Assembly: GCA_900768805.1 (NCBI GenBank)
Contig: CAAGEF010000115.1
Coordinates: 11,407-75,406 of the forward strand
Length of the DNA stretch: 64,000 nt
Direction: 5' to 3'
Origin: Clostridia bacterium
GTDB lineage: Bacteria; Bacillota; Clostridia; TANB77; CAG-508
The position numbers and the translations under genes were made by a program. Below, one piece after another: positions 1 to 64,000 of the stretch. The number at the start of each line of letters is the position of its first letter. The stretch's first letter is position 1. The notes below the pieces were generated by a model. It was not told the origin of the DNA. It ran no database searches and worked only from the letters and a program-made list of their open reading frames with translations.

Positions 1-413
1 GATATATATTTCCATCGGAAGAATCTTTCCAGTATGCAGTTTGGAATGGATTAGTAAGAGAATTAACAGCTTTAGTAATTTTTCCAATTGTAGTCTCTTC
101 AGATAAATGTGCTTCAATAATTTCTTTTACTTTTTCTTCCGAAACATTAGAATTTATATTCAAATTCTCAGAATTCTCATTGATAACATTTAAAATCAAT
201 TCTTTTAAAGTTTCTATGGTTTCTGTTTTATTAAAATAATCGTCAACTATGTTACCTATAGAATTAATTGAAGCTTTAGAATTTATATCTTTTACTATTT
301 CAGTTAAAAGAGCAGTAAGAGTTTCTTTACTTAAAATCATTTGTTTCTTTTCCTTTCTTTATAAAATAAATTCTTTAGCTACTATTGTCATTATTATTCA
401 CTTTAATTTTAAT

Positions 414-1316
414 TTATGTATTTACATCAGAACTTATTTTCGATTTAATGTTATTATATAATTCTAATGTCTCATTAGTGGATAATGTTTCTTGATTTAA
501 TTTATCTGTGATAATTGAATCAATATTATCTTTTTCTATATAATTGTTAAGGGCTTCATCAATTATATGATTGGAATTTTCAAAGGCTTCTTTAGTTACA
601 TAATTGCCTAAAATTTCTTCAGTCGCATAACCATTAAGTGCCTCGCTAGTTATATAATTAAAATTTCTAAGATCTTCTTTAGATACATAATCGTCAAGGT
701 TCTTTTCATAATTTTCTAAAGTCTCTTTAAGTGCATAATTATCATGTTCATGGTTCTTTGCAGCAATTTCCAAATCATCTAAATTCTTCGCACCTATTAA
801 TTCAATACCATTGATAGTTGGTAAATTATTAAGTTCTTCATAATTAGAAGTTCCGCCAACAGTTCCACCAGAACTTGTATTTGATATTTTGTGAATCTCT
901 GCCATTAAAGTATCAAATACATTTTTATCAATAGTTTCAATAAAATTAAATTCACCATCAATACCTTCCAAAATTCTAAAATGGACAGTAACAGAAGATA
1001 TATGAGTATTAGTTTTAGGATTAAAAATAATAATATATCCAGTATAAAAACCAATAGGCAATGACATATCATTTTCTTCTACAATTTTATATTTTGTATA
1101 ATTACCAGTCTGTTCTTCTGTTTTTTCTAATAAAGCAGAATAAACTTTTTTATATTTGTCAGCAAAAACGAATAATACATCACATTTATCTATAACCATG
1201 TCTTTTACAATACTATTTATATAAAAAATGCAATTATTCCTAAGAGAATTATTTGCTTCTATTGGTTGTCCATTAGTAATAACAAAATAACCATCTTTAT
1301 TAAGTTTAAATATCAT
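414..1316 (-). CDS. tail fibre-like protein with repeated ~18-aa (E/D)AL-NY-x-(T/E)K motifs
   Basis: 300-aa ORF at the distal end of the tail module. Internal repeats NYEKNLDDYVSKEDL / NYITSEALNGYATEEIL / NYVTKEAFENS / NNYIEKDNIDS resemble phage tail-fibre repeats. No catalytic motif recognised. Confidence 0.4.
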   Translation of the reverse strand: MIFKLNKDGYFVITNGQPIEANNSLRNNCIFYINSIVKDMVIDKCDVLFVFADKYKKVYSALLEKTEEQTGNYTKYKIVEENDMSLPIGFYTGYIIIFNPKTNTHISSVTVHFRILEGIDGEFNFIETIDKNVFDTLMAEIHKISNTSSGGTVGGTSNYEELNNLPTINGIELIGAKNLDDLEIAAKNHEHDNYALKETLENYEKNLDDYVSKEDLRNFNYITSEALNGYATEEILGNYVTKEAFENSNHIIDEALNNYIEKDNIDSIITDKLNQETLSTNETLELYNNIKSKISSDVNT

Positions 1317-1368
1317 TTTATTTTCCTCTTCTATTAGTGCAAAATAAAAAAGAATTTCTCTTTTTTAT

Positions 1369-1782
1369 TTATAATCTTTCATTTATAAGTTCATTAATTT
1401 TTGTATTCAATTCTTCTTCATCATTTACAAAATAATTGTTTATAGTATTATTAACTTTATCTTCAGTCATTGGTTCAGCCAGTACTTTTTTAAAGTCCTC
1501 TTCTGTTCCAGTATAGCCACCTGTTTTAGCATATTCATAAGCTGATTTTCCAGTTTCACCTTTTGCACCTTTGATATTTATAGGGTTGGGATTATCTAAT
1601 CCGCCATCATTAGTCCATGATAATACACCATTATTAGAAACATTAGGAGTAAATGTAGCACCAGTAGCACCCGGTTCTCCTTTTTCTCCCTTTTCTCCTT
1701 TAATTGCACCAGTACCTGACATAGACTTTTTAACATATTTCTTTGCAAGTGCAAGTGCATCATCACCTGATAATCCTGCCAT
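1369..1782 (-). CDS. collagen-like (G-X-Y) repeat tail fibre protein
   Basis: Contains GAIKGEKGEKGEPGATGAT and KGAKGETGKS, i.e. Gly-X-Y triplets typical of phage collagen-like fibre proteins. Locally higher GC. Confidence 0.55.
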   Translation of the reverse strand: MAGLSGDDALALAKKYVKKSMSGTGAIKGEKGEKGEPGATGATFTPNVSNNGVLSWTNDGGLDNPNPINIKGAKGETGKSAYEYAKTGGYTGTEEDFKKVLAEPMTEDKVNNTINNYFVNDEEELNTKINELINERL

Positions 1783-1796
1783 TTTTTGTACCTCCC

Positions 1797-2030
1797 TTAA
1801 GCTTTATACCATTTTCCACAAAGGAAAGTATAAAAATCTTGTTCTCCATCAACAACTCTAGCTGTAGAGCCATCTCCAACATATGTAACTATATTTAAAA
1901 GTTTACTAGTATCTTCTTCTTTGAGGATATAATTCCTTACATTTTCTTTACTAGCATTAGTACATCTAATACTTCCCAAATTAGGAATATCTTTTTTCTC
2001 TTGATATTCTTGTCCATCATATATATACAT
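1797..2030 (-). CDS. hypothetical protein (77 aa)
   Basis: Intact ORF in tail-fibre region. No motif recognised. Confidence 0.3.
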   Translation of the reverse strand: MYIYDGQEYQEKKDIPNLGSIRCTNASKENVRNYILKEEDTSKLLNIVTYVGDGSTARVVDGEQDFYTFLCGKWYKA

Positions 2031-2183
2031 TTATTTTTTCCTCCTTTATGCAATGAAAATAAAAGGAGCTATGTACTAATTTTGTTAATTAATACATAGC
2101 TATGTACATTTTTTCATATTATTTTTTTTCTTTGATTTATAGAAAGCAATATTTGCAAGCATTTCCGATTACGGAAAAGTGAA

Positions 2184-2540
2184 TCAAATATCAATTTTAT
2201 CTATTTTTTCATTTATCTTGTCTGCAACTTCAACTTTCTTTACATTTGCATAAGCTTCTATATTGTCAAATACATTCTGTACAATTGATTTTAATACTTC
2301 ATCAGTCAAAATTAATTTCATTGACTTTGGTATTACTTTGTTAAGCTGCACTACACACCAGTTTATCTTATCTTCACCAGCTTTTGTATATCCTTTATAC
2401 TGCTCTTCAGCTTCTGCAATAAGAGCAGTAGCTTTCTTATTAACATTTGTATATGTTCTTAAATAGTAGGAGAGTGCTCCTAATCCAACAATAAGTACAA
2501 TTTTAATAATTTCTAAGTAATCAATATTCATATTTTTCAC
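2184..2540 (-). CDS. putative holin-like small membrane protein
   Basis: 118 aa with a single N-terminal hydrophobic helix (IIKIVLIVGLGALSYYL) followed by a charged coiled tail. Sits at the end of the tail module where lysis cassettes often are. No lysin was seen in the window. Confidence 0.3.
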   Translation of the reverse strand: MKNMNIDYLEIIKIVLIVGLGALSYYLRTYTNVNKKATALIAEAEEQYKGYTKAGEDKINWCVVQLNKVIPKSMKLILTDEVLKSIVQNVFDNIEAYANVKKVEVADKINEKIDKIDI

Positions 2541-2573
2541 CTTTGTCCTTTCTTAATTTTTATTTTTGATTTA

Positions 2574-2738
2574 TTATCTAATTACTCCAATAACTAAATA
2601 TAATAACCCAGAACAGCTACAGCTATGATTTTCACTAGAACTACCTTTATCAGAATGCCAACTATATGAAAAATTAGTATTATTAACAGTGACAATCCCA
2701 TTTGAATATGTTACATAAGGTTGTATTGAACCACTCAT
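2574..2738 (-). CDS. unannotated small Cys-containing protein (54 aa)
   Basis: ORF below the 60-aa track cutoff: MSGSIQPYVTYSNGIVTVNNTNFSYSWHSDKGSSSENHSCSCSGLLYLVIGVIR. Good RBS AAGGTG 7 nt upstream of the ATG. Hydrophobic C-terminus. Confidence 0.3.
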   Translation of the reverse strand: MSGSIQPYVTYSNGIVTVNNTNFSYSWHSDKGSSSENHSCSCSGLLYLVIGVIR

Positions 2739-2932
2739 GTCAGGACACCTTGTGCTGCTTGTAGTCCGATTTCATCTCTTGTGTCCATTATTCTCATAGC
2801 AATCCATTTGCTCATTTGGGTTATTCCTCTCTTATTTCAATATAATAAAAGAAGCTTTTTCACTATATTGTATATAGCAGAAAGCTTCTTTATTTGGGTG
2901 CAAATAATGCTCCTTATGCATCTGATTTGAAT

Positions 2933-3649
2933 TTAGTGAGTGAATTTAGCAGCAACATAAGTATAACCACCATATGAGCTAAATGATGTTCCACTAACAG
3001 TTAAACCAGGTTGACCAGCATCACCATTGTAACCATACACTTTCATTATTGTATTATGCAATCTACTATATATAGCCATTGCTGGTTTTTCATTAACAAG
3101 TGCCCACATACATATAACGTCTGGAACAAAACCGAGTTCTATTGTTCCTCCTGTTGTACCTATTGAATATTTTCCACCATCATTAAGACCATTACCGTAT
3201 CCAGCATTATAGCCGTTATTATAACCTGTCTGATAGTTTACTGAGTTTCCATTAGCTCTGTTATCGGCATCTGTAACGCCCTTACTATAACCTGCATTAT
3301 AACCAGAATTATATCCGGCACTGTTACCAGCACTATAGCCAGAATTATATCCATCGGTATGTCCACTATTATAATTAACAACAGCAGTATCTTTAATATT
3401 ACTAATAATTGTATTCCAATCGGCATCGGAGGCTGTTGTGACTCCTATACTAGAGACTGCCGCAGCCGATCTACTTTTCACGTCAGCTCCATATGTTTTT
3501 AAATCGTTAATTTGAGTAGTTAATGTCGTACCATCAGAAAACATAACATCATCAGAAGATGTCTCATAAGATACTGGTATCCATGAATCTGTTGCAGCGT
3601 CATAATGATAATCTATTCTATGTTCAACTTCAGTTGAAATACTTGCCAT
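2933..3649 (-). CDS. Gly/Asn/Tyr-rich structural (fibre-like) protein
   Basis: 238 aa with degenerate repeats GYNSGYSAGNSAGYNSGYNAGYS typical of fibre shaft regions. Confidence 0.35.
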   Translation of the reverse strand: MASISTEVEHRIDYHYDAATDSWIPVSYETSSDDVMFSDGTTLTTQINDLKTYGADVKSRSAAAVSSIGVTTASDADWNTIISNIKDTAVVNYNSGHTDGYNSGYSAGNSAGYNSGYNAGYSKGVTDADNRANGNSVNYQTGYNNGYNAGYGNGLNDGGKYSIGTTGGTIELGFVPDVICMWALVNEKPAMAIYSRLHNTIMKVYGYNGDAGQPGLTVSGTSFSSYGGYTYVAAKFTH

Positions 3650-3667
3650 TCTCTAATCATCCTTTCT

Positions 3668-3688
3668 TTTTATTTTGATTAGTTTATA
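3668..3688. repeat. recurrent intergenic motif copy (TTTTGATTAGTTTA variant)
   Basis: Member of the TTTTAATT(A)TGATTAGTTTA family; lies upstream of gene 2933..3649. Confidence 0.4.
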
Positions 3689-3703
3689 TTTATCCTTTAT
3701 TTT

Positions 3704-4042
3704 TTATTTTTTCTTTAGCCATATTTTTCCGTCTACTAATTCAGTAGGTTCATCTCCAAATTCTATCCTTAACATTGTATCTGTTTTATTTAAAAGATAA
3801 GTTTGTAGTTTACTTATTCTTGATACTAAACAATTAAACAAATCAGCATTTATTGGTGTAAATTTTTCATTATCTGCTAAATTTGCGGTCGCAGCAGTAG
3901 CATCATCATTAACAATAGTACTATAATTTTCTCGCCATTCTTTGTTATCTAAATTAGAATCTTGTATAAATAATAATGGGTCAATACTAGTAGGATATTT
4001 AGATTCTTTATTATTCTTTAAATAATTATATATTTCTGCCAT
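3704..4042 (-). CDS. hypothetical protein (112 aa)
   Basis: Intact ORF. Confidence 0.3.
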   Translation of the reverse strand: MAEIYNYLKNNKESKYPTSIDPLLFIQDSNLDNKEWRENYSTIVNDDATAATANLADNEKFTPINADLFNCLVSRISKLQTYLLNKTDTMLRIEFGDEPTELVDGKIWLKKK

Positions 4043-4054
4043 ATTAGTACCTCG

Positions 4055-4390
4055 TTATTTCTTTAAAACTCTATAAATATCTCCGTCAACCGGACTACTA
4101 GGAAAATCTTTCGTGGAATCAACATAGATAATCTGTTGTCCTTTTGTTTTTGCATAAATTTGAGTATTTCGAAGTTCTTCTACAAGAGTCTCCATTTTTT
4201 CAGCGTCAATACAATAATCACCAAGATTATATGTATTAAAAATACTAAATGCTAATTTGTAGTTATAATTTTCAATAGCAGTATTAAATTCTTGTATCTT
4301 TGGTAAAATATCTGAATCAATATCTTTAAATGTTGGCATATTAATAATTGAACTTGGAAAATTAGAATAATTATGTGTATAATTTGCCAT
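4055..4390 (-). CDS. hypothetical protein (111 aa)
   Basis: Intact ORF. Confidence 0.3.
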   Translation of the reverse strand: MANYTHNYSNFPSSIINMPTFKDIDSDILPKIQEFNTAIENYNYKLAFSIFNTYNLGDYCIDAEKMETLVEELRNTQIYAKTKGQQIIYVDSTKDFPSSPVDGDIYRVLKK

Positions 4391-4481
4391 ATTAAATATC
4401 TCCTTTTTATTTTCAAAAATATAAGAGAAGATATAATAAAATTAATCTTCCCTCATAAAATTTTTACTAATTATTATTATT

Positions 4482-7400
4482 TTAATTTATTTCATTTGCA
4501 CCCCAAGGTGAACCAGTAGCTGAGCCATTATAATATATATGTGAAACATTATTAAAAGCATTACTTCCTATACTTGTTACACTATCTGGTATTTCAATTG
4601 AATCTAAATTAGACATATCTGCAAAACTTGATTCACCAATAGTAATAACAGTATTTGGAATATTAATAGTTGTATAGCCACTCTTATAAAAAGCATAATC
4701 ACATATTTCTATAACTGTATCAGGAATCGTATAAGTTCCTTCTTCAACTTTATTAGCATTGTATATTAATTGTGTTTTATCTTTTGAAAATAATACATTA
4801 TTTTCAACATAATAATAAGGATTATCTTCTGAAATAATTAATGTGGTTAGTTTTGGACAATTAATTAAAAAGCCACCTTTAAGATTAGACACAGAATTTG
4901 GAATATTTAAAGTTGTAAATTTAGCATTTGTAAATGTGTCATTACATATTATAGTTACTGTATCTGGAATAGAATAAGTTTCATTTACTTTATTTGCCGG
5001 ATATTTTATGAGAACAGTTTGATTTTTAGTCATAAATACTCCATCAACAGAACAATAAGAAGCATTTGAAGGATTTACATTTATTTCTTCCAAATTAATA
5101 CAGCCAATAAATGCATTTTCATTTATAGAAGTCATACTTGCAGGTATAGATATGCTCTTAACTGATGTGCAAGACAAACCTAAAGAAGCAACAGATATTA
5201 TTCCTTCTTCAAAAATAAGACTTGTTATATTATTTCGGTCAATAAATGTATTGGAATCAATTCTATTAATTGCATAATTAAAATATGAATTAAACACATA
5301 TGGAATTGTAATCTCTCCTCCATTATTATAATTATTATAACCAATAGCCCTTTTAAGCCTTTTTGCATTAAGATTAATAATTATATTATCATTTTCATCT
5401 ATAGACGCAAATTCTTTAGCACCATATAAAGTACTTAAATTATTTTTACATGCAAGTATACTAGTTTTATAAAACGCATTATTTCCAATACTAGTTGCTG
5501 AAATAGGAATAACAGCAGTTGGTAAAGAAATTGCATATTCTGTATCTAAGCTATTATAAAAAGCACAAGAATTAATAGTTTCTACACCTTCTTCTATCAT
5601 AGCATATAATATAAAACCATCAGAAAAAGCATAATTATCAATAGTTTTAACATTACTAGGTATATATATATAGTCTAAACTGTGACATCCTGAAAAAGCA
5701 TATTCACCAATATAAGTTAAAGTTTTTGGAAATTTAGGACAAGAAATAGAGCTATTATAAAAAGCATGATTACTAATCTTTACAAGATTAGTAGGCAAAT
5801 TAATATTCCTTATAGAAGCAGCAGCACCAAAACAATAAGGACTAATTTCTTTTAAAGAATTACTTAAACGCACATCTTTAAGTCTATAACAGTATTGAAA
5901 AGCATAAGAACCAATTTCTTCAACACTATCTGTCATATATACAGAGGTTAAATTTTCACATTCATAAAATGCATAATCTTGAATTTTTTTAACAGTATCA
6001 GGAATAGATACATAGGTAATATCTAAATTTCTATTAAAAGTAAGTCCTATTTTAGTAATAGTAAATTCAATATTCTTATAAGTAAAAGTAGAAGGAATAT
6101 TCACTTTACCTTGTGTTGGTATATTTGTCCATGCTAAAATATTAGAAGTTAAAGTAATGTTTGGCTCAGATACAACCTGAGTGCTAGAATTAAATGCGTT
6201 TTTTCCTATATTTGCATTTCCTTTATATAGCACTAATAATATTGAACTAGAGTAAAATGCTAATGATTCTATTGTTTCAACGCTTGAAGGTATTTTTATA
6301 ATCTCAGCTTTACATGAACTAAAAGCAGAATTTCCAATATATTGTAAACCTTCGTTTAAAGTTAATTCTGTTATATTAATATTGTTAAAAGCATACGCAC
6401 CAATTTTTTTAACACTTCCTGGAATTTCTATTTTAGTTAATCGACTACAACTAAAGAAAGCGTGATCACCTATTTCTTGAAGTGCTCTATTAAATTTAAA
6501 ATCAGTTAATGAGCATTGATTAAAAGCATAATCTCCAATATATTTTAAATTAATAGAAAAAGATATATGTTTTAAATTATAACAATCATAAAAAGTTTTC
6601 TTTTCAATTCTTGTTACATTATTAGATAAAATAACAGACTCTAGATTTTTGCATTGTGAAAAAGCAGAAGCACCAACTTTTGTGATTGTATCAGGCATTG
6701 TAACACTAATTAATTCTGTATTATTTGCAAAAGCACTTTCTGCAATAGAAGTAATTTTATATTCTACTCCTTTATACAAAAATTTCTCAGGAATAACTAA
6801 ATTTCCAGATAAAGATTCAATACCTGTCATAGTATAATTACTAGCTGATAATTCAAAATCTACTAATTCACTTTCATCATTACTTTGATAAAGTGGATAA
6901 AAAGTATACATTTCAATAGTAGATATATGATTCTCATGATCATGTGAAATGTTATGAGTTATGTATTGCTTGATCTCATTAGTATTAGCTTTTTTATATG
7001 ATATTTTCATATATTCATTTAACCATGGAATAATACTTGTCTTAATCGTAATACTATCCGTAATTCTACAATTTTTCCATAATTCATAAGCTGCGGTTTC
7101 AACAGCAGTAGAATCAGATTGAATTTCTGCATATTTATCATCAGCATAAGTCTTATTACGTTCTCCTATTTTCTGTACAACATAAGGAGAGTCTTTGATA
7201 ATTTCAATCTTTATATTATTACAGTTATATTTATATTTAAAATAATCTTTTGAATATTTATCAACTGTAACTTGTCTACCATCTACTATAGTAGTATAAC
7301 CATTCTTTATTGTTTCACCATTAGACAAAACAGCAAGTCCATGCACTTGATATTGACCTAATAAATAGAACTTTTCTGTAACAGCTTTATCAATATAACA

Positions 7401-8771
7401 TCTTTTATATTTAAATGAATAAGTCTTATTTGCTACAATTGTTCCTGGTGCGATTAATTTATCACTATATTCATCATATATATTAATAGCACCTAATCCA
7501 TTAATGTTTAAACACATATTATTAACAGATGTACTATTAAATTTTATACTAATAATTTCACCAGTCTTATAAGAACCATATGAATTAATAGTAACATCGT
7601 ATACATTGCCCGAAGTTGAACAAGTTTCAGAATAATATGCTGATTCAAAACATTTTCCCCATACTTCACAAACATTACGGATTACCTTTAAATCTGTTGT
7701 TGCTGACTCTGTTTCTTCTGCAACTAATAAAGGTTTTATTTGTTCATAAGTTAATACTACGTCATCTTCATATAATGTAGGTATCATTTTTAAAACAAAT
7801 TTTCCATCTTCATCAAAAGCAAAATCATAACCGGAATATAAATTTGCAAATGTTTCAATAGCAGAAGCGATAGTAGTACCAGCAGAAAATTCTTGGTCAT
7901 AAGGTACACAATCCCATGTTGGGTGTTCATTTTGATATTGTAAATAATAGTCATAATGTTTAGTACCCTTATATTCTCCAATATCTTCAAGAATGTAATC
8001 TTTAATATCTGTATATTGAGTAAGTAAACCTTTAACAACAGATTTTATTGTATTATATGCTAATATTATTAATCCACCATCTGAATTGCCTTTCTTAACT
8101 TTATATATATAATTATAATTGTTTATAGCTGATTGAATAGCAAGTATATAATTTACTTCATCTACACTGTTATTAGCAAGAAAAGCATTGTAATATGATA
8201 AAACAGCATTTTTTACATCAGCTTTCATAAAGACGGAAGAAGCATTATGATGACTATTATATGCTGTATCAAAACTTTCTCCACTTGAAGTCCAGCTTGT
8301 ACTAAAAACAATTTCATAAGCAGGTATAGAAATATTTAATGCACCATTAAATTCCCCATTAACAGTACCGTCTAATTGAATCATTAAGTCACTACAATTA
8401 ATTTGAAGAGTATTATCAGTCGCATTATATGAAATACTTGCGTCTGTTAATACATATTTACCTTGTGAATACCATCTAGGTTCTTTCATACGCTCTGTCT
8501 TTAAGCCAATATATATTTTTATCTTTTTATCAATCCATAATAAAGAGTTCTCAGCTATATTAATAGATTGTTTATCTGTTGGTACAATAGGGCAAGAATA
8601 AGTTCGTCTTACTTTACTTTCACAATTTATTGTACTTTGTCCTCCAGTAACAACACCATTTAAAATATCTACTAATCGGTCACTATTGTCATAAATTTCT
8701 ATTTTTACATATTCCTTACATATTGGTTGGGATATAAGTTCATAGTCTTCTTTAGTAGGAATATAACTCAT
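4482..8771 (-). CDS. tail-associated lysin (Tal)-like / receptor-binding protein with BspA-type leucine-rich repeats
   Basis: 1429 aa. N-terminus (KIEIYDNSDRLVDILNGVV...) resembles the prophage tail endopeptidase N-domain that follows Dit in siphoviruses. C-terminal half carries many IPxSVxxIGxxAFxxCxxLxxI units (e.g. IEIPDSVTSIGSNAFNN, NIPNTVITIGESSFADMSNL), which are BspA-type LRRs. Confidence 0.55.
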   Translation of the reverse strand: MSYIPTKEDYELISQPICKEYVKIEIYDNSDRLVDILNGVVTGGQSTINCESKVRRTYSCPIVPTDKQSINIAENSLLWIDKKIKIYIGLKTERMKEPRWYSQGKYVLTDASISYNATDNTLQINCSDLMIQLDGTVNGEFNGALNISIPAYEIVFSTSWTSSGESFDTAYNSHHNASSVFMKADVKNAVLSYYNAFLANNSVDEVNYILAIQSAINNYNYIYKVKKGNSDGGLIILAYNTIKSVVKGLLTQYTDIKDYILEDIGEYKGTKHYDYYLQYQNEHPTWDCVPYDQEFSAGTTIASAIETFANLYSGYDFAFDEDGKFVLKMIPTLYEDDVVLTYEQIKPLLVAEETESATTDLKVIRNVCEVWGKCFESAYYSETCSTSGNVYDVTINSYGSYKTGEIISIKFNSTSVNNMCLNINGLGAINIYDEYSDKLIAPGTIVANKTYSFKYKRCYIDKAVTEKFYLLGQYQVHGLAVLSNGETIKNGYTTIVDGRQVTVDKYSKDYFKYKYNCNNIKIEIIKDSPYVVQKIGERNKTYADDKYAEIQSDSTAVETAAYELWKNCRITDSITIKTSIIPWLNEYMKISYKKANTNEIKQYITHNISHDHENHISTIEMYTFYPLYQSNDESELVDFELSASNYTMTGIESLSGNLVIPEKFLYKGVEYKITSIAESAFANNTELISVTMPDTITKVGASAFSQCKNLESVILSNNVTRIEKKTFYDCYNLKHISFSINLKYIGDYAFNQCSLTDFKFNRALQEIGDHAFFSCSRLTKIEIPGSVKKIGAYAFNNINITELTLNEGLQYIGNSAFSSCKAEIIKIPSSVETIESLAFYSSSILLVLYKGNANIGKNAFNSSTQVVSEPNITLTSNILAWTNIPTQGKVNIPSTFTYKNIEFTITKIGLTFNRNLDITYVSIPDTVKKIQDYAFYECENLTSVYMTDSVEEIGSYAFQYCYRLKDVRLSNSLKEISPYCFGAAASIRNINLPTNLVKISNHAFYNSSISCPKFPKTLTYIGEYAFSGCHSLDYIYIPSNVKTIDNYAFSDGFILYAMIEEGVETINSCAFYNSLDTEYAISLPTAVIPISATSIGNNAFYKTSILACKNNLSTLYGAKEFASIDENDNIIINLNAKRLKRAIGYNNYNNGGEITIPYVFNSYFNYAINRIDSNTFIDRNNITSLIFEEGIISVASLGLSCTSVKSISIPASMTSINENAFIGCINLEEINVNPSNASYCSVDGVFMTKNQTVLIKYPANKVNETYSIPDTVTIICNDTFTNAKFTTLNIPNSVSNLKGGFLINCPKLTTLIISEDNPYYYVENNVLFSKDKTQLIYNANKVEEGTYTIPDTVIEICDYAFYKSGYTTINIPNTVITIGESSFADMSNLDSIEIPDSVTSIGSNAFNNVSHIYYNGSATGSPWGANEIN

Positions 8772-9700
8772 TTATAAAAATTACTCCAATATTCTTCAGT
8801 AACTTCACTTAAATTATTTTTATACAAATCTTTTTCACTTTGAGCATCCCCAACCTCAACCCAATCAAAACTAATAATTCGTATATAATTATCTCCTGAA
8901 GAAGTAATAGTAGGCTTACCAGTAACCATAATAATACGATTAATTCCATCCCATCCTTTTAATAGTTTAGGTTCACCATCTGTAAGAAAATCTATAATTT
9001 CTTGTTGATATCTATATGAATTAATAATATCTATATCACAATTTTCATCCATTTTTGCAAAGAAACCAGAGGTGTTTCCAGAGTCATAATTAACCTCGGA
9101 ATTTATAAAAATTTTTGGTTTGGAATTATACATCATTTCAATAACTCCAACTTTTTGATTACGAGTTGTATTAATATCCCCAAGTTCCATATAAGCAATA
9201 TATTTCTTATCTTTTCCTATAATAGAAATGCCTTTAAATTCCACATTAATATAATCTGAGCCTGTGTCTTTATCTGTTGCATAAATATATCCACCTTCTA
9301 CATTATCATGCGTTATAGGAACAATAGCATATCTATAGTCCGTATTAGAATTAAAAAGATAATCTTTATATGTAATATAAAAATCATCTACAGTTTCAAT
9401 AGTCTTATCATAAATAGTTGTCCAATGATTATTTTTATCTTCCCTTTTTATTAAAATTTCTTTGATAGTATCTACATACCATTTCATGTTTCCGGCAATA
9501 GTATTATTATCAAAAGCAGCATGTAATGAAGTATTACTATTCCATTCACTTGAAATATCATAAGAATTCAAATCTTTAGAAATATATAAATCATCATATA
9601 AGCCATTTACTAACTCTATATAATTTACATTATCTACATCTACTGGATAGGTCTTTGTTGCAGTTCCATCTCCAAAAAAACTCATTCCAAGAAAAAGCAT
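8768..9700 (-). CDS. distal tail protein (Dit)-like candidate
   Basis: 310 aa immediately upstream of the Tal-like gene with a 4-nt overlap. Called on position and size only. Confidence 0.3.
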   Translation of the reverse strand: MLFLGMSFFGDGTATKTYPVDVDNVNYIELVNGLYDDLYISKDLNSYDISSEWNSNTSLHAAFDNNTIAGNMKWYVDTIKEILIKREDKNNHWTTIYDKTIETVDDFYITYKDYLFNSNTDYRYAIVPITHDNVEGGYIYATDKDTGSDYINVEFKGISIIGKDKKYIAYMELGDINTTRNQKVGVIEMMYNSKPKIFINSEVNYDSGNTSGFFAKMDENCDIDIINSYRYQQEIIDFLTDGEPKLLKGWDGINRIIMVTGKPTITSSGDNYIRIISFDWVEVGDAQSEKDLYKNNLSEVTEEYWSNFYK

Positions 9701-9714
9701 GATAAAACACCTCC

Positions 9715-10755
9715 TTATCCTTTGATTATTTCCATATCATAGATTCCATTTTCTTTAGTTATCCAAAAAGTATATAAAGTATTTGCTGTTAAATCGAATC
9801 TGTCAGAATATATTAAATATTTAAGTTGTCCATATTTAACAAGTAATTTCAATTTATATCCACTAACTGTAGAATCATCATAATAATTTAGAGATACAGT
9901 AAATTCACCAACACCGTTACTCACTGTTAATAATTGACCACATTGAAAATTCATTCCTTTTAAAGCAATTCTAAAATTGCCTTCCAATTTGAAACCTTCA
10001 TCATAATACATTACGTTGTTATTTCTTAAATCAATTTTACTGTCATCAAAAGTAAATTCTTTCTGACCATTATATTGAACAATTACAAAATCAGTAGAAC
10101 AAGTTATATATTCACCATTTACATCTTTTTGGACATAATATTTTCCACCAAATTCTAAAGACTCACAATTTGTTGTTACATTGACAACTTTTGTCTCCAA
10201 TTCAAAGCCAGAAGTAGTAACACAAGTTGCATAAACTTTATAATCTGCATGTGTATTTAAACCAACAAATTTATATGTTAAATCATCTTCTGTTTCATAA
10301 ATAATAGTGTTAGATTCAGTAAGTATATTCATGTTATTATCTGCCAAATGAAACTGTAAAGTTTTAATTGTATCTGTATCATGCATAAAATCTATACCTA
10401 CTTCTAAAGCAGTAGCATTAATTACTAAATTATCCTGTATATTCAATTCAAAATCTGGACTTAATTTACATCTGAATTGAACAATATTTGATGGCGTACT
10501 TTCATTACCATGAATATCATAAACAATTACTTTTGCATAATAACTTGCTTCATTTTCAATGCTATTAGCAGGTAAAGTATAAATATATTTTTTATTTACA
10601 ATATCTTGTATGCCACTATATGCTTTAACATCTGTTGCTGAATTATATATTTCTAATTTACATTGAGTTAATGTTGTAGCTACCCAATTAAATTGAAATG
10701 TCTTATTTTTTGTAGCATCAAAAATTTCTACATTATGTAAGACTGGTTTTGACAT
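9715..10755 (-). CDS. tail structural protein (346 aa)
   Basis: Lies between TMP and the Dit/Tal-like genes. No motif recognised. Confidence 0.3.
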   Translation of the reverse strand: MSKPVLHNVEIFDATKNKTFQFNWVATTLTQCKLEIYNSATDVKAYSGIQDIVNKKYIYTLPANSIENEASYYAKVIVYDIHGNESTPSNIVQFRCKLSPDFELNIQDNLVINATALEVGIDFMHDTDTIKTLQFHLADNNMNILTESNTIIYETEDDLTYKFVGLNTHADYKVYATCVTTSGFELETKVVNVTTNCESLEFGGKYYVQKDVNGEYITCSTDFVIVQYNGQKEFTFDDSKIDLRNNNVMYYDEGFKLEGNFRIALKGMNFQCGQLLTVSNGVGEFTVSLNYYDDSTVSGYKLKLLVKYGQLKYLIYSDRFDLTANTLYTFWITKENGIYDMEIIKG

Positions 10756-10773
10756 TTTTAATTTTCCTTTCTA

Positions 10774-11028
10774 TTACTTATTTACTTTTGCACAAATATA
10801 AGCCTCATGAATATTTCCATTCGGTTTATGCACCCAAACAGAATCACCAATTTTTAGACTTAAACCTACACCATCATATAGGGCATATTCTTTTCCATTT
10901 ATCTGAACTATGTATTTACCAGACTGAATATTTTTTATTGAAGCCATTACATCTTGATTCCTATATGGTTGCATTATTTTGTCTATTGCAAAAGAAATTG
11001 TTTCAAATATATCTTGTGATAAATCCAT
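10774..11028 (-). CDS. hypothetical protein (84 aa)
   Basis: Intact ORF directly downstream of TMP. Confidence 0.3.
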   Translation of the reverse strand: MDLSQDIFETISFAIDKIMQPYRNQDVMASIKNIQSGKYIVQINGKEYALYDGVGLSLKIGDSVWVHKPNGNIHEAYICAKVNK

Positions 11029-11137
11029 AGAGTATTTCCTTTCTTAACTTTCATTTTTAAATTTTTATCTTATTTTTTGAACAATATAATAGGAGCTGCT
11101 TTGAACAGCCCCTACATTTTTGCTCCGTTATTCCGTT

Positions 11138-14100
11138 CTATATTTTATTAAAGTATTGATACTTACCAACTTTCAAGTTATTACTTAATTTAGTAAGCTC
11201 TTTTTGAATGTATTCAACACCTGAATCATTCGTCACATTTGGTAAATTAAGACTTACATTCATAACAATAGATGAATTATTGTTATTAATAGTAGTCTTT
11301 GTAGCATTTACACCTTTTCCAAATTCCATGTGATCCATTAAGAAGTTAGGATTAAGTTTTCCCCATTCCCACAAATTCTCACTCATCTCATTCGTAAATA
11401 CCGTATCACCTGCATTGAGTGGAGTAAATACTGCATTTCTGGTAGGTGAAGCAATGATTTCAGCACCTTTTTCTTGTGTCCATGACCATTCATCATTTTC
11501 AACTCTTTTATCACCTTTAGCACGTTGTTTTACACTAAAAGTCTTACTGTTAACAGAGACACCAGGAGCAGTTACTTTAGTAGAATTTAATCTTTCTATA
11601 GATTCTCTTAGTTCATCTACTGCTTTAGTAGAATCTTTTACAGAAGATGTTACATTGTCAAACATTTGAGATACTGCCGGAACAGTAGTAGAAGCAGTAG
11701 CCTTAGTTGCAGTTAAAGCAGTAGTAAGAGATTCACCTTCCGCTTTTGAATCCTTACCACCATTAATAGCTTTAGATGCGTCATAAGTAGATTCTTTAAC
11801 GACACCCATATCAGCACTGATAGAAGTAGCAGTATTATAAGAAGCATCAGTAACTTCACTCATACCACCAACAATAGTTTCAGTAGTATCAGTAGAAGAA
11901 TCCTTTACATCTTGTAAACCGTCGTTTACACCACCAATTGAATCAACTGCACCAGTCAAATCAATAGAAGCTATACTATCAAGCCCAACACCAGTCTTTG
12001 CCAAATAATCGTCAAGCCATTGTATATCACTAACGTTTGCCATAGTAGATAAAGCTTGTCTTACTGAATCAGTTTCCCCTTTAACTGACATCATGTAATT
12101 CAAATATTTATCTTTAAATTCAGCAAAAGTCTTATCTGACATATTAAGAACGTCTTGAGCAGTATATCCTAATTTGTTGAAGACATCTTCCATGTCTTGC
12201 ATCATTTTTGCATTAGTATCTAACTCACTCAATTCTTCCCAACGAGATTTGGTTTCTTCAATAGATTCAATCATCTTTTCGAAATACTCATCAGATTTAT
12301 CCATTAATTCCTGAATAGAATCTTTCTGTTTTTCGATAAGATCGATCTGTTCTTGGATAGCTTCTTTTTGCTTTTCGTAAGCATCAATTTGGTCTTGGAT
12401 AGCCTCTTTCTGCTTTTCAAAAAGTTCTATTTGGTCTTGAAGTTCTTCCTTTTGTTTTTCAAAAAGATCAATTTGTGCTTGAAGTGCATCTTTACCTTCA
12501 TTAAGCAAATCTATCTCTTTTTGAATTGCTGCTACATTAATGTCATTCTGAGCATCACGGACGTTTTCACGAGCAGTAGAAACTTCATCCTCATTGTTTG
12601 TATAAGTCCATTGACCACCTGAAAATGTAGACGTAGTGTTATTGTTAAGAGCCTTATCTAATTCAGACTGAGCTTTTTGTAATGCTATCTGTTTATCACG
12701 TTCATCATTTTCGTCCTGCATTTGGTCAATGATTTTTTGCTTCTCATCAATCAACCTATCATAGTTGTCGATTTCATTCTCGATAGCTTTTATCTGGTCA
12801 TCAATAGCGTCAGTTTGGTCTTCAATTAGCTCAATCTGGTCATCAATAGCGTCAGCCTGGTCTTCGAGGTCATCAATCAAATCGTCAATTGAGTCTATTT
12901 GGTCATTCAAGCCATCTATCTGTTTATCTAAAGCTTTAATTTGTGCATTATAAGATTTGTCAGCAGCATCTTTTAGCTTATTATACTTAGCAATCTGCTT
13001 ATCAATTAAATAAGTAGCACCCTTTATAGCATTATCAAGAGCGTCTTTTGCAATCTCATTTAATTCTTTTTGAGCTTCAGCAGCTTCTTTAGTATATTTT
13101 CCATACTTACCAACTGTCTCGCCTGTGAATCCATAACCTTTAGCTAATCTCTTTAACTGAGAATAATAATCCTTTATAGAAATTTTGCCATCATTATATA
13201 AATCCTCAATTGCGTCATGTTCAGCCTGATAAGCATTTGCCCAATCACCGTGTAAAGTCTTTTCAGCATCAGAAATTTCTTCTTCATACTTTTTGATATG
13301 CTCCGGTGAATCTTTTAAATACTCATTCATGAGAGCTTCTGACTTATTATAAAATTCACGCTCATTAATAAGCTCTTTATCAAGTTCATCTTGGAGAGCA
13401 GAAAGTTTATTTTTATATGCCTCTAACCACTTGTCCTCTTCTTTAGATTTTGAACCAGAACCAGAAGACTTAGGGGTAGAAGGAGCTTTATATTCAACAT
13501 TAGCAATTTCAGTTGTTAAAGTTTTAGCATATTCATTAATTGACTTTATAATCCACTGTCTAGTTTTAGGGTCAGTTTCATTTTCAAGGTCAGTTTTAAA
13601 TTTTTCTAATTTAGCAAGTGCTTCAGTTGCTACACCAGCAGAAGAAGCTAAAGTTAACAATTGGTTTATATCAGAAGAATTATCTATTCTTGCATTATTT
13701 ACCAAAAATTTTCTCATTTCTAAAATTGCTAAAGCTTGTTCTAAATTATCAGCAGACACAGCTTCATTTGCAAAAGCTGTTAATTCCTCTTCTGTCGCAT
13801 TAGCTAAATCAATACCTGCTTCTTCAAGTGCATTAGTATTATTAACAAGTTCACTAAATACAACAATTTCACTATTTGTAACGCCTATACTTTCAAGTAA
13901 TGAATTTACTAATTCAGCATTTTCTTTAGAACATTGTGCAAGACCTGGATTTAAAGCACTGACTACAGAATCTACTAAAGAATTAAAAGCACTTTGAACT
14001 TCTTCTGCACTAGAAGTAGAATCTGATAATACACTAACAAGATCTTCGAAAGAAGAATAGTCAATAGAAATATTTAAATCTGCATTTGAATTTAATGAAT

Positions 14101-16234
14101 CTATAGCAGACTTAATTTCACTAAACATGCTTAAATCAACATTATCTAAAGTAAAACCATCATCAGTAAAAATATTTTGATAAGCGTCTTTTATAGAATC
14201 AAATGCTGGTGATAATTGATTGTCAAGTTGGTCTACAAGGTCAGAAATAGAACGCTTTGACTTAGATGTATTTATACCTTTTATTTCTTCTTGAGCTTTT
14301 TCTACATTATTTAAAGCTGCTTGATAATTATTAGCCGATAAAGTAGCACCATTCAGTTTCTCTTTTTCATTTTGAAGTGCTTGTATAAACTCAGGTGAAT
14401 TTGCAAGTTTTTGTTGTTCTTCATTAAGTTTATCAAACCATTCTGATATCGATTTAATATCAACTTCGGTTATAGCGTCTTCAAAAGTATCTTCAAGATT
14501 ACCACTTATATCTTGTTTGTTAGGAATAAGTTTATTAAACCATTCTGAATTAGCTTTTCTATTAACTTCTGCCATAGAAGTATTAAAGGCGGCATCAAAA
14601 TTATCACTTAATTCTTGCTTATTTGGAGTAAGTTTATCTATCCATTCTGATTTAGTTTTTCTCCCAACTTCTGTTATGGAATCTTCAAAAATAGATTCAA
14701 AATCAGCAGTTAACTCTTGATTACTTGGAGCAAATTTATCAAGAAAATCTATTTTGATTTGTGGATTTATTATACCTAATTTAGTAAGATTATCAATAAG
14801 TTGTTCTATTGACATATTATACTTATTAGCATAAAAATCTAAATCTTCATAAGCCTTCTTTTGTTCATCAGTAGCGGTTTCAGTATCAAAGTTCTTTACA
14901 AAATTCTTTAAGCTTTCATCGCTATTAAATTCTTTAAGCTCGTTAAGGTCATTAGTAATGTCATTCTTCATATCATCTGTGTTAGCTGTAAAATCAATTT
15001 CAAATTCATTAGAATTAACTTCTGCAACTAAATCTTTATTCAAATTTTTGAAGAAATCTACTATACCAGTATCATCACCAGCTTCTTTTATAGCGTCATT
15101 AATTATAGATACATATTCATCTGCTGCATGTTTTGCTTCATCAGAATCAAGTCCATTTTTTTCTACCATTTCATTGTATTCTGTATAAGCGTCAAGAGCT
15201 TCTTTATAATAATCATCAAAAACATTATCTTCTGTTGGTTTTAAAATTTTTTCTTTTAAAACATATGCTTCATAAATTTCTTGATAATTTTCTAATTTTT
15301 CTTGTGTGGTATCAATAGAGTTAGATAATAAATCAAAGAAATTTCCAGTTTCATAATTCTTAGATATTTTTTGTATTTCTAATAATTTATCATATACTTC
15401 TTGAAGATTACCAGTGAGCATCATATCTCTGTCACCAGTTAATTCCACACCAAATTTATTTTGCAATAACTTGTCGAATTCTTCATTCCCGGAAATAGCA
15501 AATGTTACTTTATATTCGCCTTTTTCCATTTGTTCAAGCATCTTATCAAAATTAGAACCAGAAATACTTCTAAGACTATCTGTCCAACCTTCAGATTTAT
15601 TGAACTCATTAATCATAGACTGATATTGAGCATCAGTTAATTTATTAAGTTCTTCTGTTTGTCCTCTAACTGCATCAGTAATAGCATTGATAGCACCTTT
15701 CTCATCGCCATATTTATCAATTAACTCATCTTGAATTGTCATTAATTGTTTACGAGCTTGAGTTACTTCTTCATAAGAAGAAGAGGAGTCATGGATTGTC
15801 AACTGTAATTCGTCAAGTTTTGCTTTGTAAGACTCTATATCATTTTGAGATTCTTTAAAAGCAGAACCAACTTCAGAAGCTTTTTCAGCCAATCTATCAG
15901 AATAAGTAGCAATTTGTTGTATACCATCAACTATTGCACTAAATAAGAACATAGCACCGATATTTAATGCTGTGTTTAATGCTAAAGCAAGACCTTTCCA
16001 TGCTACTTGTTGAGCTTTACCTGCAAGAGTAGCAGTCTTCATTGCTTTTGTTAAATTTTCTTCCCCAATTACTGCACCATTTACAGCTTTCATTAAAGCA
16101 ATTGTTTCTTTTGTAGTTCCTTTACTTGCTTTATCTAGAGCTTCTTGTGCCGAAATTTTCTTTTTTATATATTCATTATATTTATGAATTGCATCTGAAT
16201 CAATATCAGATTTTTCAAAGAAAAATTCTTTAAA
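11138..16234 (-). CDS. tape measure protein, exon 3 (C-terminal ~1700 aa; exact 5' end within 16094-16234 undetermined)
   Basis: Track ORF 11138..16093 (MKAVNG...). Its frame stays open a further 47 codons upstream (FKEFFFEKSDIDSDAIHKYNEYIKKKISAQEALDKASKGTTKETIAL) with no ATG/GTG/TTG and no RBS, which points to exon continuation. Contains the hydrophobic TMP segment KGLALALNTALNIGAMFLFSAIV and long coiled-coil repeats (LIDDLEDQADAIDDQIELIEDQTDAIDDQIKAIE). Confidence 0.55.
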   Translation of the reverse strand, partial: FKEFFFEKSDIDSDAIHKYNEYIKKKISAQEALDKASKGTTKETIALMKAVNGAVIGEENLTKAMKTATLAGKAQQVAWKGLALALNTALNIGAMFLFSAIVDGIQQIATYSDRLAEKASEVGSAFKESQNDIESYKAKLDELQLTIHDSSSSYEEVTQARKQLMTIQDELIDKYGDEKGAINAITDAVRGQTEELNKLTDAQYQSMINEFNKSEGWTDSLRSISGSNFDKMLEQMEKGEYKVTFAISGNEEFDKLLQNKFGVELTGDRDMMLTGNLQEVYDKLLEIQKISKNYETGNFFDLLSNSIDTTQEKLENYQEIYEAYVLKEKILKPTEDNVFDDYYKEALDAYTEYNEMVEKNGLDSDEAKHAADEYVSIINDAIKEAGDDTGIVDFFKNLNKDLVAEVNSNEFEIDFTANTDDMKNDITNDLNELKEFNSDESLKNFVKNFDTETATDEQKKAYEDLDFYANKYNMSIEQLIDNLTKLGIINPQIKIDFLDKFAPSNQELTADFESIFEDSITEVGRKTKSEWIDKLTPNKQELSDNFDAAFNTSMAEVNRKANSEWFNKLIPNKQDISGNLEDTFEDAITEVDIKSISEWFDKLNEEQQKLANSPEFIQALQNEKEKLNGATLSANNYQAALNNVEKAQEEIKGINTSKSKRSISDLVDQLDNQLSPAFDSIKDAYQNIFTDDGFTLDNVDLSMFSEIKSAIDSLNSNADLNISIDYSSFEDLVSVLSDSTSSAEEVQSAFNSLVDSVVSALNPGLAQCSKENAELVNSLLESIGVTNSEIVVFSELVNNTNALEEAGIDLANATEEELTAFANEAVSADNLEQALAILEMRKFLVNNARIDNSSDINQLLTLASSAGVATEALAKLEKFKTDLENETDPKTRQWIIKSINEYAKTLTTEIANVEYKAPSTPKSSGSGSKSKEEDKWLEAYKNKLSALQDELDKELINEREFYNKSEALMNEYLKDSPEHIKKYEEEISDAEKTLHGDWANAYQAEHDAIEDLYNDGKISIKDYYSQLKRLAKGYGFTGETVGKYGKYTKEAAEAQKELNEIAKDALDNAIKGATYLIDKQIAKYNKLKDAADKSYNAQIKALDKQIDGLNDQIDSIDDLIDDLEDQADAIDDQIELIEDQTDAIDDQIKAIENEIDNYDRLIDEKQKIIDQMQDENDERDKQIALQKAQSELDKALNNNTTSTFSGGQWTYTNNEDEVSTARENVRDAQNDINVAAIQKEIDLLNEGKDALQAQIDLFEKQKEELQDQIELFEKQKEAIQDQIDAYEKQKEAIQEQIDLIEKQKDSIQELMDKSDEYFEKMIESIEETKSRWEELSELDTNAKMMQDMEDVFNKLGYTAQDVLNMSDKTFAEFKDKYLNYMMSVKGETDSVRQALSTMANVSDIQWLDDYLAKTGVGLDSIASIDLTGAVDSIGGVNDGLQDVKDSSTDTTETIVGGMSEVTDASYNTATSISADMGVVKESTYDASKAINGGKDSKAEGESLTTALTATKATASTTVPAVSQMFDNVTSSVKDSTKAVDELRESIERLNSTKVTAPGVSVNSKTFSVKQRAKGDKRVENDEWSWTQEKGAEIIASPTRNAVFTPLNAGDTVFTNEMSENLWEWGKLNPNFLMDHMEFGKGVNATKTTINNNNSSIVMNVSLNLPNVTNDSGVEYIQKELTKLSNNLKVGKYQYFNKI

Positions 16235-16355
16235 ATTAAAATTTTTTAAATCTTTAAATTCATTTTTAATTTCATCTATAGACTTTCCAAATAATCCAAT
16301 AGACTCAATCGCTCCTGTAGATTCATTTGTAATTGTTTGGAATATCGAACTTTAT

Positions 16356-16384
16356 TTGACATATACTTTGTGGAATAGTATATT
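16356..16384 (+). promoter_or_regulatory. sigma-A-type promoter for zinc-ribbon gene (TTGACA-N17-TATATT)
   Basis: TTGACA at 16356-61, 17-nt spacer, TATATT at 16379-84. RBS AAGGAGAG at 16404-11, ATG at 16420. Confidence 0.6.
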
Positions 16385-16419
16385 ATGTTAATAAAGAATC
16401 TATAAGGAGAGAATAAATA

Positions 16420-16764
16420 ATGTTAATTAATAGAGATGTTTATGAATGTAATAAATGTAAAAAATCATATTTTTTTGATACTGATAAACCTTATTCTAAA
16501 ATATGTCCTGAATGTGGAGAAGAATTAACCTTTGAATTAAATTACGATTATGATACTGAAAAAGAGCCACCATCAGTATACGACCCAACAGAAGATCCCA
16601 ATAGCCCATATTATATTCCAAAAGTAGAATGTCCATATTGTCATTCTACAAAAACAGAAAAGATAGGAGTTATAAAACGTTCTTTTTCATTTGGATTACT
16701 TGGCTTTGGAAGTAGTAAGGTGGGTAAAAATTACCATTGTAAAGTATGTGGTTCTGATTTCTAA
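16420..16764 (+). CDS. double zinc-ribbon protein (114 aa), function unknown
   Basis: Four CxxC pairs (C10/C13...C29/C32; C71/C74...C107/C110). Strong promoter and RBS. Encoded antisense to the TMP gene inside the intron-like insertion. Confidence 0.55.
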   Translation: MLINRDVYECNKCKKSYFFDTDKPYSKICPECGEELTFELNYDYDTEKEPPSVYDPTEDPNSPYYIPKVECPYCHSTKTEKIGVIKRSFSFGLLGFGSSKVGKNYHCKVCGSDF

Positions 16765-16936
16765 TATTAAATTCTATATTAGTTTTAAGTTTTATTGACA
16801 ATAAAACCAATATCCAGTAACATTATATTGTGCTACCTAAAGTGGTAGGCGGTTAGTCCTTTTGCGTAGAATTATCTACAGAACAATCACGAAAGGGGTT
16901 GTTTGAATGATTACACAAGAAAGGATAGTTTGAATA

Positions 16937-17029
16937 ATGTACATAACATTAGATCAGATAATCCAAATAGGAATTTTCCTAGTTGGATTTGCTACTCTGA
17001 TAATACTAATTGTAAAAGATACAAAATAA
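16937..17029 (+). CDS. type I toxin-like small hydrophobic peptide 1 (30 aa), bsrE/bsrG/Hol-Tox-like
   Basis: MYITLDQIIQIGIFLVGFATLIILIVKDTK: single TM helix with a Lys-rich tail. Own promoter TTGACA(16795)-N17-TAACAT. Structured 5'UTR motif GTGCTACCTAAAGTGGTAGGCGGTTAGTCC at 16830-59. Terminator directly after the stop. Confidence 0.5.
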   Translation: MYITLDQIIQIGIFLVGFATLIILIVKDTK

Positions 17030-17067
17030 AAACACCGCCAACTGCCCAAGGTTCCGGTGTTTTTATT
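17030..17067. terminator. bidirectional rho-independent terminator (module 1)
   Basis: AACACCG...CGGUGUU stem followed by a U-run on the plus strand and an A/U-rich 5' flank. Read on the minus strand the same hairpin is followed by a U-run, so it can serve both toxin mRNA and antisense RNA. Confidence 0.55.
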
Positions 17068-17119
17068 AAAAACTCATAAACTAAGGACTAACCGCTTGCT
17101 TAACGGTAGCACTTTTTAT
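17030..17119 (-). ncRNA. antisense sRNA 1 (putative type I antitoxin), convergent to toxin 1
   Basis: Perfect minus-strand promoter TTGACG(17154-49)-N17-TATAAT(17131-26). Predicted ~90-nt transcript covers the reverse complement of motif B (17085-17112) and ends at the shared terminator. Confidence 0.45.
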
Positions 17120-17125
17120 GACTTT

Positions 17126-17154
17126 ATTATAATCTAAATAATATAAAACGTCAA
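17126..17154 (-). promoter_or_regulatory. antisense promoter 1 (TTGACG-N17-TATAAT)
   Basis: Reverse complement of plus-strand 17126-31 attata and 17149-54 cgtcaa, with a 17-nt spacer. Confidence 0.55.
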
Positions 17155-17290
17155 TATATTATTATTTTTTCTTCGCTGGACTTATGTACCATAATTTGTT
17201 AATATTATATAGTGCTATCTAAAGCGGTAGGCGGTTAACCCTCACTCAGAGGGATTATTGTCTGTCCCTCTATGAAAAGGAGGGATGAAT

Positions 17291-17380
17291 ATGGTTACAT
17301 ATGATAACTTGATACAATTTTGTATTCTAATCGTAGCAATCATTAGTCTCGTTTACGAGATTTTTCGCAATAAAAAATAA
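17291..17380 (+). CDS. type I toxin-like small hydrophobic peptide 2 (29 aa)
   Basis: MVTYDNLIQFCILIVAIISLVYEIFRNKK. Promoter TGGACT(17177)-N17-TAATAT. 5'UTR motif GTGCTATCTAAAGCGGTAGGCGGTTAACCC. SD GGAGGG is flanked by two CCCTC anti-SD copies (CCCTCactcaGAGGG...CCCTCtatgaaaaGGAGGGatg). Confidence 0.5.
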   Translation: MVTYDNLIQFCILIVAIISLVYEIFRNKK

Positions 17381-17467
17381 TCGCCCACAGTCTGACAAAC
17401 TAAGCGATTATTTTTAATCAAAAAGTTATAAGGGCTAACCACTTGCTATATGGATAGCACTTTTTAT
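17377..17467 (-). ncRNA. antisense sRNA 2 (putative antitoxin)
   Basis: Promoter TTGACG(17502-497)-N17-TATAAT(17479-74) on the minus strand. Terminator stem AATCGC...GCGATT plus T-run at 17377-17416. Overlaps motif B2 (17432-60). Confidence 0.45.
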
Positions 17468-17473
17468 AAGTCT

Positions 17474-17502
17474 ATTATATTCTTTCTATCACAAATCGTC
17501 AA
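17474..17502 (-). promoter_or_regulatory. antisense promoter 2 (TTGACG-N17-TATAAT)
   Basis: Perfect consensus hexamers with a 17-nt spacer. Confidence 0.55.
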
Positions 17503-17675
17503 TATCATTTTAATTCCAACTGGACATATTTTACATAACTTGTTATTATTATACCATGAGGTTATGCTACACAACGGTAGACGGTTGCTTTCGCTAGAAT
17601 ATATTTTATTATTCTAAGAACTTCCATTTTGAAAGGAGGTTTTAGCATGGAAAATATACTAAGGAGAAAGCTTTT

Positions 17676-17756
17676 ATGTATGTGACATGGACTGATTTGA
17701 TTCAGTTCTGCATATTAATAGTTGCAATAATTGCGCTATTTAGACATAAAAAATAA
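17676..17756 (+). CDS. type I toxin-like small hydrophobic peptide 3 (26 aa)
   Basis: MYVTWTDLIQFCILIVAIIALFRHKK. Promoter TGGACA(17521)-N17-TATTAT. RBS AAGGAG. Preceded by a 12-codon overlapping leader ORF (17647-17685, MENILRRKLLCM) that may couple translation. Confidence 0.5.
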   Translation: MYVTWTDLIQFCILIVAIIALFRHKK

Positions 17757-17834
17757 CCGCCCTCTGTCTAGCAAACTTGGCGGTTATTTTTAACGTAACT
17801 GTCAACTAGGCAACCGTTTATCGGTATAACCTCT
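17750..17834 (-). ncRNA. antisense sRNA 3 (putative antitoxin)
   Basis: Promoter TTGACG(17869-64)-N17-TATAAT(17846-41). Terminator ATAACCGCC...GGCGGTTAT plus T-run at 17749-17792. Motif B3 at 17808-32. Confidence 0.45.
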
Positions 17835-17840
17835 ATTCAC

Positions 17841-17869
17841 ATTATATTACATTTAAAAAATTACGTCAA
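17841..17869 (-). promoter_or_regulatory. antisense promoter 3 (TTGACG-N17-TATAAT)
   Basis: Perfect consensus hexamers with a 17-nt spacer. Confidence 0.55.
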
Positions 17870-18300
17870 CATTTATTATTGATTCTGCCATAATTTATTA
17901 TTATTCAAAAATGAATAAAATTTCTATTTTGTTCCTATCTTCCACACCATGAAAATACGATAGGAGAGTATTTATATTTTACTGTCATGTCAGTTTTAAT
18001 GCATTAAAAGTATACAAATATATGTATAACTATTAGAGCAGTATCATAACTCATTACAAATTATGACTTACTTCTAACTTATAGTCAGTTAATGCTCCGA
18101 CTCGTTTCGAGCGCATCTTAGAGAAGCATCGTTTCATATAACTTCTCCCCAGGGTTGTCGCTTCTGTGAGGGCTTTTCATTAATATTATTTTATTAATGA
18201 ACTATCCCTGCGGATTGTTTCCTTTCCCGCATATTGCCTGTGTACGTTTAACTTATTGTATTTCAATAAGCGTGATATAAAAAACTTATACATAAACTTA

Positions 18301-19143
18301 TATGTATAATAAGGTCTTATCACCGACGGCATATTCTTTTGAGAAGAGGACGTATTTACCTCGTCTACCGTCACCTTTTAAACTCTTAAAGATTCCAAAT
18401 ATTCCACTACCACCAATTAGAGCAGTATTTAATACACCTATATTATTAACAACATCTAAAATACTTTTAGCAAAATCAATAAAGAAATTAATAATTTCAC
18501 GATTATCATTTCCAACCCATAATTGTTCCCATGCATTTTTTAAAGAATTTATATGTGCTTCAATTGTTTCCAATTGCTTTTCTAATTCTTCTTGTGCTGA
18601 ACCTTCTGAATCTAATGCTGATTCATACACTGATTTTAACAATTCAGGTTGTTGAAGAATAGCTGCTGCAACGTTTGAACGATTTTTACCTGCTAAAACT
18701 TCTAGAAGTGCTTGTCCACGATTCGTTCCAGCTTTTTTATCAGTTTCTAATATTTCTTGATATACTTCGCTAATACTTCTTAATATTTCATAAGTTGATT
18801 TATAATTACCATTATCATTTAAAATACTTACACCTTTAAAATCATTAGACTCAACAGCAGTAAAATTACGAACTGTTTGATCAAGTTTGGATTTAGTTTG
18901 TACTACAAAATCATCAACATCTTCACCTAAACTTGCTAACTCATCTTTTGCTTCTTCTGTGCCAAGAATACGAAGAGAAATCATTTTTAATCCTGTACCC
19001 ACAGATTCAGCGTCTTGTAAAACTGAATTTCCTGCTGTTACAAGTGCCGCAGCTTCATAAATATTATTACCAGCTACTTTTAAAGTTGCAGCCGATCTTT
19101 GTAAAGCACTTGCTAATTCATCGGTCGAAATTGCATAATTATT
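18301..19143 (-). CDS. tape measure protein, exon 2 (TMP core region)
   Basis: Begins at the 3' splice site with NNYAISTDELASALQRSAATLKVAGNNIYEAAALVTAGNSVLQD...GTGLKMISLRILG, matching the TP901/TIGR01760-type TMP core, then the first hydrophobic segment. The track ORF's first 60 codons are intron read-through. 3' limit (5'SS of intron 2) approximate. Confidence 0.55.
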
Positions 19144-20920
19144 CAATCTGTTACTTTCAGTCTTTTGACTTACTGACCTATTAAATAGGCGATATGTCAT
19201 TTCTGGCATATTCTCACATTTCATAAAAAGATTATATTGTGAGTTCAGACTGTATATTACAACCTCTTGTCTTCTAATTAAATAGAAGAGTAGGTTGGAT
19301 AACTTCACTATATATGTTACCATATAAAGCCCGCAGTCGTTACGGATAATGTAATATTATTATTTTGGATGGGGATTATCCTACTTTCTTTTTTATTAAA
19401 TGTCTATATTCACTAATTTCCATATCTTGATATGGAATTAATAATTCTTTACCTAAAAATAAACTACCTTCTTTATAATTCCAATTAAAAGAATGATAGT
19501 TTTCTAAAAAACCATTATTTTTAATATATTTTAATATTAAAGCTTCACATAAATCAGGAAATTCATTTATATCTTTTTCCCATAAATATATTAATATTTT
19601 CATGTGTTAAAATATAAGTCTTTTTTTGCTTATCTTTAGTTATTGTTCTACTTTGTAATTCATTTATAGAATGTTTATTTTCATTATATTTTAATGGAGA
19701 ACTATGCTAATAATCACCCATTACTTCTATAATCAGATTGAATTTTGGCGAATAATTATCAACAGCGTAATATTTTATTATGTATTCTCGTTCAAATTTT
19801 ATATTATTTTTATTTAATATATCATTTACTTTTAATTGTATGCCAGTTTCTAATCTATTTGCTTTTCTAGAATTTTTTAGAATATTTATTCTAGCTTTTT
19901 CTTTTTGTTCTTCCGTAAATATGTAATTATGCATTATAGATTTTTCACCTACATAATATTTACTGCGATATTTCCAATAACATTCTTGACTGCAAAAATT
20001 ATGACTATCTCCATATGTATTTTTCTTATTATAATCATATGGTATTATTTTTATATTTTTCCACAATTAGTACATGTTGTCTCTATACGATTATAAAATT
20101 GACTATTTTCACCATGTCCTATTTTATTGGTTTTATCATTCCAATAACATTCTAAACTACAATATAAATATTTATGTATTTTATATACATTAGGTGGATT
20201 TATTACTTCTTTTCCACAATGTTCACATTTTGTCTTTACTAAGCACTTCTTATTACCAATTTTCAAAGTACAAAATAAATTTACAGTATCTTCTAATGAA
20301 CGATTTATTTTATTAGCTAAATTATTAATATAAATTGATTCCTCATATAATAAAAAATATAATGTTATTAAGATTTCACTTTCCGAAAAACCTTCTACTT
20401 TTGGTATACCATTGTGGCGTTTTATCCATTCACATACATTACATTTAGTTATATCTCCATTTTTATATACTTTTTTATAATACATATGCATTTTTGGAAC
20501 TTTGTGTCCACAAGTTTTACAATATAATAAACCTCTATAATTTTCAAATTCTTCTTTTGTCATAATAACATCTCCTGAAATTTATAATTATCTTGTTTTT
20601 TGTCTCATATAAAAATAAAAATCCAATGCTTCATGCAATTCATTGGATTCTTCAAATAACCAATATTCATTTGTGTTTTCTAAAATACTTTCTCTTTCAA
20701 AACCAAGAGAATATAAATATTTAGACAATCTTTTATTTTTTATTTTATATTTATTGTTCATACTAATATTTCCCCATATTTAGTATTAATAATTATATAA
20801 TATTACATTCTTTCCTCGGTTTTACCCATCTCTGGCTTTTAACCGATATAGTTATCTACTAGGATATTAATAATGATTAAAAATATCCCCATACATTACT
20901 GTATGTTTAGGCATAATTTT
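19144..20920 (-). other. group I intron 1 in tape measure gene (1777 nt)
   Basis: Exon 1 ends GAAGUAGGU and the intron begins AAAAUUAU-GCCUA. This gives P1 UAGGU/GCCUA with a U.G pair at the splice site, and P10 AUUAU with exon-2 AUAAUU. Then P2 CAUACA-GUAA-UGUAUG, P2.1 GGAUAUU...AAUAUCC, P4-P5 UCGGUU-AAAAG-CCA-GAGA-UGG-GUAA-AACCGA. ORFs sit in the P6 region. R-like ACGACUGCG and S-like AAUAUACAGUCU give P7 GACUG/CAGUC. P8 CUUCUA...UAGAAG, P9 CUCACA...UGUGAG, P9.1 CCUAUUUAAUAGG. Omega G at 19144. Confidence 0.65.
19376..20563 (-). pseudogene. intron-encoded DUF559/Vsr-like (PD-(D/E)xK) homing-endonuclease gene, fragmented into three ORFs
   Basis: 170-aa Cys-rich N-terminal ORF (20051..20563). 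A 119-aa ORF (19707..20066) ends ...GIQLKVNDILNKNNIKFEREYIIKYYAVDNYSPKFNLIIEVMGDY then TAG. It continues in frame HSSPLKYNENKHS..., then after a frameshift the 75-aa ORF (19376..19603) begins KILIYLWEKDINEFPDLCEALILKYI. Together these match the DUF559 motifs (VDF...IEVDG..H ... VLRFWE.dv). A frameshift also separates the 170- and 119-aa ORFs. Confidence 0.5.
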
Positions 20921-23900
20921 ACCTACTTCATTTAAAACGTCATTAATTTGCGATTTTTCTAAATCGTTATAAGCAGAACTCATTGCAACTAAAGCATCAG
21001 TAGCTTCATTTATACTTTCAAATTCAGATACTTGAAATAAAGTATTTGCATCTTGTGCTGATTTTTTAGCATCGTTTAATGATTCTCCAAGTCGCATAAA
21101 ATCAGCCGTACTACTTTGTATTGTACTAGCAGTAGTTCCTACACTATTTGCTAATTCAAAGCTTTCTTTTTGAAAATTTTTCAAAGTTTGAATACTATAT
21201 TCACTTACTTTATTCATTTCAGCAAGATTATTGTCATATTCTTTAATAATTTCAAAAACTTCTCGGCCATATCTTATTATATCATACATACTAAGATACA
21301 TAGATATAAAACTAGTAGTAATACTTTTAGTCCTTTTAGCTATAGAAGTAAAGAAAGAATCACCAGTTTTACCGGATTTTTGAAGCTGATAATTAAGATC
21401 AGCAAGTTCTTCATTTAATTCTCTAAATTGCTTTTCTGTACCTTTAGTATCAATTAACAATTGATATTTTTTTTCTAATGCATAAAATAATTGTTTTAAA
21501 CTAGAAGGCATAGCAGTATTGTCAGCAAGAGTCTTACGAATCTTTGACATTGTATCTCTAATTTCTTCTGGTTTTGCTAACTGGAATGCAAAATTCTTAG
21601 TTTGTGAATTGACTTCATTATATAATTTATCAATTTCTTGTTCTAATTTTTTTACATAATTTAGTTTTGTTTCATCAATATTTATTAAATCATAACTTTG
21701 CAATTCTTTGATTTTTGATTCTAATAAATCCATTTTTTCATAATATGCGTCAACATATTTGAAATCTTTTTTATTAGTGTAAAGTCTTTCATATTTTTTA
21801 TACATATTATTTGCATAATTTTTTACAGATTGCTCATAAGCTTTAGATTCACCATTTTGGAAAACTTGTCTTATACTTTCTAACTCTGCTTTAATATTAG
21901 AATTACCTAAATTTACAGTAGCATATTTTCCCTTCGCCAAATAAGCTTCTTCCCATTCCTTTTCAAGCTGTTCAAGCAAAATTTTTTCTTGAGGAATTAA
22001 AGAATCTTCATTACTTTTTAATATATAATAATCTTTTGACTGTTTAAGAAGTGTTTTATAAGCTTTTATAGCATCTTGGTTATGCTCAGTAGCAGTTAAA
22101 TCTTTATAAGAGCCAAGATTCATCTGTACTTCTTCTTGTTTAGCAGTATATTCTTTTTGTGTTTGTAATTGTTTTTCAGTTAAAACAGTAGTAGTTTTTA
22201 AAACTTGATTATATTTTTCTCTATTATTAATAAGTTCTTGAAGATTTTTTGTCTCTTGAGGTGTTAACGAGGTGAATTGAGATTTTGCCTGTAATTCTTG
22301 ATAAGACTTTTCAGTTTTTATTAAACCTTTATAAGCTTCAGAAATTTCATCAATTTTCTTTGTAGAATTATTAGTAGAAATTTCAGCGTTTCTCTTAGAA
22401 TCATTTTTGCTTGCTATAATATTGTCAATTTTTTCTTGATACTTATTTTTTATAGCAAATAACTCATTACTTTGCTTTTGTCTATCAATAATATCCTGAT
22501 AAACTTCCAATTCTTTTTTAGAAGCATTATAATTATTAATATGCTGTTTTTCTTGAGCTTTTAAAGTTGCAATTTCTTCTGAATTTTTTTGAGGATCTAA
22601 TTTTGAAATAGCAAGTTTTATTTGACAAATCTTTTCATATTCTTCTTTTTGCTTTTTTAGAAGATTAGTAGAAATTTCAGCGTTTTCTTTTTGTTTCCTT
22701 TTAGCATTTTCAGCATAAGCTTCTTGTTCAGCAAGTTTAATACTTTCTTTTAAAGAAGCATTATAAGCTTCTCTTCTAGCTTCATATTCAGCAATTAACC
22801 GTAGTTCATATTCTTGATTTCGATTATCATTAACTAATCCTTTTTCATTACGATATTCTTTTTCATCGCTAATTAACTCTTCATAGGAAGCAATCAACAT
22901 GTTATTATATGCTATATCTTCTTTTTGAGTTTTAGAATTAGTTTCTTTAGCTTTAGCATTTTTTTCTTTTAAAGAATAAATTTCTGAGATATATTTTTTT
23001 TCAATATTATAAGATTCTTTAGTTAATTTATCTTTTTCTCTTTTTTCTTCATTAGCAAAACGTTTGGCCTGTTCAGAACGTTCCTTTGCCATTTTTTTCT
23101 CAATATCTTCATAGCGAGTGGAATCTATATGACTTGAGAAAGAAGTATTATTTTTTAAATCATAATTAGTAGTCCAAGTAGTATTTTTTAATAAACCATC
23201 TAATTCCTGTTGTTCTTTTAAAACAGTTTTTACTAAATTATCTTGACTATCATAAAATTCCGTTATTTCTTTTATTGTAGACCCTTGTGCAGTTAAGTCA
23301 GATTCTAATTGTGCTGTTGCTTTTTCTAAAGATTCTGTTCTAGCAATAAGTTGAGCAGTAGTCATACTATTATCTGCTTTTGTAACATTACGAGTTTTAT
23401 GCTTTATTGCTTCTTTAGGGTCATCACTAATATTAGTAGCTGCTTCAGCAATTTTTCCACGATTTATTTCAACATTAGGTACTTTGATTTTATTATTTAA
23501 ATCTATTCCAGAAAATTTTGCGATATTATCTAATTGTTCTTTAATTATTTTTAAAGCAGAAATCAATTTACCAAGATAATGTGTTTCATTAGGAATAATT
23601 TTAGTAACATTAGCTTCTTCATTCTTAAATGCTTCTGTTTTTTCATTGACAGCATTAGTTATAGAGTCAACAGACTGTTTTATGGCTTCAAGTCCCTTAA
23701 CTTCATTACCTGTATCAGTAGTTTTACCATTTAGGACTTCATCAACTGTTAATCCTTTTTCAATAAAAGAAGAAATTTCTTTAAGCTGATTTATGACTTC
23801 TGTTAAATCTGTTTTACCAAACAAATCTTTTAATGGATCAGAATTAGAAGCAGTTTTTAATTCATTAAAGGCTTTTGTAACTTGTCCCATTGCTGCGGAA

Positions 23901-25408
23901 GCAGAAGTCCAATATTTTTTATCAATACTATTATATAAGACATCTTTTCCGTTATATTGAAGTTTAGCTTCTTTTCGCATATTTTCAATAAACTTTTGAT
24001 ATGCCTTTAATTTACCCATCATAGTATCATATTGATTAATATCAAAATCAAAAAAGTTTGTATTAATCATAGAACCGCCAGCACCTGAAAGTTTTAATTC
24101 ATCAAACAATTTTTGATATGCTTGTAATGCTAAAGAAATTTTAGATTGTATTTTTGCTTCAATTTCTTTATTCGAACCAACTTCAATATTCATATTTAAA
24201 TTAATACCTTTAAGACTATTACTTAAATCTGAAATAGCAGTATTAATTTTATCAATCGTATTTATAATTGGAGTAAGAGAATCATTAGTATTTCCGACTT
24301 CCACAAAAGCAGTTCGTATTTTTATAATTTCTTCGTGTAAATCTTTAAGAATTACTATAAGTGCATTAAGTTCTTTACCATTTTCACCGTTAGCAGTAGG
24401 AGTATAAGTATGGATAGCTTTTTGTAATTGTTCCTGAACAAATTCAATTTGATCAGTATATTTATGATAATCTTGAATACTATCTTTCATCCATTGTGTA
24501 TAGGATTCTTTATTATTACCTTTAGCTATTTCATTCTGATAATAAGTAGCACCCCATAATGCATCTTTCTGGTTTTGTTTTAATTCATCTAAGGCCTTAG
24601 AATATTTTTGAATATCTTCTAACTCATCATCCAAATCAATTTGCCAATCATAAACTTCACCTTTATTATGTTCTGCTTTTAACTTAGCTTCCATTTCTGC
24701 TTCAGTTAAAGTTTTAAATTGCTCAGTGACTTCTTCTACTGCTTTCGCTTGAGCATCATAAGCTCCGGTAGTAGAAGTAATAGAAGTAGTAAAAGTATTT
24801 TGAATATCTATTAAACTAGTTAATGTTTCTACGGTACTTTCCAATCCTTTAAAAGGTTTCGTTATTTCTGAGAGGTCAGGATATAATTTTTGTATATTCT
24901 TTAGTACATCAAAGATTTCTTTAAATTGACTAACATCTAAATTATAATTTTTAAAATTTGGTAATTCTCTCATTTGAGATACTAAGTCACTTATTTCTTG
25001 ACTTATTTCTGATATAGAGTTACTCTTACCAGTTAATGCTTCTAACGCATTTGCAAAAATTAAAACTTTTTTTGCAGATTTAGAATCTGCCAAATTATTA
25101 TCATTAATAATTCCAGCATTTCTTTCTTTAGCATATTGTTCCCATGCATTTTTTAATCTGTTAACTGCTTTTTCTTCAGTGGTAAAATATGAAGTCTTAG
25201 AATAATTTTTGTTTTTATTTATACATTTTTCATAAGATTCTAAAGCCTCTGTTAATCCTTCAATATCTTCTTTAGCCTTATAAATAGAAGAATCAGTTTT
25301 TATTTTTAATGTGGTTTCTGACATTGATTCAGAACCTTTTAATACTTCTCCAATTGCTTGAGCAATCTCTTTAGCAGTAGCACCACTTGTATTTATTCGT
25401 TCAGCCAT
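20921..25408 (-). CDS. tape measure protein, exon 1 (N-terminal ~1496 aa)
   Basis: Follows the chaperone-like genes. Long coiled-coil-rich protein. Its last residues ...INEATDALVAMSSAYNDLEKSQINDVLNEVG are the start of the TMP core motif, which continues exactly in exon 2 (NNYAIS...). The 9 codons after GGU (KIMPKHTVMYGDIFNHY*) are intron sequence. Confidence 0.65.
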
Positions 25409-25411
25409 ATT

Positions 25412-25975
25412 TTACCTCCTTGTCAAATATTTTTTTGTCATATTAGCCCATGTATTTAATTCCATTTCTTTTCCTTTTCCATTTATATATAAATTCCATT
25501 TTGTAACTATATTTTCATATGGAGAAACACTTCTTGCGGCAGGGGTACTCCACCAACTAGAATATTCAGGGACAGGAGTTCTCCAATAATTTTTTCCAGG
25601 ATTAGGATGATAAGGCCCGTCATCTGCTCCACCATGCCAACCTTCTTTAAACATTTTTTCGTAAATATATTCATTATCTACTCTATGATGTTTTTGCAAT
25701 AATTCTTCGCCCATTTCAAAAATTAGTTGTCCATCATTAGTTACATCAAGGTTATAAGCATTATATAAATCTTTTTTTCGATGTTTATATACCATTGGTT
25801 CATATTCTGCATAAAATCTATTTATTTCTTTCTCACAAATTTCTTTTGCTTTTTTATATTTTTGCCAAGCAATTTTCATCATTGTTTCATGAACAAATTC
25901 ATTTAAATGTTTTTTTAAATAAGTACTATCTTTCATAATAATCCTTCTATAAAAACAGCCTTTAGACTTTGACAT
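25412..25975 (-). CDS. hypothetical protein in the tail-chaperone position (187 aa)
   Basis: Immediately upstream of TMP. No motif recognised. Confidence 0.3.
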   Translation of the reverse strand: MSKSKGCFYRRIIMKDSTYLKKHLNEFVHETMMKIAWQKYKKAKEICEKEINRFYAEYEPMVYKHRKKDLYNAYNLDVTNDGQLIFEMGEELLQKHHRVDNEYIYEKMFKEGWHGGADDGPYHPNPGKNYWRTPVPEYSSWWSTPAARSVSPYENIVTKWNLYINGKGKEMELNTWANMTKKYLTRR

Positions 25976-26000
25976 CTAAAGACTATAAACTAATTTATAT

Positions 26001-26576
26001 TTATTTTTTCAAAAAATTTGATATAATTTCCATGACTTCTTCTATTTTGGTTTCATCATTTAGTATTTCAGCTAATTTTTCCATTCCAACACCAGCATAT
26101 ACTCCTAATTTTCTTGAAGCAAATTCAATTAACTGTGTAATATATGCTTCTGTTGAATCATTTTTAATATGCCATGTGTCTAATACTTCTTTTTGCACAG
26201 TAATTAACTCTTCAATGTCTGATCCAATAGCTGATATAATAGTATCTAATGCTCCTGTTGATTTTAATTCATCATAAGCTTCCCATGATAAAGGTTTTCC
26301 TTCCTCATTTTTTTCAATTTCTATATCTGTATAAATAGATAAAATTGCCATAATAAAATTTAATTTATTAATTGTCATATCTATATATTTTGTTTTACTT
26401 TCGACTACAGATTTTTCACACATAAGAGTTAAAACTTCTTTTTTTATAAGTAATGGAGCATAAGTCTTTGTTATATGACTTACAACATATTTATTAATTA
26501 ATTCAGGACTTGTTAATTTTTTATATCCTTTTACAAATTCTTTTACAGTTATTTTTTTAGTAGATTTATTACTCAT
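26001..26576 (-). CDS. tail assembly chaperone-like protein (191 aa)
   Basis: Position (second gene upstream of TMP), acidic helical character, and a slippery TTTTTTG/AAAAAA run at its 3' end. No productive frameshift product was found. Confidence 0.3.
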   Translation of the reverse strand: MSNKSTKKITVKEFVKGYKKLTSPELINKYVVSHITKTYAPLLIKKEVLTLMCEKSVVESKTKYIDMTINKLNFIMAILSIYTDIEIEKNEEGKPLSWEAYDELKSTGALDTIISAIGSDIEELITVQKEVLDTWHIKNDSTEAYITQLIEFASRKLGVYAGVGMEKLAEILNDETKIEEVMEIISNFLKK

Positions 26577-26608
26577 TCTTATTTTCTCCTTTTCATTCCT
26601 TTTTTATT

Positions 26609-26809
26609 TTAATAAGCTTTAGGAACGTTTAATAATAAACATTCTTCACATAATTCTTGTCCTTCATATTCATAAAGTTCTTTAGAATTAACTTCTTCTT
26701 TACAGCAATCGCAGTAATAGTGTATAGATTCTTTTAATCCACAATATATTCCTAAACAGGGATAACCTTCTGTATCACAATCGCAGCAATCATTTTCAAT
26801 TTTTTTCAT
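26609..26809 (-). CDS. small Cys-rich protein (66 aa, 14 Cys)
   Basis: MKKIENDCCDCDTEGYPCLGIYCGLKESIHYYCDCCKEE... Confidence 0.3.
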   Translation of the reverse strand: MKKIENDCCDCDTEGYPCLGIYCGLKESIHYYCDCCKEEVNSKELYEYEGQELCEECLLLNVPKAY

Positions 26810-26844
26810 GTTTTTTACCTCAAATAGTGAACCAAATCACCATT

Positions 26845-27408
26845 TTATTCTTTATATTTACTACATGTCATATCCTGTATTTCTTCCTGAATACGACCTT
26901 CTTTTGCTTTATTTAGAATAGAGCAATTACGAGAATGACGTTTACATTTTTTACATTTTTCTTCAAAGCATTCCAATTGTTCTTGATTATCAAAGATTCC
27001 TATATAATCAACAGGATATATAATGAGTTCTATACGAGGATTTTTTGCGTCATAATAAATCCTTTGTGGACGAAAAAGAACTACATTATCATCTTTCCAA
27101 ATTAACTGTGTTTCAGTAATTGTATCATCTAAGCATTTTTCGTAATTGGAACAGTCTTTGTCAATTCGATCAAAATAAAAAACAGCATCTACATTAAAAT
27201 GCTGTTTGTCATCAACTTCTTTGTTATAACCTTGAAGTTTAACTTGTTCTTCAATGATTTTTTTAAACTTTTTTTTATAATCTTTTGCTTCCTTTGTTTC
27301 ATATACTATACTCATTGGTTTTCCATTTTTAATAATGGTTCTTACACTTGTATAATGATTTACGCTAGGAGGCATAGGAGATATCAGTTTTAATACATTT
27401 TCTGCCAT
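26845..27408 (-). CDS. rusA: RusA-family Holliday-junction resolvase
   Basis: N-terminal LISPMPPSVNHYTS matches the RusA hallmark (PPSvNhy). Size is typical for RusA plus a C-terminal Zn-ribbon extension. Confidence 0.6.
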   Translation of the reverse strand: MAENVLKLISPMPPSVNHYTSVRTIIKNGKPMSIVYETKEAKDYKKKFKKIIEEQVKLQGYNKEVDDKQHFNVDAVFYFDRIDKDCSNYEKCLDDTITETQLIWKDDNVVLFRPQRIYYDAKNPRIELIIYPVDYIGIFDNQEQLECFEEKCKKCKRHSRNCSILNKAKEGRIQEEIQDMTCSKYKE

Positions 27409-27806
27409 TAATTAATACTCCCTTCTAATACAACTTGCATTGAAGAAGAAGTACCAATATTCCCATTTATTATTAATCTTCGTATATACATATTACATGG
27501 AATATCATATAATATTTGTTGCCCCTTACAATCATCTAATGAAAATCCAATTCCTTCAATCCATATTTCTTTTATCTTATTTTTTTTATACCCTTTAAAA
27601 TGATTTTGCAATTCTTTATTAAATAGAGCATTAGTGATATCTATTTCAGAACAATTTATAGAATCTAAATCTAAATTAAAGTCTGTAATTTCACTTAATG
27701 TTATTTTTGTATCATCTGTAAATAGTAAAATAATATTTTTAATTCTATCTAGTATAAATTGTTTGTTATTATTTGTTACTAATTTCATGTTCCTTTTTCT
27801 CCTCAA
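27408..27806 (-). CDS. hypothetical protein (132 aa)
   Basis: Intact ORF. Confidence 0.3.
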   Translation of the reverse strand: MRRKRNMKLVTNNNKQFILDRIKNIILLFTDDTKITLSEITDFNLDLDSINCSEIDITNALFNKELQNHFKGYKKNKIKEIWIEGIGFSLDDCKGQQILYDIPCNMYIRRLIINGNIGTSSSMQVVLEGSIN

Positions 27807-28221
27807 TAATTTTCTTTCTCAATTCATTACATCTCTCATAACTTGAAGTATGAAATAATCCATCCACATAATTTACAACTTCACCAAAATCTACTTTATC
27901 TCCCTTAAACCATTCTGTTTTTGGTATTCTTGCAAAATCATAATGGCTATGACAAGTTCCTTCTATAGAAGATAAATAAGTAGCTGGGGAACAGTATAAA
28001 GCTGTAATTTTGTTTCCTGCACCATTACTACCTGATAAACTTTTTAAGCGTTGTTCTATATTAGTTGTCTTACCAATTTTTACATTACCTTGTGGCATGC
28101 TTAACATTACATATATGTATAATTGTTCATTGTCTAATATTGGTATGTCTTTTAATAAATGCATATTTTCTTCTGTATAAATAATAGGAGAGTGTGATTC
28201 TCCTTGTTTTTTCATATTCAT
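27769..28221 (-). CDS. T5orf172 (GIY-YIG-like) domain protein
   Basis: YIYVMLSMPQGNVKIGKTTNIEQRLKSL matches the T5orf172/MUG113 motif (YhY....g.hKIG.T.n...Rl..L). Confidence 0.5.
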   Translation of the reverse strand: MNMKKQGESHSPIIYTEENMHLLKDIPILDNEQLYIYVMLSMPQGNVKIGKTTNIEQRLKSLSGSNGAGNKITALYCSPATYLSSIEGTCHSHYDFARIPKTEWFKGDKVDFGEVVNYVDGLFHTSSYERCNELRKKIIEEKKEHEISNK

Positions 28222-28238
28222 CTTTTATATCCTTTTAA

Positions 28239-28304
28239 TCCTTATTATCCTTATTATGTTTATTATATTTATAATATTATATATCCTTATTATCCTATTT
28301 ATCT
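28239..28304. repeat. direct repeats (A)TCCTTATTAT x4 next to integrase 3' end
   Basis: TCCTTATTATCCTTATTATG (28239-58) and TATCCTTATTATCCTATTTATC (28283-304), followed by the hairpin AAAGAGAG...CTCTCTTTT (28316-50). Confidence 0.4.
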
Positions 28305-28361
28305 TTTTAATTATAAAAGAGAGTAGTAATAAATTTTCTGCTCTCTTTTATCTGTATATTT

Positions 28362-29384
28362 TTATAAATCTTCAAGTCCTTTTACTTCTGAACCTTTAAT
28401 ACCATCTTTTGTAAAGAATTTACCAAAAGAATCAGAAGCTTCATTGTCATTGTAGATGTTTAGCATTTCTGAGCTACTCCACCCGAAATATTCTTGAATA
28501 ACATCTGCTGGTAAACCAATTCGAAATAGTCTAGAGCATAATTGATGTCTAAGAGCATGGAAATAAAAATCTCTACCTAAAATTTTTGAAATAGTATTGG
28601 TAAAGCTATTTAAAGTACTTACTTTTAAAACTTCATCAGTATTTTGTTTAACAAATAGATACTCATTCTTTAATCCTAATCCTTTTCTCTTATTCATCCA
28701 TAAATCAAAATATTTTTTAAAATCTAATAGTGTATATTTAGTTAAGGCTTTTCCTGCTGAACCTCTTCCTTTAGTTTTTATTTTCTCCGGCGTTTTATAT
28801 AAAGCAGCATCAGTCATAATATTAGAATCATCAAAATATGAAACTTTATATCTTAATAATTCTGATTTTCTAGCTCCACCAAAAGCAGCAAGAGCAAAAG
28901 CACAAGCACATTGCAATTTTCCTTGTTCTACTAAAGTATCAAGTATCATTTGTACTTCTTCATCAGTAATAATAGTTTTATCTCTAACTACTTGTTTTAC
29001 AGGAGATTCTACTTTTCTTATAATTGGTTTATAATTTTTAATTTCATCGTCTAAAATATTCTCAATGTAATTGCTCATAGAAGATAGAGCTGATTTTACA
29101 CGAGCTAGTCTATTAGAACTCCAATTCAAATCTGACATTGCATATTTTTGAAATTTTGCAATTTCTCTTTTTGTTAATTCAACAAAATATTTGTTATCAT
29201 TATTTTCTAAGTTCCAACAGAAAAATATGTCCAAATCTGAATTATATCCATTAATAGTTCCTTTACTACGATCAATAGAAATAAGGTAATCTAAAAAATC
29301 ATTTTTTAATTCAATATTTTTCTTATTAATTTTTTTTAATTTGTCTGGAGTAGTAATATTATTATAAATAGTAGTTCTTCCCAT
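28362..29384 (-). CDS. int: tyrosine recombinase / phage integrase
   Basis: C-terminal catalytic region ...FYFHALRHQLCSRLFRIGLPADVIQEYFGWSSSEMLNIYND (R..HxxR...Y). N-terminal SAM-like core-binding domain. Confidence 0.75.
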   Translation of the reverse strand: MGRTTIYNNITTPDKLKKINKKNIELKNDFLDYLISIDRSKGTINGYNSDLDIFFCWNLENNDNKYFVELTKREIAKFQKYAMSDLNWSSNRLARVKSALSSMSNYIENILDDEIKNYKPIIRKVESPVKQVVRDKTIITDEEVQMILDTLVEQGKLQCACAFALAAFGGARKSELLRYKVSYFDDSNIMTDAALYKTPEKIKTKGRGSAGKALTKYTLLDFKKYFDLWMNKRKGLGLKNEYLFVKQNTDEVLKVSTLNSFTNTISKILGRDFYFHALRHQLCSRLFRIGLPADVIQEYFGWSSSEMLNIYNDNEASDSFGKFFTKDGIKGSEVKGLEDL

Positions 29385-29421
29385 TTATTTTTCTCCTTTG
29401 TTGCATAAAAATAGAACAGTA

Positions 29422-29679
29422 TTATTCCTGTTCTATTTCATTTATAATTTCGTATGTAATTTCTACAGGTACTACAACCAAAAGAGTTTCTAGATCATTA
29501 GTATCACTTCTATAATAATTAATCATTTCATTTGCTAATTTTGAACTATTAAATTTACTACATCCTTCTATATCAGAAAAAGTATATTTTCCCCAATGTA
29601 AAGAACGTAAGTATTGAGTATTATTATCTAATGTTGCAATAACATATTTCCTAACCATCTTTTCTTTATATTTTGTCAT
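29422..29679 (-). CDS. hypothetical protein (85 aa)
   Basis: Intact ORF. Confidence 0.3.
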   Translation of the reverse strand: MTKYKEKMVRKYVIATLDNNTQYLRSLHWGKYTFSDIEGCSKFNSSKLANEMINYYRSDTNDLETLLVVVPVEITYEIINEIEQE

Positions 29680-29700
29680 AATTTTCCCTTTATATCTTTT

Positions 29701-29925
29701 TTAATCTAATTCATGATTACACCATGCTTGATATAATGGATAAGATTCTTTCCTATCAAAAATCATTACTAATATGTCATTACCAGTTTTTTCATCAACA
29801 CTTGTATATATATCTATTGGATATAAACCATTCTTAATATATAACAAATATTGTTTTGGATTTACAATTCGACATACTTCACATGATGAATAATCTCTTG
29901 GTTGTAAATTACTTTCTATTATCAT
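29701..29925 (-). CDS. hypothetical protein (74 aa)
   Basis: Intact ORF. Confidence 0.3.
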   Translation of the reverse strand: MIIESNLQPRDYSSCEVCRIVNPKQYLLYIKNGLYPIDIYTSVDEKTGNDILVMIFDRKESYPLYQAWCNHELD

Positions 29926-30027
29926 TTCCTTTTTCTCCTAAAAATAAAAAAAGGGGATATAATTACATGAATAGTAAATTATACCCCCTTAAAAATTTTA
30001 TATTTAAATCATTTAAATCACTATTCA

Positions 30028-30387
30028 TTATTCATTTTTTGTAACATTAGATTTTCTTACCATCTTGGGTGTTACACTTTTCCCTGTGTTTTCATCTTTT
30101 GTTTCATTTGTCTTTTTAATATTTCCATAAACCATATCAATAGCGTCAGAAATTTTATGATGAAAATCAATTTTATTTGTTAAATCACATTTATCAAATT
30201 TTTCTTTAGCTGCTTCTTTAGAAATTGCTTTTTCTAAAAAATCGGAAGCAGTTTCAAAAATTGTTTTGCAATTATCTGAACAATATAAAACATGCCAAGG
30301 TTCTTTATTTTTGTCCTCTTCACATGAAGGACAATATGAGTACTTTTTTGAGCATACAATACATTTTCTATTTTCTTTTCTTGCCAT
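30028..30387 (-). CDS. zinc-ribbon protein (119 aa)
   Basis: CIVCSKK...CPSCEE...CSDNC motifs. Confidence 0.35.
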   Translation of the reverse strand: MARKENRKCIVCSKKYSYCPSCEEDKNKEPWHVLYCSDNCKTIFETASDFLEKAISKEAAKEKFDKCDLTNKIDFHHKISDAIDMVYGNIKKTNETKDENTGKSVTPKMVRKSNVTKNE

Positions 30388-30417
30388 TTGCTTTTACTCC
30401 TTTCATAAATTTTAATT

Positions 30418-31701
30418 TTATGTAGTTATTACTTTATTCACATTTTCTGGTTTTAAAATATTACCAGCTAAATATGACTCTATTGTAAAAGGAATATCTA
30501 TTCCCAATACTTTTCTTTTATTATTTATATATTCTTCTAATTGTTCTGGTGTGTTATTAAGTGTCCCATATGTATTATGAAAAGAACCAGGAATTGAATG
30601 GTTATGACATTCTTTACATAATAAAATAGCATTATTATCTTCGTACCTTAAATCTTTATAAGTAGAGAAATTATATATGTGATGCATTTCTTTTATAATA
30701 TTCTTAGTCTTTCCACAACATTGACATGTATAAAAACATTTTTTATAATTTCGTTTTATCCATCTTTTATATTCAAGAGAATTTCTTTCTTTAACTCGTT
30801 CAGGTGTAATTCCACCTTTCCAATTATGATTGTTTTCTTTTGATATTTTACTTAACCATAAGCATCCACAAGATTGAATTTTTTCACTTTTTAAATGACT
30901 TGATAATATACTTTTATGTTTTGTACCACAATCACAATCACAAAACCAATATGTTCCTTGTCCTTGTTCTGTTCTTTCTTTATCTAATTCTTTAACAGTA
31001 AGATAATTAAACTTTTTACCAACTAAATTTTCAATGTTATAATGAGTTTCTTTTACGCATTTGTGACAATTAAAATTATATGTAACTGAATTATCTATTT
31101 CTCTTAAATAATCTTCATGCGAATTATTTTTACATTTCCACCATACTTTTTGTTTAGAATGAGAAGTATATTCATAGGGACTTTTTTTATTTTTATCTGA
31201 CCATATTGTTACAACTTCTGGATACAAATATCCTAATGAATTAGTTAAACATACACGTTTACCAGAACAATAAGGACAATTATGCGAATGACTAAAATTT
31301 GAAGCTAGTAAGTCATAATCTGGATGTGTATTATTATTTTGACATTTTAGCCAAATTTTTTTCTTTGATGAACCTTTTGATATTTCAAAAGGTGATATTT
31401 TATTTTTTTCTGACCAAATCGTTTTTAAATAAGTTTCTCCATAATTATCTATTATATATTGTCCAATAGAATTGCATTCTGGACATTCTATTTTAGTTCT
31501 TAAACTAGTTATATTATTCAAATTTTTTTGATAAGATTTATGAATATCTCTGTTACATTTAAACCAATATTTTAAGTTTGAACAATATGAAACTTGTTCA
31601 GGCTTTTCATTATTTAAATTATAATCCCATAATTTTAAATAATCTTGTTTATTATTTTCTAAACACCATTCATAAAAACTCTTATTTATTTTATTTTTCA
31701 T
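30418..31701 (-). CDS. free-standing HNH homing endonuclease with repeated Zn-ribbon DNA-binding modules
   Basis: C-terminal HHIYNFSTYKDLRYEDNNAILLCKECHNHSIP is an HNH motif. Three W..C..GH.W-type repeats (KYWFKCNRDIH, KIWLKCQNNNTH, KVWWKCKNNSH). The true start is probably M at 31701 (RBS GGAGG); the track's upstream extension is spurious. Confidence 0.6.
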   Translation of the reverse strand: MKNKINKSFYEWCLENNKQDYLKLWDYNLNNEKPEQVSYCSNLKYWFKCNRDIHKSYQKNLNNITSLRTKIECPECNSIGQYIIDNYGETYLKTIWSEKNKISPFEISKGSSKKKIWLKCQNNNTHPDYDLLASNFSHSHNCPYCSGKRVCLTNSLGYLYPEVVTIWSDKNKKSPYEYTSHSKQKVWWKCKNNSHEDYLREIDNSVTYNFNCHKCVKETHYNIENLVGKKFNYLTVKELDKERTEQGQGTYWFCDCDCGTKHKSILSSHLKSEKIQSCGCLWLSKISKENNHNWKGGITPERVKERNSLEYKRWIKRNYKKCFYTCQCCGKTKNIIKEMHHIYNFSTYKDLRYEDNNAILLCKECHNHSIPGSFHNTYGTLNNTPEQLEEYINNKRKVLGIDIPFTIESYLAGNILKPENVNKVITT

Positions 31702-31744
31702 ATATCCTCCGTAGATATTTATATTATTTCCGATACTTAAATAA

Positions 31745-31785
31745 AAATAGAAGAGATGTTCGGAATACATCTCTTCTCAATAAGA
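31745..31785 (-). terminator. rho-independent terminator after major tail gene region
   Basis: GAGAAGAGAUGU-AUUCCGAAC-AUCUCUUCU followed by a U-run on the minus strand. Confidence 0.55.
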
Positions 31786-32250
31786 ATAGCTAGTTCTTAT
31801 CTATCTATTTTTAAAAAGAGTAATAAGTTTTGACACTTATTACTCCTAATAGTTTTATTTATTCTTCATCATCGTCAGAAGCGATATAAATAGAATAAAG
31901 TTCCTTATCTGCGCTACAATACAGATTAAATACCCTCGATTTCTCGATATTTTATTAGGGTTTAGAGCACATCATCACCTTATTAATAAATAAGGGCAAG
32001 GCACTTCTGGTATACGAATTGCACGTATCCATACAGACTTCATAAACTAACTAGAGTTCGTATGTCTTGCTCGTTACACCTTCTAAAATGTCACCATTTT
32101 AGCTTGGCACTGGATTACCATTTTACAGGCTTCCCTGTTAGCATGAATATTAAGTAATCATTTCCTATTACAAACTATACGTTATTCACACACCCTATAT
32201 TTATAGGTTCACCTTGTTTATTTTTAATACATCGCTGTATTAGTGAACTA
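31786..32250 (-). other. ~470-nt structured non-coding tract (GC-richer) downstream of major tail gene
   Basis: No ORF of 60 aa or more on either strand. Stable hairpins (GGAUACG-UGCAAUU-CGUAU(A)CC; CAUAC...GUAUG enclosing GAACUCUAGUUAGUUUAUGAAGUC). GC well above flanks. Confidence 0.3.
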
Positions 32251-33006
32251 TCATGCAGCAAATAGAAAATTCACCTGAAGATCTCCCTTGTACTCAATTG
32301 TACTTTCAGTCGTAAGACCAATACTTACCTCTGGAGATACTTGGAATGAAGGCAGAACAATGTAGCAAGCACGAACTGTATCTGCACTACAAGGGTCTAC
32401 ACAAAGAGCTTTAAGAGTAAGCTTAACTGTTCCTGGGAACTTATCAGCTTTGTTACGAATTGCAACACCATCTTTAACAGCTCTATTGTATTTAACAACA
32501 TACTGAGTCTCATTTGCATCAGTAGGAGGAGTAAGTACACCTGCTGTTGTTAAACCAAATTCTGTATCAGAAGCACCAACAGCCTGTTCATAAGATTTGC
32601 CCATTGTACCATTAGTTGCTAATGCATTAACTTTAACTGTACCCTGTACATAATCTTTTAAAGTAACTGTAGCACCAGCTTTTACAGTAATAATTTTAGG
32701 CATAGTAATAGTAGCAGTATCAGAAGCTACTTCTTTACCAGAACCAGAAGCTTCACCGATTACGTTAAGATTTAACATAGCGTTAGTAGCAGTAAAAGTA
32801 CCTGCTTTGCCCTGCCAGAATTTCTTAATCAGTGTTCCGTCCTTGTCCTTTGCCTCTTTTGCTTCCGCAGAAATTTCAATAGTTGCTTCAGATAACTGAG
32901 TCAGAGTATAAAGTGGATTACCATCAAAATCTTCTGCAAGAGCCATCTGAATTCTGTCAATAATAAGGTCATCTAATTTAAATGCCATATTTGTTTCTCC
33001 TTTCAA
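32251..33006 (-). CDS. major tail protein
   Basis: 251 aa. Higher GC and Ala/Thr/Gly-rich beta-type composition typical of highly expressed siphovirus tube proteins. Position between the head-tail connector genes and chaperones. Confidence 0.5.
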   Translation of the reverse strand: MKGETNMAFKLDDLIIDRIQMALAEDFDGNPLYTLTQLSEATIEISAEAKEAKDKDGTLIKKFWQGKAGTFTATNAMLNLNVIGEASGSGKEVASDTATITMPKIITVKAGATVTLKDYVQGTVKVNALATNGTMGKSYEQAVGASDTEFGLTTAGVLTPPTDANETQYVVKYNRAVKDGVAIRNKADKFPGTVKLTLKALCVDPCSADTVRACYIVLPSFQVSPEVSIGLTTESTIEYKGDLQVNFLFAA

Positions 33007-33087
33007 ATTAATTTTTGAGTAGTTTAAATATAAAAATAAGAGAGTAAAAATTACTCTCTTTAAAGCGAAATTTTATTATTAAAATTT

Positions 33088-33945
33088 TTAAATACTTCTC
33101 ATAAAATTTAAAGCATTTTCATCTAATCCTTTAACATCAACCATGCCAGAATACATTCCTGACATAAGGGCAGTAGTACTTTCATAGATTTGTAATCTTT
33201 GTACACTGTCCATAAATTGAACAATACCTACTTCTTTTAAATCATTTAAGCTATATTTGAAGCCGGGATGATTAATACATGAAGATATTAAAGGTAATAA
33301 TATTGATTCAAAATGATTATCTTTTTTAGAATGTAATAACATCTTTTCTTCTTCGATAATAGATTCCTTTGTTGCTTTTCCTTTTGCTTTTTCAACTTTT
33401 GGATGAATATTAAACATTAATCGTAAATATTCAGATATACAGTGATAAGTCTGTTCTGAAATTTCCAAGTTTTGTTCTTTGTTATATAAAGTTATCTCTT
33501 GATTATCTTTCGTTTGTTTAGTACATAGTTCAAATAATTGAAAATCAACATCACCAAATAAAATAGAAGTAGATTCTTTATCTAATCTTTTAATAAGAAT
33601 ACAAAATAATTGATAATCTGAAATCTTATTCCAATCTATTCCTAAATTCCATAATTGTAATCTATAAGAAGTAGTATTAGAAACAAATGGATTTAGCATA
33701 ATATAAAATTTTTCTTCTTTATAATCCAATATATTTTTTATTGTAGGTTGAAAAATAGTTATATCATTTGTATCAGGACACTTGATTGTATATGGTTCAC
33801 CAAAGTACATTTGTAATTTATCAAAATTAAATTCGGTACTTTTAGAAGAAGTGGCAGTAGATTTGCTATTTTGATTTTTTATTTGATTTTCAATTTGTTT
33901 AAAATGGTTATTATTCAATTCATAATTAGAATTATTAATATCCAT
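33088..33945 (-). CDS. hypothetical protein (285 aa)
   Basis: Intact ORF in head-tail joining region. Confidence 0.3.
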   Translation of the reverse strand: MDINNSNYELNNNHFKQIENQIKNQNSKSTATSSKSTEFNFDKLQMYFGEPYTIKCPDTNDITIFQPTIKNILDYKEEKFYIMLNPFVSNTTSYRLQLWNLGIDWNKISDYQLFCILIKRLDKESTSILFGDVDFQLFELCTKQTKDNQEITLYNKEQNLEISEQTYHCISEYLRLMFNIHPKVEKAKGKATKESIIEEEKMLLHSKKDNHFESILLPLISSCINHPGFKYSLNDLKEVGIVQFMDSVQRLQIYESTTALMSGMYSGMVDVKGLDENALNFMRSI

Positions 33946-34519
33946 ATAATCCTTTATTAATTTTATTATTTATATTATTTGGAGTTGTAGTTTCATAAAT
34001 AAATTCTCTATAGTAATAACCATTTTCTGCAATTCTTCCTCGGTCAGAGATTTTTTCTAGATGAATGCCAAAAGCATTTGACCAATCAAATTCAGATTGA
34101 ATAATCATGGCTAATAAATCTTGCCTAGCCATTCCCCAATCTGTAATATAATCTTCTTCATGAGATACTGTTCTAAAGATAATATTTTTAATTATTAAAT
34201 CATCTCTATAACGTGGTTGTTCAATTTCATTAACTTCAAAGCATACAAAATTTTTTACTTTACTTTGTATTTCAGGAATTTTAAGAAAATTAAAGATGTT
34301 TACATTTCGATATGAATCACCATTTTCTGTATCTTTTAAGTTTGTATTATGTAAAGCAGAAAGTAAATCTGAATTTTTACATAACATATTTATAATTTTA
34401 TATTTATATCTTTCAATATCGTTATAAAAAAATCCTTTACCGTCTTGATGGCTTCTATTTATTATATCTTGCATCTCAGAAGATAGTTTCGGTTCTTTTT
34501 CTTTAATAACAAAACCCAT
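33935..34519 (-). CDS. hypothetical protein (194 aa)
   Basis: Intact ORF. Confidence 0.3.
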   Translation of the reverse strand: MGFVIKEKEPKLSSEMQDIINRSHQDGKGFFYNDIERYKYKIINMLCKNSDLLSALHNTNLKDTENGDSYRNVNIFNFLKIPEIQSKVKNFVCFEVNEIEQPRYRDDLIIKNIIFRTVSHEEDYITDWGMARQDLLAMIIQSEFDWSNAFGIHLEKISDRGRIAENGYYYREFIYETTTPNNINNKINKGLYGY

Positions 34520-35667
34520 TAAGCAACTACCTCCATTTCTACAAAATCATAATAAGTTTTATATTCATCATATATTTTTATAGTTACAATATATTTAATT
34601 AAGTCCTTATTAATAGCAGCGATAGTGAACATATTTTTATCAATAGATATATCAAAATAAGAACTTAATTCTGATAATCTATCAGTATAATCTTCATTAT
34701 CAATAAGGATATGCCATTTACAATTTTCATTAATATTTTCTATATTTGGAATAGCTTTAATTATTTGTGGTTGTCCATTAACATGCAATTTATTATTTAC
34801 TTTTGATAATTTCCATGTTAAAGAAGAATTTGTTATTTCTTCTGAAATTTCTATATCAGACTTTGTTGGTTTTATACTTGATTCAATAAAATTACAAATC
34901 ATATGTATATTAGAGTCATTAAAAAATTCTTCATCAACTCCACAAAAATCTGTATGTTCATTATAATGTGTTTGAGATAAAATGAATTTTGAAATTCCTA
35001 AAGGAAAAGTATCCATTGCTTTAGTAATTTCATAAGTCTTTGGATGTATTGTATTGTCAGTAATCATAAATCTTTTTCCATAATCAAGCTCTCTAATAAA
35101 ATCATTAGTTGGGACTATAAAAGAAGTCTGATTTTCTATACTAGTTACAAATCCGTCATTCCAAATGCCGGAGTTGTAATTATTTCTATCTCTAACACAT
35201 CCTAAACATTTTCGATATTTTTTATCCTTATCTAGCCATTCAAATAACCAATTACATTTTAAAACATTATATCTGTCAAAATCGCCTTTATCTTTTCCAA
35301 CGATAATCCATTTTTCAATAAGTTTAGTATTATCGTCTTGTATATCAATGTAATAACCAAGTCTATGTTTTTGATCAGATGAGTCATCAAAAATAATTTC
35401 AGGATTTATTCCTGGTCTAAATTGAATCATATATTCAACTTGATCTTTTTCAATTGTATATGTCTTTATTTTTAAAAATCTAAATTCAAGTTCTACAGGT
35501 TCATTATCTTTATAAATTTCTGACATATAACAATTATAAAGTTTACCTTTTCTATAAGTCGTAGAATTTGCGAATGTTTCATTCATTACCATATCCGCAG
35601 ACTCTTTAAATTGCTCTCCTATAATAGTAGAAGAGTAATGTTTTTGCATATTTTCAAAAGAAGGCAT
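34519..35667 (-). CDS. hypothetical protein (382 aa)
   Basis: Intact ORF. Confidence 0.3.
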   Translation of the reverse strand: MPSFENMQKHYSSTIIGEQFKESADMVMNETFANSTTYRKGKLYNCYMSEIYKDNEPVELEFRFLKIKTYTIEKDQVEYMIQFRPGINPEIIFDDSSDQKHRLGYYIDIQDDNTKLIEKWIIVGKDKGDFDRYNVLKCNWLFEWLDKDKKYRKCLGCVRDRNNYNSGIWNDGFVTSIENQTSFIVPTNDFIRELDYGKRFMITDNTIHPKTYEITKAMDTFPLGISKFILSQTHYNEHTDFCGVDEEFFNDSNIHMICNFIESSIKPTKSDIEISEEITNSSLTWKLSKVNNKLHVNGQPQIIKAIPNIENINENCKWHILIDNEDYTDRLSELSSYFDISIDKNMFTIAAINKDLIKYIVTIKIYDEYKTYYDFVEMEVVA

Positions 35668-35681
35668 AATTATTCCTCCTT

Positions 35682-36008
35682 TTAAATTTTCATAATTTCA
35701 GCACCAGCATCTAAAATTAATTTTCTATAAGTCTTAAAATCAAAATTAGGACTATTAAATTCAATTAAAGCTGCTTGTAATAAACTCATTGTAGTTACAA
35801 GTTCAGGTGGTTCTAATAATAATTCATTCATTCCACCCATTTTTAATAACAATCCCTTAAAACAGTCATTGATATCAACATCTTGATATTCATAAGCTGT
35901 TTGTTTATCTACACATAATAATAAAAAGAAAATACTTCCTCGTAATGATTTCTTAGTTTGTTCAATTTGTTTCTCTGAAAAATTTCCATATAAATGTTTA
36001 TAACTCAT
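35682..36008 (-). CDS. hypothetical protein (108 aa), head-tail connector-size
   Basis: Position and size only. Confidence 0.3.
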   Translation of the reverse strand: MSYKHLYGNFSEKQIEQTKKSLRGSIFFLLLCVDKQTAYEYQDVDINDCFKGLLLKMGGMNELLLEPPELVTTMSLLQAALIEFNSPNFDFKTYRKLILDAGAEIMKI

Positions 36009-36023
36009 AATTATTCTATCTTA

Positions 36024-36449
36024 TTAAATATTAATATATCCATAATCACGAACATATTTTTTGTGTTTACGTTCAAGTGATTCAAGACGTTCAATATTAA
36101 CTTTATAATTGGATTGAATTTTCTTTTCAGTACTTCCACCAATTACGACTGCCATATTAAGAGCTGAATCAATTTTTGGACGCATCCAGCATATTACAAA
36201 ACCATCAGAGAATAATTTTTTAACAAACTCATTATCAGATTCTTCATCTATTGAATTAACTAATTTAAAAGAAAATTCTTCGATTTCATCATTAAAATTA
36301 ATTTCAGAAAATACTTTTCTTACATAAGGAAATGCAATAATTTCTTTCATCCATTCACGCATTGTTTGACGTGCAAATTCTTTATCTTTATAAAATTCAG
36401 GATCGTATTTTTTCATATATGAACAAGAGTAAATATCTTCATATTCCAT
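36024..36449 (-). CDS. hypothetical protein (141 aa), head-tail connector-size
   Basis: Position and size only. Confidence 0.3.
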   Translation of the reverse strand: MEYEDIYSCSYMKKYDPEFYKDKEFARQTMREWMKEIIAFPYVRKVFSEINFNDEIEEFSFKLVNSIDEESDNEFVKKLFSDGFVICWMRPKIDSALNMAVVIGGSTEKKIQSNYKVNIERLESLERKHKKYVRDYGYINI

Positions 36450-36468
36450 AATTTACCCTCGCTTTCTT

Positions 36469-37200
36469 TTATAAAAATTCTTTCAGACAAGTACCAAGAA
36501 TATTATCAATAAAGGTAAGTTTCTGAATAGTAGGATAATTTTCATGCTTAATCATAGATAGAGCAGTAGTTTTAATAACTTCTTTTACTACATTAGGTGC
36601 TTTTGTAAGAAGCTCTTCGAATTTACTATCCGGTAAATCAAAAAACTCTTCTGGATATTCAGTACCTAAGAAATACTTATATGTATCTCCCAAATCCCTA
36701 CGCCACTGATAACATAAATCTGCATCTTCTATAATAATCTTAGGTTTAGTAATAAGGTCTGTTTTTCTAAGAGCTTGTAAATCTTTATATTTTAAATATT
36801 CAACATCACCATAATATTCCCAAGAATATACTGTTTGTTTATCAGCTCCAACCGTTACTAATTCCCAAGGAGTTACACTTCTGCATGGGATTTCATCATC
36901 AGGCTTAAAAGTTTTACTACTGATTCTTATATCTGATACTTTTTCCGTTTTATCATTTTTAATATTATTATTTGTAACTTCATTTTTTTCTGTTTCTGTT
37001 GAAATAACAAAATTTGCTTTAGCTATTTCAATCATTTCATCTGTCACTATTTGCATGTGACTTGATACTTTAAAACCTTTTTCTTTCAAAAAAGTAATTA
37101 AATCTTTATTTGTTATTCCTAATTCTTTTGATAAGTCATTAACTTTCATATTTTCCTTTTTCTCCTTTAAAAATGTGACGAGTATTAAAACTCGCCACAA
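36469..37200 (-). CDS. hypothetical protein (243 aa)
   Basis: Intact ORF directly after the capsid gene. Confidence 0.3.
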   Translation of the reverse strand: MWRVLILVTFLKEKKENMKVNDLSKELGITNKDLITFLKEKGFKVSSHMQIVTDEMIEIAKANFVISTETEKNEVTNNNIKNDKTEKVSDIRISSKTFKPDDEIPCRSVTPWELVTVGADKQTVYSWEYYGDVEYLKYKDLQALRKTDLITKPKIIIEDADLCYQWRRDLGDTYKYFLGTEYPEEFFDLPDSKFEELLTKAPNVVKEVIKTTALSMIKHENYPTIQKLTFIDNILGTCLKEFL

Positions 37201-37216
37201 TAATATTTTGAGTGTA

Positions 37217-37239
37217 ATTTTAATTATAATTAGTTTAAA
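37217..37239. repeat. recurrent intergenic motif copy
   Basis: ATTTTAATTATAATTAGTTTAAA, between the capsid stop and the next start. Confidence 0.45.
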
Positions 37240-38337
37240 TTATTTAATAATAATTTCACCAAATAATTCACTAATTACAATACCGATACCTTCTTTATAT
37301 CTGATATCTGCTGTAGCAGTCATATCCATTGCAGTACCGTCAAAACCTGACTCTGTATAAACAACGTCACCCTCATTAACTCTCTTAATGAATTTTTCGC
37401 CATTAACAGGTAAAATAAAGATTTTCTTGTTGTCTGCTTCAGAAAATACACTGTCACGAGTACCAGCCTTGTTTACTCTAGAAAGAGCAAGGCACTCATA
37501 ACCTTCCCAATTACCAAGCAAACCATTCTGCTGTTTTTCGTTCTTCATTGCGTCAGAGAACATATTATAATTAATAGTACTCTGTAACTTCTGAATAGCA
37601 GTTCTAGTACCAACTAAAAGTACATCCTTACCAGTAACAGCCTTTACAGCCTCAATCTTATCAATAATTTTATCCTTAGTAGCTTCTGTTACATCTGTTT
37701 CAATCTTCATATCAGTTGGAAGTGACTGATCAGCAGACATAAATGCTGTATAAAGAGCACTATAACGATACTCTTCAATAGACTTGTACATCTTATCTAC
37801 AAGAGTAGCGAAATCAATCTTTCCTAACTGGAAAAGTTCAAAATCTGTATATACACGAATAACATACCAAGATGTTTCAATAGTATAAGACTTACCTGGC
37901 TTAACAGACTGTCTCAAAATGTCATGATGATTTCCTGAGAACTTAGATACCTGTAACAAAGAATTATCTTCAACATAAAACTCGTTCTTATCACCATCTG
38001 CAAGATTAACTTCTTCAACATACTCCATAAAACGAGCGTTAGCAGCATTCCATCCTGACTGCATCTTATCTACGATTACATCTTCAATAAGTGAAGCAAC
38101 CTCTACGCCATGTGCTCTCCAAGCTTGTCTACGTTTCATAGGTGTAGCTTCCTTGAAGTTAATTCCCATAATTCTATCAAACTGATTTCTGATAATAGTG
38201 CTTGTTTCCTCTTTTGAATATTTATCATATACACCATGAGAAGCGTCTAAAGCAACTTCATTAAACTGAAGCATATTATCATAATTACTATCAAACTGTG
38301 CTATTGTATTAGCAGAAAAATATGTAATATCTCTCAT
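37240..38337 (-). CDS. major capsid protein candidate
   Basis: 365 aa. Elevated GC, strong RBS, position downstream of portal/scaffold-like genes. Loose resemblance to lambda gpE-type capsid proteins. Confidence 0.45.
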   Translation of the reverse strand: MRDITYFSANTIAQFDSNYDNMLQFNEVALDASHGVYDKYSKEETSTIIRNQFDRIMGINFKEATPMKRRQAWRAHGVEVASLIEDVIVDKMQSGWNAANARFMEYVEEVNLADGDKNEFYVEDNSLLQVSKFSGNHHDILRQSVKPGKSYTIETSWYVIRVYTDFELFQLGKIDFATLVDKMYKSIEEYRYSALYTAFMSADQSLPTDMKIETDVTEATKDKIIDKIEAVKAVTGKDVLLVGTRTAIQKLQSTINYNMFSDAMKNEKQQNGLLGNWEGYECLALSRVNKAGTRDSVFSEADNKKIFILPVNGEKFIKRVNEGDVVYTESGFDGTAMDMTATADIRYKEGIGIVISELFGEIIIK

Positions 38338-38369
38338 TAATTAATTTCCTCCTTTTGTTTTATTTATAA

Positions 38370-38930
38370 TTAAGCAACATTCTTATTCTGAAGAACCTGA
38401 ACACGTACAATTGTGTAGAATGTTCCTACTGAAATGCTATGAACTTTACCGATAAAACCATAAGCAGAAGCATCAGGAGCTTCAGTCTGTACTGTATAAG
38501 CACCATTACCATCTGGTACTACATAAGCATTTACTTTTACTTCTTCTTCATTGGTAAACTGATAACTAGCAACGCCAAAAATATCTTCTTCTACTAACTC
38601 GTAAGATTTAACTGGATTACCAGCAATATTTACATAGTTGTATTCCTGGCTCTGCTGTTTTGTAAAAGCGTCCTTAATTAAAGCAGGAGCACCAGTAATA
38701 GCTACTTTATCTGTAACTTTTGCTACAGTAGCTGCAACTTCCTGTAAGCCATTACCTGTAAAATCACCAATCTTAATAAGTACACCATTATCAACTTCGA
38801 TTTCTTTTCCTTTAGAATCTTTTACTAAAGCATCATAAATATGACCTGTCTGACTTGCCTTAATACGGCTTGATTCAAAAATTCCATGAAGCTTTGCTTC
38901 AATTGCTTTTAAATTTGTAAAAATAGCCAT
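38370..38930 (-). CDS. capsid decoration/head protein candidate (186 aa)
   Basis: Immediately precedes the capsid gene (as lambda D precedes E). Elevated GC, Ala/Val/Gly-rich. Confidence 0.3.
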   Translation of the reverse strand: MAIFTNLKAIEAKLHGIFESSRIKASQTGHIYDALVKDSKGKEIEVDNGVLIKIGDFTGNGLQEVAATVAKVTDKVAITGAPALIKDAFTKQQSQEYNYVNIAGNPVKSYELVEEDIFGVASYQFTNEEEVKVNAYVVPDGNGAYTVQTEAPDASAYGFIGKVHSISVGTFYTIVRVQVLQNKNVA

Positions 38931-39016
38931 GTTATATCCTCCTTATTTTCATTTTTAAATCTGTTATTTTTACTAAATAAAAAAGACTATTTAAAAATAA
39001 ATAGTCTGCAAAGTTA

Positions 39017-39040
39017 ATATTTAATTTTAATTAGTTTATT
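39017..39040. repeat. recurrent intergenic motif copy
   Basis: ATATTTAATTTTAATTAGTTTATT. Confidence 0.45.
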
Positions 39041-40808
39041 TGTTTTTATTAAGTAATCCATCTAAGAATGAATTATCTTTACTCTGTGAAGCAAAAGCAA
39101 AAGTAGTATGTTTCTTTTCCTCTGTCTTCTTTTCTGAATTTTCTTTTTTAAAAGAAAAAGTTTTGGTAGTCTTTACAAGCTTACCTAAAGCAGCATCAGC
39201 CTTTTCAGTAAGTTCTTCTTTACTGAATTTCTTAACTGTTTCTTTTTCCATTAAAGCTTTAAATTCATCTGTATCAAGATAATCTGTATAAGCCTCATCT
39301 TCAAATACAGTCATTTTATCAGCTATTTCATCAGCTTCCTTATAAGAATTTAATTCTGTCTGAATAGAAGAGTAATTAGTACGCATATCATTAAGCTGTG
39401 CAAATTCTGAATCTGTAAGTAATTCTTCATGAAGGGTATATCTTTCACCGTCAAGAGCAACAGTATTATCTTCATTCTTTACATACTTCTGACCATAAAT
39501 TTTGTTATTAAACCATCCCTGGAATACAAAATAGTCATCAAATACTGCACGAATATTATACCATTCATTGTCTAATTCTTCATATTGACCAAGTAGATTA
39601 TAAAGACCATATTTAATATCTTCATGTGATAGTGTAAATGATACAGAGAATTTCTTACCATCAACTTCAAAAGACTTTTCAATAGTTTCAAAAGTATCAG
39701 TCTCAATATTCTCATTTGAATTTATTTCATTATTATTTGAAGTTGTATTATCTGTAGAAGAATTATTTTCTTCATCAGTATTCTCAGTATTTTCATTATT
39801 TTCGCTATTCTCAGTATTTTCAACATTATTTGTATTATCAGAAGTTGATTCTGTATTAGAAGATTCCTCTTCTCCAAATAATTCAGCGAATTTTACTTCT
39901 AATTCTTCATCTGTTAATCCTTCAACATCAAAAGTAATATCTTCAGCAGTTTTATTATATTTTGTTAATAATTCATTAAATTTCATATTTTCGTTTTTTC
40001 CTCCTTCCTTAAATTCTGTTTGTTTTATATTGAAATTAGAAAGTGTGTTATTCAGATTCTCTAATGCTTCAATTAATTTTAAATTTGTATCAGTAGACAA
40101 ATTAGAAAACATAGAATTATTTTGTTTAAAATCTTTTAACGTGATATTGCTACCATACATTCCTTCCTCAATGGGCTTTTCTGTATATCTATCTTTACCT
40201 AAAATTGTAATACCTGAAAAATAGAAACGATTTATAATCATTTCTCTATCTTTAGGATTATAACTATAATCTAACAAAGCAAGCTCAACACTTACTTTTG
40301 ATTCTTTTTTTTCTTTAAGTATTTGTGCAGCTCTTGTATATTCTTCAAAAATAATTCCATCTACTTCAAGATATGTTTTGTCTTTATCTTTATCATAAAT
40401 TAAATGTGCATTTCCAGATTCAGGAATACATCCAACAGGAATTTCTTCATATTCGATTTCACCTTCATCATTAACAAACATTTCATGACCAGCAAAGTCA
40501 TAGCTACCGTCTGAAAGTTGATGAATAAAGCCTAAAATGGGTCGATTATAAATAGAAGATTTTGCTTCTTCCATTACAGACTGTTCAATGTTTGAATGAT
40601 TACGATTAGTTCCAATATGACAGCTCTTTAAGTGAGTCTTTAACAGAGAAATCTCTGGATCATAATCTTCTTCAGAAAATGTCATTGTTGCTTCTAACTG
40701 TACAACTACTGGCACATTATTATTCTTTTCAGCACTGTATGTAATAATATTTTTATGATTTGAATAATAGTCACATAAATCATCAAGAGTTAATAATTTG
40801 TTTTTCAT
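39036..40808 (-). CDS. scaffold/prohead-protease-like protein (590 aa)
   Basis: Between portal and capsid. Central acidic low-complexity tract (ENTENSENNENTENTDEENN...) and a coiled-coil C-terminus typical of scaffolding proteins. Confidence 0.3.
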   Translation of the reverse strand: MKNKLLTLDDLCDYYSNHKNIITYSAEKNNNVPVVVQLEATMTFSEEDYDPEISLLKTHLKSCHIGTNRNHSNIEQSVMEEAKSSIYNRPILGFIHQLSDGSYDFAGHEMFVNDEGEIEYEEIPVGCIPESGNAHLIYDKDKDKTYLEVDGIIFEEYTRAAQILKEKKESKVSVELALLDYSYNPKDREMIINRFYFSGITILGKDRYTEKPIEEGMYGSNITLKDFKQNNSMFSNLSTDTNLKLIEALENLNNTLSNFNIKQTEFKEGGKNENMKFNELLTKYNKTAEDITFDVEGLTDEELEVKFAELFGEEESSNTESTSDNTNNVENTENSENNENTENTDEENNSSTDNTTSNNNEINSNENIETDTFETIEKSFEVDGKKFSVSFTLSHEDIKYGLYNLLGQYEELDNEWYNIRAVFDDYFVFQGWFNNKIYGQKYVKNEDNTVALDGERYTLHEELLTDSEFAQLNDMRTNYSSIQTELNSYKEADEIADKMTVFEDEAYTDYLDTDEFKALMEKETVKKFSKEELTEKADAALGKLVKTTKTFSFKKENSEKKTEEKKHTTFAFASQSKDNSFLDGLLNKNK

Positions 40809-40896
40809 TTTTCCGTTTCTTCCTCCTTCCTTTTATATTTAAAATTTTTTAGCAATAAAAAATCCTCTTAAAAGAAGAGGAGAATTTTATATCAAT

Positions 40897-40918
40897 ATTT
40901 AATTTTAATTAGTATAAA
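40897..40918. repeat. recurrent intergenic motif copy
   Basis: ATTTAATTTTAATTAGTATAAA. Confidence 0.45.
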
Positions 40919-41138
40919 ATGAGTATTTTATGTTAAATGCATAATACATTAGTATATACACATTTATTTTTATCATTTTTATCAAATATAACTTTTCCAT
41001 TATTGATAAAACAAAAAGTAGAAGAGTGAGGTTCTGTTAATTCTGTATAACCTAATTTTCGTAAATGTTCTGCTGTTTCAGAATCACTAGTCTTTATAAA
41101 GTTATTCATTATTTATATTTTCTCCTTTTAATCATACT

Positions 41139-42707
41139 TTATTCAGTTCCATTTTTATTTTTATCACGAGTATTTACGCCTTCTTCTGTTAATTCGTCAT
41201 CTTTTTTCTTAGGAGCACCAGTAGAATTTGCTGTTTTTCCTGATTGCGTATAACTTGAAGTTAAAGGAACTAACCATTGATTAATATTAAGAACTGTTGC
41301 ATTGAATTTTACATCATTAATTACTTCATATGGTGTCTTTCCAGTTACGCACACAAAATAATCAATTGGATTGCCGCCCAAAGTAGCCATATCTTTCATC
41401 ATATTAGTATATGACTCTCTATTGTACCAAGAGATTTGATGGAATCTAAATTTATAACCCTCTGATATATTATTTTTTATATAATAATTCATCCATGATT
41501 CAATTCTTGTCACAAATATCCATATTGTACTAAGATCATTTTCAATAGCATGACCTAAACCAACACTATTAGTACTTGCACCACCTGCAACAACTAATTG
41601 TGACATACCTGCATTATTAAATAAATTGTTCATAGATTGTGCAAGTTTATCTATATTATCTGTATTATTTGATTTGTTAAATTCTACAGTGTCTATTTCC
41701 ATTGGACTATATGCAACACCAACTAATTCAGGAACTACTTGTTCAAGTAATTCATTAAAAGTTTTTGCCAAATCAAGACTAATTGCAAAATCATCTACAT
41801 CTTCAGTATTTTTCATTAATGGAATTTTACTTACTAATAAAATATAATTTTCCAATTCTGTTCTATCTGCTAATAATTGCTCTAAATCAAGTAAATCTAA
41901 TAATTCAACAAAAATACCACTTAAGAAAGGTAATGGCATATCAAATTCATCATCAGTTCCGGCAATAACACATAAAGTTCTTTCAGGTGTCAAACGAAAC
42001 CATTGAAAATCATTTCCACCAGTTTTATATTCATTATAGCCATCAACAAAACATTGATCCCATACGCCTACACCATCTTCATTAATACCTTTAACAAAGT
42101 CTTTATTATTTCCTTTGTCAAAATATGCTGCATTAAAATAAACAATCCATTCACCTTCAGGAGTTTTTCCATAAATACGACAATATTGAACATCTAAAGG
42201 CATAAAGAAAGAATTACCATCTTCACCATCATAAAAGAAACCTACATATATACCATCTCTTATAACATTGGCAATAACGTTATAAAATTCTTTTTGCATT
42301 TGTATTCCATTTAATCTTTTAAGAACTGTTTCATAATTTTTTAAAGATTTGTTTGCATTAATCGTTTTTGAAAGCTCATTCATTTGAGTAACAGAATAAA
42401 GAAAGAGAGGAGCAGTACTATAATAATATATCATTTTTTTATATATCATAGAATTACGTACTAAAAAACGTGATACTTCTCTAATTGTATCAATATTAGC
42501 ACTTGGAGAAGCTAAATATTGTTGAATTAAAGATTTTGTATACTGCATGAAAGTACGATTACTATTTTTATTAACATTCCTTTGTAATAATTCTTGAATT
42601 TTTGAAAAATTCATTTTAAATGCACGTTCTCGTTTTAATTTATAATCGTCTTTTTCATTTTTTGTTATCATTTTGGTTTCTGACATTTTTCTTCCTCCTT
42701 TCTTCAA
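41139..42707 (-). CDS. portal protein candidate (522 aa)
   Basis: Directly downstream of the large terminase. Size and acidic C-terminus typical of portals. Strong RBS GGAGGAAG. Confidence 0.45.
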   Translation of the reverse strand: MKKGGRKMSETKMITKNEKDDYKLKRERAFKMNFSKIQELLQRNVNKNSNRTFMQYTKSLIQQYLASPSANIDTIREVSRFLVRNSMIYKKMIYYYSTAPLFLYSVTQMNELSKTINANKSLKNYETVLKRLNGIQMQKEFYNVIANVIRDGIYVGFFYDGEDGNSFFMPLDVQYCRIYGKTPEGEWIVYFNAAYFDKGNNKDFVKGINEDGVGVWDQCFVDGYNEYKTGGNDFQWFRLTPERTLCVIAGTDDEFDMPLPFLSGIFVELLDLLDLEQLLADRTELENYILLVSKIPLMKNTEDVDDFAISLDLAKTFNELLEQVVPELVGVAYSPMEIDTVEFNKSNNTDNIDKLAQSMNNLFNNAGMSQLVVAGGASTNSVGLGHAIENDLSTIWIFVTRIESWMNYYIKNNISEGYKFRFHQISWYNRESYTNMMKDMATLGGNPIDYFVCVTGKTPYEVINDVKFNATVLNINQWLVPLTSSYTQSGKTANSTGAPKKKDDELTEEGVNTRDKNKNGTE

Positions 42708-42727
42708 AAAATCAATTTATGTATTGC

Positions 42728-42750
42728 GTTTTAATTTTGATTAGTATATA
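42728..42750. repeat. recurrent intergenic motif copy
   Basis: GTTTTAATTTTGATTAGTATATA, between the terL stop and the portal start. Confidence 0.45.
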
Positions 42751-42751
42751 A

Positions 42752-44218
42752 TTAAGAAAAACGTGTTGCTTTCTTTGGAGCACGTATTTTGAAAATTTGA
42801 TTATAATTTGTCTCTTGTTTTTTTGGGCGTTTCATAAGTTCTTTTCTACGTTCACACATAAGGGCATAAGAAGCAAGGCAACAAGTGTAAGCTCTATCAT
42901 CATGCATTTTATTAGCCTTTTCAGCAGTTAATTCAAAAGAGTCTTTACCAGATTCACGTTTTTTACGAACCATATTAACTAATTCTTCTTTTAAAGCGTC
43001 TATATTAGTTAAGGCTATTTTATCTTGCCAATCTAATTTTATCATTTTGGTCTTTACTGATTGAACTTGTTGCATTTCTTCTTCAAGTTTACTTGCCAAG
43101 ATTTCTTCCGGAATTTTTTCTTTTTTTAATTTAGCAATTATTTTTTCTCGCTCTTGTGATAATTTCTTTTCATCAATATCAAAAATAGTTAAATAATCCT
43201 TACCATCATAAGAAGAGGTAAAAGAAATTTTATTTTGATTCATAAGTTCAATCATAGCTTCATACATTTCTGACTTATACATGGTTGGTGAAATTAATTT
43301 TACCTTATCTACAGCATTAGGAAATTTCTTAATATATTCAGCAGAATATTCTTTATCAATTAATCCTCTATGTGTACTGCCAGATTTATCAGTCCAATCT
43401 GACATGAGATAATCAGCAATATTTACACCGCCACCACCTGAACCAGCGTCAATATAAATACCAATAATATTTCCATAAGCATCTGCACCCCCATTATAAT
43501 CTAAAATAACTTGTTTTAAATATTCTATTTGGTCAGGAGTTTGCATAGGTGATTTTATTTTTTTACCAACATCTATTAAATTAATACAATTGACAAGTCT
43601 CATTCGTTTATCGATTGAACCGTCAAGTTCTTTATAATCATATATTTCTCCTACTAAAATAACAGAATTGTCTCGACTTCTAGCTGGGTCATAACAAATT
43701 ACAAACTTTTTGTCACCAGTATCATTATAAAGAAGAGGTTTCCTTATTTCTTCATTTCTAGTAATAACTCCTCTTTTAATAATTGCATTTTCACCAGCTT
43801 CAGTTGTAAATTGACAATAATATTCTCTTCTTGCTTTTTCTGGATTAGTTCTCATTTCTGATTCTACAGTGGAACGAGATAGAAGAGGAGCAATTAATTC
43901 TCCATGCATTGTAGGTTTAAATGCTAATTCACAATCAATATGTAATACGCAATAATCTGGATCTCCCATAATTTGTTTTTTTGCAAAGTCTTTATATAAA
44001 GCAAAAAATTTTGTGTCTGTACTAGAAGCGGAGCTAATATATATTTTTTGATAAGGCATATCAGCAGGAAAACATCTTTGTCTAATAGGATCAATAGATT
44101 TTCCACTTGCGTCTTTACCCGTTTTCATGCTTCTGTTAACAGCAGCAAAAGCACTATATACGTTCATCATTTCTTCAGATAAAAAACCACTCTCATCAAA
44201 AACGACACTTCCACGAAA
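42752..44218 (-). CDS. terL: terminase large subunit, exon 2 (Walker B plus RNase H-like nuclease domain)
   Basis: Begins FRGSVVFDESGF (Walker B hhhhDE). Nuclease-domain motifs GIYIDAGSGGGGVN ... KANKMHDDRAYTCCLASYAL. The track's Met (44219-21, AUG) is the last three intron nucleotides, ending in omega G. Confidence 0.7.
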   Translation of the reverse strand, partial: FRGSVVFDESGFLSEEMMNVYSAFAAVNRSMKTGKDASGKSIDPIRQRCFPADMPYQKIYISSASSTDTKFFALYKDFAKKQIMGDPDYCVLHIDCELAFKPTMHGELIAPLLSRSTVESEMRTNPEKARREYYCQFTTEAGENAIIKRGVITRNEEIRKPLLYNDTGDKKFVICYDPARSRDNSVILVGEIYDYKELDGSIDKRMRLVNCINLIDVGKKIKSPMQTPDQIEYLKQVILDYNGGADAYGNIIGIYIDAGSGGGGVNIADYLMSDWTDKSGSTHRGLIDKEYSAEYIKKFPNAVDKVKLISPTMYKSEMYEAMIELMNQNKISFTSSYDGKDYLTIFDIDEKKLSQEREKIIAKLKKEKIPEEILASKLEEEMQQVQSVKTKMIKLDWQDKIALTNIDALKEELVNMVRKKRESGKDSFELTAEKANKMHDDRAYTCCLASYALMCERRKELMKRPKKQETNYNQIFKIRAPKKATRFS

Positions 44219-45793
44219 CATTTGTTATCCTATAAGCTTTTTATCTCATAGTTCTTATAGTTATCATTTCTATAAGTTCGGCATATCTTTTCACCTACGT
44301 CTTTACGTTTAGGTGGTGCTGACTCGTGGAGAAATTATATTCTATAAATAGGTTCATTCTCTATGCTCTGCGTGTGACTAGAATTTTACAACTAGCCTTC
44401 CACTCGGATTAGCATTCCAGCTTTCCCGATTTCTTCAGCACTATAATAAAAAATCCAGTTATTTCTAACTGGCGAGGCTCACATTACGCTATGTTTTTGA
44501 CTTTTAGATATTTCTTGTATTTTCTATCTAAATATATATTGCAATCTTTATATATCCAATCCAAAAATTGTATCTTATCTTTTTTTCTGTTAATGTCTAT
44601 ATTATATATTTCAGAATTAAATTCACTAATATAAGAACTTGTTGAAACGTTAATTTTTATTGTTTCTAATATTTTTAATAAATCAACGTATAATTTATTT
44701 GACGCAGTAACAAATCTTATATTAAAAGATTTGGCAGTGTATGTAAAACAACCATCACCATCAAAATACCCTCGTATATAATGTCTAATTAAGTCTTTTG
44801 GTATAAAAGGAATATTAGCATCATAAGTCTTATTATTGGTAAAACCAATATTTACCAAAGAATTATACATAACCAATGAAAAAATTCTAATGCAGCAAGT
44901 ATGATTCTTTTTATTCTTATCTTTAGTAGATATCTGACATTCTCTCCATCTATCAGTAATTTTATAATTACCAGAAATAGATTTATTAAATTTTTTTAAA
45001 TGTCCAATATCGTTGTATTGTAGTTCTATACCGAGTGCGCCAGCATTAGTTTTTGTATTTTTATTTATCCATCCATCTGCTGTTAAAAAACCTAGCCAAT
45101 ATGCTTTTTCTTCTGTGTCTATGCTATCAAAGAAATTATAATTGCAATAATAAGGATATTTTTTTATCCCATTTTTTCTAGCTTTTAATTTAATAGCGTT
45201 TGGAGTACGATTAAGAATTGTAGCAATATCAGAAGTTGGCATATTTATATAATTATTTTTAACAAATTCTATTTCTTCATCAGTCCAAGGTTTTTCTTTT
45301 TTATATAAATTTAATTCAAAACATTTAGCTCTTACAGCTTGTTCTGTACGATTTAATTTTTTACCGATTTCTGAATGAGTCATTATTTCAAAATTTTGCA
45401 TTAAAAAAGAGACTTCTTTTTTAGTCCAATTTTCATTACGGACTAAATTTAATTTGTCTCTTTGAGTGTTTATTGCATCAATACTATGATTAACATATTT
45501 TGAAATTTCTTCAGAAGTCATATCAACAAAATGGTCTTTAAGAAAATTAATTTCTTCATTAGTCCATTTATTATGCATTTGTTTAGTTAAACCAAGTTTT
45601 CTAATTGCATTAGAAATACTATTGTATGTTTTATCTAAATCTTTACACAAATCTTTTATTGTCTTATTATCATAATTTTTTTTAATGTAATTTAATTGTT
45701 CTTGTGTATAACCTTTTATAGTCATTATTATTTTTTCTCCTTAATAATATTCAAATAATAAAAAATACGAGTAGCACACTCGTACAAAATTCG
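44219..45793 (-). other. group I intron in terL (1575 nt)
   Basis: 5' exon ends AAAGAGGU. IGS GCCUC lies just after the HEG stop and before P2 CCAGUUA-GAAA-UAACUGG, giving P1 GAGGU/GCCUC with U.G. P3 GUGCUGA/UCAGCAC. P4-P5 UCGGG-AA-AGC-UGGAAU-GCU-AA-UCCGA. P6 GGCUAG...CUAGUC. R-like CGCAGAGCAUAGAG and S-like AAGAUAUGCCG give P7 GCAUA/UAUGC. P7.1-like GAGAA...UUCUC. P8 CACCUA...UAGGUG. P9 CUUAUAG...CUAUAAG. Omega G at 44219. Confidence 0.7.
44484..45725 (-). CDS. intron-encoded LAGLIDADG homing endonuclease (413 aa)
   Basis: Two LAGLIDADG motifs (AYWLGFLTADGWI and IRGYFDGDGCF) after an N-terminal region of repeated HTH-like modules. RBS AAGGAG. Lies wholly inside the terL intron. Confidence 0.8.
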   Translation of the reverse strand: MTIKGYTQEQLNYIKKNYDNKTIKDLCKDLDKTYNSISNAIRKLGLTKQMHNKWTNEEINFLKDHFVDMTSEEISKYVNHSIDAINTQRDKLNLVRNENWTKKEVSFLMQNFEIMTHSEIGKKLNRTEQAVRAKCFELNLYKKEKPWTDEEIEFVKNNYINMPTSDIATILNRTPNAIKLKARKNGIKKYPYYCNYNFFDSIDTEEKAYWLGFLTADGWINKNTKTNAGALGIELQYNDIGHLKKFNKSISGNYKITDRWRECQISTKDKNKKNHTCCIRIFSLVMYNSLVNIGFTNNKTYDANIPFIPKDLIRHYIRGYFDGDGCFTYTAKSFNIRFVTASNKLYVDLLKILETIKINVSTSSYISEFNSEIYNIDINRKKDKIQFLDWIYKDCNIYLDRKYKKYLKVKNIA

Positions 45794-46375
45794 ACCTCTT
45801 TTTGCGTCTATATTAGAGTTCAATGTTTGAGTCATAGAACCATTATATAAAGAATAATTAAAACCATTTGAGCTATGGCTAAAACCATCTCCGGCAGCGT
45901 TCTTAATTTCTATTTCATTTTTAAATACTTTACCTGTTGAGCCAGTAAAAGTGTCAATATTATCGTTAGCAAGCCTTTCTAACGTAGTAAAAGTCTGTTC
46001 TGCTTGAGAACCAGAACCACTAGCGATATAACTCCAATAATTGCAAAAACACATATCCTTTGACATTATTGATAAATCTATTACTGTACTTTTTCCCCAA
46101 CCACGAGTGCATACTAAAAGAGCATTAGGACAAATCCAAGTTTTTTGTACAGCAAGGGCTTGTGAATCAAGAAGCTCGATATTAAACATTATATCTATAA
46201 ATTTTACAGGATTGCATTGAAAAAATTTTTGCATTTTTGCTATTTCTAATAGAGACTCTATTTTTCTAGTAGATAATGGATAATTAATTGGCTTTACAAA
46301 AATTCCGTAATCTTTATAAAAATCTTTATCATAATCTAATGGTGGATCATTATAAGGTAGTAGAATTTGATTCAT
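45794..46375 (-). CDS. terL: terminase large subunit, exon 1 (ATPase N-domain with Walker A)
   Basis: LVCTRGWGKSTVI (Walker A GxGKS/T), upstream LDSQALAVQKTW, and NGSMTQTLNSNIDAKRG just before the splice site. The track ORF's last 21 codons (RILYECATRIFYYLNIIKEKK*) are intron. Confidence 0.7.
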
Positions 46376-47684
46376 TATTTTCTACCTCCTCATTTTCCTC
46401 TGAAATATTTTCTTCACTATTTGTTTCTTCGTTTTCTTCTTCACTTGAAAATACAGAATATAAATCTCTTAAATTTTTATAAGTGATACCAGTATTAATA
46501 TGATTATCTTCAAAATAATCTTTTAAATCTAAATTTTCTTGTAAAAGAATCCTATTGATTTCTTTATAAGCATCTCGTTCTTTTCTTAATGCTGTATTAT
46601 CTTTTCGCATTTCTGCGACCATATCTGACCATTCAGACTCATCTAAAGCTAATTGTTTCATTATAGAAGCATCACTTATTTCTTGTACTTGTTGCATACC
46701 CCTACAAGTAGCAATATCAAAGCCATTTACTTGACCATCCCTAAGATTAAGTTCTTTTATTTTTTTAATTTTTCCTGTCCATGTATTTTCGCCTTTTTTA
46801 GCATTCTTATTATTTTTTAATGAAATACAACTTTCAGCAGCAAGGTTAGTAATCATACTAGTGATTTTAGATTTACTATCTTGTAAAGATTTAATAGTTG
46901 CTGAGTTTTTATCAATATTTTTTATGTCAGACATTAAATTAGCTATAGCATTATCAATTTTATTTGATTGTAAAAAGCCTCTTACTATAGATATGGCAGA
47001 AGCATTTCGCATCATATCTTCGTTTTCATCTCCACCTGTATCTAATAATCCTAACAATTGTGAATATAAAAAAGGCTGATCAGAAATGGCTTCTTGTTCA
47101 AATGGGTCATATCCTAAAAGCCTTGTTACATCTTTTTTATTTTTTATATACTCATCATAAGAATCCGAATCTAAATTATTTTCTTTTGTTTTTTCTTCAA
47201 CTTTTTCTTCATAATTAGTTTCTTTAAAAAAATCAGAATCAGAATAAGTAAGTCCTATATATTGAACCATAGCAATATTTTTTACATATGCTGACCATAC
47301 ATTAGATTTTGTTTTTCCAGATACAAGATTTTCTGATTCTTGTATACTAGATTCCCAAACAGAATTTAAAAAAGGTTTGTTAAGATACATAAGTGCTTTT
47401 ATTACGCTATCTTTAGTAGGTTCATGTTCTTCTCCTTTTTTATCTACTCGTAGTGCAATTTTTTTTGCACAATCCATACAAATAGGAGTCTTTCCTGAAT
47501 GTATCATTGGGTCAGTACTAACATAAAATTTATCTTTTTTTTTAGGGTTGTTACACATATAACACCATGCATAATCTTCTTTTAAAGACCTTACTTGTTC
47601 TTTTAAATTTTGAATTTCTTCTTTCATTTGTGTAGGAGTTAATTTGGCTTCCACACTATTTTTCCTTGTAGTTGTCATACGCAA
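46350..47684 (-). CDS. hypothetical protein (444 aa) upstream of terL
   Basis: Occupies the position where a small terminase subunit is usually found, but is far larger than typical TerS. Zn-ribbon (CYMCNN...CMDC), coiled coil and acidic C-terminal tail. Confidence 0.3.
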   Translation of the reverse strand: MRMTTTRKNSVEAKLTPTQMKEEIQNLKEQVRSLKEDYAWCYMCNNPKKKDKFYVSTDPMIHSGKTPICMDCAKKIALRVDKKGEEHEPTKDSVIKALMYLNKPFLNSVWESSIQESENLVSGKTKSNVWSAYVKNIAMVQYIGLTYSDSDFFKETNYEEKVEEKTKENNLDSDSYDEYIKNKKDVTRLLGYDPFEQEAISDQPFLYSQLLGLLDTGGDENEDMMRNASAISIVRGFLQSNKIDNAIANLMSDIKNIDKNSATIKSLQDSKSKITSMITNLAAESCISLKNNKNAKKGENTWTGKIKKIKELNLRDGQVNGFDIATCRGMQQVQEISDASIMKQLALDESEWSDMVAEMRKDNTALRKERDAYKEINRILLQENLDLKDYFEDNHINTGITYKNLRDLYSVFSSEEENEETNSEENISEENEEVENNESNSTTL

Positions 47685-47696
47685 CCCCCTTTTTTA

Positions 47697-48536
47697 TTAA
47701 TTTAATAAAAAAGAAGCTTCTTCAGCTTCTTCATTTAAATACTTTTCTATTTTTTTTAATTTTCGTTTTAAACAAAATACTTCACGATTAGGATATAAAT
47801 TATTAATTAAAATTTTCATGCTATCACAATTAGTACACATTAATCTATATTTTCTATCGTTTTCCATATAAATTTGAGTTCTAATATTATATTTTAATAA
47901 TTTATTTTGTAGATACTCAAGTATTTTTTGAGATGCACACGTCATATGTAAAAAAATACAATTTGGTCTTTTCTTACTATTCCAGTAGCAACCATCTCCA
48001 TCAATATATCCGCGCAAAAAATCAAAAAATAATTCATCTGATATAATTGGGTATATATCTTTTTTTGTTTTATTTGTTACTATTCCATTATTTATTAAAT
48101 CTAACACTAAAGGTTTTGAAAGAACTCTTAAAGTACTAGTTTCTTTCCTATTGGCTTCTATGCCATTAATAGTAATTTTCATAGGTGAAGTATGAGTAAT
48201 CATATGAATTCCACCAAGTTCTTCATTTATTTTATTTAAAATATATTCATCTTGAGATTGTAATTCTATTCCAAATTCATAATTTTTTGTTTCATTATTT
48301 GCACACACCCATCCGTCAGCAAAAATAAATCCAATAAAATAAGCTTTCAATGGAGTGTCTATATATTGAAAATATCTATTGTTAAATGTACGATTCTTTC
48401 TATATCCTAATTTAGACATTTTTGTTCTTACTTGTTTATCTGTTAAACCTAAATGTTCTGCAATTTTTGAATATTCCATTGTTTTATAATTTGCTATCAT
48501 ATAATCTAACATTTCTTTAGTAAAAATACTTTTCAT
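47697..48536 (-). CDS. free-standing LAGLIDADG homing endonuclease (279 aa)
   Basis: AYFIGFIFADGWV and LRGYIDGDGCY motifs. No flanking split gene recognised. Confidence 0.7.
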   Translation of the reverse strand: MKSIFTKEMLDYMIANYKTMEYSKIAEHLGLTDKQVRTKMSKLGYRKNRTFNNRYFQYIDTPLKAYFIGFIFADGWVCANNETKNYEFGIELQSQDEYILNKINEELGGIHMITHTSPMKITINGIEANRKETSTLRVLSKPLVLDLINNGIVTNKTKKDIYPIISDELFFDFLRGYIDGDGCYWNSKKRPNCIFLHMTCASQKILEYLQNKLLKYNIRTQIYMENDRKYRLMCTNCDSMKILINNLYPNREVFCLKRKLKKIEKYLNEEAEEASFLLN

Positions 48537-48648
48537 TTATCATTTGCTCACTTTCTTGCTCACAAATCAATATAAAAAAACAGAAGAGTGCAGTGAGCAT
48601 TGCACATGATGAGGCTCATGACTTCCTCATTTCTTCTGTTCTATAAAA

Positions 48649-48721
48649 TCGAGTAGACAGGATTCGAACCTACGACCACTTGATCCCAAATCAAGCATTC
48701 TACCAACTGAACTACTACTCG
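48649..48721 (-). tRNA. tRNA-Pro (UGG)
   Basis: Cloverleaf: acceptor CGAGUAG/CUACUCG; D-loop AGUUCAGUUGGUAGAA; anticodon stem CUUGA/UCAAG with loop UUUGGGA; T-loop GGUUCGAAUCC. Confidence 0.8.
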
Positions 48722-48727
48722 AAATAT

Positions 48728-48790
48728 AAAAATGCATCTACAAGTACATAAAAACAGTTTATGTACTCATACATGCATTTTTAATTTTTA
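48728..48790. terminator. long imperfect palindrome plus U-run (bidirectional terminator)
   Basis: AAATGCATCTACAAGTACATAAAAAC...GTTTATGTACTCATACATGCATTTTTAATTTTTATT. Confidence 0.45.
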
Positions 48791-49050
48791 TTCTACTCAT
48801 ATTTATACACTCCGTAGCAGAGTGGAATGGATTAAGGTTTTAAGTGTCTTATCCCACTTGCTCAATTCCACTTATTTAAAGACATGGTATTGTCTACTTA
48901 CGATATTGAGCATTTCGTATCATTTAGAATTTACATAAAAATAAAAACAGATAGAGGAACTATCTGTGTAATAATATTTATTTATAGCTTGTGTGTATCT
49001 GCTCACCAAATTACTCCAAACCAAGCCGAATGGTAGACTATAAATAAATA

Positions 49051-50265
49051 TTAATCTAATTGAATATCATATAGACATAACAAACCTCTTTCGCCAATAA
49101 CTGATACTGTTTGTTCTGGTCGATTAACTTTTCGAATTGAAACTGCATATTGATCCGTTCCTGATACACACCCTGACTCAATTACTTTTGTGTCATATAC
49201 AGTAGTTAAACCATTTAGATGTCTATGTCCAAGCAATACAATATTAGGTTTTATTCCAAACATCATTGTAAAATTTTGTACTACATTAGCAGGACTATCT
49301 TTATGTCCATGAGCAGAAAATATATTATTTCCACGGATATTAAACATAGCAATTTCTGGCTCAATAGTATTATCACAAATACTTATATTTTTAATGTTTT
49401 GCAATCGTGCTTTAAGATAAAATGGCAATAATACATCCATATTTTCACCATCTAAAGAATCTTCTTTCTTTGCCACAATACGACTATGATTACCTGGTGT
49501 TGTATATACATAAATATGATTAAAATTATTTGCAAGTCTTATTAACATTGCAGAAATTAATTCAGAAACATATTTAAATTGTTCCATTAAATCCATATTA
49601 TTTTGTAATCTTAAATTACTATGTATTAAGCCAGATATAATTTCACCAATTACAAGATAACAATTTTGTGATTGGTGTAAACCACGAATATCAAGAATAT
49701 CAGAAGTATATTTTTCAATGCGTTGTTTTAATACTTCTTCATTAAATACATTTTTCCAATTATTAATTTCAATTCCTGTATGTATATCTGTAAGATGACA
49801 TAACAGATCAGTTTGACTATTAAACAAAGTATAATGAACAGATACATTCATAGGTTTAACATCTTCTGCGATTATTCGCTTAACCATATCAGCATAAGAT
49901 TCTTTTCTTGCTTCTTGTCTAATTTGTCTATTATATTCAGTACGTTCATCAGATAATTGTTGTTTTGCTTTTTGAAGTTCACGTTTCTCTGCTTGTAATT
50001 TTTTAAAATATTCATCTTCATTAAGAGCAGAAGAGTGAGCATATTTTTCTTCATAATATTGTTTAACAAAAGCACTGCCAATAAGAGGTGGTTGACTTCC
50101 TTTTCTTAAAGTATCTGGATTAAAATCAATTCCATATTTATCAGCTATCTCTGACCAATCAATGTCAATATTCTTTGCAACCTTGTCAGAGCAATCTTTT
50201 AATAATTCTTCATACTTTTCTGGTGTAAGACCGTACTCGGCAAGAGTTTTTTCAATATCAAACAT
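49051..50265 (-). CDS. calcineurin-like metallophosphoesterase
   Basis: Phosphoesterase motifs in order (D..H, GDxxD-like, GNHS, ...LLGHRH) in the C-terminal 270 aa, after a ~130-aa helical N-terminal extension. Confidence 0.55.
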   Translation of the reverse strand: MFDIEKTLAEYGLTPEKYEELLKDCSDKVAKNIDIDWSEIADKYGIDFNPDTLRKGSQPPLIGSAFVKQYYEEKYAHSSALNEDEYFKKLQAEKRELQKAKQQLSDERTEYNRQIRQEARKESYADMVKRIIAEDVKPMNVSVHYTLFNSQTDLLCHLTDIHTGIEINNWKNVFNEEVLKQRIEKYTSDILDIRGLHQSQNCYLVIGEIISGLIHSNLRLQNNMDLMEQFKYVSELISAMLIRLANNFNHIYVYTTPGNHSRIVAKKEDSLDGENMDVLLPFYLKARLQNIKNISICDNTIEPEIAMFNIRGNNIFSAHGHKDSPANVVQNFTMMFGIKPNIVLLGHRHLNGLTTVYDTKVIESGCVSGTDQYAVSIRKVNRPEQTVSVIGERGLLCLYDIQLD

Positions 50266-50333
50266 TTTCCTTTTTCTCCTATAAAAATAGAAGAGTGTGG
50301 TTATATCTCACTCTTCTAAACGAACTTTATTAA

Positions 50334-50558
50334 TTATTCTTCATTTTCATCAGAATCTACATCCTCTACAGCTTCTGTATCAATAATTTCTTCTTCTTTA
50401 CAAGTAGTAGATAAATCAAAGAATCCATCACCATATACTTTTGACAATATTGATACAATATCAATGATTTCACCTTCAGTATCAACAATACTACCGTCTA
50501 CAATATGTACTCCTTTGAGTTTTCCATCATACTTTGTTGTTTTCTTTACTTCAAACAT
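50334..50558 (-). CDS. hypothetical acidic protein (74 aa)
   Basis: Intact ORF. Confidence 0.3.
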   Translation of the reverse strand: MFEVKKTTKYDGKLKGVHIVDGSIVDTEGEIIDIVSILSKVYGDGFFDLSTTCKEEEIIDTEAVEDVDSDENEE

Positions 50559-50666
50559 AATTTCTTTTTCTCCTTTTAATCCTTATTTTGTATTTTTTAA
50601 ATAATATTTGACTTTATATATCGCCTGTGATATTATGATAATTGTATAAGTGTAACATTTTGCAAT

Positions 50667-51287
50667 TTAAAAAATATCATCAAAACTTTCAATTAATTTA
50701 TCAACAACACCATATTTAATTAATTCATCACCAGTAATATACCAATCCTTTGACTTATTTTTATTAAAAGTCTTTTCATCAATTTTAGTACGAGAAAGAA
50801 TATAATCTTTCATTTGCTGAATTTGTTTTCTATAATTCTTCTGAGCTTCTTCAATTTGTTCGGCTGTTCCAGAAAATCCAGCAGAACCTTCATGAGCCAT
50901 TAAATTAGAGTGCTTAAACGCATATCTTTTATGTCCAGCTAAGAATATTAAAAAACCAGCAGACATAGCAGCACCCATAGCAATAGTGATAATTGGAATA
51001 CGACTAGCCATAATAATATCTACCATTGCATAGCATTGTGATAAATCTCCACCATAACTATGAATATATAAATAAATAGGCTTTAATTCTTCTTTAGGAA
51101 TATCTTTTTCTTCCATGTTCATTTGAATAATTATTTTGCCTAACTCAACTAAAGAGTACATTTCGTCTATTTCGTAATCTATATAGTAAGTTCTATTTTC
51201 TCTAGCTTTCCAATAAGTATAAGTATCTGGATCTAAATACTTATCATTTTCAGCTCCTTTTAAAATATCTGGTATTAATAATTTCAT
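50667..51287 (-). CDS. clpP: ClpP-family serine protease
   Basis: IHSYGGDL ... AMGAAMSAGFLIFLAGHKRYAFKHSNLMAHE matches the ClpP fold motifs (Ser-His-Asp region). Confidence 0.65.
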   Translation of the reverse strand: MKLLIPDILKGAENDKYLDPDTYTYWKARENRTYYIDYEIDEMYSLVELGKIIIQMNMEEKDIPKEELKPIYLYIHSYGGDLSQCYAMVDIIMASRIPIITIAMGAAMSAGFLIFLAGHKRYAFKHSNLMAHEGSAGFSGTAEQIEEAQKNYRKQIQQMKDYILSRTKIDEKTFNKNKSKDWYITGDELIKYGVVDKLIESFDDIF

Positions 51288-51366
51288 ATCCTTTGTCTCC
51301 TTTATTCCTTAAATTTACTCTTTTAAGTATAAAAAAGAGAGTCTTTATAAAAGACTCTCAACTATT

Positions 51367-52815
51367 TTATAAGTGTATAACCATATCTTTTATTGCAGCA
51401 ACAATTTTAAAAGACTTATCTTCTTTAGAAATCGCTTCCTTTAAATCTTCTTTTAAACTGTTTCTTGCGACTACAGAACCATGTACCAATACTAATTTTT
51501 CTGTATTTTGTTTACTTCCAAATTTTAACAAATCTTTTCGATCAGCATGACTAGAAAAAGTTGTTAAATTGATACAATCTGCTTTACTCTCTACGGGATC
51601 TCCACTAATTTTTATAACTTTATTTTCTTTATAATTTTTTATACGATAACTAAGATAACTATTATCATTACCAGTAAAGCCACTAAAAATTATCATGCTA
51701 TTAGAATCACTTAAATATTCGTGTAAATAGCTAAGTACTCTACCATTTGTACAAAATCCTGATGAAGATATAACAATTTTAGGAAAATGACTTTTTACTA
51801 TAGCTAAAGAATCTTCTTTTTCAGTAATAAATTTTACATTTTTCCAATTACGAACATTTTCCCATAATTCTAAATCTTCATTTTCTAAAATTTGATCATA
51901 TAAATTACAAATATCACAAGATAACATTGAATCAACTATAATATCATATTTAAAATTTTCATCTTTATTATAAATATTATATAAATTTGTCAATATTTCC
52001 TGAGTCCTGCTAAAACTAAAACAAGGCATAATCACTGAACCACCACGTTCTGTAACAGTATTAATAGCAGTACGAAGATGTTCCAAATCAAACTTTCTTG
52101 TTTTCTTATTTTGTCTTCCTGGTTCGCCATAAGTCGATTCCATAATGGTAATTTTATTAAATCTTTCATCAATTTCTGTATTTTTTAAATAATGATTATC
52201 TGTATGTAAAGCTCCAATATCAGAAGTATATAATATTGAAGTTTTTTGATTATTATTTCCAGTAAGTGTAAGTCTTAATTGTCTTGCACCAACACAATGA
52301 CTGTTTTCTAACCATTCAAAAGAAATTGTATCATCTAAAACATTTATTTGATGAGTTTCGTCATATTCATAAACCAAAGACATTGTATTATATACATCTT
52401 CTTCAGAATAAATAGGAGAGTAATCACGTTTATATTTAAAAGATAAAATATTAGCTTCACTTTTTAAGATAAATGCACAATTTAACAATAAAGGTTTCAT
52501 TAATAAAGCAGTAGCATGAGAAGCAATAATTTTACCTCTAAATCCTTCTTTTACTAAACGAGGTATTAATCCAATATGATCCACATGTGTATGACCCACA
52601 AATACGTAGTCAATTTCTGAAGGAATAAATTTAAATTTTTCAGAATTAACTTTATAGTTTTCAAGATAATCATTGCATTGATATAAACCACATTCTAACA
52701 AACATTTTTTTCCTTCAAAAATTATTAAATAACAACTTCCTGTTACATCTTGCGAACTTTGTCCAAGAAAATATATCCCGTTTTCTTTTAATTTTTTCTT
52801 TCCGATGATACTCAC
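51367..52815 (-). CDS. metallo-beta-lactamase-fold beta-CASP ribonuclease (RNase J/CPSF-like)
   Basis: HTHVDHIG (HxHxDH) in the N-terminal MBL domain; downstream D/H motifs and a C-terminal SSHAD-like motif. Confidence 0.6.
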   Translation of the reverse strand: MSIIGKKKLKENGIYFLGQSSQDVTGSCYLIIFEGKKCLLECGLYQCNDYLENYKVNSEKFKFIPSEIDYVFVGHTHVDHIGLIPRLVKEGFRGKIIASHATALLMKPLLLNCAFILKSEANILSFKYKRDYSPIYSEEDVYNTMSLVYEYDETHQINVLDDTISFEWLENSHCVGARQLRLTLTGNNNQKTSILYTSDIGALHTDNHYLKNTEIDERFNKITIMESTYGEPGRQNKKTRKFDLEHLRTAINTVTERGGSVIMPCFSFSRTQEILTNLYNIYNKDENFKYDIIVDSMLSCDICNLYDQILENEDLELWENVRNWKNVKFITEKEDSLAIVKSHFPKIVISSSGFCTNGRVLSYLHEYLSDSNSMIIFSGFTGNDNSYLSYRIKNYKENKVIKISGDPVESKADCINLTTFSSHADRKDLLKFGSKQNTEKLVLVHGSVVARNSLKEDLKEAISKEDKSFKIVAAIKDMVIHL

Positions 52816-52860
52816 CCATCTTTCTTATATATTTCTAGTTATACTAGATGTTTTACATTA

Positions 52861-52880
52861 TTTAATTTTAATTAGTTTAT
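52861..52880. repeat. recurrent intergenic motif copy
   Basis: TTTAATTTTAATTAGTTTAT. Confidence 0.45.
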
Positions 52881-52902
52881 AAATTTTATCCTTATAATAA
52901 AT

Positions 52903-52975
52903 AGTGGAAGTAGTGAGGTTCGAACTCACGACTCTCGCCTTAAAAGGGCGATACTCTACCAACTGAGTTACACTT
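52903..52975 (-). tRNA. tRNA-Lys (UUU)
   Basis: Acceptor GGAAGUG/UACUUCC; anticodon stem UCGCC/GGCGA with loop CUUUUAA; T-arm GUGAG-UUCGAAC-CUCAC. Confidence 0.8.
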
Positions 52976-53087
52976 CCTTATAATTGCACACCGTTTTAAT
53001 TGTATGTACAACAATAATAATTTCAAACCTAGACCTTGTTTTATGTCATAATCTAGTTTGACAGAGATTTTGTTTGATTTTATGAAA

Positions 53088-53158
53088 TACCGGATACGAG
53101 AATCGAACTCGTACTCTACGGATGAAAACCGTATGTCTTGCCTTTTGACTAATCCGGC
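53088..53158 (-). tRNA. tRNA-Glu (UUC)
   Basis: Acceptor GCCGGAU/AUCCGGU; anticodon stem UACGG/CCGUA with loop UUUUCAU; T-arm ACGAG-UUCGAUU-CUCGU. Confidence 0.7.
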
Positions 53159-53259
53159 ATATATACTTTAAATTCCGACTACCAACGGATTTCTTTTTTA
53201 CAGTCAGCGTAATATTTAGAAAGATTTTTAATTAATTATAATAAATAATTAAGGCATAG

Positions 53260-53341
53260 TCGGAGGAGTGGGAGTCGAACCACCTAGTATTTACAACAGA
53301 TTTACAGTCTGCCGCCACTAGCCGAGAGTAGCCTTCCTCCG
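53260..53341 (-). tRNA. tRNA-Tyr (GUA)-like, long variable arm
   Basis: Acceptor CGGAGGA/UCCUCCG; anticodon stem GCAGA/UCUGU with loop CUGUAAA; long extra arm; T-loop UUCGACU. The T-stem GGUGG/CCCAC pairs imperfectly. Confidence 0.55.
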
Positions 53342-53482
53342 TAAATTTGCCCACTCAACTTTAACGTTTGCCATATTATTTACAAAGGTAGTAAGCAATA
53401 AACTACCAACCCAACTCAGCCATTTAGAGAAAGGACTTGCTTTGTTGTAAGTTACTGGTATATGCCTTATCCAGTTGGCAAT

Positions 53483-53557
53483 TGCAGTACCTTGGAGTCG
53501 AACCAAGTATCTCACAGGTTATGAGCCTGGAATGGTTTATCCGTTCCACTCGTCTGC
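53483..53557 (-). tRNA. tRNA-Met/Ile2 (CAU)-like
   Basis: Perfect T-arm CUUGG-UUCGACU-CCAAG; anticodon loop CUCAUAA. Only 4 clean acceptor pairs (GCAG/CUGC), so possibly degenerate. Confidence 0.45.
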
Positions 53558-53688
53558 ATTATTTTTTAAAATTATAAATATCAATATATTGTAGATTACT
53601 ATAGAAAGCGTATTAATTTTTGTTTCTATCTTTGTTTCACAATGCATTATAAAGTCTTATATGTTCACGCCCATTTCATCTTTTTTAG

Positions 53689-53760
53689 CTCCCCAAGTAG
53701 GACTTGAACCTACAACAACTCGGTTAACAGCCGAGTGCTCTACCATTGAGCTATTGAGGA
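53689..53760 (-). tRNA. tRNA-Asn (GUU)
   Basis: Acceptor UCCUCAA/UUGGGGA; D-arm GCUC-AAUGGUA-GAGC; anticodon stem CUCGG/CCGAG with loop CUGUUAA; T-arm GUAGG-UUCAAGU-CCUAC. Confidence 0.8.
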
Positions 53761-53807
53761 ATAGAATAGGGCAGGAAGCCCTATTTGTATGTATCAATAT
53801 TAAGTTG

Positions 53808-53831
53808 TTATATTTTAATTATGATTAGTTT
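53808..53831. repeat. recurrent intergenic motif copy
   Basis: TTATATTTTAATTATGATTAGTTT; 24/24 identical to the copy at 54223. Confidence 0.5.
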
Positions 53832-53840
53832 GGTAAAAAA

Positions 53841-54113
53841 TTACTTTACAGCGTCCTTTAAAGCCTTACCAGCCTTAAACTTAGGAACTTTAGTTGCTGC
53901 AATCTGAATTGTCTCACCAGTCTGAGGATTTCTTCCTTCTCTTGCTGCTCTCTCAGAAACTTCAAATGTACCGAAGCCTACCAACTGAATCTTTTCACCA
54001 CGTCCTAATGATTCTGTAATTACATCAATAGTAGCAGTTAAAGCTGCCTCTGCGTCCTTCTGTGTAGTTCCTAACTTCTCTGCGATTGCCTTTACTAAAT
54101 CCTTCTTGTTCAT
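53841..54113 (-). CDS. hup: HU/IHF-family histone-like DNA-binding protein
   Basis: 90 aa: [13 protein letters not shown]...[51 protein letters not shown]. Full-length match to bacterial HU. Much higher GC than flanks. Confidence 0.85.
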
Positions 54114-54222
54114 TTTTTAAATTTCTCCTTTTCTTTCATTAATATTTGTTTTAATTTGTTGTATTTTGTTTTATTTGAACCCAATTTACAATAGAATGAA
54201 ATTAGGTTTTTGTTCATTTAGG

Positions 54223-54247
54223 TTATATTTTAATTATGATTAGTTTA
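54223..54247. repeat. recurrent intergenic motif copy
   Basis: TTATATTTTAATTATGATTAGTTTA; immediately follows the stop of 54245..54583. Confidence 0.5.
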
Positions 54248-54583
54248 ACAAAAAATATTATTTGCGATTTCTGCGCTTTTTCTATCAAGTAATTCAAATG
54301 AAGGCTTATATGTAACTATTACGTTACCTTCCTTATCTGTACGTTCTTCTTTGATACCTTTACAAGATTCATTTGAACATACCATTTGATTACCACCAAT
54401 AAAAGCCATTGGTTCGCCACAAGCTTTGCACTTATGTCTAGAATTAAATTTTTCTTGCTGTTCTTTTAATTTCTTTTCGTTTTTTGTTTTCTTATTTACA
54501 GGCCTACAACCCCATGCTTTTGCACATTCTTCAAAAGAAGAGTAGTGTTCAATAGTATTGCGACCTAATCTGAATTCTCTCAT
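54245..54583 (-). CDS. zinc-finger protein (112 aa)
   Basis: CKACGEPMAFIGGNQMVCSNESC motif. Confidence 0.35.
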   Translation of the reverse strand: MREFRLGRNTIEHYSSFEECAKAWGCRPVNKKTKNEKKLKEQQEKFNSRHKCKACGEPMAFIGGNQMVCSNESCKGIKEERTDKEGNVIVTYKPSFELLDRKSAEIANNIFC

Positions 54584-54793
54584 ATTATCCTTTTCTCCTT
54601 ATATATTTTGTGATTAGTAAAAAATAAGGGGGAATTAATCACTAATCACGTTCTCCATTTCCTATTTTACATTTTGGTGCTTTCCCTTATTGTCATTTTG
54701 ATTATTTTATGCAGTTTTTTAGACCTTCAAAAAACCCTTGTTTTATAAGCTTTTTTGAAGATGCTATTTTGTATAAAACTTTTTTTTAGAAAA

Positions 54794-57733
54794 TTATTTT
54801 TTTTCGTAATATCTTTGTAATGCTTTTTTTCTATTTATTTCTTCATAACATTTGACACAATATTTTGAACGATTATTAGTTACTTTAAATCTTTCACCAC
54901 AAATAGAGCATCTTTTAGTTCCTTTCAATTTGTTTTCAAGATTATTGTAAATAACGTCTCCATATAGTTTCCAAAGAGTATCTTTATTTGCGTCATCTTG
55001 TAATAATTTAATTAATACATCACAGATAAATTCTTTAGGATATCCTAATATTTTAGAAAATTCATCTCTTTGTATTAAAGAGTCTTTTTCTAAAAACATT
55101 AATATTTTTTGTTTCTCTCGAATATCACAACTATCAAAATCCATTCGCATTAATTGTCTTAATTTGCAAAGTTCTAATTCTCTATATAAAGAAAGAATTT
55201 TTTCTCCTTCTTCTTCAGTGAATTCGATTTCAGGGTTATTCATTAACATTTTGTAATTATATTTTGATTTTCCCAAAACGTTTTTATCATTAAAGACAAT
55301 TTTATTACTACGTACAATTTTAGATATACGATTAATATTATTATCTGTAGGTTTTTCAACCTGTTTATTTTGTTTGTCTTTAGCATAAATAAAGAAATGA
55401 GGAACTTTTCTCCCACTATATTGTTTATAAATAGCTTTTATATTTTTAGGAATAGTAGGTTTATACAATGTTTTAGCATAATCAATAACATAATTTACAT
55501 CACAACATCGTAAAGCAACAATTTCAATAGCTTGCTCTATTTCTTCTTTTGTACTTTTAGGATTTAAAGTATCAAAAATTTTAGTAATTTCATTACTAGG
55601 TGTTCCAATATTTCCATGATGGTAAGCCATAACAATGCCATTGAATAAGGTATCATCATTAAGCTTTTCAGGATTTGCCTTTGGCATATCATAATAATTT
55701 GGTATCATACCATATTTCTTTTGAAAACTTCTTGCACAATCAATAATTACTTTATTATTATGAACTAAAGAAATATCTCCATCATTATCATACATTAATA
55801 GTTTACTCATAATATCATTAACACCAACATACAAAGCTTTTGTCTTATACCATGAATTTACTTCTTTATTATTCACATTTTTGCGAATACAATGAGCATG
55901 ATCTAAATGAGGAGAACGTAAACAATCAACCTCAGTATTATCATCAAATAAATTACAATGTACTTGTCCTTCCTTGAGTAATCCCAATTTAGATAAGTCT
56001 CTTTCACCTGTAAACCACCATTGTAAACAAGCTAAAGGTTCTGGCACAATAAAAGTATATTGTCCATTAATATTGAATTTACCACTACGGAGTTTTTTTA
56101 TCATACTGTTTTTTGTATTCTTTAGCAGTGTTTTTACATAATAATCTTTAAACATTTCAGGGTAAAGTAGCAATGACTTTTGAAAATAATTCAAATTATC
56201 ATTCTTTTCAGGATTAGCCCCTAAAAGATTCAACATGCTTTGTAAGTCTCTACCAATTCCATTTAAATTTGTTATATCGTAATCAGCAAGTTCCAATATT
56301 TGTTTATTTGTCATTTCAGTTGTTAATGTTTGCAACATCTGATAATTTGTTTTGGCATTTAGTCGCAGATTCTTTTTTTCAATATTACAACGGTTTGCTG
56401 TACAACCATATTCCTTAAAATATTCTTTATATACATCCCAACCAGATTTTAACAATGTGTCATTTTCATCATAAACGTTTTGATAGTATTTATGCATCTT
56501 AAATTGACTTTCTGTAAATAAATAATCTACATCATCAATGTTGTGTTCAACACCATATATATCAATAACTTTATTGATGGTAATGTTATTTTCTTTACAC
56601 CATGCTTTAAATTTATGCTTGGAAATATAAGATAATAAACCTTTCATAAAAGGCATACGTACCATAGCATTAGGTTCATTTTTAAAAGTAATACCGAAAC
56701 CGTCAGTAAAAGGAATTGTTACACTCATTTTCTTAATTTCAATACTGTGATATTTTGACTGGATGTCACTTATCATTTGATTTAATCTTTTCCTTTTTTC
56801 TTTTAGTCCTTTTTCTTCTAATATTACCTCTTTAGACCTTTTTGTACCTTTAGATAATTGTTCTTTCTCCTTTTTAATTTTAAGCAGTTTAGAAGAAATA
56901 ATTTTAATTTCTTTCTTAATATCTGCAATTTGTTTTTTGTCTTCAGGGGTTTCAGTATATATATGTCTAACTTTTTGATCTGGAATTGAAAATTCAATAT
57001 CTGGAACTACAATAGCTCTATCTATATCAAAATCAAACCAAATAGAAGTATTAGACTGACATAAACTTGTATATGCTAAAAACTTATTTGTGTTCATTCC
57101 ACCAAGCTCATTGATTTTTTCTCTACTAAGACCACAAAAAAATCTGTTAAAATTTTCAATTAACTTATCTTCGGAAGTAAAAGTGCTTTTTTTATTTCTT
57201 GTTTGTCCAGCACCAGCAGTAAAAAATACAAATTTCTTACCTTTATATATAAATCCATTATGCATAAGAGAATCAAAAATTTCAGTATAATATGTAACCA
57301 CACTAATAATATCATCAGAATGTTGCATGTCTTCACAATGAAAAGCTCTAGTAAGTTCACTTTCAAAAATATTGATATTTCTAAATTGATCTTCATGACA
57401 CCATTCACGATTATCAAATATTTCTCTAGTAATCTTTATATTTTCTTTTAAAAGCTGTTTAAATTGATTTTCAGTATCTTCAATAATCACCTTATTATTA
57501 TTATACTTTTCTTTTAATGGCTTTCTCCTTACTTCAAGCCATTTATAATAACAGTCATCAAATTCTAAATATAGCTGCTTTGATTCTATAAAGCTAATTG
57601 TCTTAGCTAATTGATAGTTTTCTTTTTCTACTTGCTTACGATAAATATATAATTCATATTCTTCTTGTGTCAATAAAGGTTCAAAACCAATATTTAATAT
57701 TTCAATTATAGATTTTCCATCTCCATATGCCAT
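54794..57733 (-). CDS. large hypothetical protein (979 aa), possible nucleic-acid polymerase/primase-like
   Basis: Weak motifs only: FDFDIDRAIV, KNSMIKKLRSGKF, MYDNDGDIS (YxDxDGD-like), and a C-terminal Zn ribbon CSICGE...CVKC. No confident family assignment. Confidence 0.3.
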   Translation of the reverse strand: MAYGDGKSIIEILNIGFEPLLTQEEYELYIYRKQVEKENYQLAKTISFIESKQLYLEFDDCYYKWLEVRRKPLKEKYNNNKVIIEDTENQFKQLLKENIKITREIFDNREWCHEDQFRNINIFESELTRAFHCEDMQHSDDIISVVTYYTEIFDSLMHNGFIYKGKKFVFFTAGAGQTRNKKSTFTSEDKLIENFNRFFCGLSREKINELGGMNTNKFLAYTSLCQSNTSIWFDFDIDRAIVVPDIEFSIPDQKVRHIYTETPEDKKQIADIKKEIKIISSKLLKIKKEKEQLSKGTKRSKEVILEEKGLKEKRKRLNQMISDIQSKYHSIEIKKMSVTIPFTDGFGITFKNEPNAMVRMPFMKGLLSYISKHKFKAWCKENNITINKVIDIYGVEHNIDDVDYLFTESQFKMHKYYQNVYDENDTLLKSGWDVYKEYFKEYGCTANRCNIEKKNLRLNAKTNYQMLQTLTTEMTNKQILELADYDITNLNGIGRDLQSMLNLLGANPEKNDNLNYFQKSLLLYPEMFKDYYVKTLLKNTKNSMIKKLRSGKFNINGQYTFIVPEPLACLQWWFTGERDLSKLGLLKEGQVHCNLFDDNTEVDCLRSPHLDHAHCIRKNVNNKEVNSWYKTKALYVGVNDIMSKLLMYDNDGDISLVHNNKVIIDCARSFQKKYGMIPNYYDMPKANPEKLNDDTLFNGIVMAYHHGNIGTPSNEITKIFDTLNPKSTKEEIEQAIEIVALRCCDVNYVIDYAKTLYKPTIPKNIKAIYKQYSGRKVPHFFIYAKDKQNKQVEKPTDNNINRISKIVRSNKIVFNDKNVLGKSKYNYKMLMNNPEIEFTEEEGEKILSLYRELELCKLRQLMRMDFDSCDIREKQKILMFLEKDSLIQRDEFSKILGYPKEFICDVLIKLLQDDANKDTLWKLYGDVIYNNLENKLKGTKRCSICGERFKVTNNRSKYCVKCYEEINRKKALQRYYEKK

Positions 57734-57735
57734 AA

Positions 57736-59268
57736 TTAATTATTCTCCTTTTTGTCTACTATCATTAATCTATCTTTTTCACAATATATTTTTTCTGTCC
57801 ACCAATTTTTTCTTATAAATCCATCAAGTTTAATCATTTTTCTCATAGGATATTCTAGTTGTTTTTTGATTTTGTCTATAATATTGTTAACAGTAATATG
57901 TCCATCAATATTTATATTAATTTTTTCTTTATTCCTTTTATTAAACGTTATGACTATTTCTAATCTAACATATCTTAAATATGAAGAAGTATTAAATTCA
58001 TAATCTAAAAACCAGCCTTTATGTTTATTTACATAATTTTTAAACTCAGATAATCTGTTTTCATATTCTTTTTTATATTTATAGAATTCCCTATGATTTT
58101 CAACATATTCTAAGCGTTCTATAAAATAATTATATTTCTGGTCATAATATTTCCAAGAAGTATCTTTATATACTATTCCTGAGAGTCCAAATTCAACTAA
58201 TTTTTCATTTAATTCATTAATTTTCTCTTCTATATATATTTTCTTTTCTTGTATTGCTTCTTTTTGCATGTTTAAAATATTACATAAACAACTATAATCA
58301 CACACTTCCATTTTCTTTCGATAAATAGCAGTAGGAAAATATTCAACTCCGTAATGGTTTTCTTTTGGAAAAGTGATGTCATGAATCATTACTGAATTAT
58401 GTTCTATTTTAATTCCTAAATACTCAATTTGTTTTTCAAATTCAAGATTATTAATTTTTATACATTTATTAAGTAAAATAAAGAATTTATGATTCTTAAT
58501 CGCTTTAATTCCAAATTCCATGTCTTTAAAATCAAGTAAAGAAAATTTTTTAATAACTTTTCCTTCTGAATTTTTTGAAAGGCTATATTCTTGTAACTCT
58601 TCCCAAAACCAGTCAAGACGTTCCCATTGTATTTTGTAATTTATTTTATCCTGGCGTTTCCATTCAAGTTTTCTTCTTTCTATCTCTTCATAATTTCTAT
58701 GCACATATTTTCTAATATAACAATTTCCATCAGAGTAAATCAGTTTGAATACAATTGTATCTCTTTCAAATTTTTTATTGACAAATTGCTTAATATCAAC
58801 TTCAACTACATCATTTCCAAGTTCATCCCATTTAGGAATATAATCAGTTGTTTTTTTACTTGTGTTTTTAATTTCAAAGTAAAAAATTTTATTAGAAGTA
58901 GTAATTACAGTGATATCAGGAATATACACTCCAAATTTTGTAGTATATTCTTTTTCTATAAATACTTTTGCAGCTTCATATTCAATCATATTAACAATAA
59001 ATTTGCTTCCAGTTTCAAATAAGAAATTTTTACAAATATAGTGAATATAAGTTTCTTCAGTACAACCTCCGCTAATATGATAAAAATGTGGTTGCATTTT
59101 ATATTTTTCATCTTTTTTATATGCTCTAGGTTTTATCAATCCTTTACAACAAGGACAATAATAGTCAGTATTTTCTTTTGCATCTCTAATATGGATATAA
59201 TTCGCATCTTCATTAGGTGAATCTAATGCTACAATTAATTGTGGTAAATCTAAGTTTTGTATTTCCAT
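57736..59268 (-). CDS. CoiA-like competence-protein family nuclease candidate (510 aa)
   Basis: N-terminus YYCPCCKGLIKPRAYKKDEKYKMQPHFYHISGGC resembles the CoiA N-terminal signature (CP.C...H.aH). Confidence 0.35.
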   Translation of the reverse strand: MEIQNLDLPQLIVALDSPNEDANYIHIRDAKENTDYYCPCCKGLIKPRAYKKDEKYKMQPHFYHISGGCTEETYIHYICKNFLFETGSKFIVNMIEYEAAKVFIEKEYTTKFGVYIPDITVITTSNKIFYFEIKNTSKKTTDYIPKWDELGNDVVEVDIKQFVNKKFERDTIVFKLIYSDGNCYIRKYVHRNYEEIERRKLEWKRQDKINYKIQWERLDWFWEELQEYSLSKNSEGKVIKKFSLLDFKDMEFGIKAIKNHKFFILLNKCIKINNLEFEKQIEYLGIKIEHNSVMIHDITFPKENHYGVEYFPTAIYRKKMEVCDYSCLCNILNMQKEAIQEKKIYIEEKINELNEKLVEFGLSGIVYKDTSWKYYDQKYNYFIERLEYVENHREFYKYKKEYENRLSEFKNYVNKHKGWFLDYEFNTSSYLRYVRLEIVITFNKRNKEKININIDGHITVNNIIDKIKKQLEYPMRKMIKLDGFIRKNWWTEKIYCEKDRLMIVDKKENN

Positions 59269-59300
59269 TTTTTCTCCTTTTGTTTACAAAAAACTATTTG

Positions 59301-59552
59301 TTACACATTTTTAATTATATTTAGTCTATTTTCTTGTAAAATAGTTTGAAGCTTTTCTTTCAAACCTTTATCGTTTTTAAAAACATATATTGTTCTTTTA
59401 CCGTCAGGGTCTAGCTTATCTGGCTTAATATCTATAATACGATATCCGTCTTTTAATAAAATCCTTGCTGCTTGACTAGTAAAAACTAATATAGAGGTCT
59501 TTTCCGTTATATTCATAATTATTCCTCCATCATTTTTAAACTTCTCAAACAC
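59301..59552 (-). CDS. hypothetical protein (83 aa)
   Basis: Intact ORF. Confidence 0.3.
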   Translation of the reverse strand: MFEKFKNDGGIIMNITEKTSILVFTSQAARILLKDGYRIIDIKPDKLDPDGKRTIYVFKNDKGLKEKLQTILQENRLNIIKNV

Positions 59553-60687
59553 TTACCGAGAACTTCTACAAACTTATCACATTCTTCAAAAGTAGTATCA
59601 TGACTAAGACTTATTCTTACTGTACTAAACGCTTCTTCATCACTTAAACCAATAGCTTTAAGTATTCTACTTGGCGTTTTTTCACCAGAACAACATGCGG
59701 AACCGGCACTAATTGTAATTCCTTTTTCATTAAGAAGTGCAATAAGCTGCTCTGCATTTATTCCTTTAAAAGTAAGTGAGAGATTGTTAGGAAGTCTATC
59801 TACTAGGTCACCGTTTAAATATACTTCAATATTCTCTTCCTTTACCAAATCATAAATACTGTTAAGTAAGTAATCACTCATTCCACGTACAGAAATATAT
59901 CTGTCTGCTATTTCATACTCATAATACATTCTTTCAACTTGATTTCCTAAAGCATATATCATAGGAACATTTTCTGTTCCTGACCTACGATTTTCAAATT
60001 GATGTCCGCCATGAATTAATGGTACTAATTCAATTCCTTTTTTATATATAAGAAACCACAATTTTTAAAACCATTAAATTTATGAAAGCTTACGCTCATT
60101 AAATCAATACCTGCATTTTTTACACCAATAGGTATCTGTCCAAATGCTTGCACTGCATCTACATGTAAAGTTCCATTATATTGATGTACCATTTTAGATA
60201 TAGTTTCAATTTTATTAATTGTACCGATTTCATTATTAGCCATCATGATGCTTGCAAATATTTTTTTTGTCTCTGTAATGTTCAATTATTTTTTCTAATT
60301 TCGCATAGCAAACTTCTCCAAAACAATTAACAGGTACATATTCTACTGTATAGCCAAAGTTTCTAAATATTTACAAGTGTTATACACAGAAGGATGTTCA
60401 ATAGGAGTAGTAATAATAACTATTTCATCAGTTTTGTATTGACTTACAAAACCTTTAATAACCCAATTATTTGATTCAGACCCTCCAGAAGTAAATACAA
60501 TCTCATCTAGTTCGGCAAATATGTAATTAGCTACTTGTTCTTGTGCGTGGTAAATAATCTGTTTTTCTTTCATTCCTTCAGTACTTATATCAGAAGGATT
60601 TGCCCAAATATTTTCAGCACAATACATAAAATCTTGTAATACTTCTTTTGAAGGTTTAGTGATACTAGAATTATTTAAATAAATCAT
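59519..60687 (-). pseudogene. cysteine desulfurase (NifS/IscS-like, PLP class V) split into three ORFs by frameshifts
   Basis: 60343..60687 carries the N-terminal part (...IVFTSGGSESNNWVIKG...ITTPIEHPSVYN). 60025..60285 carries the middle (...HVDAVQAFGQIPIGVKNAGIDLMSVSFHKFNGFKNCGFLYIKK, i.e. the S.HK PLP-lysine region). 59519..60061 carries the C-terminal part (LIHGGHQFENRRSGTENVPMIYALG...). The summed length of ~380 aa equals one intact enzyme. Confidence 0.5.
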
Positions 60688-60699
60688 TTTTAGTACCCC

Positions 60700-61149
60700 C
60701 TATTTAAGTAATTCTCCAATTACCTTATTGGCAATTTTCATATCTACTTTACCTTTTAATTCCGGCATTACAATCTTCATAATCTGTCCTTTATTATTCT
60801 TTAAAGGCTCAATATTAGCATTGGATAGAAGAATAGTAATTATATTATTAATTTCTGCTTCTTCCGTAATAATAATAGGTGCAAATTCATTAATTACTTC
60901 AAGTCTTGCAATATATTCTGATTTCAACTCAGTTCTGCTTTCAGGACATGCTTCTATCATTTCTTGAACAGTTTTTTTCTCTTTTAAAATAACTTCAGCT
61001 ACCAAATCTTCAGTAATATTATCTTTACACTTTTTATCAATAGCAGCTTTTTTAACCGCACTGACAAGAGCAGAAATAGTTTCCTTTCTTCCTTTATCAT
61101 GATTCTTCATAGCTTCAATCATAGATTGCTGTAATTTTTCTAATGTCAT
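60700..61149 (-). CDS. GatB/YqeY-domain protein
   Basis: 149 aa helical protein. Pattern and length fit the YqeY family. Confidence 0.45.
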   Translation of the reverse strand: MTLEKLQQSMIEAMKNHDKGRKETISALVSAVKKAAIDKKCKDNITEDLVAEVILKEKKTVQEMIEACPESRTELKSEYIARLEVINEFAPIIITEEAEINNIITILLSNANIEPLKNNKGQIMKIVMPELKGKVDMKIANKVIGELLK

Positions 61150-61180
61150 TTTTATTTTCTCCTTTTGTTAATATAATTGC

Positions 61181-61199
61181 ATTTTAATTATGATTAGTT
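61181..61199. repeat. recurrent intergenic motif copy
   Basis: ATTTTAATTATGATTAGTT. Confidence 0.5.
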
Positions 61200-61206
61200 C
61201 GATTAT

Positions 61207-61743
61207 TTACTGTTTGTTTTCTCTCTTTAATTCATTTAAATATCCAAGTTTTCTTGCTTCAACTCTTGCTTTAGCATTAGCATCAGCTCTAGATCTCAAT
61301 TCAATGCAACCACAGCTAGGAGTCCATGCTTCTATATAATCAACACATCTTTGATAATCACATTTCTTAGTTGTTGGTATAGATGCTCCCAATCCAGCAT
61401 TTTGTCTTGTATCTTTATATAAAGTGTAGAAAAATATTTTAGAATATTTTTGATAGTCAAGAGAAGAACTATCACCAAGTATTTCAAATATTCTCTTTTT
61501 TGCAAGCCTATTAATATTTTTTGTTTGCGCAGTTGTAATTTCTATATTTTCTTTTAATTCAAAAATATCAGACTTCATTTCATTAACATCATCAGTCAAA
61601 CTATTAACAGCACTAGTAACTACGCCTAGTTGTTTACTCATATTATTTACATTCATTGCAGATTGTCCAACAATATTCATTAATTGTTGCATATCATAAT
61701 TATTATCTCTATTATTTCCATTATTAATCATCATTCCATTCAT
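61207..61743 (-). CDS. hypothetical protein (178 aa)
   Basis: Intact ORF; Asn-rich N-terminus. Confidence 0.3.
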   Translation of the reverse strand: MNGMMINNGNNRDNNYDMQQLMNIVGQSAMNVNNMSKQLGVVTSAVNSLTDDVNEMKSDIFELKENIEITTAQTKNINRLAKKRIFEILGDSSSLDYQKYSKIFFYTLYKDTRQNAGLGASIPTTKKCDYQRCVDYIEAWTPSCGCIELRSRADANAKARVEARKLGYLNELKRENKQ

Positions 61744-61764
61744 AAGTAATATTCCTCCTAAAAT

Positions 61765-62793
61765 TTAATTATTAATATTATTTAAAAGTGTGTTTGCCCA
61801 ACCATATACTGCATTTACGGCACTTAGGTAAGATTTTCTTTCGTATTCAGGTAATTCATTAATATGATCAGTTAACCAAGCATATCCACCTGTTTTTTCA
61901 ATAAAATCTGCGACTCTAGAACAAAAGAAAATAGTTGAATCTTTAAGTTTTTTATTATATTGTTCAGTAGGAGTTATTTCTTTCATTTTCTCAATCTGTT
62001 TACGCAATTCTTGAAGTTCTGAAACTTTATTTTTATATTGAGTTTTCAAATTAGAATAATCTTTTTTATAATCTTCAAGTAATTTTTTAGTAGTTTCATA
62101 ATCTTCTGGCTTTGGTGGATTCTCTTTTAATTTTTTGATTTCATCAATATATTCTTTAACTTGTGATTGAGTAACTTTTTTAGTAGTATCTAAAGAAGAA
62201 ATAAGTTCTAACTGTTCTTCTTCAGATAAATTACGCATAATAGCAAGAGCAGTAGTAGGTGTAGCAATTCCTGTATCTACTAATTCTTCAAGCTCTGGTA
62301 TCATTTCTGTGAGCTTTTTATAGTTTTGAAGAGTATCTACAGAAATACCTATTTCTTTTGCTAAATCTTCTTGAGAATTAATTACCGAATTATTCGGTAG
62401 TTTTTTTTGTGGTCTTCCTTCACGAATCCCATAAATCCTTTCAAGTTCCTTGATACATCTTCCTAATTTCATTGGATTTGGATTGCCTATGCCTCTTTGA
62501 CGTATGTTCGTTTCAATAAGGTCAGCTAAAATTTCATCTTCAGATTCATAAATTTTAATTTCAGCATTAACTTGCTTGATTCCAAGTTCCTTTAATCCTC
62601 TTACTCTTTGATGCCCTGAAACAATGGTTTTATCTTGTGTAATAACAATTGGTTCAACATTTCCAGTTTTACCATTCTTGATACGTTCACGCATTGAATC
62701 TAAAAATTGTTCCCAATTTGACCCAACAATATCATCAAAAAACTCATTGTTTCTTGGATGTGGTTTTAATTCATTAATGTTAATTTGCTGCAT
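61765..62793 (-). CDS. ParB-like nuclease domain protein
   Basis: N-terminal ELKPHPRNNEFFDD...EPIVITQDKTIVSGHQRVRGLKELG (ParB N-domain) with a C-terminal coiled coil. Confidence 0.6.
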   Translation of the reverse strand: MQQININELKPHPRNNEFFDDIVGSNWEQFLDSMRERIKNGKTGNVEPIVITQDKTIVSGHQRVRGLKELGIKQVNAEIKIYESEDEILADLIETNIRQRGIGNPNPMKLGRCIKELERIYGIREGRPQKKLPNNSVINSQEDLAKEIGISVDTLQNYKKLTEMIPELEELVDTGIATPTTALAIMRNLSEEEQLELISSLDTTKKVTQSQVKEYIDEIKKLKENPPKPEDYETTKKLLEDYKKDYSNLKTQYKNKVSELQELRKQIEKMKEITPTEQYNKKLKDSTIFFCSRVADFIEKTGGYAWLTDHINELPEYERKSYLSAVNAVYGWANTLLNNINN

Positions 62794-62816
62794 TTTACTA
62801 TCCTTTCTATAATATA

Positions 62817-62838
62817 CTTTTAATTATGATTAGTTTAT
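62817..62838. repeat. recurrent intergenic motif copy
   Basis: CTTTTAATTATGATTAGTTTAT; the motif contains the TAA stop of 62830..63819. Confidence 0.5.
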
Positions 62839-63819
62839 GTATTCTTGCTTATCAATCCAATCCTGTAACAACATTCTCATTCGTTTACTTGGTATATATA
62901 CAGTGATATGTTTTCCTTCTCTAATACTTGATCTCCATATAAATTGTAACATTTCTGATAAGGCATATTCATCTTCAAAAATATGTATTCCATGACTTTG
63001 AAAAAATTGCTTTATTAATGGATTAAAATATTTGTTTACAAGATAAGCAATGGTAGTGCGATTTCTATATTCATTTGTGGCTCTCATGTTTGAAGATAGA
63101 TACCCTTTTGAGTATCCTTTTCCAGCAATGATATTTTTGAAATCTTTAAAAGTAGTCCACAAATTATTATTTGACTTGGATTTCTCCCATTTACCATTAT
63201 TATATACCGTTAATTTATTATTGAAGAAATTCAATGTATTATTCTTTAATTGCTTTAACAATACATTTTTCTTATTTCGTTCATACCATGTCTTTGATAA
63301 AGAATAATCTGAATCACCTATCATATTAAGCTTATCATCATCAAATATAGTAATAAGCTCTTTATAATTATATTTATGTATGTATTTTTGCTCAGTTGTT
63401 GTAAAATGATAAGTATTTAAACTGTCCCCCTGGACATATAAATATTTATAATTTAAACCATAAAAATCATAATAGTATTTTTGCATTTGAGCATTAAACA
63501 TATAAGTTAATATATAACTCTCTCTAAAGGCTTTAAATATCTTCGTAGGGAACATCCAAAGCATTATTGCATTACCATACATAGCCAAGCAGTCCATATC
63601 ACACAATCTTTTCTCTTGAATAAATTTATCTCCATGATAATCCTGTTGGTCTTCTCTCCATTTTAATAAACCATTGTCTTCTACATATACTAAATTCCCT
63701 AAGAGAATGTCTAAATCATTCTTCTCTATATAATATGGTTCAATTACTTCAGTTACTTCATCCATAATTAATATATATCCTTGTGAATAACACAAATCTA
63801 TAATCTCATCATCAAACAA
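62830..63819 (-). CDS. hypothetical protein, possibly 5'-truncated at the window edge
   Basis: 329 aa from the first Met. Contains ILIMDEVTE (Walker-B-like). The frame may continue upstream beyond the window. Confidence 0.3.
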   Translation of the reverse strand: MFDDEIIDLCYSQGYILIMDEVTEVIEPYYIEKNDLDILLGNLVYVEDNGLLKWREDQQDYHGDKFIQEKRLCDMDCLAMYGNAIMLWMFPTKIFKAFRESYILTYMFNAQMQKYYYDFYGLNYKYLYVQGDSLNTYHFTTTEQKYIHKYNYKELITIFDDDKLNMIGDSDYSLSKTWYERNKKNVLLKQLKNNTLNFFNNKLTVYNNGKWEKSKSNNNLWTTFKDFKNIIAGKGYSKGYLSSNMRATNEYRNRTTIAYLVNKYFNPLIKQFFQSHGIHIFEDEYALSEMLQFIWRSSIREGKHITVYIPSKRMRMLLQDWIDKQEYIN

Positions 63820-64000
63820 ATGAAATAGAGCATGAGTAGTAGCTATGTTGTTTCCTTTATTTAATAAATTTTTGAGACTTATGATTTTAGGTGTTTTAGA
63901 TGTATATTTTTCTGGTTGCTTGAAGTTTTTATTTGGACAATTCTCAATTATACGCTTAACTTCTTCTATATAAGGAGTTATATAAATGAACTTCTTATCT

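Follow-up and report, generated by a model that had tools for sequence, protein, structure and literature searches.

A mobile IA-type group I intron as the very probable interruption of the TP901-type core of a phage tape-measure gene

The 64-kb stretch of DNA analysed here (the window) carries on its minus strand two annotated ORFs, 20867..25408 and 18298..19323, each of which encodes one part of a phage tape-measure protein (TMP). This raises the question of whether the gene is broken in two or is interrupted by an element that is removed from its RNA. Our analysis indicates that the sequence between the two coding parts is very probably a mobile IA-type group I intron inserted in the conserved TP901-type core domain of the TMP gene. 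An initial annotation had placed a group I intron at 19144-20920 and these limits are exact to the nucleotide, the insert extending from 20920 to 19144 with a G as its last base. The features of the locus are collected in Table 1.

Table 1. Exons, intron RNA elements and intron ORFs of the tape-measure locus (window coordinates)
Feature	Position	Strand	Remarks
TMP exon 1	20921..25408	-	1,496 codons; C-terminal part corresponds to TIGR01760 positions 17-133
TMP exon 2	18298..19143	-	281 codons + stop; corresponds to TIGR01760 positions 127-339
Group I intron	19144..20920	-	1,777 nt; 5' splice site after U20921; terminal (omega) G 19144
P1	20908..20925	-	exon UAGGU (20925..20921) / internal guide GCCUA (20912..20908); U.G at splice site
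P2	20905..20890	-	CAUACA/UGUAUG, GUAA loop; 100% of cells paired; compensatory changes in 5/6 pairs
P2.1	20888..20862	-	GGAUAU/AUAUCC; 100% of cells paired; compensatory changes in 4/5 pairs
P3 5' strand	20856..20850	-	GAUAACU; followed by J3/4
P4	20846..20816	-	UCGGUU/AACCGA; encloses P5
P6 5' strand	20815..20813	-	GGA
P6a 5' strand	20809..20797	-	13 bp; 3' partner 19360..19348; read from the sequence
P6b 5' strand	20777..20771	-	AUGGGGA; 3' partner 19375..19369; read from the sequence
57-aa ORF, intact, P6 loop	20588..20761	-	Pfam DUF5659, 25.9 bits (cutoff 23.6)
Homing-endonuclease pseudogene	19376..20563	-	I-Bth0305I-like Vsr-fold nuclease (putative), N-terminal Cys-rich repeat region
3' catalytic half	19144..19375	-	from P6b' to omega G
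P6b'	19375..19369	-	
P6a'	19360..19348	-	
P6'	19346..19344	-	followed by J6/7 GUAAC
P7	19338..19334	-	GACUG; P7' is CAGUC 19252..19248
P7.1 hairpin	19330..19307	-	GUAA loop
P3'	19304..19298	-	
P8	19296..19261	-	
P9	19243..19213	-	
P9.1	19211..19192	-	
P9.2	19190..19176	-	
Further hairpin	19170..19159	-	

Two exons of one tape-measure gene

Both annotated ORFs run into the insert. The upstream one overruns exon 1 by 17 intron codons to end at the TAA 20869..20867, and the downstream one starts 60 codons upstream of exon 2, within the intron. On the minus strand the last codons of exon 1 are GAA GTA GGT, ending at 20921, and the first codons of exon 2 are AAT AAT TAT, from 19143. Conceptual splicing of 25408..20921 to 19143..18298, which joins ...GAAGUAGGU / AAUAAUUAUGC and shortens the DNA by 1,777 nt, yields an ORF of 1,777 amino acids with zero internal stops, whose junction reads ...DVLNEVG/NNYAISTDELASALQRS (also read NEVG/NNYAIST). 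The spliced protein matches TIGR01760 with 91.1 bits (cutoff 28.8) in a single stretch (residues 46-399, profile 17-338 of 349), and the junction, at residue 152/153, falls inside this match. Taken separately, the two halves align to the profile segments given in Table 1, the first of them with 23.0 bits, under the cutoff. PF10145 behaves likewise, with 61.2 bits in a single stretch for the spliced protein (cutoff 33.2) and 22.5 and 33.1 bits for the halves. The initial annotation had predicted that splicing restores the frame and the TMP core and had proposed these two HMMs as a check, which the prediction passes.

Thirteen uninterrupted homologs (32-84% identity) are continuous over the junction in a protein alignment, in which G76-N77-N78 is invariant. 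The site is also found empty: the intron-less allele L131, which reads ...GAGATTGGT/AATAATTAT... round the insertion site, shows no gap in a 600-nt alignment with the spliced exons. The HMMs that bridge the junction, the 13 continuous homologs and the gap-free alignment with L131 take the one-gene reading far beyond chance, and they support the earlier proposal that 20867..25408 and 18298..19323 contain the two exons of a single TP901-type TMP gene. In annotation the two "genes" should be merged into one tape-measure protein of 1,777 amino acids, either fragment alone being misleading for the inference of tail length.

T4-like phages are known to have split genes whose parts flank a free-standing endonuclease gene. 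Both halves of this TMP gene are callable ORFs with ATG starts, and public gene callers give exon 2 as a separate protein of 300-303 amino acids (P0003, P0004), as expected if the gene were truly split in two by a free-standing endonuclease cassette and the tail were built from two polypeptides without splicing. We regard such a split as very improbable. The break lies inside the invariant G-N-N of one compact HMM domain, and the "N-terminal leaders" of the exon-2 ORFs share only the translated intron 3' end, being otherwise of different length and sequence. Comparison with inserts at the same site in other phages adds two further arguments in favour of an intron.

A conserved group I fold in inserts at the same site

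Ten further inserts, 11 with the window copy, are found at exactly G/NN in divergent TMP genes, 37-71% identical in exon 1 and 33-73% identical in exon 2 where measured. GGU precedes and G terminates all 11 inserts, and AAY AAY follows directly. Four of the ten are ORF-less inserts of 275-350 nt, so that an endonuclease is not needed for the interruption, contrary to what a gene split by such a cassette implies.

RNAalifold without prior recovers P1, P2, P2.1, P3 (enclosing P4-P5 and P6), P7.1, P9, P9.1 and P9.2, with compensatory changes in 45 of 65 pairs. A 13-helix scheme including the P3/P7 pseudoknot and P8 has 97.2% of its 753 cells paired over the 11 inserts, as compared to 79.6% in shuffles (0 of 500 as high) and 28-42% when slid, and 48 of its 73 pairs display double (compensatory) changes. 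The core topology found is P3[P4-P5][P6]-P7-P3'-P8-P7' with a P3/P7 pseudoknot, followed by P9. P7 is paired in 100% of cells and one of its pairs covaries (G-C in seven inserts, A-U in four), and P3 is 91.9% paired with covariation in six of its seven pairs. The U.G pair read in P1 by the initial annotation is invariant: it occupies the 5' splice site (column pair 6-19) in 10 of 10 scored sequences, and the eleventh, L008, has a MAFFT gap artefact at this column and the same pair in its GUGGGU/..GCCCA. Exon position -4, a synonymous third-codon base, changes together with the guide (pair 3-22; G-C in seven, A-U in three, C-G in one). This covariation of guide and exon, together with the conserved fold and its 48 compensatory pairs, is the second argument against a gene split without splicing.

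P2, P4-P5, P7, P8, P9 and the omega G, all listed in the initial annotation, are present and were tested by covariation. Its P10 stands only in part: a pairing of six contiguous base pairs, offset by one exon base, may form in the window, but it is weak and AU-rich and amounts to 2 to 9 bp among the relatives. Exon 2 begins with nearly invariant bases, which give P10 no covariation to show. P6b co-varies in relatives, with UAUGGA/UCCAUA in L003 and AUAGGGAA/UUCCCUAU in L004, and its 5' strand likely contains the Shine-Dalgarno sequence of the 57-aa ORF.

In Michel and Westhof's scheme, subgroup IA is defined by the extra helix(es) P7.1/P7.1a or P7.1/P7.2 between P7 and P3'. The inserts have in this interval a hairpin of 10 bp with a GUAA or GCAA loop (93.5% paired, 8 of 10 pairs compensatory). 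By this comparative anatomy the intron is assigned to the IA type, and the single extended hairpin fits IA1 or IA2 alike.

The Rfam group I model does not see this lineage. At its gathering score of 50 bits RF00028 matches neither the window nor any of 12 other TMP loci. With the threshold relaxed to E<=10 it still misses the intron region 18900..21200, L002 and L008, an ORF-less relative of 275 nt, and at E<=1 it misses L005 and L007, which are likewise ORF-less. The cmsearch with RF00028 that the initial annotation had recommended would have returned a false negative. As Rfam has no match, the group I call rests on comparative structure, and as that structure is strong the Rfam result is not counted against the intron.

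A tie to recognised group I introns is suggested by the anatomy and by short P7 core motifs, with no statistical-model link. The core motif pair GUAACGACU...UAYAGUCUG corresponds to the 5' and 3' strands of P7 in the Rfam alignment of L024, from which the assignment of the R/S motif pair to these strands is taken. Of 16 viral loci that carry the motif, RF00028 scores 6 above gathering (58.9-92.5 bits), and in each of these its match overlaps the P7 motif. L024, an RF00028 member on a phage contig (92.5 bits), has the same core order as the window intron: J6/7-P7 (..ACGACU.), a P7.1/7.2-type insertion, P3', P8 and J8/7-P7' (..AUAUAGUCU). In contrast to RF00028 members, the window lineage stays under every reporting threshold of the model, and a sequence profile built from the lineage itself fails to find the RF00028-positive introns. 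Scanning the 64-kb window for the pair of P7 motifs gives a single site, which belongs to the intron itself, and no second intron with the same pair. This intron and many related ones in the TMP genes of gut phages escape RF00028, and automated pipelines will keep calling such TMPs split or truncated; a dedicated covariance model for the lineage would mend these calls.

Inteins, group II introns and IStron-like composites can all interrupt conserved phage genes, and group II introns have been reported recently in phages (PMC12350094, in the sections available). We give an element of any of these kinds practically no chance here. The insert is not an intein because the exon-1 frame stops 17 codons into it and its length is not a multiple of 3. 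No group II or other Rfam family is found in the window, and Pfam and PHROG give DUF5659, DUF559/Vsr-like and zinc-ribbon domains and "homing endonuclease" but no reverse transcriptase or transposase. The U.G and terminal-G boundaries and the P3/P7 pseudoknot are features of group I introns.

Splicing of this group I intron, which we infer from the sequence comparisons, would start with folding of the transcribed RNA into the P1-P9 core and pairing of the guide GCCUA with UAGGU at the end of exon 1. An external guanosine would attack after the wobble-paired U at 20921, and the freed 3'-OH of exon 1 would then attack after the terminal G 19144 to ligate GGU/AAU. The spliced mRNA would code for the full-length TMP, while unspliced RNA could give only a truncated protein.

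A small gene and a decaying endonuclease gene in the P6 loop

The P6 loop holds two ORFs that are absent from the initial annotation, a 57-aa DUF5659 gene and a homing-endonuclease pseudogene. Taking the intact 397-aa ORF of L001 as reference, the pseudogene has three lesions: a 1-nt deletion at 20062/20063, a TGG>TAG change at 19709..19707 and a 5-nt deletion at 19590/19591. Stop-codon reassignment was considered for the in-frame TAG and rejected, since L001 has TGG there and the gene also has two frameshifts. In L002, 1,051 nt are cleanly deleted. L001 and L002 come from two other samples and their RNA parts are 100% identical to those of the window intron. The near-identical trio, with an endonuclease gene that is intact in L001, triply damaged in the window and deleted in L002, amounts to a clear natural record of stages in the homing-endonuclease life cycle. 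Distal exon 1 differs from that of L001 at ~5% of positions; the 204 nt before the intron show no mismatch, the 1,777-nt intron shows 5 and the opening 500 nt of exon 2 show 2, a distribution that looks like a co-conversion tract. Judging from sequence, intact copies of the endonuclease would cut intron-less TMP alleles at G/NN and repair would copy the intron in; with its endonuclease gene dead, the window intron would persist as a splicing-only passenger.

The decayed endonuclease gene, in a sequence that is an assembly and not a tested phage, might also belong to a group I relic that has lost splicing and left the TMP gene, and so the phage, defective in this genome. This we find highly unlikely, as the window copy keeps all of the 73 tested pairs but for single mismatches in P5 and P7.1, its RNA sequence is that of L001, with an intact endonuclease gene, and of L002, and both exons are still open and conserved. 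Loss of the endonuclease with splicing kept is an expected stage of the homing cycle, and TMP introns without complete endonuclease genes are described in the accessible part of an earlier report (PMC2504315).

The best PDB match of the endonuclease is 3R3P, the structure of I-Bth0305I (E=1.3e-3 with a single sequence, 2.5e-4 with a 4-sequence profile). Of the motif residues of I-Bth0305I, D196 and H213 align to the invariant D269 and H287, and E170 to the invariant Q243, making the first EDxHD residue Gln and not Glu. The invariant D311-K312 resembles the KDK round D222 of I-Bth0305I, though HMMER leaves these residues unaligned, and Pfam DUF559 reaches 17.1 bits, under its cutoff of 20.6. 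The N-terminal half is composed of repeated Cys4 CxxC...CSxEC zinc-ribbon-like units with weak matches to zf-FCS, TRASH and Zn_Ribbon_TF and to 2DAS (E=1.7e-3); Pfam gives no NUMOD match in this region. These modest E-values suggest, with modest confidence, an EDxHD-like enzyme of the Vsr fold.

In all 14 contexts examined, 22-26 nt separate the small ORF from the endonuclease gene downstream of it, and conservation is 50-80% for the small ORF as compared to 36-68% for the endonuclease. The small ORF forms 249 clusters, the 120 listed being mostly 67-85% identical, and it survives intact in the window, whose endonuclease gene is dead, and in L002, from which that gene is deleted. Its predicted fold is beta-alpha-beta-beta-alpha (pLDDT 93), a model for which Foldseek finds no significant match in the PDB (best E=0.7), and our literature search found no mention of DUF5659. 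The trio points to an uncharacterised small protein travelling with the endonuclease. That the DUF5659 protein is an obligate and hitherto unrecognised partner of the endonuclease, such as a subunit that binds the target or regulates the enzyme, or an aid to splicing, and that the Rfam-invisible lineage has colonised at least five positions of the TP901-type TMP core in gut phages, is a speculative combination that we consider possible but rather unlikely.

Relation to known phage introns

Group I introns have been described in TMP genes since 2008 (PMC2504315), and the present one is of this known kind and does not overturn current understanding. The accessible part of that report (Tourasse & Kolsto 2008) presents TMP-IVS1/2/3, group I introns that interrupt the tape-measure genes of prophages in the Bacillus cereus group, together with one in the TMP gene of Lactobacillus phage JCL1032. 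There, as here, IA-type introns lie in frame in a phage TMP gene and have a stop codon shortly past the 5' splice site; they occupy several insertion sites per TMP, have an endonuclease gene in some copies and have lost it in others, and their guide sequence adapts to the target site. The host phages differ, those of the present lineage coming from gut metagenomes, and so does the cassette, which here combines DUF5659 with an EDxHD-like nuclease, whereas the endonuclease family named in that part of the report is GIY-YIG. No nucleotide-level relative of the window intron is found among the 50,697 records of the annotated phage collection, either by megablast of the region or by a "distant" blastn of the mini-intron.

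The closest system for the endonuclease is I-Bth0305I, the product of a group I intron in recA of Bacillus thuringiensis phage 0305phi8-36 (PMC3239194; PDB 3R3P); this too is a phage group I intron, and its loop ORF has the Vsr-fold nuclease domain that is putative here. I-Bth0305I is not only the best but the only meaningful PDB match, its catalytic Asp and His aligning and a motif resembling its KDK recurring in the present protein. The two also differ: the I-Bth0305I ORF interrupts P5 and its product has a NUMOD/HTH N-terminus, whereas the ORFs here lie in P6, the N-terminal half is made of zinc-ribbon-like repeats and Gln stands at the first motif position. In the present intron the nuclease gene is moreover preceded by a small ORF of its own.

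Borders of the intron and continuity of the tape-measure gene

Exon 1 of the tape-measure protein (TMP) gene, encoded on the minus strand, ends in ...AAT GAA GTA GGT with its last base at 20921. The intron begins at 20920 with AAAAUUAUGCCUAAAC... and closes with ...AACAGAUUG, whose final G is position 19144, and exon 2 starts at 19143 with AAT AAT TAT GCA. Sequence and exon joining thus place the borders exactly at the 19144-20920 of the initial annotation. Conceptual splicing joins 25408..20921 to 19143..18298 (4,488 + 846 nt, each divisible by three) in a 1,777-aa product without internal stop, reading ...SQINDVLNEVG/NNYAISTDELASALQRS... across the junction. The proposal that the two annotated ORFs (Table) are one TMP with its frame kept is therefore borne out.

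A 433-aa stretch of the spliced protein, with the junction between its residues 152 and 153, gives a single match to the TP901-type TMP profile TIGR01760, its residues 46-399 scoring 91.1 bits against profile positions 17-338 of 349. On its own, the exon-1 piece matches positions 17-133 only, at 23.0 bits and under the 28.8 cutoff, and the exon-2 ORF alone positions 127-339. PF10145 scores 61.2 bits in one stretch versus 22.5 and 33.1 for the separate halves, and both profiles bridge the junction as the initial annotation had anticipated. A search of 5.8 billion proteins yields many homologs with >90% coverage of the spliced query. All 13 homologs that were aligned (32-84% identity) are uninterrupted at the junction, with G76, N77 and N78 invariant. 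The spliced exons also align over 600 nt with zero gaps to the gene of the intron-less allele L131, in which ...GGT AATAATTAT is contiguous. The continuous homologs and the gap-free alignment argue that the 1,777 nt were inserted precisely into a conserved, otherwise continuous TMP site, called G/NN below. This insertion is very probably a group I intron whose predicted splicing yields one TMP.

Table. Coordinates of features in the window and in related viral contigs (L numbers)
Feature	Sequence	Position or length	Strand	Remark
ORF, exon-1 side	window	20867..25408	minus	17 codons extend into intron, ending TAA
ORF, exon-2 side	window	18298..19323	minus	start 60 codons inside intron
57-aa ORF	window	20761..20588	minus	intact; above Pfam DUF5659 cutoff
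AUGGGGA, first copy	window	20886..20892	minus	P2/P2.1 junction
AUGGGGA, second copy	window	20771..20777	minus	P6b, 5' strand
UCCCCAU	window	19375..19369	minus	P6b, partner strand
1-nt deletion	window	20062/20063	minus	endonuclease gene, vs L001
TGG>TAG	window	19709..19707	minus	Trp directly before H287, vs L001
5-nt deletion	window	19590/19591	minus	endonuclease gene, vs L001
HNH-endonuclease-like ORF, 450 aa	window	30418..31770	minus	upstream of TMP gene
Tyrosine-integrase-like ORF	window	28362..29384	minus	upstream of TMP gene
RusA-like resolvase	window	26845..27408	minus	upstream of TMP gene
Four tRNA genes	window	48649..48721, 52905..52977, 53088..53158, 53689..53760	minus	
G/NN inserts with ORF	L003, L004, L077, L104, L118	1,455-1,781 nt		
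G/NN insert	L005	547 nt		most of ORF region deleted
G/NN inserts without ORF	L007, L008, L010, L038	275-350 nt		
G/NN intron	L077	725-2353		460-aa ORF
G/NN intron	L118	5800-7254		316-aa ORF
Second intron	L118	4178-5634		
Three inserts within ~65 codons	L058	6708-6451, 6320-6085, 6010-5704		
Three inserts within ~65 codons	L104			
Introns at further TMP positions	L067, L032, L065			
Loci without detectable TMP exons	L112, L114, L082, L107, L041, L033, L126, L092, L042, L044			match lineage profile

Related inserts and the group I fold

The Rfam group I model RF00028, which the initial annotation had put forward as a check, has no hit above gathering score in the window, and relaxing the threshold to E<=10 yields none in the intron region 18900..21200. 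Since a large ORF insert could explain the missing match, shorter relatives were sought in the contigs of homologs and with a scan of viral contigs that used the core motif pair GTAACGACT...TAYAGTCTG. At least ten TMP homologs start their homology, in protein hits, exactly at the first exon-2 residue, and their short leaders end in ...ESNR(L/K/T), the translated intron 3' end. Ten further inserts lie exactly at G/NN, in TMP genes with 37-71% (exon 1) and 33-73% (exon 2) identity where measured. All G/NN inserts are preceded by GGU and have G as last base.

Eleven inserts with 6-nt exon flanks were aligned, only distal P6 being removed where longer than 80 nt. RNAalifold without prior finds P1, including the splice-site U.G pair claimed initially, P2, P2.1, P3 enclosing P4-P5 and P6, P9, P9.1, P9.2 and a hairpin between P7 and P3', with compensatory double changes in 45 of 65 pairs. 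In the full group I scheme, which comprises 73 pairs over 13 helices and includes P8 and a pseudoknotted P7, 97.2% of 753 cells hold standard pairs versus 79.6% in column shuffles, none of 500 reaching the observed value. Sliding the 3' partners by 1-3 columns leaves pairing at only 28-42%. Two-sided changes occur in 48 pairs versus 24.6 expected, and pairing per helix is 88-100%. The P1 pair is the most telling: the guide reads GCCUA with exon GUA/AUA GGU, GCCCA with GUG/CUG GGU and GCCGA with GUC GGU, a base change at a synonymous exon position thus being matched in the intron.

The order of elements (P3, 3-nt J3/4, P4, A-rich J4/5, P5, P4', P6, J6/7, P7, P3', P8, J8/7, P7', P9) is that of the group I core, and the junction lengths agree with it as well. 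One 10-bp hairpin sits between P7 and P3', an extra hairpin at this place being a hallmark of subgroup IA. Fold and covariation thus uphold the helices P2, P4-P5, P7, P8 and P9 and the omega G named at the outset; P10, named with them, is a possible pairing of 6 bp in the window and 2 to 9 bp among relatives. The intron has two copies of the heptamer AUGGGGA, and either could pair with UCCCCAU, an alternative long-range pairing being conceivable.

At gathering score RF00028 matches none of 12 other TMP loci, and at E<=10 it also misses the L008 insert of 275 nt. The core motif pair matches at least 120 viral loci, and in one batch of 16 motif loci RF00028 scores above gathering in 6 (58.9-92.5 bits), its match overlapping the motif. 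The Rfam alignment of one locus, L024, places the two motifs on opposite P7 strands, one 5' and the other 3', and has a P7.1/7.2-type insertion after P7. An nhmmer profile of the 11-insert alignment matches 27 of 120 listed loci, including every TMP locus and none of the RF00028-positive ones. The mutual misses of the two models make the TMP introns a distinct sub-lineage, placed in group I by its anatomy, its covariation and the splice-site rules and not by Rfam. The lineage profile also matches loci without detectable TMP exons, at 70-147 bits, so the lineage is not confined to TMP genes.

ORFs in P6 and decay of the putative endonuclease gene

P6a (13 bp) and P6b (AUGGGGA/UCCCCAU) close the loop that houses the intron ORFs. 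Near-identity to the window (97-99%) is seen in two further contigs, of which L001 carries this intron with its 397-aa ORF intact and L002 has a clean 1,051-nt deletion in the ORF region. The window intron differs from that of L001 by three lesions in the endonuclease gene and four other substitutions, the RNA parts being identical. Among near-identical genomes the gene is thus found intact, decayed or deleted, in keeping with the cycle of invasion, decay and loss that PMC2504315 cites for elements of this type. Between window and L001, the mismatch rate of ~5% in distal exon 1 falls to zero over the 204 nt before the intron; the 1,777 nt of the intron hold 5 mismatches and the first 500 nt of exon 2 hold 2, a pattern compatible with recent homing in which flanking sequence was co-converted.

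The best PDB match of the 397-aa protein is 3R3P (E=1.3e-3, or 2.5e-4 when a profile of 4 sequences is used), the structure of I-Bth0305I, founding member of the EDxHD (Vsr-fold) homing endonucleases and itself the product of an ORF in a phage group I intron (PMC3239194). Catalytic D196 and H213 of I-Bth0305I align to invariant D269 and H287, and its KDK around D222 is resembled by invariant D311-K312. The first EDxHD residue aligns to Gln, and in the N-terminal half of the 397-aa protein Cys4 zinc-ribbon-like units recur in place of NUMODs. The G/NN introns of L077 and L118 encode other ORFs, with Cys-rich repeats and an ...IEYDGxQH... motif. Their lack of BLASTP-detectable similarity to the 397-aa ORF suggests that unrelated nuclease genes were swapped into one intron lineage.

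The DUF5659 ORF is better conserved than the adjoining endonuclease and lies 22-26 nt upstream of its gene inside TMP introns in 14 of 14 contexts examined (L132-L145). It is intact in the window, where the endonuclease gene is dead, and in L002, where that gene is deleted. Its AlphaFold model (pLDDT 93, beta-alpha-beta-beta-alpha) has no fold match in PDB, and no mention of the family was found in the literature. With 249 clusters of the small ORF, the DUF5659-plus-endonuclease cassette is fixed and widespread, a modestly new point. By sequence inspection, the 5' strand of P6b holds the likely Shine-Dalgarno GGGGA of this ORF, spaced 9 nt from its ATG at 20761, and intron folding would thus hide its ribosome-binding site.

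Other insertion sites and genomic neighbourhood

TMP group I introns have been known since 2008. PMC2504315 describes IVS1-3 in TMPs of B. cereus-group prophages as in-frame introns of type IA1 or IA2 that have early stops, some carrying an endonuclease gene and some lacking it, and cites phage JCL1032 as carrying a TMP intron too. The window intron belongs to this kind; modestly new are a lineage invisible to RF00028 and relatives at several other positions of the same TMP domain. In TMP genes of other viral contigs, related introns lie within the TP901 core domain ~54 residues upstream of G/NN and ~38, 44, 50, 61 and 120 downstream, in agreement with protein-hit break classes at query residues ~190 and 196-204. 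Some genes carry two or three introns at once; L032 has an intron downstream and none at G/NN.

Neighbouring ORFs match integrase, RusA-like resolvase, HNH endonuclease and tail protein and, with the four tRNA genes, identify the region as phage or prophage. The HNH, integrase and RusA ORFs upstream of the TMP gene are unusual surroundings for a tail module.

What the first reader, a model, noticed from the sequence alone, without database searches (positions are those of the whole stretch)
44219..45793. Group I intron with LAGLIDADG endonuclease splits the large terminase between Walker A and Walker B; the HEG appears to sit in the P1 loop
Exon 1 carries Walker A (TRGWGKST) and ends ...NIDAKRG. 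Exon 2 begins FRGSVVFDESGF (Walker B). Neither ORF alone is a functional TerL. The only sequence complementary to the 5' exon end (GCCUC pairing GAGGU with U.G) lies after the HEG stop codon, immediately before a P2 hairpin with a GAAA loop. This implies the whole 1.24-kb HEG ORF is in L1, an unusual placement. The rest of the IA-type core (P3-P9, P7.1) follows in 260 nt.
Basis: partly seen in the sequence, partly recalled or inferred. Interest (0 to 1): 0.65.

Follow-up and report, generated by a model that had tools for sequence, protein, structure and literature searches.

The report
Self-splicing intron splitting phage terminase gene
A phage DNA-packaging (large terminase) gene is interrupted by a 1.6-kb mobile group I intron whose homing-endonuclease gene sits, unusually, inside the very first loop of the ribozyme; it is a good new example of a known kind of element, from an intron family that the standard RNA database model does not detect.

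Summary
On the minus strand, a 1575-nt insert (45793..44219) splits a 682-aa large-terminase gene. Joining the exons gives a product that aligns without gaps across the junction (DAKRG|FRGSVVFDESGF) to more than 100 uninterrupted homologs, up to 90% identical.

The last 260 nt fold as a group I core (P2-P9.1, a P3/P7 pseudoknot, omega-G). In 14 related phage introns, 88% of cells pair, against 31-43% in slid controls, and 47 of 66 pairs change on both sides.

The comparative evidence stands in for it.

The guide sequence GCCUC lies directly 5' of P2, as in every relative, and it covaries there with twelve 5' exon ends of nine different sequences. The 413-aa LAGLIDADG gene therefore lies in the P1 loop (L1, 1315 nt). 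Three other public phage introns of this family have the same layout.

Terminase introns and endonuclease genes in P1 are both already known, so this is a new member of a known kind. No splicing or cleavage was tested.

The parts
45794..46375 (-). TerL exon 1 (194 codons; Walker A CTRGWGKST; ends ...AAAAGAGGU)
   Evidence: ORF list. Gapless alignment of the spliced product to uninterrupted homologs.
44219..45793 (-). Group I intron, 1575 nt. 5' splice site after U45794; terminal omega-G at 44219.
45728..45793 (-). Read-through of the exon-1 frame into the intron: 21 codons, then UAA UAA UGA. The first stop ends 2 nt before the endonuclease AUG.
45765..45785 (-). Hairpin GUACGAGU-GUGCU-ACUCGUAU followed by a U-rich tract, inside L1 and 9 nt after the 5' splice site. 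Flagged as terminator-like; role unknown.
45737..45742 (-). Shine-Dalgarno AAGGAG for the endonuclease gene
44484..45725 (-). Homing endonuclease gene, 413 aa. Four N-terminal helix-turn-helix repeats plus a double-motif LAGLIDADG domain (WLGFLTADGW, IRGYFDGDGC). Lies wholly inside the P1 loop.
   Evidence: Pfam LAGLIDADG_3 2e-12; phrog_4645 2e-49; homologs in L1 of L004 and L008
45406..45413 (-). GUCUCUUU, an alternative 8-nt complement of the 5' exon end inside the endonuclease ORF. A possible decoy; not at the family's guide-sequence position.
44474..44478 (-). Internal guide sequence GCCUC (3' strand of P1). Pairs with exon GAGGU, with U-G at the splice site.
   Evidence: its position matches the guide sequences of the 11 relatives examined
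44455..44472 (-). P2 hairpin CCAGUUA-GAAA-UAACUGG
44316..44441 (-). P3 (GUGCUG 44441..44436 with CAGCAC 44321..44316). It encloses P4 (44429..44425 / 44408..44404), P5, P6/P6a (44403..44372), the P7 5' strand and P7.1 (44361..44329).
44280..44368 (-). P7 pseudoknot: G[A]GCAUA (44368..44362) with UAUGCC (44285..44280), the presumed guanosine-binding helix. P8 (44314..44293) and J8/7 GAAAAGA lie between the strands.
   Evidence: 100% paired, three covarying pairs
44219..44276 (-). P9 (44276..44254), P9.1 (44251..44230) with the invariant loop GAUAAAAAG, and the tail GAUAACAAAUG ending in omega-G
42752..44218 (-). TerL exon 2 (488 codons; begins UUUCGU = FR; Walker B VVFDES; C-terminal nuclease-like domain)

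Best explanation
A mobile group I intron carrying its own LAGLIDADG homing endonuclease gene is inserted in the large-terminase gene of an SPbeta-like gut phage. The insertion is at the codon boundary G194|F195, seven codons before the Walker B aspartate.

**Inferred mechanism.**
1. The gene is transcribed as one pre-mRNA.
2. The ribozyme core occupies the last 260 nt of the intron.
3. P1 forms by long-range pairing between the exon end GAGGU and the guide sequence GCCUC, 1.3 kb downstream and next to P2.
4. An external guanosine bound in P7 attacks after U45794.
5. Omega-G 44219 then takes its place and the exons are ligated, restoring a 682-aa terminase.

**The endonuclease gene.** It fills the P1 loop and has its own ribosome-binding site. 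Its start lies 2 nt after the stop of the exon-1 reading frame. The protein presumably cuts intron-less terminase alleles (AAAAGAGGT^TATCGTGG) in co-infecting relatives, so that repair copies the intron in.

**What is shown:** the split gene, the conserved and covarying ribozyme structure, the position of the guide sequence, and the sporadic distribution of the intron.

**What is inferred:** splicing, endonuclease activity, homing, and any coupling between translation and splicing.
For: - **Junction.** The spliced product aligns without gaps to more than 100 uninterrupted homologs. An intron-less allele was recovered.
- **Terminase identity.**
  - Walker A and B lie about 107 aa apart.
  - The portal gene is next downstream.
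  - The top PDB fold hits are terminases.
  - There is a 26% identical match to 'terminase-like' genes of C. difficile phages.
  - The protein aligns through the junction with the Enterocloster phage TerL, which matches Terminase_6N.
- **Core structure.** 88% of cells pair against 31-43% in slid controls. The covariation score is 0.569 against at most 0.154. P7 is 100% paired. P3 is perfect in 13 of 14 introns. The fold has z = -4.2.
- **Group I rules.** U-G at the 5' splice site and a terminal G.
- **P1.** Guide sequence and exon end covary in 12 introns (9 distinct exon ends). In the 10 scored, cognate pairings reach 5-8 bp against 3.6 for non-cognate. The joins restore Walker A or polymerase motifs.
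- **Mobility.** The family is found in 136 phage records and in many different genes. Only 3 contigs carry this endonuclease.
- **Endonuclease.** It is a LAGLIDADG protein with both motifs intact.
Against: - Rfam RF00028 gives no hit to this intron or to any family member, even at E<=10.
- P1 is only 5 bp and must close a 1.3-kb loop that is being translated.
- A second complement of the exon end exists inside the ORF.
- A hairpin plus U-tract near the 5' end looks terminator-like.
- The terminase itself has no Pfam, PHROG or PDB sequence hit, and its structure model is poor (pLDDT 51).
- There are no RNA or activity data.
Confidence: 0.85

Rival explanations
1. The intron is real, but P1 uses a different guide sequence: GUCUCUUU at 45413..45406, inside the endonuclease ORF. 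The ORF would then straddle L1 and a very long P1-P2 linker instead of lying wholly in L1.
For: It can form 8 consecutive pairs with AAAGAGGU, including the U-G at the splice site. That is longer than the 5 bp of GCCUC.
Against: - In all 11 relatives examined the guide sequence lies directly 5' of P2 (or of P3 where P2 is absent), and it covaries with the exon there.
- GCCUC occupies exactly that slot and has 3 G-C pairs.
- GUCUCUUU is U-rich coding sequence with 2 G-U pairs, in a 24% GC ORF.
- A 930-nt J1/2 linker has no counterpart in the family.
Confidence: 0.06
2. The terminase is genuinely made as two polypeptides, as in split genes caused by free-standing endonuclease insertions. The intron-like RNA would be a non-splicing relic. 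Exon 2 would be translated from the AUG at 44221, with AGGA upstream.
For: - Gene callers call exon 2 as an ORF starting at that AUG.
- Exon 1 ends in stop codons.
- No splicing data exist.
Against: - Every invariant core position of the family is intact in the window copy.
- All helices pair.
- GGAUAACA is conserved in family members that have no AUG there, so it is a ribozyme feature, not a ribosome-binding site.
- The cut falls seven codons before the Walker B aspartate, inside the ATPase fold.
- More than 100 homologs are single chains.
Confidence: 0.05
3. The insert is some other kind of intervening element: an intein, a group II intron, or an insertion sequence.
For: RF00028 is negative.
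Against: - It is not an intein. The exon frame hits three stop codons, and the endonuclease has its own ribosome-binding site and start in another frame.
- It is not a group II intron. There is no reverse transcriptase and no Rfam group II hit.
- The secondary structure has group I topology, with the P3/P7 pseudoknot, J8/7 GAAAAGAUAU and a terminal G.
Confidence: 0.02

Closest known systems
Group I introns in phage large-terminase genes (Bastillevirinae, 5 of 52 genomes, PMC11878797; Lactobacillus phage LL-H, from my own recollection)
   Same: A self-splicing group I intron of IA type, often carrying a homing endonuclease gene in a loop, interrupts terL at a conserved ATPase motif.
   Different: Those introns were found with Rfam and GISSD models, whereas this family is invisible to RF00028. 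The host is an SPbeta-like phage of gut Firmicutes. The endonuclease is a LAGLIDADG protein with four helix-turn-helix repeats, and it sits in L1.
Nuclear rDNA group I introns with endonuclease genes in P1 (myxomycete S1389 introns, PMC8395846; Physarum I-PpoI intron, from my own recollection)
   Same: The endonuclease gene is inserted, in sense orientation, in the P1 extension between the 5' splice site and the guide sequence.
   Different: Those are eukaryotic nuclear rRNA introns of subgroup IC/IE with His-Cys box enzymes. This one is a phage protein-coding gene, has an IA-like core, and encodes a LAGLIDADG enzyme translated from a bacterial ribosome-binding site.
Phage T4 td / nrdB / sunY introns (subgroup IA2) with I-TevI-III (own recollection)
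   Same: A phage group I intron in an essential gene, with P7.1-type extensions and a guide sequence followed by a P2 hairpin. The exon reading frame stops shortly inside the intron. The endonuclease has its own start.
   Different: The T4 endonuclease genes sit in P6 or P9 loops and are GIY-YIG or HNH enzymes. Here the gene sits in L1 and is a LAGLIDADG enzyme.
Unannotated relatives of the same intron family in public phage genomes: Enterocloster CB457P1 TerL, phiCD211 tape measure, Staphylococcus 6ec and CF1, Bacillus PJN02 helicase, Leptolyngbya Lbo-JY46 polymerase, crAss-like cr128_1 capsid
   Same: The same core (70-78% identical over 120-220 nt), the same helices, and the same guide-sequence position. 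CB457P1 and MT835481 carry the intron before Walker B of TerL; for CB457P1 a pairwise alignment confirms it is the homologous ..RG| site. L004, L008 and L138 share the L1 LAGLIDADG layout.
   Different: The host genes, the exon/guide sequences and the endonuclease cargo all differ. Some have none, some have HNH or GIY-YIG in L5, and one has an ORF after P8. The window's endonuclease is the largest, because of its four helix-turn-helix repeats.

Membership tests
Group I intron | 5' exon ends in U, which forms a U-G wobble with an internal guide sequence (P1) | tested here: met
   GAGGU|, with GCCUC at 44478..44474. The guide-sequence slot covaries with the exon end in 12 family members; in the 10 scored, cognate pairings are 5-8 bp against 3.6 non-cognate.
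Group I intron | Intron ends in G (omega-G) | tested here: met
   G44219. The join at this base restores the reading frame and matches the intron-less allele. Every relative for which a 3' end was assigned also ends in G.
Group I intron | Conserved core P3-P9 with the P3/P7 pseudoknot and the P4-P6 and P3-P8 domains, supported by covariation | tested here: met
   88.3% paired, 47 of 66 pairs with changes on both sides, P7 100% paired. P3 perfect in 13 of 14; z = -4.2.
Group I intron | Guanosine-binding site in P7 (a G-C pair next to a bulged nucleotide); J8/7 and J4/5 junction motifs | tested here: inconclusive
   The sequence is compatible: G[A]GCAUA/UAUGCC with a bulged A, J8/7 GAAAAGAUAU resembling the Rfam consensus GAAGAUAU, and J4/5 AA. 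No three-dimensional or biochemical test was possible.
Group I intron | Match to the Rfam RF00028 covariance model | tested here: not met
   No hit at gathering score or at E<=10 for the window, nor for the 13 related loci scanned. The same search found a different intron in L001 at 93.6 bits. This is a database criterion, not a biological definition.
Group I intron | Self-splicing with a guanosine cofactor | not testable with these tools
   Needs in-vitro transcription and splicing, or RT-PCR.
Group I subgroup IA | Extra helices (P7.1/P7.2) between the P7 5' strand and the P3 3' strand | tested here: met
   P7.1 (44361..44329) is 96% paired, with 4 of 5 pairs covarying. The finer subgroup (IA1, IA2 or IA3) was not determined because no GISSD models were available.
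LAGLIDADG homing endonuclease | LAGLIDADG fold with two motifs, each carrying a catalytic acidic residue | tested here: met
   Pfam LAGLIDADG_3 2e-12; phrog_4645 2e-49; motifs WLGFLTADGW and IRGYFDGDGC.
LAGLIDADG homing endonuclease | Site-specific cleavage of the intron-less allele | not testable with these tools
   The candidate target from L135 is ...GCGAAAAGAGGT^TATCGTGGTAGT....
Terminase large subunit | N-terminal ATPase with Walker A and Walker B, plus a C-terminal RNase H-like nuclease | tested here: met
   GWGKST at 92-97 and VVFDES at 199-204. Foldseek top hits are 8dgc_E, 6m5u_A and 5m1o, all terminases. The model is weak (pLDDT 51), so the fold part is only suggestive.
Terminase large subunit | Match to a curated terminase family model | tested here: not met
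   No Pfam, PHROG or PDB sequence hit. Indirect support comes from a pairwise alignment to the CB457P1 TerL, which matches Terminase_6N; source names 'Terminase large subunit'; and the portal gene next door.

The most novel reading that the evidence does not exclude
This intron belongs to a widespread subgroup of phage group I introns with no Rfam model (136 phage records) that RF00028 misses entirely.

Within the subgroup, a lineage carries its LAGLIDADG gene in the P1 loop. The 5' splice site must then find its guide sequence across 0.75-1.3 kb of actively translated RNA.

If so, ribosome traffic on the endonuclease gene could gate P1 formation and so time terminase production. Here the gene starts 2 nt after the exon-frame stop. 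This would be a translation-splicing switch in a late gene.

The family also appears to home repeatedly to GGU| glycine codons of P-loop and Walker-B-proximal motifs in unrelated ATPases.
Probability: 0.15. Interest if true: 0.7.

Novelty: new member of a known kind. Interest (0 to 1): 0.4.

Why it matters
- **Annotation.** The two terminase fragments and the 'hypothetical' ORFs around relatives of this intron are mis-annotated in public phage genomes. Examples are split TerL, tape measure, capsid, helicase and polymerase genes. A covariance model built from this family would repair many such gene models, and it would close a blind spot in RF00028.
- **Biology.** The family shows one ribozyme scaffold carrying different endonuclease cargos in different loops (L1, L5, after P8). 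It also shows reuse of the same conserved ATPase motifs as homing sites across very distant phages.
- **Folding question.** The L1 placement raises a testable question: how is a 5-bp P1 formed across a translated 1.3-kb loop?

Tried and rejected
- **RF00028 / Rfam.** Searched at gathering score and at E<=10 on the window, on the core alone and on 13 related loci. No hit to this family. The only marginal hits (freshwater-2, FdoG thermometer, HOTAIR) are chance.
- **Covariance model.** I used nhmmer and direct pair counting instead.
- **Collection scans.** The IMG/VR pattern scan gave only 2 loci. The metagenome scan gave 120 loci that were almost all chance matches; only L053, L061 and L077 were confirmed by nhmmer.
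- **Terminase identity by sequence.** Pfam, PHROG and PDB sequence searches found nothing. The AlphaFold model was poor in the ATPase half.
- **Literature.** A search for phage introns with ORFs in L1 found nothing specific.
- **Rejected readings.** Intein, group II intron, a second copy of the intron family elsewhere in the window (none), and an alternative guide sequence close to the 5' splice site (none within 200 nt).
Full report
**1. What is in the sequence**

All genes in this part of the window are on the minus strand.
- A 215-codon ORF (46375..45728) carries a P-loop (CTRGWGKST).
- A 413-codon ORF (45725..44484) follows it.
- A 489-codon ORF (44221..42752) comes next and begins MFRGSVVFDESGF.
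- A portal gene follows (42707..41139; phrog_2739, E 6e-81).

Joining 46375..45794 to 44218..42752 gives an in-frame 682-aa protein. A database search with it returned 2870 hits. The best 120 are almost all uninterrupted proteins of 678-693 aa, 73-90% identical, covering about 100% of the query. In an alignment of 46 of them the junction is gapless: DAKRG|[F/Y/S/M/I]RGSVVFDESGF.

DNA of the closest long contig (L135, 217 kb) has AAAAGAGGT^TATCGTGG where the window has AAAAGAGGT-[1575 nt]-TTTCGTGG.

A one-base shift to the left would give the same protein. Only the stated boundaries put a U at the end of exon 1 and a G at the end of the insert.

**2. Is the host gene a large terminase?**

Sequence libraries say nothing: no Pfam, PHROG or PDB sequence hit, even with a profile.

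The indirect evidence is consistent:
- Walker A (K95) and Walker B (D202/E203) lie about 107 residues apart.
- The portal gene is immediately downstream.
- Two sources name homologs 'Terminase large subunit'.
- tblastn finds only 'terminase-like' genes of phiCD211-like C. difficile phages, at 26% identity.
- An AlphaFold model of the 90% identical homolog P0001 is poor overall (pLDDT 51; the C-terminal half reaches about 70-85). Its best PDB matches are still terminases: 8dgc_E, 6m5u_A and the G20c nuclease 5m1o.

Neighbouring genes carry YonG_N and YonD_N domains, so the phage is SPbeta-like.

**3. Is the insert a group I intron?**

RF00028 does not hit the window at gathering score, nor at E<=10 on the region or on the core alone.

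blastn shows that the last ~220 nt of the insert are 70-78% identical to unannotated stretches in about 40 phage genomes. A second query from a relative finds 136 records.

In those genomes the element always sits between two halves of a gene:

| Locus | Phage | Gene split |
|---|---|---|
| L001 | Enterocloster CB457P1 | TerL |
| L002 | phiCD211 | tape measure |
| L003 | Staphylococcus 6ec | tape measure |
| L137 | Staphylococcus CF1 | TerL |
| L008 | Bacillus PJN02 | RecD-like helicase |
| L007 | bajarodcaudo virus 1 | major capsid |
| L010 | crAss-like cr128_1 | major capsid |
| L009 | Staphylococcus vB-SscS-F1 | major tail protein |
| L138 | Leptolyngbya Lbo-JY46 | DNA polymerase |

I drew a structure for the window copy by hand, in this order:
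- guide sequence, P2 and P3;
- P4, P5 and P6/P6a;
- P7 with a bulged A, then P7.1;
- the 3' strand of P3, then P8 and J8/7;
- the 3' strand of P7, then P9 and P9.1;
- the tail GAUAACAAAUG.

The coordinates are verified.

Counted on a MAFFT alignment of 14 family members (A1):
- 88.3% of cells form standard pairs, against 31-43% when the 3' partners are slid by 1-3 columns.
- 47 of 66 pairs show changes on both sides, against 19-22 in slid controls.
- The covariation score is 0.569, against at most 0.154.
- None of 500 shuffles reaches any observed value.
- The P7 pseudoknot, P9 and P9.1 are 100% paired; P6a and P7.1 are 96% paired.

P3 scored low there only because of a one-column register shift. 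Extracted by anchors, it is a perfect 6-bp helix in 13 of 14 sequences, with 10 different sequences. Only 10.7% of non-cognate combinations are perfect.

The minimum-free-energy fold of the 260-nt core recovers every nested helix (-61.5 kcal/mol, z = -4.2, 0 of 200 shuffles as good).

Junction sequences resemble the canonical ones. J8/7-P7' is GAAAAGAUAUGCC, against GAAGAUAUAGUC in the Rfam consensus shown. One divergent member (L053) even has the canonical GACUA/UAGUC P7.

I conclude that this is a genuine group I core of IA type, belonging to a family that RF00028 does not cover. The 13 relatives scanned also give no RF00028 hit, while an unrelated intron in L001 scores 93.6 bits in the same run.

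**4. Where is P1, and is the endonuclease gene in L1?**

The candidate guide sequence GCCUC (44478..44474) lies one base 5' of P2. In twelve family members I located the 5' splice site from the reading frame and the motif restored by the join. I then looked at the same slot.

| Member | Exon end / guide sequence | L1 length |
|---|---|---|
| Window | GAGGU / GCCUC | 1315 nt |
| L001 | AGAGGU / GCCUCU | 24 nt |
| L002 | AUGCU / GGCGU | 8 nt |
| L003 | GGGU / GCCC | 11 nt |
| L004 | UGGU\|UUC / GAAGCCG | 927 nt |
| L005 | GGU\|AU / AUGCC | 11 nt |
| L007, L010 | AAGGGU / GCCCUU | 15 nt |
| L008 | GGU\|AAA / UUUGCC | 883 nt |
| L009 | GGU\|AU / AUGCC | 16 nt |
| L137 | GGU\|AAA / UUUGCC | 10 nt |
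| L138 | GCGAU / GUCGC | 753 nt |

For the ten introns scored, cognate P1 helices are 5-8 bp, against a mean of 3.6 for non-cognate pairings. L137 and L138 were read by hand.

The joins restore recognisable motifs:
- GGGGMG|KS in L008;
- GFG|KS in L004;
- ARKSG|KS in L137;
- AKSAGFAI|NYGG in L138, where the splice falls inside the isoleucine codon.

The position of the guide sequence is therefore a family constant that covaries with the exon.

Members with no ORF in L1 have an L1 of 8-24 nt. The window, L004, L008 and L138 have 753-1315 nt there. Each of these holds a LAGLIDADG ORF that starts in L1.
- In the window the ORF ends 5 nt before the guide sequence.
- In L008 it ends inside P2.
- In L004 and L138 it runs on into the core.

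The window, L004 and L008 proteins are 30-38% identical and share the C-terminal IYLDRKYK. L138 is more distant, at 27%.

Other members carry other cargos elsewhere: HNH or GIY-YIG in L5 (L003, L137), ORFs that also appear to sit in L5 (L011, L012), and an ORF after P8 (L009).

A scan of the window intron for any G-initiated complement of the exon end found none in the first 200 nt. It did find one competitor, GUCUCUUU at 45413..45406 inside the ORF (8 bp, 2 G-C, 2 G-U). About 10% of shuffled introns contain a 5-mer as good as GCCUC somewhere, so it is the positional homology that decides.

Its statement that GCCUC is the only complement does not.

**5. The endonuclease and its expression**

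The 413-aa protein has four N-terminal repeats of about 45 aa of helix-turn-helix type (weak Sigma70_r4_2 and GcrA hits; phrog_323). It also has a double-motif LAGLIDADG domain (LAGLIDADG_3 2e-12; phrog_4645 2e-49) with both acidic residues present.

A Shine-Dalgarno AAGGAG (45742..45737) precedes the AUG (45725). The exon-1 frame runs 21 codons into the intron and stops at UAA UAA UGA. The first stop ends 2 nt before that AUG.

Termination-reinitiation coupling is possible, but it is not conserved in L004 or L008, where the exon frame stops within 2-5 codons. I treat it as a weak inference.

A hairpin plus U-tract at 45785..45765 matches a terminator pattern. So does P2 with its U-rich J2/3. 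In 28% GC DNA this may mean nothing.

**6. Distribution**

- The identical endonuclease occurs on 3 metagenome contigs with the same layout.
- More than 100 close terminase homologs are uninterrupted. This sporadic pattern is what a mobile intron would show.
- Members with no endonuclease gene sit just before Walker B in two other terminases. In CB457P1 (L001..SARG|ERATFLIYEEC) a pairwise alignment through Walker A and the junction (19% identity, E 8e-4) places the intron at the homologous site. In MT835481 (L005..NALG|IRTNILIVDEF) the best local alignment is out of register at the junction, so equivalence of the site rests on motif context alone. L001 matches Terminase_6N.
- nhmmer finds only one copy of the family in the window.

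**7. Comparison with what is known**

Group I introns in terL are documented (Bastillevirinae, PMC11878797). That study notes that in 10 introns the ribozyme signature was missing on one side of the endonuclease loop. This is what an L1 insertion would look like to a model-based screen.

Endonuclease genes in P1 are documented for myxomycete nuclear rDNA introns (PMC8395846). From my own recollection, the same is true of I-PpoI.

This is therefore a new, well-supported member of a known kind, from a family that lacks a database model. Nothing here was tested at the RNA or protein level.

Noticed in passing
window 47697..48536 (-): A second LAGLIDADG gene (279 aa, one helix-turn-helix repeat; 34% identical to the intron's endonuclease). 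It lies between the YonG_N-like gene (46350..47684) and a tRNA gene. No intron core of this family and no Rfam group I hit lies nearby, so it appears to be free-standing. The same layout is seen in L136.
   Followed up: partly
window 48649..48721, 52905..52977, 53088..53158, 53689..53760 (-): Four tRNA genes upstream of the packaging module (Rfam tRNA, 62-72 bits).
   Followed up: no
window 45765..45785 (-): A 7-9 bp hairpin followed by UUUUUUAUUAUUU, 9 nt inside the intron, flagged as terminator-like. It could attenuate read-through into the endonuclease gene and exon 2, or it could be chance in AT-rich DNA.
   Followed up: partly
L002 2844..3446 (phiCD211) and L006 2433..3221 (pCD1602_4): The tape-measure gene of phiCD211 has a copy of this family, then an 11-codon mini-exon (EKVGTALKTIG), then a second intron annotated Intron_gpI that current RF00028 did not report at E<=1. 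pCD1602_4 has two copies of the family about 250 nt apart.
   Followed up: partly
L001 2379..5830 (Enterocloster phage CB457P1): The TerL is broken by at least two introns. One belongs to this family and has no ORF. The other is an RF00028-positive intron (3960..4291, 93.6 bits), followed by an I-TevI-like gene. All the pieces are annotated 'hypothetical protein'.
   Followed up: partly
L137 1593..2624, L008 2015..3160, L004 2386..3598: Three family members are inserted at the same GGU|AAA (Gly|Lys) step of the Walker A P-loop in three different ATPases: Staphylococcus phage TerL, a RecD-like helicase and a DEAH-box (Walker B LVLDEAH) helicase not otherwise classified. This suggests homing to P-loop codons.
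   Followed up: partly
L008 2084..2922 (Bacillus phage PJN02): The L1 LAGLIDADG gene is split by a frameshift inside the first LAGLIDADG motif. It is annotated as 'mobile intron protein' plus 'endonuclease'. This is either a decaying endonuclease gene or a sequencing error.
   Followed up: no
protein P0092: A 1010-aa homolog of this terminase (73% identical over 88% of the query) is about 330 aa longer than the rest. It may carry an intein or be a read-through fusion.
   Followed up: no
L007 3473..5000 and L010 4005..4094: The major capsid genes of bajarodcaudo virus 1 and crAss-like cr128_1 contain several further partial matches to this family, around 'intron associated endonuclease' ORFs. 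These capsid genes seem to carry two or three introns of the family.
   Followed up: no
Vibrio phage ICP1 records (H58-H93): 81 Vibrio records, the listed ones being ICP1 and close relatives, share a 49-nt stretch 86% identical to the P3'-P8-P7' part of the family core, mostly in unannotated DNA.
   Followed up: no
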